The notes beneath the pieces are model-generated. The model made no database searches and was not told the DNA's origin. It saw nothing but the letters and a program-made list of their open reading frames with translations. Shown one piece after another: positions 1 through 64,000 of a stretch of DNA of 64,000 nt (within the stretch, counting starts at the first letter, position 1; the number at the start of each line of letters is the position of its first letter). Source of the DNA: Octopus vulgaris (taxonomy: Eukaryota). The translations under genes and the position numbers were made by a program. The DNA is taken from contig OX597820.1 in NCBI GenBank assembly GCA_951406725.2, positions 37,262,001-37,326,000 on the forward strand, written 5' to 3'.

Positions 1-274
1 AATTTTCTTAACGTGAAAGTTACACTATCCTTTTTACAGAGTAAATTGATCCCTTCAAAATCATTTAAGAGTGTCTTGGAGAATGTAAACTTTTAAGTTT
101 ATTGCCAGGATTAAAATACAATGTTTATCATGACAAGAGAAAAATTACTTGGTTATCAGTTATTAAAGAATCTCATTGATAAAAAAACCGCTTAAAATTT
201 ATAACTCATTAAAACTGTAGTATTCTCGATGACAGAAAATAATCCTGTACACAGCACCAGATTATTTCCTATTA

Positions 275-637
275 CAGTAATCTGTCGCCATTTCGCGGTT
301 TATTATTTAAGCTTACGTTGATTCCTCTGTGATGTTGTTTTGCATTGGCATGTAAAAAGCACCCACTACACTCGCGGAGTGGTTGGCGTTAGAAAGGGCA
401 TCCAGCTGTAGAAACTCTGCCAGATCAAACTGGAGCCTGGTGCAGCCCCTGGCTTCCCAGACCCCGGTCGAACCGTCCAACCTGTGCTAGCGCAGAAAAC
501 GGACGTTAGACGATGATGATGATGATGAAATTATAGATATAATAAAAAAAATATACAGTACACTTTCTACTTCGCGGATTTTTACCTATCGCAGGGGTTT
601 TTGGAACATAACACCCGCGATAGTCGAGGGGTTACTG
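275..637. mobile_element. Tc1/mariner-pogo-like MITE with a nested RTE 3' tail (~340-528)
   Basis: TA-flanked imperfect TIRs: CAGTAATCTGTCGCCATTTCGCG at 275 and CGCGATAGTCGAGGGGTTACTG ending at 637. The internal insert ends in (GAT)n. Confidence 0.6.
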
Positions 638-940
638 TATTTATCGATTTGCAAATCTAGATATCTCTCTCTTATGAAGATCACTAGAACTGGAATTAAA
701 GCTGCATTTGACATCTCATTTCCCTTGATATCACTCATCTATTACCTTCATATCTTGGTAGAATCTTACTACTTGTTCATCACTGACGTCTCCCAAATTC
801 TGTGCAAACTGATCTGAGTGACTGTATCTTGATGCATATTTTGCATCCCAGTGAATAAAAATACCAAAACATTTTTCCAATAATTTCCTGGTAATTCACT
901 ACTTCGTTGGACCCCGTTTTTTAACGCATATCATGTTATC

Positions 941-1270
941 TGTCTCTATATATAAAACACAGGATGTGTGTCTGTGTGTGTGTTTGTCATGTAAAAGCTC
1001 GAAATTCACCCAATCGATTTTAATGAAATTTTACACATGCATTACATAGCGTCCATGCGGGCACAGGGGAGATAAACCGCATTTTAAAAGAATTTTCGCA
1101 GTGTTAAGACCCGTAACTAGAAGAGTATCCAATCGCTTTCCTTCAAATTTGCAGCCAACATTAATCAGGCTCCTGGGATTGCTGTTGGCTAAACAAAATT
1201 TCCGACGCCAACTATGTCTCCCCCAACCACCATGCACATTAATTCGATTTGAGTAGGATCTTTTCCTTTT
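941..1270 (+). mobile_element. possible non-autonomous Helitron-like fragment (5' end)
   Basis: Starts TCTCTATATATAAAA...GTGTGTCTGT, like the 5' end of the element at 28938-29302. 3' end not resolved. Confidence 0.35.
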
Positions 1271-1999
1271 GAACGGCATATGTCAACACAATTTCTAGTT
1301 AACTAAACACTTTTAAACTTCGTATACTGGTAGAATGTTTATAAAACATCATTTTTTCTTGGCTTTATTGAGAAAATTCTATAGTTTGTAAGATATTTCC
1401 ACTTTAAAATCGAGCATTTCGGCAATTTTAACCAATCGCTGACCTCCATTTAGGTAAACAACATTCCGTGCTGTATGAATATGTCCCTCCTTTAAGAAAC
1501 AGATTGGGTTTATTTACATTTGCGAAGAAAAAAAGATACCCCCCCAACCCTAAAACAGATTGAAATGCAATAGATCGATACTAGGGTTATAATTATGGGT
1601 GACATTTTCATTTGACACCGCTAGAAAAAAATCCAATTTTCCGTAGCGGTGTCGTATAGAGTAAATGAGTAGCTAATAGTGATGTCCTGTATGAGGCATC
1701 TGTCTGTAACCCAAGGGCAAAGTCTGTGGGATCTCTATCCCACTGGCCCTAGAACTGAGGGAGTACTGACCGTGACTGGGGGGGGTCGTTTAATAATTTT
1801 ATATTTTTGTAACAAGCAAAGTGACTTGTATTCAGTAGATATGATAATCCTTGAAGAGCGACTCGAGTGGCTTGCTAAGCGAAGATAAAAATATATTTAC
1901 ATATACTCAATGAATGATTTTCTTAGCCCCAATTAAAACAGCGATAAATCGTAAACAGTAAAACTCACTGCCGGACTTAAGAAAGTAGCGAAGTACAGC

Positions 2000-2330
2000 A
2001 ACCCTGCTCTCTAGTGATTAGAGGTGAGTTCTCACTATACGAACAATGTCACTTCCGCTATGTCATTCTCGCTCCAGCTGGAGTTGTCGATCTGTTATTT
2101 ATTTTTTTATTTACACATATACTTTAATAGTAATAACTAATTATCTCCTGTAATTAACTTAAGAGATTGTTCATTAACCAGAAGACAATAGAGAAGTAGA
2201 AAAATGTTCTGCTCAATCTATCAATGCCCTCATCGATTTTAAGTCTTGCTCCTTCAGTAGATCACTCATTTCATTTTAGAACTCAATTATTTAATCTACG
2301 AACTACATTATTGCGTAAGTATCATTTATA
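2000..2330 (+). promoter_or_regulatory. conserved non-coding 5' module of ZNF gene 1 (exon-1 donor, short intron, mini-exon 2258-2314)
   Basis: GAG|GTGAGT donor at 2024, CACTTCCGCTATGTC motif, TTCAG|TA acceptor at 2257, GTAAGTATCATTT donor at 2315. Alignable to 26050-26370(-) and 34970-35550(-). Confidence 0.6.
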
Positions 2331-4705
2331 AATTTTACATATTTATAGAAAAACTTGAAACTCAAACTGCTATTGTGCCTACAAGAACCACGTGGAGGTA
2401 ATGGTGGGTAACTATTTTATAGAATCTGCTAGAATTGAACGACAAATGTAGAAGTTTCTCATCTGTCGGGCTTCATGTGAATAAAATATGCTTAATTTGT
2501 TGGCTAGGAAAGAGTTGCAGAAAAAAAGTTGATCGGACTTTCAGAATAGTTATAAACTACTTTTTTTTTTTTTTTTTTTGAATTTGCCCATTTCTTTCTT
2601 TAGAAAAGGGAAATTCGCAAAAATTTTCTGAAAAGTACAAAAAAAAATTCGGTTATAAGGGTGCTTTAAACCAGAATTCCGCCGTTGTTTCCTTCATTTT
2701 TCAGCATTCTTGTTTCATCCAACAATTGTCAAAGAATTTTTTTCCAAAAAATTTAATTTTTTGAAAACATTCTCCCATTCCGTCTCCTTTCTCTTCCTCA
2801 TGAGATAATGATAACTATTCCGAAGCTTCTCCAAAAATCGTTAATATAATGTATATTCAGTTGAAAACATGGCGTAACCCGTTAGATTTTATCTATTTTG
2901 AATAATACCATTTGGAAATATGGGTAATGCCGTTACATTGGGGGATCTCCTACACAAATCTTGGAGAAGTAATGGAAACCGTCGCGAAATTTACAAATGG
3001 AGGAAATTAAACTTGTCAGTTACGAAGGTTGATTAATAAAACAAAATTATTGTTATAAACAGATTTTGATATATATTCGATTGAAATAGTTTTTTATGTG
3101 TCCAGTTTCATTAGGTTATATGTTTTTGATGCTGTTCATAACAATTTTAAAAAGATTATTTACATTCTTTCGAAGGATTGAACCTCTGCATACTTCCTAG
3201 TGAAATTTTCCAAGGTGTTGATTGCAACATTTTTTTTTATTTTAGCAAGATAATCGTAATCTGTGTTATAGAAAAGATATCTCAAGGAAATTTTGTTTCC
3301 CCAAAATATGCAATTCACAAAGTTCGGCGTGTAGGACTGCATTATCATCTCCTCAAAAAGTTATTTCCCTATCCTTCCATAATTGTAATTTTCACCAACT
3401 AAAATGTATCTCTGGGAAATTAGTTCTTTAAGCAAGTTATGGGGGTGGTGATACTTCTGTAGTTACACCTTTTTGAAATATTTTCAAGCATATTTGCAAG
3501 AACTTTAGTTAATGGATCCTTGAAATTCTGAGTACCACTAACAATATTTGTAATTTCAAATCAGTTTATAGTGTATATTTTGAAAACAATTCACAAAATA
3601 GTAATTTTTTGGTTAATGGCTTGAAGTATTAGCTTCATTATTTTTGTAATTTCGATTGCATTACCTGACGTCAATTTGTTCGAGTGACTTACTAAAGTAG
3701 ATGGTTGCACACCTTATTCTTTCCTAGTTAACAATTGATTTCCTTCCTTGGATTATTGCAGATGACTACTAACTTTTTGTTTATGCATTTCATTATTCTG
3801 TCTTTATTTAAATTCCACAGATGTTAATATCCTTCTATACACGTTGGTAAAAGCTTCATCATCATCCTTTCACATCTGTCTTCCATATTGGCATAGTTTA
3901 GATGGCTCCATAGGATTTCACAAGCCAACAGACTGTCATGCTTCAATGGCATGGTTTCTTCAACTGGATGCCCTTCCTAATCGCAACCACTTTACAGAAT
4001 GTACTGGATGCAGCATTAATGATGATAATGATTTTCATTTACAAGTATAAAAGTCTATATCTATTGTTTTTGAGATGGTGTAGGAGTTACTTTCATTCCA
4101 GCACCTTTCATACAGATCTCTCAGGTTGAAGACTTATGTTGCTATACCCCTGTCGGTCTTTTTCAATTTGTGATGATGACAAGCATCATAATGATAATAT
4201 TTTGTACATTTACTGCAGTGTTGACCATTGTTAACTGGTAGTATGTGAAAACTGCAAGAGTTCAATGAAGTTAGAAGAGTCAAAGTAATTTTGTGAATAT
4301 AAGGCAAATATCTGATGTATATATATATTTTTTCTGTTGTTAGTATAGTTTACTAATATGGAAAACTTCCTTTTAAAGAAATTTTTGCAATAACAATTGT
4401 TTTCAATTTTTTCAATGTTCCTGTTGTGTTCATAAATTACTGATAAAGAAAAGAACTGTAGTTGTCAGTATTGAAGACTACAATGGAGTTACAATTATTC
4501 TTCCCTGGAATCAAGACTGAAAATTCTTATTCCAATGTTTAACTGGAAAATTTACCATGAAGTTTTAATTGTACAGACTAATGTCTTGTTATATCTCGTT
4601 AACTAATGCAAGTTTAATGATTGTTTATTTTTCTTGTTATTAATTACAAGATTATGTCATCATAAATCCCTATTCTATTTTTAACAGCCAAACCATCACA
4701 CTTTA

Positions 4706-5554
4706 ATGAAGATCATCATACAGGGAAATTATAAATTAAAAGAGAAAATTATGGATCAGAAACTAGAGCCTGAGAATACTGATTCATCTATCCATACAGA
4801 AGAAAATACACGAAAATACAGGAAAATAACTTACCATGAACGTAATCGCAAAGATGAAAAACTATACCAATGTTATTTATGTGATAAAACATTCTCTACA
4901 AAGGGTCATTTATCTTCCCACTTATGTATCCAAAATGGTAAAAAACCCTACCGATGTGATATCTGTGGTAAAACATTTGCCTACAGTGGTTATTTGTCAA
5001 ACCACAAATTTGTTCATACAGGAGAAAGACCATACTCTTGTGATATTTGTAACTTAACATTTACTAGAACGGGTCATTTGCTTGATCACAAACTTGCTCA
5101 TACAGGAAAAAAACCATTCCGTTGTGATTTTTGCCATAAAACAGTACCCACAATTAGAGATTTACATTTGCACCTTTGTAGACACAGAGGAGAGGGAGCA
5201 TCTTATCATTGTGATGCATGTGATCAAACATTCTTCCGAAGTGCTAGTTTAGATCAACACAAATGTATCCACACAGGAGAGAAACCATATCAATGTGATA
5301 GCTGTGGTAAAAAATTTTCTACAGAGGTTTCTTTGTCTTGTCACAGACGTATGCACACAAGAATAAGACCTTTATATCAGTGTGAGTTTTGTGGTAAAGC
5401 ATTTTCAAGAGGTGATTCTTTTACTAAACACAAACTTATCCACACTAAAAAGAGACCATATAAATGTGATATCTGTGGTAAAGCATATTCTACAAAGACA
5501 TTTTTGGCATACCATGTAAGTATGCATACAGAAGGAAAACCTTCAAAGAAGTGA
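4706..5554 (+). CDS. tandem C2H2 zinc-finger protein (8 fingers, first atypical)
   Basis: CxxC-x12-HxxxH repeats with TGEKPY-type linkers. By alignment with paralogue leaders the likely start is ATG 4751 (MDQKLEPEN). Confidence 0.93.
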   Translation: MKIIIQGNYKLKEKIMDQKLEPENTDSSIHTEENTRKYRKITYHERNRKDEKLYQCYLCDKTFSTKGHLSSHLCIQNGKKPYRCDICGKTFAYSGYLSNHKFVHTGERPYSCDICNLTFTRTGHLLDHKLAHTGKKPFRCDFCHKTVPTIRDLHLHLCRHRGEGASYHCDACDQTFFRSASLDQHKCIHTGEKPYQCDSCGKKFSTEVSLSCHRRMHTRIRPLYQCEFCGKAFSRGDSFTKHKLIHTKKRPYKCDICGKAYSTKTFLAYHVSMHTEGKPSKK

Positions 5555-5765
5555 GTTAACTTTCCACAAAGATATTCACGTAGGAGAAAAGCTATTGATA
5601 TACTATGAAATCTGTAGTAAAACTTTTGCATAGTCATTTCTTAACAGCTATATTCACAGAGGAAGGAAGACCATACCATTGTGATATCTGTAATGATACA
5701 CTTCCTAAAGTAAACATATCCATAAGGGAGGTAAATCATAGCTATGGTGACACTTTGTAATAAAC
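5555..5765 (+). pseudogene. decayed zinc-finger repeats after the gene 1 stop
   Basis: GGAGAAAAG and AGACCATACCATTGTGATATCTGT finger/linker remnants with stops and frameshifts. Confidence 0.6.
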
Positions 5766-6399
5766 AGTTACCATCAATTAATGTCCAATTTTCTATACTT
5801 GCATGGATCTGATGAAATTCTTTGAGGCATGTTTTCCCTAGCCAGATGCCTTTCCTTTTGCCATTTCTCACCTGTTTTCAAGCTAGGTAAAGGATGTCAT
5901 TTCTATGACTGCGATAATCATAATTTTTGCACGATGTCAGGACAAGGAGAAACAAATGTATGAACCTCTTTCAGTTTCTGTCTACCAGACTCCCTCACAA
6001 GCTTTGGTTGGCTAAAATTATTCTCCACAATATAAAAATATTTGTCTTGCTCTGAAATAATTTTAAACTTGAATTCACTAGAGTTAGTAATCAAAGGATA
6101 GGAATCTAGCTCTTAGTTAGGACTCAGTCATCATCAGTGCCATCATAACTGCACATATTCACTATACTTGTTTGTACATCCATAAATATCCAGAACAAAT
6201 CACTTGCTGCTGTATTTTTGATAATTGGTGTCTCTTAGAATTCTATAATACACCATAATATTGTTAAACTGACACCAACCTAATTTATTTTGTATTTTGC
6301 CTGATATATGGGGTGACTGAATGAAATCTAGTTGTTCTAAATTCACAATTCCTTGGTTATTTCATCCAGATGATCTATTCTAGAGGTTCATCATTATTG

Positions 6400-6760
6400 T
6401 TTCAACACATACTTTTCCATGCTTACATGGACCAGATGAAGTTTATTGAAGCAGATTTTCTATGATCAAATGTCTTTCTGTTGTCAATCCACCTCTGTTT
6501 CAAAACAAGGTAAAAATTCCTCATAGCCTGACATGTTTTTGCATATATTAGAATTGAATGATACTGCTTGTAGAACAGTGACACTTGTTTACATCTATCA
6601 TACTATGTCAAAGAGACACAAACATATTCTTACTCTCTCTCTCACTCACGCACACATACTTGTATACAACAGGCTTCTTTCAGTCTACCAAATACACTCA
6701 TAAGGCTTTGGTTGGTCTGCAGCCATGTTAGATGACACTGCCCAAAGTGTCATGCCTTGG
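6400..6760 (-). mobile_element. degenerate tRNA-like SINE (family A)
   Basis: Reverse-strand similarity to the copies at 53521 and 17835. Confidence 0.5.
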
Positions 6761-6784
6761 ACATCCTTTTATATTTATGATACT

Positions 6785-7869
6785 GAAAATGCTCAGAGAC
6801 CAACTTCCACCACATTCCAGGGAGAAAAACTAGAAATTGTTGATAGCTTCCATTACCTAGGTGACCAAGTCAGTAGCGGGGTGGGTGTGCTGAAAGTGTA
6901 ACTGCTAGAGTAAGAATAGCCTGGGCAAAGTTCAGAGAGCTCTTACCTCTGCTAATGACAAAGAGCCTCTCGCTCAGAATAAAGGGCAGACTGTATGACG
7001 CATGTGTACGAACAGCCATGCTATATGGCAGTGAAACTTGGGCTGTGACTGCTGAGGATATGCGTTAGCTCGCAAGAAATGAAGCCAGTATGCTCCGATG
7101 GATGTGTAATGTCAGTGTTCATACTCGACAGAGTGTAAGTACCTTGAGAGAAAAGTTGGACCTAAGAAGCATCAGTTGTGGTGTGCAAAAGAAATGTTTG
7201 CGCAGGTATGGTCATGTAGCAAGAATGGATGAAGATAGTTGTGTGAAAAAGTGCCACATCCTAGCGATTGAGGGAACTTGTAGAAGAGGTAGACCCAGGA
7301 GAACCTGGGATGAAGTGGTGAAGCACGACCTTCGAACTTTAGGTCTCACTGAGGAAATGACCAGAGACCGAGACCTTTGGAAGTATGCTGTGCGTGGGAA
7401 GACCCGGCAGGACAAGTGAGACCATAACCCGTGGCCTCTACCTGGGACGTGGCCAGCCCGCTTATGCATACCTTTCCTACTTGTGAAGACCTGTTGAGGC
7501 AAGTGAATATCGAAATCGATGAACATCAATGGAAATTGTAGCTGTGATACCAGTGCTGGTGGCACATAAGAGAACCATCCGAACGTGGCCGATGCTAGCA
7601 CCGCCCCGACTGGCCTCCATGCCGGTGGCACGTAAAAAGCACCATCCGATCGTGGCTGTTTGCCAGCCTTGTCTGGCACCTGTGCAGGTGGCACGTAAAA
7701 AGCACCCACTACACTCACGGAATGGTTGGCGTTAGGAAGGGCATCCAGCTGTAGAAACACTGCCAGATCAGACTGGGCCTGGCACAGCCTACTGGCTTCC
7801 CAGACCCCAGTTGAACCGTCCAACCCCTGCTAGCATGGAAAACGGACGTTAAACGATGATGATGATGAT
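6785..7869 (+). mobile_element. 5'-truncated RTE-clade LINE (RT C-terminus, 3'UTR, (GAT)n tail)
   Basis: Translates to YLG...LYGSETWA..MLRWMC..GHVARM..GRPRRTWDEVVKHDL, typical of the RTE ORF end. One in-frame stop. Ends GATGATGATGAT. Confidence 0.88.
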
Positions 7870-8559
7870 ACCTGAAATGATTGCTTAGTTTGTTCTCTTT
7901 TCTATTATTATTAACGTACAGTAAACTGAATGTTGATAAGACATGTTGTTTCCATCTAGCTTACTACTTGGATAATGTTGGGAACTCATTGACAGTTTTA
8001 TTAGATGTCTGAGAAAGTGAACTTCTTGATATTGGATTATTTATTCTATTGTTTAATGCTCATGTTCTCAATTTACTCAGCTAAATAAATTCCTTACTAT
8101 TGTGGACTTAATTCAATGATTGCAACTGCAAGAAATTAGTGACAGAGATTTGCAACTCTAATAGTTGACCAAATAACATTTAGATGGAGTCTTGTTAACA
8201 CTTAAATCATGATAATACTGAATTAATCCTTTTGATACCAATGTGCCTGAGGCTGCTCCTGAATCTGTAATACACACTTCCTCTTATTAAAGTGATATAA
8301 GTTAAAAACCTTTCTATAAAATTTCATGTTTCAAACACCAGGTTGATAAGGAGAAAGATATTCTATTGAATTTTTCATTATTTTTTAAAATTGATTAAAA
8401 GACATTGTATATCAAGAAGAATATGATAGCAAAAAGGGTAAAACTAAAGAAGGCCTTATGCTGCAATGAAAATTTTACACAGAAGCATATGAATTGATCC
8501 ATGTTAGTGAGGGGCCAGTTAAAATAATTCCCTTTTCAGCCACATGATTGACAAGAAGT

Positions 8560-9632
8560 CATCATCATCATCATCATTTAGCGTCCGCCTTCCATGCTAG
8601 CATGGGTTGGACGGTTCAACTGAGGTCTGTGAAGCTGGAAGGCTTCGTCAGGCCCAGTCAGATCTGGCAGTATTTCTACGGCTGGATGCCCTTCCTAACA
8701 CCAACCACTCCGTGAGTGTAGTGGGTGTCTTTTACATGCCACCTGCACAGGTGCCAGACAGAGCTGGCAAACGGCCACGAACGGATGGTGCTTTTACGTG
8801 TCACCGGCCCGGGGCCAGGTGATGCTGGCAACGGACACGAACGGATGGTGCTTTTACGTGCCACCGACATGGGGCCAGACAGAGTTGGCAAACGGCCACG
8901 AACGGACGGTGCTTTTACGTGTCACCGGCACGGGGGCCAGCCGAGGCTGGCAATGGACACGAACGGATGGTGCTTTTACGTGCCACCGACACGGGGCCAG
9001 ACAGAGCTGGCAAACGGCCACGAACGGACTGCTTTTACGTGTCACCGGCACGGGGGCCAGCCGAGGCTGGCAACGGACACGAACGGATGGTGCTTTTACA
9101 TGGCCAGACAGAGCTGGCAAACGGCCACAAACGGACGGTGCTTTTACGTGTCACCGGCACGGGGGCCAGGCGAGGCTGGCAACGGACACGAACGGATGGT
9201 GCTTTTACGTGCCACCAACACGTGGGCCAGATAGAGCTGGCAAATGGCCACGAGCGAATGGTGCTTTTACGTATCATTGACACGGGTGCCAGATGAGGCT
9301 GGCAGCGGACACGAACGGATGGTTCACTTAACCCCTGCTTTCTGATATATGATTTGGTTTTGATTGTTCTCACTGGTCTTGCCGGGTCTTCTGACGCACA
9401 GCATACTTCCATAGGTCTCGGTCTCTGGTCATTTCCTTGGTGAGACCTAGAGTTCGAAGGTCGTGCTTCACCACCTCGCCCCAGGTTTTCCTGGGTCTAC
9501 CTCTTCCACAGGTCCCCTCAACTGCCAGGGTGTGGCACTTTTTCACACACCTATCTTCATCCATTCTCGCCACATGACCATACCAGTGCAATCGTCTCTC
9601 TTGCACACAACATCTGATGCCTCTTAGGTCCA
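8560..9632 (-). mobile_element. 5'-truncated RTE LINE with expanded 3'UTR minisatellite
   Basis: ORF 9370-9606 RLHWYGHVARM..GRGRPRKTW; (ATC)n tail at 8560; same family as 6785-7869. Confidence 0.88.
8725..9325. repeat. ~60-bp GC-rich tandem repeat (~10 units, alternating A/B types)
   Basis: Core GCTTTTACGTG recurs at about 8790, 8850, 8911, 8972, 9031, 9092 (variant), 9140, 9201 and 9263 (variant). Confidence 0.92.
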
Positions 9633-9929
9633 GTAACTATATAAAACAAATTCTTAGTGGGATGCTTTAAAATTGTATTTTTATGTGGCATCTAGTTACA
9701 AAATGTTTTATGTAAGATTACATGCTATGTACTTGGATGCAGTTAACAAATATAATTTAACATCTATGAGACTTGTGTTGTGCGAATTTGCTAAAATTAA
9801 TGTGCTATTCAAAAAAGAAATGTTTGATCACTGTAGCATGAACAGCATAGTTTTACAATATATGGTTACAAGAATTTTGCATACTCAGTATGTGAATCTT
9901 GAAATGAATTTAGACATTGAGTCATAAAC

Positions 9930-10250
9930 ATGCAGTCATGGTTGTATGATTAAGTTTTCTTACTAAGTACATTATTATGAGCTCAGTCACACTGCATGGC
10001 ACCTAGGACCAACCAAAGCCTTGTGAGTAAATTTGCCAAACAAATTGAAAGCCCAGCACATCCATACATGTATGAGTGCTTGTGTCTCCTGGTCTTATCA
10101 TGAGATGGTTGTAAACAAGTGTCCCCTTCATAAAGTAGTGATGTTTGTTTTCATTCTTTGGAAATGTGTCAGATCATGGGAAAAAATTATTCTGCTTGGA
10201 AGCAAGTGAATGCTGGTGACAGGAAAGGCATCCAGTTGTAGAAAATCTAC
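9930..10250 (+). mobile_element. degenerate SINE family A
   Basis: CAGTCACACTGCATGGCACCT..GACCAACCAAAGCCTTGTGAGT matches other family A copies. Confidence 0.5.
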
Positions 10251-10929
10251 TTTTAAAATACATGACTTTATATATAAGCTGTTTTAACAGTTTTTAACCA
10301 ATAAAATTTCATCAAAACAAATTTTCTAAGAAGAAAGCAACACAGAAAAGCTATCTAAGCTAGGTGAAACCCTACAGAAGATTAAAAATCATTTCTTTGT
10401 GAGTTCAAATCCTATTCACCTTTCTTTTGTAGTTCTACCTTTAACTTTGACTGGCCAATCTAAAACTGGGGAAATAGAGAACTAGTGGCTCAAACTGTTG
10501 ACACACCATTGGAAAAGTATACTAAACAAATTCTTACAGACAAGTTAGAAGCCTGGTGTAGAGCAACAACACTGAAAGATGTAGAGATGAATCTGGCTTG
10601 CTAGATTTGTCATGTGTTGTCTGTTTACAGCATGCCACTAAGCAATTCCTTAGTTGAAAATGTGTTTCAAAGAATAACCTCCATCAAAACTAAGTGAAGA
10701 AACAGGATGGTTACAATATACATTCTCTTTTACTCTCTACCCTGTTTTCAGCCTGCAAATTGTGCCAATTCTGCTGGGGGACTGCCATTTTGTCAGTTTT
10801 ACAACTAAAACTCAGTAGTTATATTTGTTACTGATTTTGCTTCTAGTGAAGCCACATTGAGAAAGAAATTAATAAAGAGAATGAAATTTTCAATGCATTA
10901 AAATTTAAAGGCATGAATCATAATGACTT

Positions 10930-11065
10930 CAAATTTTGGTATTTGTTTTATTGACCCTGAAAGGATGAAAGGCAAAGTCGACCTCTAGAATTTGAACTTA
11001 GAGTGTAAAAATGAACAAAATGTCGCTAAGCATTTTGTCCAGCATGCTAATGATTGTGCCACCTC
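10930..11065 (-). mobile_element. SINE family B fragment
   Basis: Reverse of GTCGACTTTGCCTTTCATCCTTTC and AAAATGCTTAGCG core. Confidence 0.65.
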
Positions 11066-12670
11066 AGTGCCTTAAAGGTATGAATCTTAATGAATATCTT
11101 ATTCAGTCATCAGCTGTGTTAATTAGAACTGATCTACAGGAAATCCTTATGTTTATATATTTTCAATTTACCAGCTATATTTTTATTCTGGGCTACTTCC
11201 TAATACAATCTGCCACTTTTTATGAACCTGACCTGGTAACTCTGTATTGTGGCAGACCTTAAGAACTGAAACTGAAAGGGAAAGTTTTTCTTCCTTGAAT
11301 GCTCCTGTTGTGTGTAAGATTGATATTGTTGAATATTTGCATGTAGTTTGATAAACTTCAAATCTTTATATATTTTAAAACTTTCATTATATTTTGAATG
11401 AAATAGGGTGCTTTCATTTACATTCATTTTGAAAAGAATTAAGAATTTTGTGAAGCAAATTTTGTCATTTTTAAGCTGGTGTTCAGAGCACAAATTAACT
11501 GAAAATTTTGACGGAAGGTCTCAATTTAGATTACTGTAAATTAGGAAGTTTGTGTTATAGAATCGGGGGCAGTTGCAGTAGTGTTGGTGCCAAAAGAGTT
11601 AATCAAGGTAATATAATTTTTTGATATGTATTGACTATTTGGTGAAAGTTGTTGGTATAAATGCTTCCATGGATATTGGTCACAGAACTTAATATTAGTT
11701 GAGGCAAAGTATGTTAGAAGAGTGTTCTGTATATTGGGTATAATATAATGTGGCCTCACTTATGTAATATAGTGAGTTAAAAAATTTGGTTAACTTAGAG
11801 TGACCATGCAGTCTGAAGACAAAAGATATCCCTTCCAGTGGGTGTGCAACCTTTTATAAACACCAAAAAAGGGAATAACTAGTAAAATTAAGTTAAAATT
11901 TTAGAAACCGAAGACTATCAGATATGAGTGGTTATGGTTATTGTTTTTAAAGCCAACAAGTAATAGAAAGGTATATGTTTCAGTTTTATTAGACCTACTC
12001 AGCAATGCATACTATTTGTTGGTGAGATTTAGAAGTGATCAGTTTACATATAGAAATACTGACTGTATTGACATTTAATATTATTACCCATAAAATGGTT
12101 TTGGGAAATATTTCAGAAAAGCATTTTTCATTCTAGATACATGTGCAGGAAGGTCCTAAAATGTTTTTGTTTTTTTCCTGAACTATATCAATGGGAGATA
12201 GCCTAAATAGAAACAAATGTTATATTCAGTAATCGAGCATCTGAAAGATTTTTTGCAGTGGAAGATAAAACATCTGATTCAGTTGTATTATGTCCATTAT
12301 CTGATTTAGTTGTGTTCTGCTCATTATGCTGGTGCTTAAAAACCTGTATCATTCTAAGTGCACATCTTTAAACGTGTCCATTCCATTTTCTTTTAAAATG
12401 TTCAAGCCATGATCACCATTTTTTTTAAAAGAGCATAACCATCTTACATTCTGAACATGACTCAGCTATTTTGAAATCATTCACACTATGACCATCCCAT
12501 CCCTTTTTCCCAGCAGGTTATTTTTCCCTAAGTGCATAACCATTACAATGGTGACTATTTCTATTTTTTGTAACCCAAAATCTGCCTCGTACCACACTGC
12601 AATTTTTTTAAGGACAGCACTGGAGATAATGTAAAGCAGAATGCACTATGCTTTAAAAATAAAAGATGGA

Positions 12671-13025
12671 ATCATCATCATCATCGTTTAACGTCCGTTC
12701 TCCATGCTAGCATGGTTGGACAGTTCGACCGGGGATCTGGGAAGCCAGAAGGCTGCACCAGGCTCCAGTCTTATCTGGCAATGTTTCTACAGCTGGATGC
12801 CCTTCCTAACGCCAACCACTCCGTGAGTGTAGTGGGTGCTTTTTACGTGCCACCTGCACAGGTGCCAGGCGAGGCTGGCAACGGCCATGGTCGGATTGGT
12901 GTATTTTACGTGCCACCGGCACGGAAGCCAGTCGAGGCGGCGCTGGCATTGGCCACGAGTCGGATAGTGCTTTTTACGTACCACCAGACCAGGGATCCTG
13001 GCTGGTTCAATTCGATTTCGATTGC
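12671..13025 (-). mobile_element. RTE 3'UTR/tail fragment
   Basis: (ATC)n tail and high similarity to 7550-7869 and 8560-8800. Confidence 0.85.
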
Positions 13026-13149
13026 TTTTAAATAACTAGTAACAGCAGTACATACACATTAGTGTGTGGGAGTACTACAGTCAACTATGCTAGCAATAGC
13101 AGCTACATCTTTGTCAACACTAATTAGTTATGTTGAATCCTGAATTTAT

Positions 13150-13620
13150 CTGATAAACTCCATTTTTTAATTATTACTAAATGCTTTCTGCGCTGTGCTT
13201 TTGAGAGTCTAAAGTAGGACATTGCCAATTCTACTGCAAAAGCAACTGATCCTGCCATGCTGCTGGTAGTTGAGACCATTGCTTCAGATCATGCTATTGC
13301 TGCCATTCTATGTCCTATGCCAATCAGGATACCCAGTGGCTTTCTATTCAAGAATACTTTTAGCTTGTGACCAAAGACATTCTTCTATGGAAACAATCCT
13401 ACGCTATTCTATGTAGAATCTTTAAAGAAGTGGACACACTATCTACTTAACTACTAATTCTAGTTGGTAACAAATCAGAAATCAGTTACCTTCGTGTTTT
13501 ATAATAGATGGAAGAGTAAAATAAAGAATGTAAAAACAAATTTTGTCTGTTTTCAATATGATATAACTGATAGGTCAAGGAAGGACAATGCTGCTGCTGA
13601 CTCTCTATCCTTGGTTTGGT
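13150..13620 (+). mobile_element. Ty3/gypsy pol remnant (RT linker and RNase H)
   Basis: Fragments translate to LVVETIASDHAIAAIL..GYPVAFYSRIL..ESLKKWTHYL..LVTNQKSV..FQYDITDRSRKDNAAADSLS, matching gypsy RNase H motifs (ETDAS, PVAFFSR, VTDQ, N..ADALS). Confidence 0.75.
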
Positions 13621-14099
13621 GTTGTTTAGCTGTTGCTCTTTTCTGAGCTGAACTCCATCCTGTATACTCCTGATACTTTTTAAGCTCCAAAGGAGTACTG
13701 TGAAGCAGTATTTAACATTAGACTGCTCACTAAGAAGCAACTGCAATGCCAGTCTAATCTCATCAACTTCAAAAGAGGCCTTTGTATTTGGCATGATGGT
13801 TTGCAGTAGGTGGTGAAGAATTGCAACTTTGACAACAACTGCATTGAAGTAATCCAAGCACTGCATGAAAACTCAATCCATGCAGTTCTCCTGAACAACA
13901 ACATCAAAGAATTCTTCAGGGCAGCAGTGGGTGTTCAATAAGGATGTATCCTCTCTTCAGTGCTTTTCAACATCATGCAGGAGACACTCGAAGACTACCA
14001 CTCCTCTGTTTCCATGAGAGGACATCCCATTTCCAACCTACAGAACTATAGAAGCTCACCACCACGCTGTGCCTATGGTAGAAAGGATTATTATTAAGT

Positions 14100-14315
14100 T
14101 GATGAGCTAGCAGAATGGTTACCATGGTGGACAAAATGCTTAGTGGCATTTCTTCCATCTTTACTGTCTGAGTTTAAATACCACCAAGGTCAGCTTTGTC
14201 TTTCATCCTTATCTGGTTGATAAAATAAGTACCCATTGAGTACTGGGGTTGATGTAATAAACTACTCATTTTCCCAAATTTCAGGCCTTGTACCTATGGT
14301 AGAAAGTATTATTAT
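14100..14315 (+). mobile_element. SINE family B
   Basis: GAGCTAGCAGAAT..AAAATGCTTAG..CTGAGTTTAAAT (B-box-like)..TTTCATCCTT..AAGTACC; (ATT)n end. Confidence 0.7.
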
Positions 14316-15869
14316 TAATAATCCACATTATCTATCTAACATATAACTGATCAATTGTGTGAGTTTGGTAATAACAGAAATCTTTGGGGTTGTCATAATA
14401 TCTACAGAAGTGAAATCATCAAAACACAATTTCAGAAAAGTTGATATTTAATAGTTTTATTTGATTTTCATAACGGTTTTGGTTTGTAGTATTTTATGTA
14501 CTGTGCATTGTTAATGGTAATTCATCCAAATAAGTTCTACTGAATGATTTCTTTAGAAATAATAACTAATAATAAGAAGAAATACTGTACTGTAGTATTG
14601 ACAGTCTGTATTTATCTCATTTACCTATTTATTTCATCTGATGTCTCCAAAGACAAATCTGAAAAGATTCTTCAGAGAACTATGTGACAAATGCTAAATG
14701 GTTGGAAAATAAAATGTCATGTTTTTATTCAACACAAATTAGTGATTAAATTCATAAAAACAAATAAAGGCTGGTAGACAATTTTAAGAAATTTAAATGA
14801 TAAATTCAATTATTCATATATTTATTGTCCTCATCATTTTGCATCTACTTTTTATAATGTCATTGTTTGGAATTACTTTTCTCTTAGGCTGGAGAGCTTT
14901 GTCTCTTGCATTTCAGTTTTGGCATGGTTTCTATGTCTGGATACCCTTCCTATCACAAAGTGTACTGGATGCATTTTATTGTGGCACCAGCACTCGACAA
15001 GTTGTACGTTCATAACAAAATGAAAGTATCTTATTGACTACCACATCCTCATTTTACAGTGTATTGAGTGGATTTTATCGTGGGATTAACAGTGGAGTTG
15101 CCTTGTATTACATAAAATTAAAGAATCCTCACTACGTTGTGGCATGTTCATTCACTCAGGACAATGTGACTGAGATGAATAGAAGAGAGTGATGACAGAA
15201 GAAGCAGGATGGGGGTAGAAACAGACTGAGTGAATGGTAGAGGAAGGGAGCAAGTTATAGTTAGTAAAGGAAGTGGACAAACAGTAGGTGTGAATATTGG
15301 ATGCCAATAACAGTGGCCTGGAGAAAATGGAGTGGTGACCAGAAGTATAGAAAGTGTCATGTGGTGCGTGCAGATCTGATACAATTCCTTATACATGAAA
15401 TGGAGTTATAAGGATGTAAGAGGTTAAGTTGTTAGAGAAATGGGCAAATCAGATAGGTTCAATGACATCTCTAGTTACATTGGAAGTTATGGTACAATGA
15501 ATAGGGGAGATACACTGGCAGTAGTGTACAGTCAAAGTGAAAAGAAGAGGATGGATAACGATAAGTGGTAGAGGGAAGAGCGTTAGAAAGATGAGGAGGG
15601 CAAGATGATAGCTATATATGTGTTATGCCTGCAGGCTAATAAGAGGCATAATATATATATATATTTGTATTTTACACATAAAATGATACATTTAGCTTTA
15701 AAAATGCATTTTTATTTATATTACTTTAAACTATTAGAAATGAAAATTTCACTGATGCCACTATTTTCAAAATTGATCCCCAACTCCTTTGTAAGTTGTA
15801 CAAGAATATATTTAAAATTTTAACATGCAGTACTTTGCTGCACTTTCATCATCATCATCATCATTATTA

Positions 15870-16085
15870 AGGTGGTAAGCTAGCAGAATCATTAGCTGGG
15901 CAAAATGCTTAGCAGTATTTCATCCATCTTTACGTTCTGTGTTCAAATTTCGCCAAGGTCGGCTTTGCCTTTCATTGTTGCCTGGTTGATAAATTAAGTA
16001 CCAGTGAAATACTAGGGTCAATGTAATCAACTAGTCCCCTATTCCCAAATTTAAGGCCTTGTGCCTTTAGAAATTATTATTATTA
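15870..16085 (+). mobile_element. SINE family B
   Basis: Same head and core as 14100 and 16365. Confidence 0.72.
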
Positions 16086-16111
16086 TTACGTTTATATATT
16101 TGTTGTGCAAG

Positions 16112-16323
16112 ATTTTGCCAGTTTAGCCAATAAAAACACGCGCACTATATATGACGGTTAGTAAGGAGAGACACAAATAAGAAAGAAGAAAACAAAGGAC
16201 AACTGATGCAGTCACAGGAGTGTGACGAAAGAACTCTGGCTGAAATAAGATTAAGATTAATGTAAAAAATAAATAACACCAAATATATAGTGCGTGTGTT
16301 TTTATTGGCTAAACTGGCAAAAT
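16112..16323. mobile_element. MITE with ~40-bp inverted repeats
   Basis: ATTTTGCCAGTTTAGCCAATAAAAACACGCGCACTATATAT and its near-exact reverse complement ending at 16323. Confidence 0.75.
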
Positions 16324-16364
16324 GACCATTCTGAAATATAACAATATTATTATTATTGTTATTA

Positions 16365-16785
16365 AGGTGACGCAGAATCATTAGCACACCAGGTAAAATG
16401 CTTAGCAGCATTTTGTCTGTTTTTATGCTCTGAGTTCAAACTCCACCAGGGTTGACTTTGCCTTTCATCCTTTCGGGGACGATAAAATAAGTACCAGTTG
16501 AACACTGGGGTTGATGTAATTGACTAATCCCCTCCCCCAAAATTTCAGGCCTTGTGCCTTTAGTAGAGAGGATCATTTTTATTATTAAAGGTGGTGAGCT
16601 GGTAGAATTGTTAGCACTCCAGGCAAAATGCTTAGTGGCATTTCATCTGTCTTTATGTTCTGAGTTCAAATTCCACAGGTCAACTTTGCCTCTCATACTT
16701 TTGGGGTTGATGGAATCAACTAGCCCCTTCCGCAGAAATTGATGGCCTGTGTCAAAATTTGAAATCATCATTATTATTATTATTT
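16365..16785 (+). mobile_element. two head-to-tail SINE family B copies (16365-16575, 16590-16785)
   Basis: Repeated GGTG..GCAGAAT/GGTAGAAT head, CTGAGTTCAAA B-box-like motif and (G/A)ACTTTGCCT(T/C)TCAT core. Confidence 0.75.
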
Positions 16786-16984
16786 AACATATTATTAACA
16801 TCTTTTTTCCATGCTGGCATGGGTTGGAAAGTTTGACAGATGGTCAGCTGGAGAGCTACCCATGCTCCATGTCTGTTTGTGAATTACAATAAAATAGATT
16901 TCAAGCAAATTTTTATTCTTTGAATATGAATGAGAATGGTTATTAAAAATAAAAGTTCTTTGCTTTTTGGAATTGATTGAAATA

Positions 16985-17772
16985 TAGCTGCTAGAATAAG
17001 AATAGCCAGGGCTTAGTTCAGAGAGGTCTTACCTCTGCTGGTGACAAAGAGCCTCTCACTCAGAGTAAAAGATAGACTGTATGACGCATGTGTACGAACA
17101 GCCATGCTACATGGCAGTGAAACTTGGGCCATGACTGATGAGGACATGCATAAGCTCGCAAGGAATGAAGCCAGTATGCTCTGATGGATGTGTAATGTCA
17201 GTGTGCATACTTAACAGAGTGTAAGTACCTCTCTCTCTCCTTCTCCTGCACTTCCCTCAGGTTGGGTAACCATGTATTTCCTTTGTGACAGCGCACCAGT
17301 TTCTGTCATCACTCCTGATCTCTCTCTCTCTCTCTCTCCAGCTGGGTAACCTTGTACTTCCTCTACAAGACACTAGTTTCTGTCTCTGTCTCACTATAAC
17401 CTTTCATCATCTGATACATGATCACTTCCTCCAATCCCCCCTCCCCTCTCAAAAGGTGTTTTTTTTGTCTTGCAGTCAGTGCAGGTGCCACTTAAAAGTA
17501 CCCATCCACACTGTCAAGTGGTTGGTGTTTGGAAGGGCATCCAGCCATAAAAACCGTGACAAAACTGACCTCGCCTGTGCTTGTGCCACATAAAAAGCAC
17601 TAAGTCAACTCTGCTGAATGGTTGATGTTAAGACGGGCATCCAGCTGTAAAAACCCTGCCAAAACAGTTGTAGAAGTCTGGTGCAGGCTTCTGCCTGGTC
17701 AACTTTTGTCAAACCATTCCACCCATGCCAGCATAGAAGGTGGACATTAAACGATAATGATGATGATGATGA
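16985..17772 (+). mobile_element. rearranged RTE fragment (ORF piece 16985-17230; 3' tail 17470-17772)
   Basis: Closely similar to 6905-7145; ends in (GAT)n. Confidence 0.75.
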
Positions 17773-17834
17773 TAGACAACGAAAGTTTGGACCAAATGAA
17801 GAAATGTATTTTGTATATTATGCTGTTTTATTCG

Positions 17835-18190
17835 GTGTGCATGTGTAGTGAAGAAGTTTGTTTCCCAACCACATGGTTTCAAGTTGAACCCCACTATAGC
17901 ACTGGGCTGACCAAAATTTTGTGAGTAGATTTGCTAAACAGAAACTGAAAGAAGCTTGCTGTGTGTGTGTGTGTTTATATCTCCTTGATTTCAAATCACA
18001 TGATTGTTGAAAAGAATGTTATTCATTTCCAGTATTCTGCAAAAACATATTGGACCATGGAAAAATATTACCTTGCTTAGACACAATTAAGGACTAGTGA
18101 CAGGTAAGACAGCTGGCCTTAGAAAATCTGCTACAGCAAAAGCCATCTGACTCATGCAAGCATGGAAAAGTGGATGTTAAAATAATGATG
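17835..18190 (+). mobile_element. SINE family A
   Basis: TTCCCAACCACATGGTTTCAAGTTGAACCCCACT head and GACCAAAATTTTGTGAGTAGATTTG core. Confidence 0.6.
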
Positions 18191-18381
18191 AGAATAAAGA
18201 GATAATAATTGTAGGATTTTCTAAAACTGTTCTACAGAATGTGATATTGTGGCCAGTCTATATAGCTTTCCTTTGTTCTGCTATAGTCCCGACTATTTAT
18301 TGATATTCTAATTTTCAATATCTGTGTCAAGTATTTTCTCTCCCATAGTCTTTGTTAACACTGTATTGCTCTTTATGCCAG

Positions 18382-20540
<2,159 letters not shown>

Positions 20541-21129
20541 AGAACACTTGCTGATTTTTACAATGAAATATTTTTGAGAAATATTTAATTATGTAAGCAC
20601 AGATTGCTTGTTAACTCTGAAGGCATGTCACTGTCATTAAAAAAATATGCCTACATATAAGGATTTATTTTACCTTAATACAAACAGGTGATTTTGTAAA
20701 ACCGATACCCCTATGATAAACAATATTAAATATTTAGTTGTAATACTTCATTTTACCTTCATAAATGTATTCATTTAGAGAATTATCTCAGATTTAAAAA
20801 AATGATTGACAGCTATTATATAGTGTCATATCATGTATGACCATAATATATATTTTTGTGAAATGGTATATTCTATGTCTAAAAGTTAATCTACAAACAA
20901 ATAGACAAGCCATATCATAAAACAATATCTAAGCTACAATAGAAGTGCATTAGTTAAGTTCCTTGTTAACATCCATTATGTATTAGAAAATGGAGCCATA
21001 ATTATCTCAGAATTACAATGAAAACATAAAACATCAATTTCTGTTGTTCTTATCTTTGTAAAATGTGAATTATCATTGATCTGAACATAGTGTTTATTAT
21101 CTACAATTAATTGTTTTATCTGTAACAGA

Positions 21130-21470
21130 TGCATGAATATTGCTGTAAGTTGTCATAGACAAAACTGAAATGCAACAAATCTGGGATGTGCAGAAGAAAA
21201 TCAAGGATATCATGGACAGAACATCAAAATGTTAAAGATAAACAGAATTTTGGGATTTACCATTGCTGAAGTATATTATGAATACTTTGAAAATATGAGA
21301 TGCAGTACAGTATTATTAGATAGGAAAGATAAATGGAAACAGAGAAGAGACTAGAAAATACATGAATAGACAATATCAAAGAGTGGATTGAGTTAAACTG
21401 GTAATGTCATTATAAGAATGGAATGAAATGGGACAGAATGGTTATCTGTGATAGTTGACCTGTATATGTG
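21130..21470 (+). mobile_element. old RTE-like LINE 3' remnant (inverted partner at ~22635-22800)
   Basis: Degenerate GKING..R..DNIKEW-like translation; ATGGGACAGAATGGTTATCT shared with 22640-22665(-). Confidence 0.45.
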
Positions 21471-21594
21471 GAATATCATCTGCATATGTTATTTCAGTGT
21501 GATTTTCTGTGTATATTATCTCTACTGTTTAGTGTATACAACTTCTGTGTGACATTTTCTATGTGTATTACCTTTGTCATATTTTCTGTATATT

Positions 21595-21940
21595 GCACAG
21601 GCATGGTTGTGTGGTAAGAAGTTTTCTTCCCAACTATATGGTTCTGGGTTTAGTCCCACTGTAAGGCACCTAGGGGAAAGTGTGTTCTACTATAGATCCA
21701 GGCTGGCCAAAGCTTTATGAGTAGATTTGGTAGACAGAAACTGAAAAAAGTCTTGTCACATATATATACTTGTTCCCCACCACTGCTTGGCTACTAGTAT
21801 TGGTTTGTTTATGTGCCTTAAGTTAGCAGTTCAGCAAAAAGAAACTTAGAATAAGTACCAGGCTTAATAAAAAGAAAAGTACTGGGGTCAATTAAACCAA
21901 TCAAGTGGTTTAATGACTGAGATTAGTAAAAGATAAAGGA
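21595..21940 (+). mobile_element. SINE family A
   Basis: GCACAGGCATGGTTGTGTGGTAAGAAG..GGTTCTGGGTTTAGTCCCACTG head (A/B-box-like); AGAATAAGTACCAGGCTT 3' part. Confidence 0.72.
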
Positions 21941-23039
21941 TATAGCCTTAGAGTGATATATTTTGTATATATAACCTCAGTGATATTTACTCTATATTTA
22001 TGTGTATTTTCTCTGTATATATTACCTTAATGTAATATTTTCTTTAAAACAAAATTGAAGCCTCATCCTGTATTTACTATATCTAATAGTGAAAATGGCT
22101 CATGTTAGTTATAAAGACTTAGTGACCTGCAGAGAATGTGAATAAAACCATTATAAAATGTTACTGATTTTTTTTGTGATCACATTTTATATGGAAATAT
22201 TGAATAAACAAAAAATTGTGACAACTACAGCTTTTTAAAAAAAAGAAAACTTTGATTAAACTTTTTCATATAATATCTTTCTCAACTATAGAAATGCTTG
22301 CATATAAGAGATATTATGCAGAAGATGAAAGCTAAGCAAGTGCATCTACATTAACAAGTAGGTATCAATTCATCTCACAGACAATACAAACAGTTACCTC
22401 TTTTTAAATATACCCACACTATATCAAGTTAACTTATTACATTGATATGCCACACTTGAGGTCATCCTGGGAGTCTTCTCCATTTATTGTCAATCTCAAG
22501 TCCATAATGCTAACGTTTCACTCTCATATAACATAATCATCCTGACATGAAGCATGAATACTGACTCTCTCAATATTACTTGACAACTACATTGATATTA
22601 AATATTTGTTATCATTATATTTCATTTGTTTATAGGTCATTGTAGATAACCATTCTGTCCCATCTCATTTTTATAGTGTAATTGTATCCATTCTGTGATG
22701 CCTGTCCACATATTTCTTGGTCCGTCACATCTGTACCATTTATCTTTCCTTCCAAAAAATATATTTGTCACAAACATTTCTAAGATATTGGTGTTATGAA
22801 GGGTAACCAACTGTAGAAACCATACCAAAGTTTTCTGACTTGCCAGCTCCTGTCAAACCATCCAACCCATGCCAGCATGGGAAATGGATGTTAAATGATG
22901 ATTGGATGTTTTATGTTCAATCCATGATACATGTCAAGAATGATAAACAAAATGCAAAATTGTGAAGAATGTTCAGAAGTCTAAAACATAAATGCCAAAG
23001 TGTCAGTGATATACATAAATTCATTTATTACAAAATGTT

Positions 23040-23410
23040 ATTACTTATAGAAAATATTTTATTATAGATATCACATAGCTATGATTTATTGCTTATGTGG
23101 ATACATTTGTGCAGAATTAAATCACTACTTCCAAAAAATATTACAGTTGTACAGTCATTTTCATTGCAAATATGTTGGTGCCAAGAGAAATGATCACTTT
23201 GTGAGGATGTTTTACCACAAATGTCACAGTGTAATAATGACCTTTCACCTGTATGAATATAATGAATATATTTGTCAGAAGACAAAAATCACCACTTCTA
23301 GAAAATATTATTTTCTGTGCTGTGACAGTCTTTCTCCTGTGTGAATACATATGTGGGAAGACAAACAGTCAATTGAAGAAAATGTTTTTTTTCTCACAAA
23401 TATCACAATG
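23040..23410 (-). pseudogene. decayed zinc fingers downstream of the gene 2 stop
   Basis: TAA is followed in frame by HCDICEK; later [30 protein letters not shown]-like remnants. Confidence 0.8.
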
Positions 23411-24658
23411 TTATAGACTTTCTTCTGAATGAATACGTTTGTGCTGATTTAAATTACTATTTTGAGTGAATGTTTGGCCACATATATCACAGTGGTATGG
23501 TTTTTCCCCTGTATGAATACGTTTGTGTCGAGATAAATGACTATTTGTAGAGAATTTTTTATCACAGATATCACATTGATATGGTTTCTCTCCTGTGTGA
23601 ATACGTTTATGTTTAAATAAACTACCGCTTTGAGTGAAAGTTGCACCACAGATATCACAGTGGTAGGGTCTTTCTCCTGTGTGAGTACGTATGTGGGAAG
23701 ACAAATTACTACTTGTATAAAATTTTTTATCACAGATATCACATTGGTATGGTTTCTCTCCAGTGTGAAGACGTTTGTGTTTAGATAAGATACCACTTTG
23801 AGAGAATGTTTTACCACAGATATCACATGCATATGGCCTTTCACCTGAATGAATATGTTTGTGCAAAGATAATTCACCACTTCTAGAGAATGTTTTTCCA
23901 CAAATATCACAGTAATATGGTTTTTCACCTGTGTGTGTACGCTTGTGGCTAGACAAATAATCGCTTCTAGAAAATGTTTTACCACATATATCACAGTAAT
24001 ATGGCTTTTCTCCAGTGTGAATAAATTTATGTGAAGACAAATGATCACTTCTAGAAAATGTTTTACCACATATATCACAGTGGTATGGTTTTTCTCCTTT
24101 GTGGCAACGTCTATGGGAAGATAGTTCATCAACTGTTGAAAACCTTTCACTACAAATATCACAGTTGTATGGTTTTTCACCTGAGTGTATGCGCTTGTGT
24201 TTTGATAAACTACGACTTCCAGAATATGTTTCACCACAGATATCACAATGATATGGTCTTTCTCCTGTGTGGATTAATTTGTGAGAAGACAGCTGACCAC
24301 TTCTGGAAAATGTTTTACTACAGGTGTCACACTTGTAAGGTCTTTCTCCTGTTTGAACACATGTGTGTGAAGACAAATGATCTGTTGTAGAAAATGTTTC
24401 ATCACAGATATAACATTGGTATAGTTTATCTCTTGTGTGAATACCTTTGTGGCAAATTAACAAATTGCTGCTGGTGAACTGTTTATTACAAACTTCACAT
24501 TGGTACAGCTTAGAGGATGAGTGAGTTAATTTGTGTTGTCTTAAATTCTTTCTTGTGAATACCTCTCCACATATATCACAAGGATGTGATTTCTTGTTCA
24601 TATTTTTCTGTATATTAGTAGATGCATCAATATTCTCAGTTTCTGCTTTTTCATTCAT
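23411..24658 (-). CDS. tandem C2H2 zinc-finger protein (14 fingers, third atypical)
   Basis: 415-aa ORF of CxxC..HxxxH repeats with TGEKPY linkers after a ~26-aa leader. Confidence 0.95.
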
Positions 24659-26049
24659 AACTTTACTGTTTAATCTATATTATCTTCTGTAAGATGATCT
24701 ATTAAAAAATAATTCAAGTGGATTTCTTAAAATGGAATCTTGTAATTAATGATGAGCAACTAAAAGAACATTAAACTCATCCGAATTAACAAGATATATT
24801 TTTGTTATATTAGTAATCACACATAAGAAAATTACAATTTCATGGTAAATCTTCCAATTTTAATCTGCACACAAAATATTCGAGTAAATATTTGTATAAG
24901 AATTTTTTTAGAAATATTCTCACTTCAAAGGAAATATTTCACATCAATTCAACCAAGAGTAGTAGATATGGGCTGACATCAGCTTGATGAAGTTATTTTT
25001 AGTTTTCCAAGATTGACGATCCATGAAACATTTTTATCTCAGTGTCATCAAATAACCTGAAATAAAGACAACATAAGACATAAAGGACAATGAAGTATTA
25101 ACATGTTGATTATTGGAGAAAATAGCTGACCATAGATATTGAAAGTTAGAACCGAAAGAAACAGAACATGTTTACAGAGAACAGACACTTTGGTATATAT
25201 ATGTAGTAGAAATGAGTAAGGACTAAAAGTGTGGATAAACCAAGCTCAGCCGACCTAGAACATCCTAAAACTATATTTTTCACCAGATCCAAGCAAACAA
25301 AAATTCATATCTACATCATTTGAAATGTTAGTTACTTAATTGAATCAGGCTTCTGGAGGTAAAAGACTTATGATTATAGTAACATTTAAATATTTGAGTG
25401 AGAAAATTCATTGTAGGACTTGAATAAGGGTTAATATAAAGCGTTACGCATATCAGAAAATGATATTATAATGATTTTATTAGAGGTAGGGCAAACCTTT
25501 ACATTTTCACCGTGGACTCAAAAGAATACACAAGGAAATTCATATATTTGATCAAGTTTGAATGACGTGAGGGAAGGGGGAACCTGTAGTTTTGGACTAG
25601 CAACTCGTTTGAACGAAAAGTTATGTTCAACAAATGAAAAATTCCTTTTCTCTCGAAGTATCAGTTCTAAAACTTCAGACATTTCACTATACAGCATACT
25701 AGTTTATCAAAATTCATTACGTTCACTCTCATCTTTTCGTGTTAATACACAACATGGGATACACAGAAGCGATACTTCTTGTTTCGCCGCCTTAACTACT
25801 TATTGTTTTAAAATTTAATGATTCGGTTACTGTAAACTGAAAAGACACATTTGAATTCACAACAGTTATGTAAAGGATCGCCGAAGTTGAATGAATTATA
25901 ATAAAAATTAAAAATAAATTTCCTGCAAAGTATATTAACTACGGGTTTTAAACCAAGATAGAAATTAGAGATAATGAAGCAAAGTAAAAATGAGGAGGTA
26001 AAACCATAACTTGAACGGAGCAAGAATGGCGCAGATGAAGTAGAAATGT

Positions 26050-26370
26050 AAATATAAAACAGAGAATGTGTAAATTATAAATGATACTTACATAATATAG
26101 TTAATAAAATGAAATGAGATGTACTGAAATAGTAACTTAAAATTGACTTTCATCTACTTCTTACAGGATATCTCTATTGTCTTCTTCTGGCTAATGAACA
26201 ATGATTAAAATTAGTTACAGAAGTTAATAATTTACTACAGACAGACACAGTGTAAATAAATATTAAGAAATAATATGTCAACAGTGTTTACACTGATGAG
26301 ACATAGCGGAAGTATCATTGTTCAGGTTGGAAGAATTTACTTCTAAGCACTAGAGAGTTGTTCACTGGTT
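26050..26370 (-). promoter_or_regulatory. conserved non-coding 5' module of ZNF gene 2 (mini-exon 26123-26092)
   Basis: Reverse strand reads CTCTCTAGTGCTTAGAA|GTAAAT..ACTTCCGCTATGTC..TTGTTCATTAGCCAGAAG..TTCAG|TA..GTAAGTATCATTT, homologous to 2000-2330. Confidence 0.6.
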
Positions 26371-27529
26371 ATTCTTTTACCTGATGCGCGATAATTACTA
26401 CTTCGCTCAAGATGGTTCAGCCGTACGTTTTCTCTCTGCTTTTGCGATACGTTATATACCAATGACTATTATTCAGCGTGCCCTTGTTTTTGTTCAATCC
26501 TCCAAACAGTTATGATCAGGATGACTTTTATTAAAAAATGTTCCAGCTGTCTAGGATTATTTTATTCATTGTGTCCACACCCTTTTAAGACTAAAGGATG
26601 CGTTTTTTGAAGGAAATTGCGTGTGTGTGGGGAACACGCTTACATGATGATATACTACTTTAACCCATTAAAGCGCTGGGATTTGCGCTTACATAGCACG
26701 GACTGCTGAGCACATTTTATAAAAATGAGACTACTATGCACACATAAAAAACAAAAAATAGTTAAAATATCTTCTTAGTATATAATGGTGGCAAGTTTTA
26801 TTTCATCTGAAAAATCATTAGTTGAACTATCAGCCTTCTTGCATTCTGGGAGGTATCAGAGCATTTGAGTGACATTAAACCCCAACAAACGCCCATAAAT
26901 TACATGCATCTATCTGGGACACGATCGTTGCCCGTCGCACTTTGTGTTAAGATAGTTTTCAGAAACGAATTTTACATTTAAGATGGAAGGATATTAAAAT
27001 AAATTCAATATTTGGGAAATAATAAAATATATTTGAAATGGTACTACTTAGGAAGAGTGGACCCGACGCGCGCACCCGTGCCAGTAGACGGCTCGCATGC
27101 ACACGCGCAAGTCAGTGGCACCCGCCACATGTATAGATATGCGCAAACTATAAATCCGGTGTGGGGATTTTATCTATCCATCTATTTAATAAAACAAACA
27201 AATTTTGAAATAAAATATTATTGGAAAGTGAACCACCATTCTGAAAGATGCTTTAGAATGTTCTGAAAACATTCACCCTGTTTTCCCCAAATTTTTCCCT
27301 CCAAAGAAACTCAGATAAAAGTTACTGGAAAAATGCAAAACGCAGATTCTAAAGTATGATGGGACTACACAAAATCCCCCTCTCCCGATTTACAGTTTAC
27401 ACATATTTATACATATAGAGGTTTGTTTTTTTGTCACGGGTGTCACTGACTGACGCATCTTGTCCACTCTTCTTAAGTAGTACCATTTGACACTCATGTC
27501 CATTCCAACAATTTAGTAGGCCTCGTTGG

Positions 27530-27960
27530 ACCCCCACCCCCGATTTTTCACAACAGTTTTTTTGGACGTAATTGTAATCTACACCATTTGATATGTATTT
27601 GTAGAAAAATTTATTTAAAAAACTCTCATTTTTCAAGAAGTTATGAAAAAATAAAGTCAGCGGACCAAGGGCACATATGTGTAGTTATGATTCTAACACT
27701 GCCTTTCTCGTTATTTTCTATTTACCACAGACAACCAATGGTAAATAAAAGATAACGAGAAAGGCAGTGTTAAATGAATAATGTTATAGTAGGCAGTGTT
27801 TGAATCATAACTACACATGTGCCCTTGGTCCGCTGACTATTTTTTTCATAATTCTTGAAAAATGAGAGTTTTTTGTAATAAAATTTTCTACAAATACATA
27901 TCAAATGGTGTAGATTACAATTATGTCGAAATTTGTTGTGAAAAATCGGGCGTGGGGGAA
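27530..27960. repeat. long near-perfect inverted repeat (foldback, ~200-bp arms, ~10-nt loop)
   Basis: Arms mirror around TTTACCA-CAGACAACCAA-TGGTAAA (about 27721-27745); the right arm has a short insertion. Confidence 0.9.
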
Positions 27961-28900
27961 GAATAAGTCCTACACCTCAACAAAACATGAAACAAAGGCG
28001 AACTATGTGAATTATCCGAATCCCATCTGCATTTTTTCACATCAAATTCCAACATAATCATAATCTAAACCTTCTGAAATGTATTTGTAGAAAATTGTAT
28101 TTAGAAATACTCATGTTTAAGAAATATATATGAGAAAACAAAGTAGTAGAGTGGGGGCACATATCTAGTTATGCTGTGTTAGAAAGACAGTGGTGGAGTA
28201 GGCGATATTAAACATTGATATGTTAAACAGTGTGCTGTAAGCAATATCAGATGACCAATACACTAATATGGTTGGTAGTGTTACACAAACAGTGATATGA
28301 GAGGTAGCATTATAGACTGGTTTAGTAGGTTACTCTTTGATTTGGAAAAAATTCTATCACCATATTTTCATCAAGTTCCTCAGTTTTAGAAATCTCAAGA
28401 GTTAGTAAAGAGATTGAACAGAAACTAATAATAGCAGCATGATGGGAAAAGCAGTAAAGATAAGTGACTGATAGAAACATGGCTGAAGGTAGGAGAGTGA
28501 GTGATGGATAGCAATAAAGATGGTGGTGTTCAGAGAGAGTGAATGATGGATAGTAATAGTGATGGGTGATTTAAGAGTGGCAGATATCATGGGAAAAGAG
28601 ACTGATGGTTAGTGATAGAGAAGGCTAATGGTAAGGACATATTATGCCATCCCTTGGGCATTGTGATAGCAAAAGAGAGATTAATAATAGTTGATAATGG
28701 AGAGATTGAATGTGGTAAGATAAAATGTCATTACACATGAAGGTGATAGCTAAGATGGTAATGAAGAGGGAAGTGGATAGGGGCAACAAATATGATTGGT
28801 GAAAAACCCAAAATAGACATATTTCACATCCTAAACTCCATCATAACCATTTTTTAATGACTCTGTTTGCATAAGTGAGCCGTCTTTTTCAATGTCATGA

Positions 28901-28937
<37 letters not shown>

Positions 28938-29302
28938 CTAGCAGTATCGCTCGGGTTTGTAAGGGAAATAACTATATAAGCATTTTTAGAGAGTTATAGC
29001 CAAAAGATAGCAAAAAAATGCATTAAAAATTATGGTAATTTTTTTTTTAATCGTTGACTCATCGTAGACATTTTTAGAGAGTTACTTCCCTTATATAATA
29101 GCGAAAAAATGCATTATAATGGAAAAAAATGACGGTAAATTTTTTTTTAAATCGTAGACTCATGCTAATACCCAGAAGGGCTCGATATGAATCACGACTA
29201 TAAGATACCTGGTTTTGGTTAAACTGCACCGCAAAATGTGGGAGTAGTTAGGAATCTAAATCGTAGGAGACAGACACACAACTTCACTTTTATATATAAA
29301 GA
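28938..29302 (-). mobile_element. non-autonomous Helitron-like element
   Basis: Minus strand begins A|TC TTTATATATAAAAG..TGTGTGTCTGTC and ends ..CCCGAGCGATACTG CTAG|T; no TSD. Confidence 0.7.
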
Positions 29303-29402
29303 TATATACATACACATGAAAGAAAGGGTGATGTTTAGATTTTATTTCTTGTGTTAGTGTTTCTATTATAATCCAAATATTTGTAGTACAGAAAATAATT
29401 AG

Positions 29403-29625
29403 AGTGGTGAGTGAGTTGGTAGAATTGTTTCCATGCCAGAAAATATGCTTAGTGGTATTTCTTCTGACTTTACATTCTGAGTTCAAATGCTGCCAGAGTT
29501 GACTTTGCCTTTCATCATTCTGAGGTTGATAAAATAAGTACCAGTTGAGGACTGGAGGTGATTTAATTGACTTACTCTCTCCTCCAAAATTGCTGACTTT
29601 GTACCAAAATATTTGAAACCAATAT
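29403..29625 (+). mobile_element. SINE family B
   Basis: GAGTTGGTAGAAT head, CTGAGTTCAAAT and GTTGACTTTGCCTTTCATC core. Confidence 0.7.
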
Positions 29626-30143
29626 AGAACAGAATTTTTTCAAAGTAAACTGTGAAAAGTAATATTTTAATTCTATTACTAAACAATTCCAAATAAAGTT
29701 TGCATGAACTGGTTACAGTAGTTTAAGGAAGTTTGGAGGCATATGAGTTTCTTCTGTATATGAACTAGGGAACCTGAGGTCTTTAAGAAAAATACAACAT
29801 AGAAACTTGTGTTATTCTTGCATTTTTTAAGGTTTTATTCTTGGATTATTCACACATCAATGACAGATATAAGCCATTTGATTGTGTAGGTTTGACAATC
29901 TATTTTCTATGATATGTTATGTAATTCTTCTACATAGATTTTCAAATTTACACTACTGAATGATTTGTTTTGGATATATATAAACAGTTTAACAGAGAGT
30001 ATGTGCCGTTCTGACCACACTGAGTATGACTGAGACCCAAGGTGTTATAGTCCTACACTTTGGTTATTAATTCTGATTTCAAATACTAAATTACTTTAGA
30101 GTACACTAATAATACATCCTTGTATAGAATTAAAGATAATGTA

Positions 30144-30300
30144 GGCGCGGGCATGGCTGTGTGGTTAGGGAGCTTGCTTCCTAGCTACATGGTTTCGGGT
30201 TCAGTCCCACTGTGTGGCATTTTGGGTAGGTGTCTTCCACTATAGCCCTGAGCCGACCGGAGCTTTGTGATTGAATTCGGTAGGTGGAAGTTACTGCCGT
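30144..30300 (+). mobile_element. SINE family A (5' part)
   Basis: GGCGCGGGCATGGCTGTGTGGTTAGG..GGTTTCGGGTTCAGTCCCAC, a tRNA-like head. Confidence 0.75.
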
Positions 30301-31094
30301 GTGCGTATAGCTGCTCAGTGCCTCTCCGAAAGAGAGAGAGAGAGGGGGAATAATGATGTTTTGTTTTAGTTGTTAGCAATATCAGTGAATGTGACAAATG
30401 ATTGTGATAAAAACAGAATTACTCAAAAACGCATTTGTTGTTGTACATCTGATTGACATAAGTGTACCTTTTGATTCTCATCATATCTCTCATATATTGA
30501 GAGTATCAAGCAGTAAATGAAGGAATAACCACAAGTGTCCTTACATGCCCCACTCCACCTTGCTTCCTGGTACACCCCGTCGGCTGAAGTCATGAGGGCA
30601 AATTAAATATAATTACCTCCCGTTATACATACCTTTAATAGTCAACATCTCAATTCACACTCAAGCTTTCTTACAAAAAAAGTCTGCCTTATCCAATACT
30701 TGGTATTATTTATTCAATATTTCTTGGTCTGTCACTCTGGTTTCCATTTATAATATTACTGTAACTAATATCTTATATATTCAATTTTCATAGAAGACTG
30801 GAGATAAACATCACTTGTATGATGAGTGCAATCATTTACAACCTTAACAAAATGTCACAAGGATGCACACAAATATGTATCGTCATCAGTGTCTAAAGTC
30901 GACTCTTCCATGAATTAGAGGGAATTTGTTGAAGCAGATTTCCTACAGCTGGATGTCTTTCTTGTTGCCAATCCTCACATGTTAATATTTCACCAAACAT
31001 GCAGGAAACAAATGGATATTACTCGTATGATGGTGATGCTGATTTACTATCATCACATGTCAAGACAAGGGTACACTCACACATACATTATATT

Positions 31095-31125
<31 letters not shown>

Positions 31126-31137
31126 CACACATACATA

Positions 31138-31222
31138 CAAGGGGTGTATGAAAAGTTTTGAGCCTTCATCAGAAATCTTGTATCATTTTGTTTTTTTGAG
31201 GCTCAAGACTTTTCATACACAC
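31138..31222. mobile_element. mini mariner-like MITE embedded in (CA/TA)n
   Basis: GTGTATGAAAAGTTTTGAGCC ... GGCTCAAGACTTTTCATACAC inverted repeat. Confidence 0.55.
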
Positions 31223-32047
31223 ACACACACATATATATATATATACACACACACATACATACTCATGATGGGCTTCTTTCATTTTCTGTCCAAGATCACA
31301 TGGTTAGGAAACAAATTTCTCAAACACAATTGATCATATGATGAGCTTCAATCAGTTTCTTTTTAACAAATCCATTCATCAGGTTTTGGTCTGCCTATAT
31401 TAGAAATAATCCTAGAGTTGGTGGTATTGACTAACAACCGCCAAATCACGGGTCTTTTGCCTAATTAAAAAATAATTAGATGTGCACTAAAAAACAGAAA
31501 ACCTTATTGCTGACAATTAACAATACAGAGTGCTCACAGCAAATGAAAAACAACACAAATTAATATTCCAAGGTTTTATTTTAATGAAATTGTATTTTGT
31601 ATAATTCTACAAATTCTCTGATATTGGTGACAGTTTACTCTAAAAGTACTGGAATATTCTAGTAGGCACATTGTCATTTAAAGTTCTGTTTGAACTAATT
31701 TAAATATTATTTTATAATATTTAAGAATATATATATGGTGTTTACACCTAAGCAGAAGGTATTATCACGTATATCATTGTGTTATAACCATATGAGTTGT
31801 GTAAATATTTTTATGATCCTTTAACAGCTATCATATCTCCTTTATAAAAACACATTTTTACAAGGGAGAATATTATGAGAAATTAGAGTTTTACACTACA
31901 ATGCAATGATATATATTTTACTTGCTGTACTCTTAATGCAAATAAAAGAACAAATTTATGGCAAAAGTGATACTATTTGTAAAATTCCTCAACATAGTTT
32001 CTTACAAGAGAAAACATTTGTCATTCAATAACAGTATAATGTAGATG

Positions 32048-33577
32048 TTAGTATAATTTTTCTGTTATGTGAATATGTTTATGCCTAAATAGAGTACCAC
32101 TTTGTGAGAATGTTTTACCACAGATATCACAGTGGAATGGTTTCTCTCCTGTATGAATACGTTTGTGTCGCGATAAATCACCAATCCCAGAAAATGTTTT
32201 ACCACAAATTTCACAATGGTATGGCTTTTCTCCCGTATGGATACGTTTGTGAGAAGATAGATTGCTTTTGGTGGCAAATGTTTTACCACAGATTTCACAG
32301 TGATATGGTTTTCCTCTTGTGTGAAATACTTTATGAGCAGATAAACTATTGCTTTGAGAGAATGTTTCATCACAGATATCACAGTGAAACGGCTTTTTTC
32401 TTGTGTGAATGTATTTATGGGAAGATAAACTACTACTTTGAGAGAATGCTTTGCCACAGATATCGCAATGAAATGGCTTCTCTCCTGTGTGAATACGCAT
32501 GTGCTGAGAGACATAACTACTTGTTGAGAATTTTTTTCCACAGATATCACAGCAGTATGGTTTCTCTCCTGTGTGAATGCGTTTGTGGGTCAATAAATGA
32601 CCATTTTCAGTGAATGATTTGCCACAGACATCACAATGGTATGGTTTTTCTCCTGTGTGAATACGTTTGTGCTGAAATAAATGACCACTTTGTGAGAATG
32701 TTTTATCACAGATATCACAGTGGTGTGGTTTCTCTCCTGTGTGAAAATGCTTATGAGAAGACAAATGACCACTTTGTGAAAATTTTTTACCACAGATATC
32801 ACAGTGGAATGGTTTCTCCCCTGTGTGTATACGTCTATGTCGAGATAACTGACCACTTGCAGAGAATGTTTTATGACAGATATCACAGAGATATGGTTTC
32901 TCTCCTGTGTGGATTCGTTTGTGGGCAGATAAATTACCTGAACTAGAAAATTTTTTACCACAGGTATCACAAATATTTTTTTCATTTGTGTGAATATGTT
33001 TATGGGAAGAAAGATTACTACTCTGAGAGAAAGTTTTACCACAGATATCACAGCAATATGGTTTTTCTCCCGTATGAACACGTCTATGTTCAGATAATTG
33101 GCCACTTTGAGAGAATGCTTTGTCACAGAAATTACAGCGATATGGTTTCTCTCCTGTGTGAATACGTTTGTGTCGGCACAAATGAGAACTTCTAGAAAAT
33201 GTTTCACCACAGATATCACATCGATAAGGTTTCTCACCTGTGTGAATACGTTTGTGTTCAGACAAATGACCTTTCTGAGAGAATGTTTTACCACAGGTAT
33301 CACAGTGATATGGTCTTTCCCCTGTATGAATACGTATGTGTTGAGAGAGCAAACTACTTGTAGAGAACCATTTACTGCAAACCTCACAGTGATACTGCTT
33401 TGACATTGAATGAATTAATTTATGTTGAACTAAATTTTTTCTGGCAATGAATACTTTGCCACATACATCACAAGGGTAGGATTTCTTCCTAGTAATTTTC
33501 TGTGTCTCAATTGCTAATTCAGTATTCTCAGTTTGTGACCCACTGTCAACCTGCTTTCCATTCAATTTCACTTCCAT
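32048..33577 (-). CDS. tandem C2H2 zinc-finger protein (17 fingers)
   Basis: 509-aa ORF with 17 canonical fingers, mostly TGEKP[YF] linkers, and a ~35-aa leader. Confidence 0.96.
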   Translation of the reverse strand: MEVKLNGKQVDSGSQTENTELAIETQKITRKKSYPCDVCGKVFIARKNLVQHKLIHSMSKQYHCEVCSKWFSTSSLLSQHIRIHTGERPYHCDTCGKTFSQKGHLSEHKRIHTGEKPYRCDICGETFSRSSHLCRHKRIHTGEKPYRCNFCDKAFSQSGQLSEHRRVHTGEKPYCCDICGKTFSQSSNLSSHKHIHTNEKNICDTCGKKFSSSGNLSAHKRIHTGEKPYLCDICHKTFSASGQLSRHRRIHTGEKPFHCDICGKKFSQSGHLSSHKHFHTGEKPHHCDICDKTFSQSGHLFQHKRIHTGEKPYHCDVCGKSFTENGHLLTHKRIHTGEKPYCCDICGKKFSTSSYVSQHMRIHTGEKPFHCDICGKAFSQSSSLSSHKYIHTRKKPFHCDICDETFSQSNSLSAHKVFHTRGKPYHCEICGKTFATKSNLSSHKRIHTGEKPYHCEICGKTFSGIGDLSRHKRIHTGEKPFHCDICGKTFSQSGTLFRHKHIHITEKLY

Positions 33578-34419
33578 AATTTTATTTTAATCTTTTCAAT
33601 TCTATCTTTTTTCTTGATAATTTATAAGATGAAAAAAGACTTTCAAATATATTTATTAGAATAGAATCTTGTTAGTAATAACCAGCAACTAAAAGACTCT
33701 TAAATCTGCTCCAATTAGCCAGATATATCTAGATATTAGTCTATACATAATCATCATCAGCGTTTAATGTCCATCTTCCATACATACATGTAAGTTAAGG
33801 CTTCACAGCAAATCTTCAAGTTTAATCTGTACAGAAAATCTTCCAGTAAATATGATTCAAAATATTTATACAAAATCTTAATTTCAAGGAAATATTCTAT
33901 ATCCATTCAACCTAAAGTTATGTTTAATCTTCAAAAGTTGATAACTGTCATCAGACAATCTGAAATAAAAAGGCAACATAAAGCATAAGGAACAGTGAAG
34001 AGTTAACATGAATATTATCGGAGAGGAAATATTTCATTATAAATAAGAATAGCAAGGAAGAGTTAGAACATATTTACGGAGGAAATGCACTCTGCTACAG
34101 AGATGTGGTGGACTGGATGATGATGATTATGGGTGTGGAACTTAAAATGAAAACTTCCAGAAGTGATCAGTAGTCATTAATTATAACAAGCTGTGCAGAA
34201 TGTTACTGAAAGCTTTGCTATTCTTTCATATATAACCACCCCAACACCAATATTATATAGGCTTCCTTTCAAAGAAAACTGGTAAAGCAGTATGTTCCCA
34301 AAATAACTGATATTTAACTCCCATCCTCACCACACACATTTGAAGGCCTGCTTCTTTCACCTGAATTACCACTTTGCTAAATTTCTGACAAATATGCTTT
34401 AGATAGTGTAGATTAGGAT

Positions 34420-34945
34420 ATCGGAATTTCTTGTGAATAAGTTTTCTCCAAGGATGGGGAGAGGAGTTTTGGAAAATTCACACGAGTCGGCTTTGTTTCC
34501 TCATAACTTTCAGATAAATGGTTATTATGAAATTTTCTACAAATACCCTTCAAATTGTATAGATTTCGATTATATCGGAATTTGATACGGAAAAAAAAAT
34601 TGGTGGGCTCGCACACAAATAGAATGGAAACTTGAAATTTCTAACAAAAAATTGTGATGTATGTGTACGTGTCTAATATTTTATTTTTCATTCTAAATTC
34701 CGATGTAATAGTAATCTAAACCATCTGAAGAGTATTTGTAGAAAATTTTATAAAAAATACCCACTTTTCTGAAAGTTATGAGGAAACAAACGCGGCTTGG
34801 GTGAACTTTTGCGAAACTTCTCTCCCAACCACTGAAAAAAGAAATGTTTTATAATAGTAATTTACATCATCTGAAGATTATTTGTAGAAAACCTCATTGA
34901 AACATATCTACTTTCTGGAAGTTAGGAGGAAACAAATTCGCGGGG
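34420..34945. repeat. foldback element (shared ATTTGTAGAAAATT...GAAAGTTATG core)
   Basis: 34486-34550 is the reverse complement of 34730-34797; an extra partial copy sits at 34860-34945. Confidence 0.7.
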
Positions 34946-34969
34946 ATGGACGATAGTTGCATAATAAAA

Positions 34970-35550
34970 GACGTACTGAAATTGATGAAGATATTGATAG
35001 ATAGAGCAGAACTTTTAGGCGGAGGCGGTAAAGGACAATTACTTCTTACAGAATATCTCTATTTTCTTTTTCTGTTTAACACGTTCACAGTCGCGGTTTT
35101 TTACTGCAATTTACCGGTGACGCCACGTATTTCACGTGCTATTGCTTTCAATGTTTAAGGTATTCTTTCGTTTTGAAATGTAAATTTTTTAGCATTTTCA
35201 CAACAGTTCGTAATTAAACTTTAATACTTAACACTGGTGTTATTTAAATATCCTCGAATCCATGTCAAAAATACAGAATAAAATATTTTCTCAAATTATG
35301 AAAACGTACCACCGGTGGTTCATATGGTAATTGTGTGAAGTTTGCGATGGACCGTCGCTGGTACATGTGGCGGTTAACGTGTTAATGAACAATCTCTGAA
35401 GTTAATTACATGATATAATTAGTTACTTATAACACACAATGTAAATACACGTAAAGTAAGAAAAAATATACTTACAAAGTTTATAGTAAAAGTGCGGTTG
35501 ATATACTGGTATGAGAAGAATTCACCTCAAATCAGTAGAGAGTTCTATAC
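34970..35550 (-). promoter_or_regulatory. conserved non-coding 5' module of ZNF gene 3, split by a MITE
   Basis: Reverse strand CTCTCTACTGATTTGAG|GTGAAT, TAATTAACTTCAGAGATTGTTCATTAA, and TTCAG|TA at 34976. Confidence 0.58.
35080..35381. mobile_element. piggyBac-like MITE with TTAA target-site duplication
   Basis: TTAA|CACGTTCAC...GTTAACGTG|TTAA. The flanks rejoin to match the uninterrupted paralogous sequence at 26155-26215 and 2140-2200. Confidence 0.8.
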
Positions 35551-36039
35551 AGGAATAATTCCATTCGAGATTATTTAGTGTAAATATTTTTTACTTAAAA
35601 TTCATTCATTCTAACAGTAGCACACCAAATGCAACTTCTTGTTTGTATAATTTGTCTAAGCCTTTATTTATTTATTTTTTTTACTCAACTCTACATCCAC
35701 TTATCTGTATTATATACGAGATCATCATTATTAGATATGTCAGTGACAAGTATTTATAACAGTCCAAACGGTAAACAGAAAGTAACGGGGGTAAAAAAAA
35801 ACATCGGAATTTTGGTTTTGAAACAAAAATTACAGGATAAAAAGTATTCCGTTTATTTAAACACCGGCAGCCTTTCGTATTATGTACATATAATGGCGGA
35901 CAACAAAGTGAAAAAAATACACGCGCAAAAACTTTGTACGATAAACTTATTTTCATTTCACAGATTCCAACCTACGAAAACAGAAAAGTTATAGTTTTCA
36001 CCGAAAGTAAATATCACGCTATGCATGGAACTTCGCTCT

Positions 36040-36620
36040 GTAAATTTTGATCCTTTCACCGGCACGATTTTCACTAAGAAAGAAAAAAACCTCGGATTTT
36101 TTGCGTGGAATCAAGTATTCTGACCTCCTAATATGCTGCAACTCCTTATTTTTGTTCGGAAAAAAAAGGTGGTGGTGATGGGGGGGGGACCCGACACCCC
36201 ACCCCATATCCCGGAATCGTTGGAAATTTTTTTTTTTTCGTTGAATAAATTCTGGTGACAATATGCTACAAAACCCTTTTTTGGGTCCAGAAAACGGAGT
36301 GGGATGAAGTGGAAACCTCGAAAATTTCACGCCCCCATCCCCATTGATCTTTTCACCCGCACTATTTTCACTAAGACAAAAAATAAAACTCGGACTTTTT
36401 GCATGGAATCAAGTACCCTGACCTCCTAATATGCTGTAGACCCCTTATTTTTGTTCGGAAAAGAAGCGGGGTGGGAAACCGGACCTCCTCCCTCCCTCGT
36501 ATCCCGGAATCATTGGAAATTCCTTTTTTTTCGTTGGCTAAATTCCGGTAACCTCAAAACCATTTTTTGGGTCCGGAGAACGGGGTGGAGTGGAAGCCTC
36601 CGAAATTTCACTCCATCCCC
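36040..36620. repeat. ~296-bp unit in two tandem copies
   Basis: TTGATC(C/T)TTTCACC..GGAATCAAGTA..TGACCTCCTAATATGCTG at about 36047 and 36343; same family at 55905-56475. Confidence 0.85.
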
Positions 36621-36624
36621 ATTT

Positions 36625-37045
36625 TGTGTAGGAAGAGAGAGAGAGAAAGAGTGGGCGACGAAGTTTACCTAAACATCGAATGGGTAACAACCTATCATAA
36701 TAGAATGGTACTTTTTACGTGCAACTGGAACTGGCGCAGCCAATGCCAGTGACATCTGACTGGCCTCCATGCCAGTCACATTTGAAAAGCATCCACTATA
36801 CTCTCGGAGTGGTTGGTGTTAGGCAGGACATCCAGCTGTAGAAACCTTGCCAGAACAGGCTGCAGTCTCATTGCAACCTCCTAGCTTGCCAGTCTTCAGT
36901 CAAATCGTCCAACCCATGCCAGCACGGAAAGCAGACGTTAAACGATGATGATGATGTATAATAATATATGTAATTATTATAAAATGTTACCCATTCAATG
37001 TTTAGGTAAACTGCCCTCCCCCACACTCTCTCTCTCTCAGAATGT
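36625..37045. mobile_element. MITE-like inverted repeat with a nested RTE tail (36705-36957)
   Basis: AGTTTACCTAAACATCGAATGGGTAACA versus TGTTACCCATTCAATGTTTAGGTAAACT; the insert ends in (GAT)n. Confidence 0.7.
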
Positions 37046-37499
37046 ACCCCCCAGCACAGGCTAGTCATTAGTGACTTTAGGCTCAAGGCCAGAAGGATAC
37101 CAAGAAGCAGACCAATCCAGAAAAGAAGGATTTGGAAGCTAAAGAACCCTTCACATGGTCAGAGATTTATAGTAAAGAGTTTGACAGGATACAACAGGTT
37201 TCAAGAATACATCATGCTTCAGTGTTTACTCTGGTGTGATTTCTATGGCCTAATGTCCTTTCTAATGTCAACCACTTAGTGAGGCAGTTTTGTGCTATGG
37301 CACAAGGGGTTAAAGTGAGAGAGAAGGAAACAGAACAGGTTTCTTACTGTAGGAAAACTACACAATTATTCACATGATAGAAGGATTGGAATGGGTGGGA
37401 TGGAGCAGGAAAGCGAGCAAATAGTGGTGATGGTGTATCAAAGTGAACCTTCAAGATACAAGGTGAGTGGAGACAGTAGAACAGGAAGTGTGGGTGAGA

Positions 37500-37735
37500 A
37501 AAAATTTATTTCTTTATTGCCCACAGGGTGCTAAACATAGAGGAGACAAACAAGGACAAAGGGATTAAGTTGATTACATTGACCTCAGTACATAACTGGT
37601 GCTTATTTAATCAACCTCGAAAGGATGAAAGCAAAGTTGACCTCGGGAGAATTCAAACTCAGAACATAACAACAGACGAAATACCGTTAAGCATTTCACC
37701 CGGCATGCTAACAATTCTGCCAACTTGCTGCCTTG
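37500..37735 (-). mobile_element. SINE family B variant
   Basis: Reverse of GGCAGAATTGTTAGCATGCCGGGTGAAATGCTTAACGG..CTGAGTTTGAATT..GTCAACTTTGCTTTCATCC. Confidence 0.7.
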
Positions 37736-39719
37736 TGGGTGAGTAGGGATTGTAAGAATGTATGGGAGGGTGAGAGATGATTAGAGACAGAGAATGTAAA
37801 AAAATGGGGCATCAAAGCTATAATGGGTCACTGTCTAAATAGACTCTCAACCTGTTAGAAATCAACCTACATACTCATCAGATCACATGCTATCATCTTA
37901 AGAAAGGAAGGATATATTGTATCTTTATATATGTACTACAGTATAGAATACATTATCTTAAAATACTGTAGTCCTAGATATACTGTGTCTAAATTAAAAG
38001 ACAGGATAGTCTTAACTGAAATACTTGTGTTCATAAGTTTGCTGGATCAGAACTGACATGAGATTAAACAACAACCACAACATTATTCATACTTCCTTTT
38101 TTTCAAATAATTTACATTTATTTATTCTATCGATTTTACACTATAATTGTATAAACATTTCCTGAGACAATATTTCAGACAATTTTTACATAGCAATACC
38201 ATTCTTTAGACTATACACAGATATTATAGAAATAACTGATATAAATGGGTTTACTAAATCAATGTAACACAATGTGAGGTGAGAAACACCAGATAAACTA
38301 TCAAAGATTTTTCTCAGATTAGAGATTTAATTATATTGTTAACTGCATTGGTTATTAAAGTTACTACTGTTACTCATCAACTGATGATTAATTTTGGAAG
38401 TATTGTTTTGCCACTATGAATATCAGGAAATATGCCACATACATAATAATTATAATTTAACTTCAAATTTGTGGGTGTTTATACAATATGAAATATTTAT
38501 TAACTTTTTTTTAAAATGAAAACAAAATTATTCTCCATGTTGATTTCATTTGATAGAAGTTCACACACACTTACCCTGTGTGTATATACTCCCTCTCTTC
38601 CATCTCTATGATTCTCTAACATTGTGTGTAGTATTCAATTACTCATTGCTTGCAACCAGGCCTGGTATATGCACTTATCTTTCATTTAGCTTAACTCTGT
38701 ATCTCTCTCCCCATCTTTGTATATGATGTAAAATGAGACTGGAGAAACCAACATTTATACCAGCTATTATTATATAATGATTTTAAATTAACAATAATAA
38801 TTTTGCAGAGAAGAGTAAGGCTAAGGAGTGGGAGTCATACATTTTAAACTAGGACTACTTCTATTACATTGGTGTCTGCTTCTCAGAGCTGGCTGGATTC
38901 ATGTCAGTTCCAATCAGTCATTCACAACCCACTTGTTTCTCCTCTTCCTCCCCCTTGTCATGTCCAACCCTTTGGGTTCTACACTAATCAAAACTTCTAG
39001 TCCTTACTTCCCAGAATATTGGCCCTCTGGAATTCTCACTCTGTTCATGTCTTTCCCAAAGTGTTTACTTACAAAGGCTGAAGAGGAACATCAATGGTAT
39101 CAATATCACCAGCCTAGGGTTGCCTTTGAAGGCCATAAGCAATACTTCTTCCTCCAGACTCAGAAAATAAAAAAACAAAAAGAATTGTAAAGTCTCCTTT
39201 ATAAAATTCCTCCAGATTAATGGTTATAGTGCCAGTTCAGTATTTTGTGGAGAATTCTAGAATATAGTTTATAAAATGAGCTGCAGTCTCTATCTATTAT
39301 AGAAGGTAAAATTTAAACCCATCAGGAAATGGAGGTGTTACACTTTGGGAATGACAAATTTATAAGTCTATGTATGGATATTTTCATAGAAGAATTTTTC
39401 AACAACTTGTTAGATGTGTCATCTTACACCACACAAAGTTCTAGAAAATCAAGTATGCTAAATATAATTAAATATTTTATGACTTCAAAATTATTCTAAC
39501 TAAATAATATTATTGACACTATCTCTAACCACTTCTCTCAGCTTACTATAAATCCCAGTATAGCACATCTCCTATAGGAATTTTATTGGGGTAGTTTCTT
39601 TAGTACTCATATATATTATTCTTTGAGTAGATTTTTAAGTGTATTTATTTATGACTTGTTAAACTATCAATGCAACAATGTTTTCACAGTTGTAATACAG
39701 TAGAATAACTTCTGTATGG

Positions 39720-42700
39720 ATAGAACTGTCACCAGTCAAACCACAAATATCAGTGGCATGGTTTCATATTTGTGCTAGCATATTTGAGACAAGTTGTATC
39801 ACATGATTCCTGCAAAACATTTTACCATACATATCACCTGTATGAATATGTTTATAAGAAGTTAATAAACAGCTCAGTGCCTATTATATATGTATATCAA
39901 TGTTTGTGTTACACCCTATATGAATATGAATGCAGTAAATCAAATGTCAGCTCCAAATTAATGTATTATCAGAAATTCTTTTGGAGAGAAAACCTATAGA
40001 AAAATCAAACTTGTTTGATTGTGTTGGGTTGTCCGGAAAGTTCATGCTAATTTTTAAGGGAAATTAAAAGACAAAATAATATTATGCCATTAAATATTTA
40101 TTCAACTAAATATGAAACATTTTGTTGCATAACCTTTCCCATTTTACCTTCAAATTACAGATTCCATCTTCCCAGAATTTCGGTGGTTTCTTGGCAAAGG
40201 ACTCATTAAAGTTGTTTTTTATGTCCTCCAAAGAATTCAGATTTCTACCATTGAGATTATTTTGTAAGGACCTGCATAAATGAAAGTCCAAAGTTTGTGA
40301 AAGATATCATTGAATAACCTTTAATGCTTAGGAAAATCTAATGTATGAACTTAGGTGAATACTCGAGCAGTAACATTTGTAAAGTGAAAAAATGTTTTAC
40401 CAAAGGCATGCTTTCTCAACTGTGTGAATATATTTGCAACTAGTTAAATTATTATTCTCAGAGAATCTTTAACAAGTGATACCTTAGAAGTATGGTTTTT
40501 CACCTGTGTGAATACACAGGTGTTTAGATGAAATATTCTTTATATCTCACCAGAGATACTACAATGATATGATTTCTTTGCTATATATCTGTGATTAATT
40601 AGATGTGCACTAGGCAAAAGAGTTTTTACTACAGATTTAACATTGGTACAATTAGTTTTTAAGTTTTGTGTATACATTTGTAACTAGTCATATCATAAAT
40701 CTGAGAAAATGTTTTACCACAGATATCACAATGGTATGGTTTCTCTTCAGTATGAATATATTTATGATGATTTAGTGTAGAATTCTGTGAAAATGCTTTA
40801 TTACACATATCACAATGCTATGGTTTTTCACTAGTGTGGATACATTTATGATATGCTAAGGTACCACTCTATAAGAATTGTTTACAACATATATCACAGT
40901 AGTAAGGTTTCTCACCTGTGTGCAAACATGTGACTAGTCAAATATTCACTTTGAGAGAATATTTTATTACAGAAACCACAGTGATATGGTTTTTCTCCTG
41001 TGTGAATATGTTTATAGTATGATAATGCACAATGCTGTATGAATGTTTTCCCACAGATATCACACTGATAATACAGTGTCATACAAAATTGATGTAGCAC
41101 AACAGCAGCAGTACTTTCGTAAAATTTATAACACGTTGATTAGAGCATGATAGTAGTCACATTTTCATAAAATCTCTCTCATAGACAAGATTTTATACAT
41201 TTCCAAAACAAAACCCCAAGACAAACAAAAAAAAGTGATTTTTATGACATAGGTCTGTGACCAAAAATTGTTTCACCTTTATTGGTCGAATTGGATCAAT
41301 TTTTACTTGCTGATTTCAAAAATTACAAAGAAAGTATCTATAACGAGAATATTTAATGATCTCATGATGTCGCGCTCTTGAATGATTACCTACATGAACA
41401 GCAAATCTGACCAATTGTCTCTTCACATGGAAAGAAAATTCTTGAGATTCATGCTTTTATGCTAGTTAAGTAGTTGTCTAAATCACAGCAGACTGCAGCT
41501 GGTATTCAAGCAAGACAAACCACGGCTTTCTTCTCCAACAATTAACAATTTGTGGCACCTTTCTTTTCCCATTTCCAGATAGCTAATGACTAAGCCAATG
41601 CAGTAAAGCTATTCCTACTTACTATTCTGATAACCAGTGAACCTGCGATAATTTATGTATGACACATGCTTAATTTTTCTATCAATAAACCTATTGAATA
41701 TTTGAGAATTTGCTTTTGTTTACCTCATACAGCCAGCCTGATCTTACATTTAATTAAAAAGGATACAGCACCGATCTTTCTCACAACCAACTACACAATG
41801 ACAGTCTTCAGCAAACACAAATATGCAGGCTCATGACACCATTGTATCAACAACAAACTTTGTAAATGACATTAGTTTGAAAATCAAATTTGATGGAGAG
41901 AAACAAAATTCTTGGTAGATAGAAAATAAAAACAGTACCGCTAACAAGAAATTTAAATTGGGGATGTAGATTATCTAGAATGACAAAACTCCAATAGAAA
42001 TTTATTGAATGGCATCACCCCCACCATGACAAGCAACAGCATTATCACAACATCCAACTAGGTGTGCTTTTCCCACTTCTTTTATCAAACATTTGTGTTC
42101 ATAACAGTTCAGTTGTGTATGTAACATAAAAATATTATTCTCAGTAACCAATCACTTCCTCATTATTGCTTACTCTACCTATCATATGGTATGTAATGAA
42201 AACAAATTACATAAACATATCTCAGCTTGGTGCAAGCCCCATTTTATTGTCTCACTGAATTACTGTTCTCATACATATAATCTCCCCACACAGAGAATTA
42301 TTTTGTTAGCAGTAGAGGTTACAGCTTCTTCCATCTATTGTTTGCTGCTGAAACAAAGCTTTCACTTGTTCAGCATCTGTTAGTAAAATATCCGATTTGT
42401 TCAGTTTTCAGTCCTAAACCTTTCACATTGAATGTTATTTTATAGTCTAAGAGGAATACGAATATACATATTGCTAGTTGAACTTCAATTATGTGTGAAT
42501 CATTGGCCAAAGACATCACTGTAGAATGGTTTTTTTCCTCAATGAAAATTCGTTTATGTAGAGTTAAAGAACCATTGAAAGTATGTCTTATCACAGATAT
42601 GACAGTTATATGGCTTCTCCTCTGAGTGAATATTCATATGAATGATTAGATTACAATTGTGAAAGAATGTTTTACTGCACAGCGGTATGGTTTCTCTCCC

Positions 42701-42830
42701 GTGTGAATATATGTTACTGGTTAAACTACGATTTTGTGCTAATGTTTTATCAGTTTTCTCCATGGTATGGTTTCTCACCAATGTGAATATGTTTGTGGTG
42801 TACTATTATTCTACTTTCAAAAAATATATT
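39720..42830 (-). pseudogene. fragmented decayed C2H2-ZNF array (pieces ~39720-39990, 40380-41080, 42480-42830)
   Basis: [49 protein letters not shown] and IIHMNIHSEEKPYNCHICDKT, with many stops and frameshifts; interrupted by insertions. Confidence 0.78.
40022..40290 (-). mobile_element. mariner transposase C-terminal remnant with TIR
   Basis: DFHLCRSLQNNLNG..F..KPPKFWEDGI..L..KW resembles the mariner C-terminus (DYHLFRSLQN.L.G); TTGGGTTGTCCGGAAAGTTC TIR-like end. Confidence 0.75.
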
Positions 42831-42839
42831 TTACCATAA

Positions 42840-43355
42840 GCTGGGGAGTTGCACCAGACTCCAGTCTCATTTGCCATGGCTTCTATGGCTGGATGCCCTT
42901 CCAAATGCCAACCACTTTATGGAGTGTACTGGGTGCTTTTATGTGGCAGTGCACAGGCACTTTTACATGGCACCACATGGGTGCTTTTACGTGGCACTGC
43001 CATGAGTGCTTTTCATCACCAGAGGATCTAGTCTTAACGCTTCTAGAGTACAGGTCTTCTTGAGTACAACGAGGTTCAGTGTTCTGAGGTTGTTCTTCAG
43101 TACTTTATGCCATATCTTGCTGGGTTTCCCACATCAAGGTGTTCTATCTACTTTAAAAGATCAGCACTTCTTTATGGAGCTATTGTCATTCATCTGCATC
43201 ACATGACTTAACCAGTGCAGTCTTTTCTCTTGCACACAGCAACTAATCCCTTTTATACCTAACTTCTCTCTCAAAACACTAGCACTGTCAAACATGTATA
43301 CTTACATTACACATCCAGCAGAGCCTACTAGCCTCATACAATCTTCCTTTTACTT
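42840..43355 (-). mobile_element. degenerate RTE fragment
   Basis: GCTGGATGCCCTTCC tail and ACCAGTGCAGTCTTTTCTCTTGCACAC ORF remnant. Confidence 0.65.
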
Positions 43356-43379
43356 GGAGAGAGAAACCTTTATACACAC

Positions 43380-43625
43380 ACACATATAACGCTTTCTCTC
43401 TCCGAGTGAAAGGAAGATTGTATTATGCTGCATATATATATATGGTTAAAAAAAGGGACAGAGACAAGTAACGGAACAATAAACAAGGTGTATTAGTTTG
43501 ATGTTCAGGAAAAATGGAAGTCTTTGACGTTTTGAGCCTACATTTTTCTGTGGAAAGGAACAGAAAGAGAAAACGGATGGAGAGAGGAAAAAGAAATGGA
43601 GAAAAAATTTGAAAGGATTAATGGT
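43380..43625. mobile_element. possible Penelope-like terminal remnant
   Basis: Minus-strand GTAGGCTCAAAACGTC resembles a decayed hammerhead stem II-GAAAC-GTC end; weak evidence. Confidence 0.3.
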
Positions 43626-43659
43626 TGCATATGCTAAATTTGAATATATCTTGCCAACA

Positions 43660-43875
43660 TATGTCCAGTCAAATTCTACAGACTGTATATATCCAGTCAA
43701 CAACTACAGACTATATATATTTATCCAGTCAACATCTACAAACTGTATATGTCCATTCAACTTCTAAAGACTATATATATCCCGTCAATATCTACAGACT
43801 ATATATCCTGTTGACATCTACAAACTGTATCCAATCAATATCTACAGATCTGTAGATGTTTGATCAACATCTAAT
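43660..43875. repeat. ~30-bp minisatellite (TATATCCAGTCAACATCTACAGAC-like), ~6-7 units
   Basis: Directly visible repeats. Confidence 0.8.
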
Positions 43876-44099
43876 ATATATATATATTTATGCAGACTGT
43901 GTATTAGAAATGTGTAGGCTGGTCAGGAAATGTCAGTCCCAATTTTACTTTTTATTGATCTAAATTTAAAGTCAAATACGTTTCATTAATATAAACTATT
44001 CCAACATTATCTTTAAATGATTTGTTCAAATGCTTCAGCTGTTTTGTTGTTAGGTGCCACAACATAGTGAAAAATACTGGATATAGGTGAGAGCTATAG

Positions 44100-44590
44100 A
44101 ATAGATTTTGTATTGTAAAATTAGTAAAAACTATACTTTAATCATGATATTCTTTTAGGAGCATGTGTGCATGATATCATTTGTGTATGCAACTGTTGGT
44201 ATATTTTGTGGGACTGTAAGGTTATGTAGATGTAACTAAGTAAATGGCTGGATCTACGTGGTGCTTTTTCCAGAAAATTTTTAAGTTCTAAAAGTGATAT
44301 GATCTGACAAGTTGTTTACTGCTCAGCATTTTATGTTGGTATTGTGTATTTTCGTGGATAGCAGGAAATTGAGTCAAAAGCTTTGATGAAATTTGTGGCA
44401 ATTAGAATAGGTTTCAATGTTGGCTTCATTATTGTAGTGGACATAAATTTTCTGTATTAGATTTATGTGTAGTGGTCTGAATCTGAATTGTGAATTGGAG
44501 GAGTTGTGTGGATTAGTAATAAGGATTAGCTTTTCTGAGATTTTTATAAATGTATATACATCTACTAACAACACTTGAAGACCAACACAG
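44100..44590 (-). mobile_element. degenerate non-LTR RT remnant
   Basis: KISEKLI..NSQFRFRP (cf. QFGFRP) and LIATNFIKAFDSI (cf. LD..KAFD) motifs. Confidence 0.55.
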
Positions 44591-45065
44591 TGTTAAACTT
44601 GATATTGTCAGCAATAGAAATAAGAACAGTTAAAAAGCTTCCACATAAAATCAGTCTATGAAATTTCACTCACAAGATTTTAGTCATCCTGAGACTATGA
44701 TGCAAGACACCTTGCCAGAGGTGCCGATCTGGGGAGATCAAACCAAAGATCACAGCAGCAAGCAAAATCTTTTTAACCACACAGCTATGCCATCATTTTA
44801 TCAGTTTTATAATTCACCTTTGGGGACATATCATTATCATCATTGTTTTAACATTCACTTTTCCATGCTTTCATGGGTTGGATGGAGTTTATTGAGGCAG
44901 ATTTTCTAAGACTAGTTGCTCTTCCTGTCACCAATCCTAACCTGTTTCAAAACAAGTTAAAATTAGGGTTAGATGTGTTTTTGCAGAATAAATGATACTG
45001 CTCGTATGAAAGTAACACTCATTTACAATTGTCACATGATGTTAAGACAAGGAGACAAACACACA

Positions 45066-45817
45066 CATCATCATCATCATAGTTTAACGTCCGCTTTCCA
45101 TGCTAGCATGGATTGGACGGTTCAACTGGGGTCTGAGAAGCCAGAAGGCTGCACCAGGCCCAGTCTGATTTGGCAGTGTTTCTACAGCTGGATGCCCTTC
45201 CTAACACCAACCATTCCGTGATTGTAGTAGGTGCTTTTTATGTGCCACCGGCACTGATGCCAGACGAGGCTGGCAATGGCCACACTGGTATCACAGCTAC
45301 AATTTCCATTGAAGTTGATCGATTTCGATTTTGATTTTCACTTGCCTCAACAGGTCTTCACAAGTAGAGCTTTGTGTCCCAAGAAGGAAAGGTATGCATT
45401 AGTGGACTGGCTACATCCCAGGTAGAGGCCACGGGTTATGGTCTCATTTGTCCTGCCGGGTCTTCTCACGCATAGCATACTTCCAAAGGTCTCAGTCTCT
45501 AGTCATTTCCTTGGTGAGACCTAAAGTTCGAAGGTCGTGCTTCACCACCTTGTCCCAGGTTTTCCTAGGTCTACCTCTTCCACAGGTTCCCTCATCCGCT
45601 AGGGTGTGGCACTTTTTCACACAACTATCTTCATCCATTCTCACTACATGACCATACCAGCCAAACATCTCTCTTGCACACCACAACTGATGCTTCTTAG
45701 GTCCAACTTTTCTCTCAAGGTACTTACACTCTGTCGAGTATGAACACTGACATTACACATCCATCGGAGCATACTGGCTTCATTTCTCGCAAGCTTATGC
45801 ATATCCTCAGCAGTCAC
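45066..45817 (-). mobile_element. 5'-truncated RTE LINE
   Basis: VTAEDMHKLARNEASMLRWMC..WYGHVVRM..GRGRPRKTW; (ATC)n tail; same family as 6785-7869. Confidence 0.88.
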
Positions 45818-45994
45818 ACACACACATATATATATATTGAACATCCAGTAAACTTAGGAAGGGTATCTGGCTGTAGAAACTTTGCCAAAGTAGATGCTGG
45901 AGACCAATGCAGCCTTCATGCTAGTTGAACTGCCAAACTGTCCAACCCATGCTAGCTGCTAGCACAGAACACAGACGTGTGTATATAAATATAT

Positions 45995-46541
45995 ATATAA
46001 TGGACTTCATTCAGTCGCCATCCACCAAATCCACTCACAGGGCTTTGGTCAGCCTGAGGCTATAGTAGAAGACACTTCAACAAGTTGACACACAGTGAGA
46101 CTGAATCCCAAACCATCTAATTGGGAAGTAGATTTCTTAATCACGCAGTCACATTGCAGTGCTATATATCATCATCAATGATCACTTTTCCATGCTTGCA
46201 TGAGTCAGACAGAATTTGTCAAAGCAGAGTTTCTACAGCTTGATGCCCTTTCTGCTGCCATCCCTTGCCTGTTTCCATGCAAAATATTCCCTCATTGCCA
46301 TTTTCATGGAGGATTGGTAATGAACAACATTGCTTGTTTGTTAGTGCTGTTTATTTATAATCATCATGATATTAAGACAATGGTACAAACACACCCAGGT
46401 TTCTTTCAGTTTCCATCTATCAAATCCACACACAAGGCTTTGGTTGGCCTGGGGCTATAGTAGAAGACACTTGCATAAAGTATTATGTAGTGGAATGAAC
46501 CTAAGTTTGGTTGGGAAGTAAGTTTTCCAATCACACAGTTA

Positions 46542-46545
<4 letters not shown>
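45995..46545 (-). mobile_element. two degenerate SINE family A copies
   Basis: Reverse of AAGTGTCTTCTACTATAGCC..GACCAAAGCC core appears twice. Confidence 0.65.
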
Positions 46546-46577
<32 letters not shown>

Positions 46578-46849
46578 AATAGTCTAGTTTATGAAATGTG
46601 TGAGTGTATATATGAATAAAATAAATATTCTGAGAGAATGGTTCACTACAGAACTCAATGGTTATGTTGTAAGTCCCAGATTGTTGCTGTTAGATCTAAC
46701 ATATGATGGAAGTTATTCCAACAGTACAGTATGACCTTTCTTTATTAAGATGGTGTGATGTGGTTTGCAATAGAAATGACTGCTATTTCCATCAGATTGT
46801 GTGATCCATGAGTAAGTTTGAAAGTAGTTCAGTTATGATTGATATTTAC

Positions 46850-47522
46850 TACAAATATCACAATGGCATTGACTCACACCACTGACACTGCATTTGTGAG
46901 CAGTAAAAATAGGTTTATGAGATAATGTTTTAGCCCAGACACTACAGTAGCTTGGTTTCTTGTGTAACTATGTATATTTCTGAATTGCTAAGTCAATATC
47001 ACAAGCGAAGGTTTTATCACAGATATTAGTGGTATGATTACTAACTAATATGAGCATGTATATAATGAATTAAGCGAAAATTCTGAGAAAGAATATTTTA
47101 CTACAGTTATCACAGTGGTATACTTTCTCACCAGCATGAGTACATATGTAACAGATCGATTGAGAATTCCGAGAAAGTATTTTACTACAAATATCACAGT
47201 GGTACGGCTCCTAACCTGTGTGAGTATGTGACAAATTAATTGAAAACTCTGAGAGAATATTTTACAACAGATATTATAGTGTTATGATTTTTTTCATTTG
47301 TGTGAGCATATTTGTGAACAGTCAAGTTATCGTTACATGTGAAACCTTTAGCACATATATCATATTTGTTTAACATGTGTGTAAGTATGTATGTGAGGAT
47401 TTAGACAAAAATTCTGAGAAAATGGTTTACCACAAACATCACAGTGGTAAGGTTTTTGATTTGTATGAGTATGTATATGAAGAGTTAAGTGAGAGTTCTT
47501 AGAAAATGATTTACCACAGATA
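46850..47522 (-). pseudogene. out-of-frame and decaying zinc fingers after the gene 4 stop
   Basis: In an alternate frame [48 protein letters not shown], then progressively more degenerate units. Confidence 0.85.
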
Positions 47523-48632
47523 TCACATTGGTTTAGCATCTGTGTGAGTACGTATGTGACGAGTTAAACAAAAATTCTGAGAAAATGATTTACCACAAAT
47601 GCCACAGTGGTAAGGTTTTTCATTTGTATGAGTACGCATATGAAGAGTTAAGCGAGAGTTCTGAGAAAATGATTTACCACAGATATCACAGTGGAATAGA
47701 CTCTTACTAGTATGAGTACATTTGTGAACAGTCAAGTCATCATTACACAAAAATGCTTCACCACAAATATCACACTGGTACTGTTTGTCAGTGTGAGTAC
47801 GTATGTGACAATTTAAAAGTGAACTCTGTGAAAATGTTTCACCACAGACTTTACAGCGATATGGTTTTTCACCTGTGTGAGTACGCATGTGACTAATTAA
47901 GTGAGAATTCTGAGTAAATGTTTTATCACAGACATCACAGTGGTATGGTTTTTCACCTGTGTGGATACGAATGTGTCGAGTCAAATGTTCTTTCCGGGAA
48001 AATGTTTCTGCACAGATATCACAATGGTATGGTTTTTCACCTGAATGAGTACGCTTATGACGTTGTAAGTAGTAATTTTCAGAAAATATTTTACCACAAA
48101 TATCACAGTGGTGTGGTTTCTCACCTGTGTGAGTACGTATGTGACGAGTTAGGTGATAATTCTTAGAAAATGTTTTACCACAGGTGTCACATTGGTATGA
48201 TTTTTCACCTGTGTGTGTACAATTGTGAACAGTCAAGTCATCTTTACAAGAGAATGTTAAACCACAGTTATAACACTGGTATTGCTTCTCACCTTTGTGA
48301 GTACATATATGAAGAGTTAAATTAGAATTCTGAGAAAATGTTTTGCCACAGACATCACAGCAATATGGTTTTATAACTTTGTGAGTAAGTTTGTGAGATG
48401 AAAAGGAACTGTCTGTTGTAAAAACTTTGTCACAAATTTCACAATGATAAACATTTGAAATTGTGTGGAGTGATTTGTGTTCTCCAATATCTTTATATTT
48501 TGTCACTGTCTTCCCTTTGATATCACAGTGGTATGATTTCTTCCCTACATCTTCCTTACTTTGGTGAAGAAACTTGTTATTTTCACATTGAGTTTCAGCA
48601 TAGTCCTGATTCTCACATACTCTCTCCTCCAT
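47523..48632 (-). CDS. tandem C2H2 zinc-finger protein (11 canonical fingers plus 1 degenerate)
   Basis: 369-aa ORF with TGEKPY linkers; upstream acceptor TTTCAG|G at 49183. Confidence 0.94.
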
Positions 48633-49619
48633 AGTGTCATTTGTTGCTCACAAGATATGATTTTGTCTTTTATCTCAGTTTTAAGTTAAATTGTGTGTTT
48701 TATAAGATGTAGTGATGTACTAGGCTACTGAGCACAAGGTAATAAGATCAAAACTTACTGATAGTCAAACAGTATATTTTATCTAACAATAAAAATCAAA
48801 GTTTGAAAATTTCTGTGGTTATGCGGTGGATATAAATAAATATCTTTCAAACTTTTTAAAGGACACATTAATTCTCCAAAATTTGAATTATTCTAAATAC
48901 AACGAACCATCCTAAACATGATAGTATTCAATCTAGTTTTAAAAATATATTCAGATCCATAAGGTATCACACATAAGGCTAGTAAAGTTTTCTACTAAAG
49001 TTCAACCATTAAACAAAATCATCCATGAAATGTATATCAAATCAACTTCAAAAAATTTCTGTCAAGTCAGATAATCTCTGTTGCATGATATTTTCAAGGA
49101 GTAAATCTTCAGTGTTTCATATCGTTCCTTAATCCGTTGATGTCTTCTGTGAAAAATTGTCATATCAATGTAACCAGATAACCTGAAATACAGAGATAGT
49201 ATCATACATAAGAGACAATTTAATGTCAACAGAAAGGGTGGTAGAGATATATTTCACCAGAAATACTGAAAGATATTATGAGAGAGAGAGAGAAAATTTC
49301 TACAAAGATATATAGTAAGAAAATCTGTTAGGTCACTTGATTTAATTTCAAAGATTTTAATGAAGAGGTACACCTTTTATTTTCCATATTTGGAATGCTA
49401 CGAAGGTTCCCTTTATTACAAGTGATATAATGGTATGATTTTTACTTTCACTCTTAAGAACAGAGACATGAAATACTATGCCAAAATCACTGTTGTTAAT
49501 ATCTTCAATATACACATTTCTTCATACATTTCCACTCTGTCCTTAACAAACTAAAGAATCAGTTAAACTACTGGCCTTTGTGATACTCTTATTAGCCTCA
49601 ATGAATACAACAGAGAGAT

Positions 49620-50090
49620 AATAATAATTATTATTATAATTGAGTGAGAGAGCAGTGCATACCATCAAAGCCCAGTATACCCTTCATGACAACCTGTCTG
49701 ATAAGGGTACATCAGGCACATGTATCACAACCATATGTGCAAGACATGGTGATCTCATATCAAGATAAACAGCACATGACCTTGCAGGTGGGGCCCAGTT
49801 TGAATTTCCTTCGGGTCAAGTAGCTCATCCTACTCAAATGGTCCTTGTTGAACAAAACACCTAAGTTTCCATACCCACCAAAATTCCTCTCAACACATGG
49901 CTATGATGCTCCCCCACTACTTCTGCTCGTGATCAGAGATGCACATATCGTCAGCCCCAAAGGAACATGCTCAACTGGTGAAGGTCAAACAACTGACAAG
50001 TAAATCTGTAGTATTGAGCAGAATATTTGCTGTAGCCCATCTTTTATACCATGACAAAACATTATTATTATTATTATTATTCTTATTATG
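49620..50090 (-). repeat. interspersed repeat, probably a LINE 3' end, bounded by (AAT/ATT)n
   Basis: GC-richer block flanked by trinucleotide tails; family not identifiable from sequence alone. Confidence 0.35.
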
Positions 50091-50404
50091 CCTAACCTTG
50101 AAGTAGAAATTTTTTTTTCCAAAAGAAATATTTTGGATATATGATTTAATAACAAAATGTTGATCAATAAGAACAAAAAATATTTAAAACAGAAAACAAT
50201 AAATTGTAAATAGTAGAGAGTTGGCCAAAGATTTCTATGACCGTGTAGGAATTTTAATTGATGAATTTTCTTTGTTTCATAGTTTCTGACCTGACGCATT
50301 GTTACTCTCAGGCTTACTTTTGTAACCCTCAACTCACTATAGACAATATTAGGCTGCACTGGACTGGCAATCTTTTGTTTTGAGAACAGTTTACATCGCT
50401 TCTT

Positions 50405-51280
50405 AAAGCATGTAGGTTTATTTATGTTTCTGAACAAGATCATCGCTTTCCGTAAAAGTTTTTTATTTTATTTACTTATGTGGTAGAAGACAGGAAGAGG
50501 GGACTTACCGTTAGAAGTCAGCGTAAAAGGGGAAGAGAGAGAGAGCAATTAGAACAGGGGACTATCTTTTGAAGTCATCGTGAAGTGGAGGAATTGATGT
50601 GTGTGTGTGTTTGATGGGGTGTGCAAGACAGAGTGAGCAATGGTGCTGGTGTGTGAGTGATTGAGAGTGAGAGAGATAACTGATTTATTTACTTTTTGTA
50701 GTGAGTGAATGTGTGAGTGATTGACAGAGAAAAAGAGAGAGAGAGGTTGCTATGTATGTATGAATGTAAGTGTGAATGGCTTCAGTGACACACAGAAACA
50801 CGTACGCCTATTGCATACGTTCTTTTGCATACATGTTCATGTGCGTTTGAGGGAGAGAGAAGGTATGTTTTTTTTGTTTTTGCTAGTTGTTTGCATGTAT
50901 GTTTATGTAACGGTCTGCTCTGTATAACAACAAGCAAAAACAAAAAACATACCTTCTCTCTCTCTCTCAATCACACACACACACACACACACCAGCACCA
51001 TTGCTCTCTCTGTCTCTTCACACACTAACAAAACAACTTCACATACACACCACACTTTCTGTCTCGCACACCCCATCAAATGCACACATTAATTCTTCTG
51101 CTTCATGCAGACTTCAAAAGATAGTCCACTGTTCTAATTGCTCTCCCTCTCTCTCTTTCCCTTTTACACTGACTTCAAAAGGTAAGTCAACCCTCCCCCT
51201 CCACATAAGTAAAAAAATAAAAATTTTTTACAGAAAGCCACGATCTTGTTCAGAAACATAAACTAACCCATGTGGTCAAG
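50405..51280. mobile_element. ~870-bp foldback/MITE element
   Basis: TTTATGTTTCTGAACAAGATC..GCAATTAGAACAGGGGACTATCTTTTGAAGTC is mirrored by GACTTCAAAAGATAGTCCACTGTTCTAATTGC..GATCTTGTTCAGAAACATAAA; second inner hairpin at 50850-50965. Confidence 0.82.
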
Positions 51281-51419
51281 AGTTAACATTTACGATACTG
51301 AAAACGAAACCTTTAACAATTCTAAACTACCACATTTATATCTGTAATGTGAGTGTCAATAACAATCTGTAACTACTGCTGCACCATTACATCAAACCCA
51401 ATATGTGATAGTACATGGC

Positions 51420-52340
51420 CACACCACAACATGTTACCCAATATGTGAAGCAACACTCATCACTCGCATATTTTGGAATGAATCAAATGGAAGTTGAGTT
51501 GCTGTCAAGCATGAAGAAACACAGCTTACACTTTGAATGTTTTCTCTCTCTCAACAGCTAGTTGTAAATTTTTAAAGCTAGTTTTGTTAGACAACCAATT
51601 TTGTTGGATATAGTGGAAAATTATGGGGATCTAGTTTATTTTGGCAATGTATGCTGAGGATCAATGATGGAAAGAATATTTTCTTGCATGAAGCAGTGGC
51701 AATATTCTTTGAAAGTATAAATGTGAATGTTTCACATTATTTTGACCCTGACTGGCTTGCAACTAAAGCATTTACTGTGGACAATACATCTAATTTAATG
51801 ACTTGAACTTATAACATCAAGTAAAAAAAAAACCCCAGCTGATATACGGGATATATGGTCATATTGTGGTATTTGAAACAAAGCCCACCAGCTTTTAAAA
51901 AGGAAATATTTTTCCAAGTTTCATAAAAAATAAAGCACGAGATATGACCAGAGAGTTAAAAAAAGAATTTGTATAATATATTACTAAATTTTCGCTTCAG
52001 CCAAACGAATTCAAGCTGTCTGCTACTCCATTTGGTGTCGGACAGTGCCTCATAAAATTATCAAATGGAATTGATTATGATGCAGTATGACAACATACTG
52101 AGATTTAAATTTCATTCTGAAGATTTGTTAGTGCTTGACTTCTTTCCATAGAAAATTTATTTATCCAAGTGGCAAGTATCCTTAATTATCCGTACAAAAA
52201 GGATAACATTGTTTGGCGGCACTTTTCTGTGTAAGCAAATATTTCCAAAAATATACCACTTTAAGAACCATTTGAGAACCAATCGATGCCTATTTGAATA
52301 ACGTCTTTACTATTTGCACTGTCCGTTTACCTCAAATATC
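51420..52340 (+). mobile_element. degenerate hAT (Charlie/SPIN-like) transposase remnant
   Basis: YGDLVYFGNV.. (cf. Y....VRW) and LFGGTFLCKQIF (cf. FGSTYLCEQLFS dimerisation motif). Confidence 0.62.
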
Positions 52341-53029
52341 TTGGCTAATGTCTCCTTCCACTTTTTAGACTTAAGTAGGTCCTTATCGAACAAACATGAT
52401 TAAAAGCATTCTAATGGGGTCCCCCCACCCCAAGCATAAGGATATTTATCATGAAAAGATCACGTAGAAGTTTCGGTTGCTCAGGCATAATAAAGATTGG
52501 ATTGGAGTGTCGAAAAACGAAACTAAATACGAACTTTCGAAAATGTCTTATTTACTTTCTTCTATTTAAACACATAAATGCAAACAGATGTACGTAGACC
52601 GACACATACAATATTATATTAATAATACTTACATATTAATAAAGACACAACGAGGGACATGTAATATACACGCAAGAAATAAACACAGAGGAGGCATGGA
52701 TAGCTTCAAGAGAACTTTAAGCTTTTACAGCGAACGTTAATTTTCATTTTAAGGTTCACATAATAAAGAGTGCCGTCTGTATTTCATATAGAGTTCATTA
52801 CCAATTAACTATAATGATCTCGGTCGTCAAAATGTAAGTTATTAAGTGGAACTGAAAGTAATAATGACGTGAATCAAACAATAGCAGGAAGTGAAGTAAA
52901 TTATGGAAGCAATCAGGGGACGTAACTCTATTGTTAACCTGGCTAAATATAAATGCTTCAAATGAAATAAAATTATTTTGCTGGGAGATTTATTTATTCA
53001 CCCCAGCTAGTAAAAATCTAAATGTTTAA

Positions 53030-54100
53030 TGTTTACAAGTACACAGGTACGAAAAAAATCGACTTTTTCTGTTTTTGAAATTTTTTCAGCGGATTCCTAT
53101 GTTTTCGACAAAAGGCAATACTTCCTTTTGTACCCCGCCCCTTTATTATTATTTTTTTTTTTACACACAAACCCCCGTTCCACCGTTTTCGGCTACGGAG
53201 AATACGAAACTGCAAAAAAAAAAAAATTGGCAGAAATCGGCATTTAGAAATTACCCCACCCCCAATTTCTTCATTTTTTAACTTTTTTCAGAATTTTTTT
53301 TTTTTATTTGCAAAATATGTGGAAAAATACAGAGATTATGATCCTAAACAAAATTTCCAAAAATTTTTGTAGTTAGGGTTAGGGGAAAAAAAATCAAAGA
53401 TGAAGAAAGGGGGCGATGGGTGTAGGGTCAAATGTCCAAATGCCGACTTTTGGCAATTTTCAGGAAATTCCGTATCCGAAAACGGGGATTTTTGGAAAAA
53501 AAAAAGGGAGAAAAAAAATAGGCGCAGGAGTGGCTGTGTGGTAAGTAGCTTGCTTACCAACCACATGGTTCCGGGTTCAGTTCGACTACGTGGCACCTTG
53601 GGCAAGTGTCTTCTACTATAGCCTCATGTTGACCAAAGTCTTGTGAGTGGATTTGGTAGACGGAAACTGGAAGAAGCCCGTCGTATAAATATATATGTGT
53701 GTGTGTGTGTGTGTGTATATGTTTGTGTTTCTGTGTTTGTCCCCTCCAACATCGCTTAACAACCGATGCTGGTGTGTTAGAATAAGTACTAAGCTTACAA
53801 AGAATAAGTCCTTGGGTTGATTTGCTCGACTAAAGGTAGGGCTCCAGCATGGCCGCACTCAAATGACTGAAACAAATAAAAGAAAATAAAGAGAAGAAAA
53901 ACTTGGGTTGGAAATGGGGTGGGGGGACAAGAGGAAGTCTTTCCGAAGGAGATTCTGAATATGTCAAAAACCGTGTTTTCAAAATTTTCAATTCCCCACT
54001 CCCCAACCCAAATTTTAAAATTTTAACTTTTTTTCGAATTGTTTTTCAATCTATGTGGGAAAATATGGAGATTAAGAATATGGATAAAAACAATAATTAA
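53030..54100. repeat. foldback-type element split by a SINE
   Basis: TTGGCAGAAATCGGCATTT versus AAATGCCGACTTTTGGCAA; CCGTTTTCGGCTACGGAG versus TCCGTATCCGAAAACGG. Confidence 0.6.
53521..53890 (+). mobile_element. full-length tRNA-like SINE family A
   Basis: GGCGCAGGAGTGGCTGTGTGGTAAG (A box)..GGTTCAGTTCG (B-box-like), (GT)n middle and A-rich tail; inserted in an A-rich site. Confidence 0.85.
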
Positions 54101-54384
54101 TTTCAAATTTTCTATGAGGAAACTCCAAAATTGATTCATACGTCCCTTGCCACCTCATCCTGCTGTTTAAAAGTGAAAACGAATGGCTTGTGTGTTTGGG
54201 TGTGCGCACACGACTGAACAGAGAAAATACACCGAAATATGTTTTACATACCTGTCGTATATGTTGGTTTTATTTTTTCGCTTTAAAGGTAAATGTTCCT
54301 GATAGAAGCAAACACGATATTCAATAATGTTTGTGTTCTTCATTCAGAAAGAATAATAACTTCATGGGACTTCGTTCATATGTA

Positions 54385-55690
54385 TCCCCCCCCCACCAAA
54401 CTTTGTTTATTCGGAATCTACAAGATATAATACATGTTTGTAGAAAATTCCATTAAAAAATATCTATTTTTCTGAAAGTTATGATCATCCAAAGTCGGTG
54501 GGGCAGAAATCTGTAGTTATGCATGGATTTTAAGTGCATGGTGCCCACAAAATTGACCACAATCACTCCAGAAAAGGGAAGATAAGTTTACTTGTTAAAC
54601 AGATACTCCAGATCATTTTTGCAAGGGCACCGTGAAAAGAAATTTGAAAAAACTCCGTCAAAATGGAGAAATTCGAACTTGTTGGTGCTTCCCAACTCTG
54701 AAGTCTGCCTATGCATGTGTGTGTGTGTTTGACACCCTGTCACCACTTATAACCACTGTTGCTGTACATTATTTTCAGTGAAGAGATAGATGTCCTCATC
54801 ATGTTTGTTATCACGTTTCAGCTGATGTACTCTCCAGCCTTCATCATGTGTTCTGATGGAATCTCGAACCCAACCCTTTATTTGACTAATGTTGCAGTGT
54901 TTACGTCCCCACAGCAGTTCGGCAATAAAAAACAAAACAAACAAATAAAAAACACAATAGAATAAGTACTAAGCTTCAAAAATAAGGGGACTTTTCGTTC
55001 GACTAAAGCCCTTCAAGGCGGTGCTCCAGCATGGCGGCAATCAAGTGACTGAAACAAGTAAAGGAGTAACTCCACAATGTCACCTTTCTTCTTCATGATG
55101 AACATCCATCGCTCTTCTATAGTCTGAGTATGGATGTTGTTATTTGGATAAAAAAAAAAATGAGTGAATCATTGACCCACATAAAAAGACCCCCATCAAA
55201 TGCATTTCATGAAATGTTGGTATATTACTGGGCATAACTACAGACTTCTTCCCCCCACCCTGACTTTGGATGATCATGATTTCTAGAAAAATGGATATTT
55301 TTTAATGAAATTTTCTATGAATATGTTATATCATGTAGATTCCGAATGTACAAATTTTTTTGGGGGGGAAGTATTTTAGGAGGGGGTCGGGTGGGGAATT
55401 TTAGAAAATTCACTGGAGTCCACCTCAATTTATTTTAACTTTCAAGAAAATGGATATTTTTTTAATGAAATTTTCTACAAATATACCTTGGACTATGTAG
55501 ATTCTGAGGACAGGAATTTGAGGAGAAAACAATTTGGGGGTTATTTTTGAGAACCTTTCCCCACTCACAAGTGTTTCTGAACAAGTGCATATTTGTAGAG
55601 AATTGCATTAAAAAATATCCATTTTCTTGAAAGTTAAGATGAATTGCAGTGGTCTCCAGTGAATTTTCTGAAATTCCCCACCCCACCCTC
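54385..55690. repeat. two foldback pairs of the ATTTGTAGAAAATT-core family (54385-54515/55230-55370; 55390-55490/55585-55690)
   Basis: Mirror-image arms read directly; the first pair encloses other insertions. Confidence 0.75.
54811..54852 (-). ncRNA. degenerate minimal hammerhead-like motif
   Basis: Minus strand ACAC-aTGATGA-AGGCTG gagagtacat CAGCT-GAAA-CGTG; C3 and the cleavage-site base are non-canonical. Confidence 0.4.
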
Positions 55691-55904
55691 AAAATCAAGC
55701 TGTATCCTAATATGCCACATATTTTATGGACTTTAAAAAATAATTCCTGATGGACAAGGGGCTTTCACAGTCTTCATATTCTTAACTGCTGCCAAGAAGA
55801 ATGGTTGGAGCCTAACTTAGGTTCACATTAGGACAGCTCTCCCACATTTAGTAGCCTTTCATATTGTTGTTAGTAAGCAAGCTACACACAGCCACTCCTG
55901 CGCC

Positions 55905-56475
55905 TATGGAAATTTTTTTTTTTGTTGAATGAATTCCGGTGACCTCCTAATATGCCACAAAACCCTTTTTTGGGTCCTAAAAACTGAGTGGGGTGGGAGC
56001 CTTGTAAATTTGGTAACTTTTGATCCTTTCACCTGCAAGATTTCCGCTAAGAAAAAAAAACTCAGATTTTTTGCGTGGAATCAAGTACCCTGACCTCCTA
56101 ATATACTGCAAAGCCCTTGTTTTTGTTCGGAAAAAAGTGGGGATTGGGAAATCAGAGCCCCCTCCCCCCATATCCCGGAATCAGTGGAAATTTTTTTTTT
56201 TCATTGAATGAATTCCGGTGACCTCCTAATATGCTACAAAACCCTTTTTTGGGGTCCGGAAAATGGGGTGGGGTAAGGTGGAAGCATCGGAAATTCCACC
56301 CCTCACCCCCATTGATCTTTTTTCTGAACCAAAATAAGGAGTTTGCAGTATACTAGGTCAGGGTACTTGATTCCAAGCCAAAAAATCCAAGTTTTTCTTT
56401 CTTAGTGAAAATTGTGCAGGTAAAAGGATCAATGGGGGTGGGGGTGAGTGAAAATTCCAAGGCTTCCACCCCATT
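55905..56475. repeat. ~296-bp family copies, tandem and then inverted
   Basis: Matches 36040-36620; orientation flips near 56320. Confidence 0.8.
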
Positions 56476-56489
56476 CAATTCAGTTATGT

Positions 56490-56970
56490 GAACCTCTATG
56501 AGACTGTGATCAAACCCTGGTTGGAGAGGATTGCTGCATGAAGGCCATATGTATGGCAGCAGCATTAATTTCCTTGGCATACCTCTGGAAAGAATCAAAA
56601 GTGATTGTTGGAGAATTTCTGTGTCTGCGCCAGCCCCAGTTTCTGGTCTCTTAACTACCCCAATTGTAATCCCATAGATTATTATCTGTGGGATGCAGCT
56701 GAGAAAGACACCAGCTTTTCTGTCTGCAAGACCAAGGCCAAACTAGTGGTCAAGATTAGCAAGTTGTTTGGAGATCTTCCCAGAGACACAATGAGGAATG
56801 CATGCACCTGGTTCCAGAGCAATCTTGAAGTTGTGATGTCAGCCAAGGGTGGCTACAGTGAGTAAACTGTTATCCCTAGCCATAGTGTAGTTGATATTTA
56901 AAAAAAAAATTTAAATGGGATATTGTGTATTCACCTTATGCAAGCTGTCACATTTAGCCCGAACACCCTT
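56490..56970 (+). mobile_element. Tc1/mariner-superfamily (maT/DD37D-like) transposase 3' remnant
   Basis: IKPWLERIA..PYVWQQ...HTS..FWSLNYPNCNPIDYYLW (cf. QQD.AP.HT, WPPNSPD.NP.DY.W). Confidence 0.7.
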
Positions 56971-57877
56971 TTGAGAGAGGTATTTATTGTACTGACTTTG
57001 TAGTTCTTTTAACCATACTGCATTACGGTTGTATTCTTCATTTACATTACATATCCCCCCACACACACACACCAGAATAACTCTAGGTTCTCTTGGAGAG
57101 AAGCATTTTCAATCTTGATTGTATGGCTGTCATACTGAGATATATAATATAGCTTACAGATTTTGGGAGCAAATGTGCAGTTTACCACCTTGTGATTATT
57201 TAATTTTTTACAGTAACAAAGTGTTTCAGATCGTGTTTAAGGGCAATCAGTTTATTAGTGTTTTTTGATAGAATTTCCATATAGTTTGGAGAATCTGTCA
57301 TGCAGTCACAGCTGGGGTTTGTGAAATACAATTTTCACTTTGCATTTGTTCACAGTGTCCAACTTTCTTATTTTTTCCTTGAGTCCATTGACATTATTTT
57401 GGAAGGAGGTAATCCAATTTTATATTAATATCTTTTGGATTGGTCTATTTTTCTACCATCTGTTGGTGTTCAAATACAATGGTACAATAGAGGAGGAAAT
57501 TCAATGTCCAAAAGCTGGGAGTATGAATTTGTGCTAGATATTCTCTTGCAACATTGAGTCACCGGGTTTTTTTCCTCAACTCATGTTGGGATCGTTTTCA
57601 TGCAATGCTTTGTGTACGTAAATAGTTAAGTTTTGCTCAAATCTTGATGAATACTGATTTTAATATCTCATATTTCCTCGTTTGTTTTTGTGAGATCATA
57701 AACAGCTTCCACATGTCAGTTTTGTTATTGCTTATCATTGTTATGGTCTTTATATTCTTTTTTACCTTTCAGAGACTCCTCACAGAAAAAGTTTACTGTG
57801 TTGTCAATACAAGTATTTTTTTTGTAAATTTGGCATGAACAATTTTGTTTACATACACATATACACACATATTTATA

Positions 57878-58270
57878 GGTATAACTGTGTTATTAAGAAA
57901 TTTGCTTCCTAACCATATGGTTTCCAATTCAGACCCAAAGCATAGCACCTTGCAAGTGTCTTCCATAATAGCCTAAGGCTGACAAAAACCTTAATGATTA
58001 GATGTGGTAGAAGGAAACTAGAAGCTTGTCATGTATGTATATATGTGTGTACTTGTCTTAACATTGCATGGTAAATGTATAGAAAGAGTCAGCATAATAT
58101 ATGTGTTATTCTTTTCCAGTCTTCCATGAAAACCTGTCTGGCCATGGGGGAATGAATTATTTGGAAGCAGATAAGGGTTAGCAACAAGAAAGGTATCTGG
58201 CTATTGAGTATCTGCTTCAATGGATTTCGTTTGATTTCTGTAATCATGGAAAAATGGATGTTCAAACGCT
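57878..58270 (+). mobile_element. degenerate SINE family A
   Basis: TTGCTTCCTAACCATATGGTTTCC..GCACCTTGCAAGTGTCTTCC. Confidence 0.6.
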
Positions 58271-58404
58271 TATGATAACTATTATCATATACATGATGCA
58301 CTTCTGCACAGTTTCTTTTTATTGAATTCCACTCACAAAGCATCGATCGCACTGAGGTTATAGTAGAAGACACACACTAAAGGTGTTGTACAAGAGTGAC
58401 GACT

Positions 58405-58810
58405 GTGCTGGTATGGTCATATGATGCATATGGATAAGGACAGCTGTGTAAAGAAGTACCAGTCTCTAACTGTGGAGGGAACCTGTTGTAAAAGTAGACC
58501 CAGGAAGACATGGGACAAGGTGGTGAAATATGATCTTCGAACTTCACAGAGGTAATGACTGGTAACTAAGACCTTTGGTGATGTGCTGCGCTTGAGAGGA
58601 CCTGTCAAGCCAACAGCACCCATGCTGTTGGCACATAAAGAGCATCTTTTGATGTTGGGCCTCATGAAGGTGAAGTGGCTGAGCTCCTTTCGAGCGTTGG
58701 GCCTCACGGAGGCAAAGTGGCTGAGCTCCTTTGAGTGTTGGGCCTCGCAGAGGCAATGACCATTATGTCGTTTGAGAAGACCCATCAAGCCAAGCAAAAT
58801 CGCAGTCTAT
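58405..58810 (+). mobile_element. RTE ORF end with a different GC-rich repeated 3'UTR
   Basis: TGGTATGGTCATATGATG..GTAGACCCAGGAAGACATGGGAC; ~40-bp repeats GTTGGGCCTC..AAGTGGCTGAGCTCCTT. Confidence 0.65.
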
Positions 58811-58819
58811 TGTCTCTTA

Positions 58820-59205
<386 letters not shown>

Positions 59206-59463
59206 AATGTTATTTGTTGCTCAGGAAATACAAATGTAATTCCTTATCTACATTTTAAAAAAAAATTTAGAAGTGTTTCTGGCTGAGATTAACTGAAGTT
59301 AACATACTAAACTACCAAGAGGCCATGAGTTCAAAACATTCTGGGGATGATAACAGTTTATTTTAACTGACAATTAAAATTAAGATCTGAAATTTTTGTA
59401 GTAAGGTCTTGGAAATGAATAAAAATTTTTCAAATACTTTTTGGACACATTCATTTTCACATA

Positions 59464-60643
59464 CAAGGGTTAGACAAAATAATGGAAACACATAGCATCA
59501 TAATTTTGAAATATCTATAAAAACATCAAAAGCTTGTTTATTTTTATGTTTTTTGATTTATTATTAGTGTTGCTTAATATGATTTGCTAAAATTGCTGTT
59601 TCTTTTCAGATATCATCAGAAAAAAGTAATTAAAATTCACTAAAATGACAGATCTATCTGACTTCCAAAGACGTCAAATTGTTAGTGCTCGTATGGCAGG
59701 TGCTAGCGTAACAAAAACAGCTGAAATATTTGTCTTGAAAGTAATGACAGCCTTTGAGGGGAAAAAACCTCCTCATCAAAACAAAACTTTCAGATAGAGA
59801 ATGAATTGTTAGAAAGGATCACAAAATTACTCCCCAAATTACTGCAGAGCTTAATGACCACCTTCATATTTCAAATTTTAGGCTATCAGTTTCCACAAAA
59901 ACTGCTTGCCAGATTTCACGGGAAGGCTGCAATCAGAAAACCACTATTTTCAAAAACAAACGTTGCAAAGTGTTTAGAGGGGAGTAAAAATCTACAGAAT
60001 TGGTCCCTAGAGTAGTGGAAGAATGTTATTTTCCCAGACAAGTCATCCTTTATCTTATTTCCAACCACTGGCCAAGTATACATGTGGAGACAGCCAAAAG
60101 AAGCATTTGACTCAGACTGCCTTCTTCCAACTATTAAACATGGAGGAGGATCTGTGATGACCTGGCGAGAGGGGCTATATCTTGGAAATCCCTTCATGGT
60201 AGCATTTATGGTCAAAACTATTTAAGCATTTTATCTGATCAAATTCATCCTATGGTTGCAGAACTGTTTCCAGAGGGAAATGCAATCTTTCAGGATGATA
60301 ATGCACCAATTCACACAGCTAAATTTGTTATTGAATGGCACGAGGAACATTCTAGTGAAGTTGAACATCTTATCTGGTGACCACAGTCCCCAGATCTCAA
60401 TATTATTAAACATTTATGGTGCATTTTAGAAAAACAAGTAAGCAGTTGATATCCTCTACCATCATCACTACAGGAACTGGAGACTGTTTTAGCTGAGGAA
60501 TGGACAAAAATTCCTTTGGAAACAATTCAAACTTTGTATGACTCGATACCATCGTAGAATTGAAGGTGTAATTACTGCCAAAGGCAGTCCTACTCTACAT
60601 CAGAATAAATTTGTTTGAAATTTCCATTATTTTGTCCAACCCC

Positions 60644-60645
<2 letters not shown>
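59464..60645 (+). mobile_element. near full-length degenerate Tc1-like transposon
   Basis: TIRs TA|CAAGGGTTAGACAAAATAATGGAAA and TTTCCATTATTTTGTCCAACCCCTG; transposase remnants MTDLSDFQRRQIVSARMAGASVTKTAE, FQDDNAPIHTA and PQSPDLNIIKHLW. Confidence 0.92.
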
Positions 60646-60699
<54 letters not shown>

Positions 60700-60705
<6 letters not shown>

Positions 60706-60907
60706 TTCATTGTTAAAGTTAGCTATAGTTGCTTCCCCAATATGGGGCCAATAATACTCAACCACAATACAAATAAACACACCAGAAACACCCCTGAAAG
60801 ACAATATAACCTCTTCAAATCACTGTCCTTAAACAATGACTGTCTTGAAAAAAACATATACAAGGCCAAAATCATGGGTCCCAACAGAGTAACAAAGACA
60901 TACATCG
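60700..60907 (+). mobile_element. Penelope-like element fragment (linker to GIY-YIG start)
   Basis: VKVSYSCFPNMGPIILNHN...CLEKNIYKAKI..KTYI, as in PLE (VKVSYSC.PN...II..HN; C...N.IY.A....YIG). Confidence 0.72.
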
Positions 60908-61605
60908 AGAGTTGCATTCGGTACATGTTTATTTGTTTTAGTAATTTTGACTTTGAGTCCCTCCTAGTGTGTGGCATTTATGTGTAATAATACTCTCTAT
61001 ATAATATAAATAAATATATTAAAGTGAAAAAATTGGTGGATTTTTTCTCTTATGAGGTTTTTCATGCTAACTACTTGATAAATTCTTATGAAGATTTTTA
61101 TCCTATTTTTAAATTATAAATTTAACCGGAGTATATTCAATACTGAAATTTTATTCCGAATAAGCATGTTGTTACTGAAATGCAATTTGAAAAAGCTCGC
61201 CATTTACATAGATGTATGAGGAGTGAACAGTTCTATATACTATGTTGGATACGATGGTTGTTCATCTGGTATGTTGATTTTGTTCATTCATTATAAATCT
61301 TGAATTATGCTTGCACTGATGAGTAAAGGATGCAAACCACTGCACTGATTACGAAATCACAGGTGATCTGCAGCTGAATTCTGTTTTTAAATGACTTGCT
61401 TCGAGAGTTGCATTTGGTATAATGTTTATTTATTTTAGTAGTTTTGACTTTAAGAGTCCCTCCTAGTGTGTGGCATTTATGTGTAATAATGCCCTCTATA
61501 TAAATAAATATATTTAAGTGAAAAAATTGGTGGATTTTTTTCTCTTATGAGGTTTTTCACGCTAACTACTTGATAAATTCTTATGAAGATTTTATCCTAT
61601 TTTTA

Positions 61606-61609
<4 letters not shown>
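60905..61609 (+). repeat. ~210-bp direct repeats (60905-61115, 61401-61609), period 496 bp
   Basis: TCGAGAGTTGCATT...TCCTATTTTTAAATT occurs twice with few differences. Confidence 0.92.
61302..61381 (+). ncRNA. type I hammerhead ribozyme
   Basis: Stem I TGCA/TGCA (extendable GAATT/AATTC), core CTGATGA 61316-61322, stem II GTAA/TTAC, GAAA 61353-61356, stem III (A)TCAC-AG-GTGA(T), cleavage triplet ATC ending at 61368. Confidence 0.8.
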
Positions 61610-61649
<40 letters not shown>

Positions 61650-63094
61650 TTTAGAATACACACAACATCTGTACAACTAGAGTATATATATATATATATA
61701 TAATCATATGTAGTTGTAAGCACCAAAGATCTAGGTGTAGGAAGTTAATAAGCTTTGAGTAGTCCATGGTAGGTATAAAAAAACAACTTTCAGGAACAGT
61801 AATAGTTTATTAGCACAGAAGGTTGTATATTTTTCCCATATCGAAGTTCGATAAGCTGAAAAAAGTTTTTTTTTTTATATATTCATAGTTAGCAACTAGG
61901 ATTGCTATGAATGCAAATAAAAATCCAAATTGAAGGAGTGGAGCTGGTAAAATTGAGGCTACATGTTTAATTAGCCAGCAGAACCTCAGAACTAATAATT
62001 ACTCAACGAGAGGTACTCCATTAACCACTCATCAGGCTGAAGATACCTCAGTTAAATGAAGGTTACATTGTCATTAAGTAATCTCAAGTTGTAATTTAAA
62101 ATAAGTGGTGATGCCAGAAGAACAGAGTGAAAAAATAAAATGGTCAGTAATAGAAAAGGAGGTGAAAAATACGGGAGTAGGCAATTGTCTAAAGTTTTTA
62201 AGAATAAAGAAAAAGAGAAGGGGGTTGAAGGGGGAATTTAAGTTAGATTGAAGTGAACTGAAGGGAAGGCTGTTGAGACAACTCCAGTTGTCTCAACATA
62301 AAACACTGTTTATTGTCATCCAATCAATGGACATGATTCAATCATGTGATGTCTTTCACTCCCACATTGTTTATTATTTAAACGTATGTCAATTCATCTG
62401 AGAGAATACTTTATTGACTATCAGGTGATGTTAGATATGCATCGACTCATTGTTGTGGATTTACTCTTTTTGCCTTAGCACACTTGCTGTGGTACAGATG
62501 ATTCATTTGGCATTGTGGATAATTGAAGTTACAGTTCTCCACTTTGCACTTTGGCTTGGAATTGTTTCCTTTGTTCGTTAAGAAAGTTATTATCTGAGCA
62601 CAATATCATTATTCGTCTTTACGTTATAACAGTTGTTGTGAATATTAAGCTGGAGTCATTTTACTATATCAACTATAGAACTGAAATTGTCAGGAATGAA
62701 AAGAAAAGGAAGAAGTCAAATATTTAAGAGTGAGAATAAGGTGGATTTGTTAGGAGAGAAGAGAAAAGGGGGAAGAAAGAGAGGAAGATGGGAGATAAAG
62801 TTATTAGTCATGAGAGGAACATAATTGGAGGTAAATTGGTGGCTTACTACTTAACAGTAAAACTATATATTCAAATATCCTGCATGCATGTTCTGTGAGC
62901 CTACAGTAACTTATAGGTGTGCATACACCTGCATATTCTCATGTGCAGAGAGGAAGATTAGGGAGATGACAGTTAAGAAAATATAAAGGTAGCTAAAAAA
63001 GTTGTATTATAAATACTTCAAGTTGGGGTGGGAATGCAGGAGGAATAGTTAGGGAATAATTGAGGTGGGTGCCATTAACTATACCTTAAGAATG

Positions 63095-64000
63095 TGTTAC
63101 ATAACTTGTGTTTACAATTAAGAACTAGGTTGCTCCATTCATTCAGGCTATCGCTGCATTGCATAATAGATAAGACTTCTGTGATGCAGAGATCACATTT
63201 GTTGTTATAGCTGTTATACGGTTTGGCAAGGTTAACGATGGACCATTTCATAAGCTATGAATGAGTCTAGATAAAGTCGTTTTAAGCTATAAATGAGTCT
63301 AGATAAAGTTCTTGCTTGAGATTTAAAGCTAAAATAGTGGTTACCAACTCTGACCTTGAAGGTGGTGCTGCATGTGTCAATATATACATATTTGGAATAT
63401 TCTGTTGATACCGTACATTTATATACAATATTTTTTGTGAGGCATCTAAGGGACAGGAGGTGGGGTGTTTACAGCTGCATAGGATTCTAGGTGCTAAAGT
63501 GGAGTTTGTGGGGCTATGATTATCTGTGATTAACCTGGTGTTATAAGCATTATCTTCTGTGGTCTTAGGGTTGGTATTAGGATTAGGACTGGTGGTGCAA
63601 GCAGTGGTGTTGGTAAGGAGGTTTAAGGATGTTCTAGGGTTACAGATAGGGGGCTGGGAATTAGGGTGTGTTGTATTAGTGTGATTAAAGTTAACTAATT
63701 GCTGGTTACTAAGTTTCTTATTGTTTAGATGTTGGATTATAACAGCAATGATTGTTGTGGGAGAGTAGGAAAATTTAACTGATTGGGGGGGTTGAAGATT
63801 TTTCAAAGAGAACTGGATTAGGGAAACGTTTTTCAAGTAGAGCAAAGAAAAGTTTAGGCAGTCTGGTCTGAACATTAAAGGCAAAGGGGTGTGTGGAACC
63901 AGATAACATTGTGTGTCTTGGTCCGTCTATTCTGTTTTAGGGGATTACCTGAGTATGCTTGGGGTATGGAGGTGTGCACTGGCATGGATTTCAATGGGCA
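63095..64000 (-). mobile_element. Penelope-like retroelement 3' ORF remnant (GIY-YIG endonuclease region)
   Basis: NVIWFHTP..VKFSYS..II.HLNNKKL..CSCKHPTSCPLD..KNIVYKCTV..YID..FKVRVGNH..WSIVNLAKPY..KCDLCITE..LNEWSNLVLNCKH, with frameshifts; runs off the window end. Confidence 0.85.

Follow-up and report, generated by a model that had tools for sequence, protein, structure and literature searches.

A 64,000-nucleotide stretch of the Octopus vulgaris genome (hereafter the window) probably harbors a dispersed copy of a hammerhead retrozyme of ~500 nt, which lacks an open reading frame (ORF), closes head to tail, was likely mobilized by a Penelope-like element (PLE) into a (TA)n tract, and lies beside an older scrap of Penelope sequence. 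A sequence-only reading of the window had proposed a retrozyme or pseudo-LTR (pLTR)-like unit, and that view is partly supported: the unit is multi-copy, circularly permuted, ORF-less, and hammerhead-bearing, with a Penelope-type insertion structure. Judged from its sequence, the family has the features of animal non-LTR retrozymes and appears to behave as a non-autonomous Penelope passenger. The class (animal retrozyme or non-autonomous Penelope) is already known; the family itself appears to be new and has unusually clear mechanistic footprints.

Layout of the window copy

Direct repeats of a ~210-nt segment, A, lie at 60905-~61120 and 61401-61612, with a period of 496 (Table 1). The two copies are 90.6% identical with gaps (224 columns) and differ by 8 substitutions in 198 compared columns. 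Between them are a spacer and one type I hammerhead motif, whose predicted cut falls after 61368. The whole insert, 60905-61612, represents 1.43 turns of a 496-nt non-coding unit and terminates in (TA)n. Positions in the unit are given on a ruler, q, on which q1 is 60905 and the predicted cut is q464/465. The only ORF of the unit is a 25-codon read-through into A. The earlier description of the architecture was accurate: two 210-bp repeats flanking unique sequence and one hammerhead with its cut at 61368/61369, in ~1.4 copies of 496 nt. It had also correctly placed a break in a PLE reading frame, since the frame ending in KTYI (60710-60906) stops where the first repeat begins, and a second GIY-YIG remnant 1.5 kb away, which is found on the minus strand.

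Two other features were observed in the window. Reading frames at 59640-60620 (+), immediately 5' of the (TG)n(TA)n tract, contain a decayed transposase that we take to be of the Tc1/mariner type from its DDE motifs; Pfam returned no match there. Nested inverted repeats with arms of 54, 45, and 41 nt, MITE-like in appearance, occupy ~56020-56470.

Table 1. Coordinates of the composite and its surroundings in the window.
Feature	Position	Strand	Remark
(TG)n(TA)n tract upstream of the composite	60644-60700	.	Sequence
Decayed Hydra-clade Penelope-like fragment, linker to KTYI; likely bystander	60710-60907	+	Overlaps the unit by 3 nt (60905-60907)
5' copy of repeat A (insertion end left by the second pass)	60905-61124	+	
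Unique non-coding spacer of the unit	61125-61301	+	
Type I hammerhead motif	61302-61381	+	Predicted cut after 61368
Hammerhead stem I; extension	61311-15/61369-73; 61302-06/61377-81	+	
Hammerhead core	61316-22 and 61353-56	+	
Hammerhead two-part stem II	61323-52	+	
Hammerhead palindromic stem III	61356-67	+	
3' copy of repeat A	61401-61612	+	Terminates at the family's long fixed end
Equivalent of the family's short fixed end, putative second priming site	61495-61512	+	Lies ~105 nt short of the long end
(TA)n tract at the 3' end, putative target	61611-61644	.	Sequence
Second decayed Penelope-like GIY-YIG remnant, unrelated to the unit	63105-63926	-	

A dispersed family with several subfamilies

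A query spanning spacer and ribozyme yielded 1,526 first-look candidates, 40 of which were scored and proved 89-94% identical. Exact matches in the genome numbered 343 for a 15-mer at the cut (control 2), 804 for a 23-mer (control 0), and 361 for a 26-mer (control 0). Scaled by exact-match rates of 14/38 and 23/58, these pattern counts give an estimate of ~900 ribozyme 3' halves and ~2,000 A segments, or roughly 1,000-2,000 dispersed pieces overall. Among 60 places picked by pattern only, 58 are family copies. The tandem or permuted relatives that the sequence-only reading had suggested looking for do exist, as dispersed, circularly permuted copies. Most copies are shorter than one unit. The family comprises several subfamilies with unit lengths of 482-525 nt, and the window unit differs by 4.9% from its nearest relative. 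Family members are also found in DNA contigs of four organisms. Contigs from four runs presumed to be RNA (a guessed status) cover the unit and, in some cases, the ribozyme; they carry no information on ends, strand, or circles.

The family was absent from the papers returned by literature searches on retrozymes, cephalopod hammerheads, and target-primed inverted insertions. Four family motifs had no match in the supplement of PMC8557442, where FASTA line breaks could hide one.

A second, older dispersed hammerhead family was noticed in the same genome (L112:110-390, L286-L305; 726 candidates). It shares the stem III palindrome, appears to have two 3' ends, and carries a short repeat-A-like motif at a similar distance past the cut; no link to an ORF was seen in 19 of 20 loci. 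It is possibly a sister family, or the likeness may reflect a shared recognition motif.

Head-to-tail closure of the unit

The ribozyme continues into A in all 45 mapped loci. Copies that are long enough return from the spacer into A, in divergent subfamilies as well, and no mapped copy, including long ones from several subfamilies, leads into an ORF. Only at L062, L067, L030, and L284 is the cut site passed twice, and such copies are rare. L284 is the only locus found with two whole ribozymes, 482 nt apart, and through it the family narrowly includes a head-to-tail tandem with at least two complete ribozymes. A genome-wide search for two cut-site halves at unit spacing, which misses units longer than ~510 nt and mutated sites, returned 2 matches, and a separate search of this kind gave 1. 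No long arrays were seen, although arrays of normal units would probably have shown in the pattern search, and no mapped copy exceeds ~1.6 units. Because two-ribozyme loci are scarce, sources of any circles would be rare.

The two A repeats of one insertion differ by 6.7% when pooled over 21 insertions. They are closer to each other than the between-insertion median in 17 of the 21 (one tie, three less alike) and rank first in 7. Private variants are common to both repeats of single insertions (e.g., L069, L063, and L075). This sharing indicates that both passes derive from one template lineage, which was either a circle traversed repeatedly or a run of identical units in tandem.

The hammerhead and its constraint

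A strict hammerhead descriptor matched the 64-kb window once, at the motif described here, and matched once in 30 shuffles. Rfam gave no hammerhead match in the window stretch or in four relatives. As a single strand, the window monomer has a minimum free energy fold that differs from the active fold (z -1.0). When modeled as a circle, it scores z -3.5 against shuffles, and 6 of 7 other units tried score -2.7 to -4.5; the modeled stability fits a circle without amounting to proof. Stem III has a loop of 0-3 nt yet is self-complementary, with predicted duplex energies of -4.7 to -16.0 kcal/mol in seven copies and -11.2 in the window copy. By this modeling, stem III would be too tight to close in a monomer, and lone copies would stay uncut. 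With its one ribozyme, the window copy could not release a monomer by double cleavage. Moreover, the 61368/61369 junction has the same sequence as an uncut genomic tandem, and RT-PCR across this junction would therefore not by itself prove a circle.

Constraint was assessed in an alignment of 96 copies spanning the ribozyme, four of which are second hits in one locus and a few of which may be segmental duplicates. Positions follow the established numbering of the hammerhead core. C3 and A6 are invariant (96/96), and G5 (94), G8 (91), A9 (95), the GAAA bases (90-95), and U16.1 (95) are nearly so. The units carry a hammerhead with a conserved core, which is fully intact in 78 of the 96 copies and is accompanied by covariation in stems II and III. 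Position H17 is A in 40 copies, C in 38, and U in 18, and is never G. In stem II, double changes preserve pairing (U-A to C-G in 12, G-C to A-U in 7, and A-U to G-C in 5), and a stem III pair occurs as C-G (55), U-A (19), or U.G (12); these counts are of sequences, not events. The 10.1-11.1 pair varies by subfamily, with G-C in 42 copies, G.U in 9, and U.U in 38, and U occupies 10.1 in 40 of the 96, mostly replacing the G-C pair by a U facing U, which counts against the favored reading. All four bases occur at N7 (window 61320), which shows the most change among 266 columns (22 steps against a median of 4). A nearly fixed core, a free N7, an H17 that is never G, and stem covariation together point to selection for cleavage, probably as a dimer, and the ribozyme was under such selection while the family spread.

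On the tree, change is far more frequent at N7 than at CpG sites or in the spacer, with 10 transversion steps against a median of 1. The cause may lie in a multiplicity of source templates, in a copying hot spot, or in adjustment of the cleavage rate. A ligation scar at H17, arising as a per-insertion error, was considered and rejected: the position shows 10 parsimony steps, which are largely structured by subfamily, although it ties for second place in transversions.

Insertion ends and putative priming sites

Copies have ragged 5' ends and fixed 3' ends. The latter fall at q~115 (short) or q~220 (long), with 57 long, 55 short, and 9 other ends among 121. The two sites are ~105 nt apart, insertion is mostly into (TA)n, and (TA)3 follows 16 of the 19 long ends scored. 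Both orientations occur in 57 of 118 pattern-picked loci. Outward-facing inverted pairs were found at 53 of 176 loci, five of them with a damaged end. The 48 classifiable pairs consist of 47 long/short, one short/short, and no long/long combinations (p 2e-13). In 32 of the 43 long/short pairs measured (4 of the 47 were unmeasured), the long arm runs past the short site, and in 11 it stops at or before it. Since the arms overlap on the RNA, either two RNAs were used or one was read twice, which does not fit simple twin priming. Twin priming on one RNA was accordingly rejected as a general rule, the 11 of 43 long arms that stop at or before the short site being the only ones it would suit. At many inverted insertions (L196, L198, L213, L226, L238, L246, and others), both arms end at almost identical RNA positions and are joined by a near-palindromic fold-back junction.

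PLEs are described as having an optional tail on one inverted arm (PMC3846280; PMC8557442), and in an anole PLE the tail has been traced to two internal start sites of the reverse transcriptase (RT), with both target strands cut and extended (PMC11167929). The long/short pairing corresponds to this known Penelope tail signature. The family has the fixed 3' ends with an optional tail, the 5' truncation, the inverted arms, and the microsatellite targets of a non-autonomous PLE.

Among 79 copies that reach the cut site, 67 continue upstream of it. Templates that are read through in this way were ligated or uncut. Uncut RNA is the main template of a PLE RT in vitro, as reported in the assays of PMC11167929. 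The remaining 12 copies have 5' ends at 0 to -8 of the cut, where 4.0-5.3 were expected (p 0.0009-0.009). Run-off from cleaved RNA was rejected as the source of this excess: the 0 to -8 interval was chosen post hoc, nine endpoints were hand-corrected, at most of these ends the match extends 2-4 bases upstream of the cut, and (TA)n microhomology is available at the site.

The adjoining Penelope sequence and the search for a partner

The fragment at 60710-60907 is 77-83% like a decayed Penelope family. The Hydra clade is defined by a C-terminal endonuclease with a CxCx5C linker (PMC8557442); the fragment's relatives have this linker, which is degraded in the window copy. Pfam gave no PLE family and returned no match on the window fragments. 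The sequence-only reading had regarded the fragment as fused to the unit. That it belongs to the element is not supported: the fragment's family carries a 3' repeat of its own that differs from the unit. The unit is touched by none of 29 other copies of the fragment, and Penelope protein matches occur at 6 of 162 unit loci and, judged from coordinates, abut the unit only at the window locus (1/162). Linkage to PLE ORFs, which that reading had suggested examining, was likewise lacking: the unit is present in none (0/29) of the fragment's relatives, and no unit copy runs into an ORF. The defining arrangement of an autonomous PLE, an RT and GIY-YIG ORF linked to the terminal repeat, is absent on the same counts (0/29 and 1/162). 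Divergence between the fragment and its 29 relatives is 13.7% or more (median 18%), and the relatives differ among themselves by 21%; against the 4.9% divergence of the unit, the fragment looks older than the insertion. It is likely a bystander. The remnant at 63105-63926, for which membership in the element is likewise unsupported, belongs to another Penelope family, with 35-40% protein likeness to the two others, and carries a CxCx5C-type linker. Penelope-like remnants are very common in this genome (17,568 candidates).

One contig of another organism matches 60711-60924 with 2 differences and passes the join by ~20 letters, below the 31-letter threshold, and is at most a hint to the age of the junction. 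A possible continuation of the old Penelope sequence after the 3' (TA)n (~61652-61668) scored 29, a value also reached by 2 of 300 random 45-mers and 1 of 5 other (TA)n flanks.

The search for a partner enzyme scored only the best-scoring of 17,568 and 34,838 candidates. Within that scope, no partner with a shared terminus was found in the old Hydra family, a young Hydra family, 30 tail-anchored loci, or the neighbors of the L112 family. The unit resembles neither the Hydra families compared nor the published Hydra-1_Obim hammerhead. By analogy, the partner enzyme is likely of the Hydra clade, the (TA)n habit being the one feature that favors it. The young Hydra-type Penelope family (L122-L133; e.g., G000:C4:75254440) has 95-100% protein identity and frames open to 722-803 codons, together with inverted ends, a 3' region rich in microsatellites, and a hammerhead in which 10.1 is likewise a U opposite U. 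It is a candidate source of enzyme for bench tests.

A proposed route and its alternatives

In the proposed route, a rare locus with two ribozymes would be transcribed, and the ribozymes would pair through the palindromic stem III and then cut. The monomer would then, by a slight preference, be ligated into a circle; otherwise, an uncut tandem RNA would be the template. A PLE RT/endonuclease would nick (TA)n on both strands and use the long site to prime one strand and the short site, within the RNA, to prime its counterpart. Reverse transcription would proceed back through the ribozyme, for 1.43 rounds of the unit in the window copy, which may have joined the upstream DNA at a 3-nt microhomology. 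In an extension of this route that we consider rather unlikely, two ligated circular monomers linked by stem III would load onto a dimeric Penelope enzyme, which would prime the strands of the (TA)n break at two different fixed sites with one RNA per strand. If true, it would explain the long/short rule (47/48), the overlapping arms (32/43), and the constraint on a ribozyme that is read through.

The same element might instead be copied without any circle, from uncut linear tandem RNA or by jumps between monomers, and we would put this somewhat below an even chance. A PLE RT used uncleaved RNA in the in vitro experiments of PMC11167929, the tight stem III would leave lone copies uncut, 5' ends pile up modestly at the cut (12/79 against 4.0-5.3 expected), and no copy longer than ~1.6 units was found. 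However, core constraint through several subfamilies requires a benefit from cutting, tandem sources are rare, the units fold well as circles, and related animal retrozymes make circles according to the experiments described in PMC7229834. An improbable alternative is that the copies are solo pLTR pieces of an autonomous PLE whose body was lost or escaped detection. Their ends are structured exactly like PLE ends, most are shorter than one unit, and retrozymes have been proposed to derive from pLTRs (bioRxiv 10.64898/2026.07.22.740005). The closure of the unit largely refutes this idea, because in several subfamilies the long copies lead back into A and onward to the ribozyme without ever reaching an ORF, and the scarcity of Penelope protein matches (6 of 162 loci, one directly abutting) also speaks against it. 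An ancient origin of the unit from a pLTR is likely nonetheless.

That unit and Penelope fragment form one chimera, which arose when copying switched to the partner's mRNA as template and in which the fragment names the partner, also has little probability. The two share orientation, overlap by 3 nt at the join, and have (TA)n on both outer sides, and members of the fragment's family show the Hydra linker and terminate in (TA)n or (CA)n. Against this stand the apparent age of the fragment (at least 13.7% from its relatives versus 4.9% for the unit) and a single case in 162 loci. Practically no credence can be given to the idea that a 210-bp piece was simply duplicated locally and resembles a ribozyme by chance, even in AT-rich, microsatellite-flanked DNA where Rfam finds no match. 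A single-copy unit of that kind, named by the sequence-only reading as the outcome that would undo its proposal, is refuted by hundreds of dispersed copies that share the head-to-tail join and show constraint on the core. The ORF-less, head-to-tail-closed retrozyme remains the preferred reading.

Comparison with known systems

PLEs have been named as candidate mobilizers of animal retrozymes (PMC7229834), and homology and co-occurrence of retrozymes and PLEs are reported for mostly vertebrate genomes in bioRxiv 10.64898/2026.07.22.740005. On how retrozymes are mobilized, the octopus family adds evidence from insertion structure in an ORF-less element. It also provides defined substrates for tests: two priming sites, the two-ribozyme locus L284, and natural core variants.

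Like the metazoan non-LTR retrozymes described in PMC7229834 and bioRxiv 10.64898/2026.07.22.740005, the unit is ORF-less and low in GC (30%), bears a single type I hammerhead, closes head to tail, and co-occurs with PLEs. It shares a dimer-type short stem III with the amphibian retrozymes described there. At 482-525 nt, it is longer than the 150-450 nt given in PMC7229834 and within the 51-972 nt given in bioRxiv 10.64898/2026.07.22.740005. Unlike the retrozymes described in these texts, which form dimers to long arrays, the octopus family consists almost wholly of scattered copies of less than 1.5 units. The accounts of species in the two papers, as far as available, include no cephalopod.

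The ends resemble the pLTR ends of Hydra-clade endonuclease PLEs, as presented in PMC8557442, PMC3846280, and PMC11167929. Shared features are incomplete tandems, inverted arms that are truncated 5', an optional tail confined to one end, (TA)n targets, a hammerhead upstream of the fixed ends, and ribozyme read-through. Unlike the Hydra-clade PLEs in those accounts, the unit has no ORF, its tail is ~105 nt rather than 30-40, and it shows no sequence likeness to the Hydra families compared. With the dimer-forming PLE hammerheads portrayed in PMC4209133, the ribozyme shares a palindromic stem III predicted to need a second ribozyme, a long stem II, and a short stem I. It differs from the examples given there in its two-part 10-bp stem II with an internal loop, its extended stem I, and the series from G-C to G.U to U.U at 10.1-11.1 across subfamilies.
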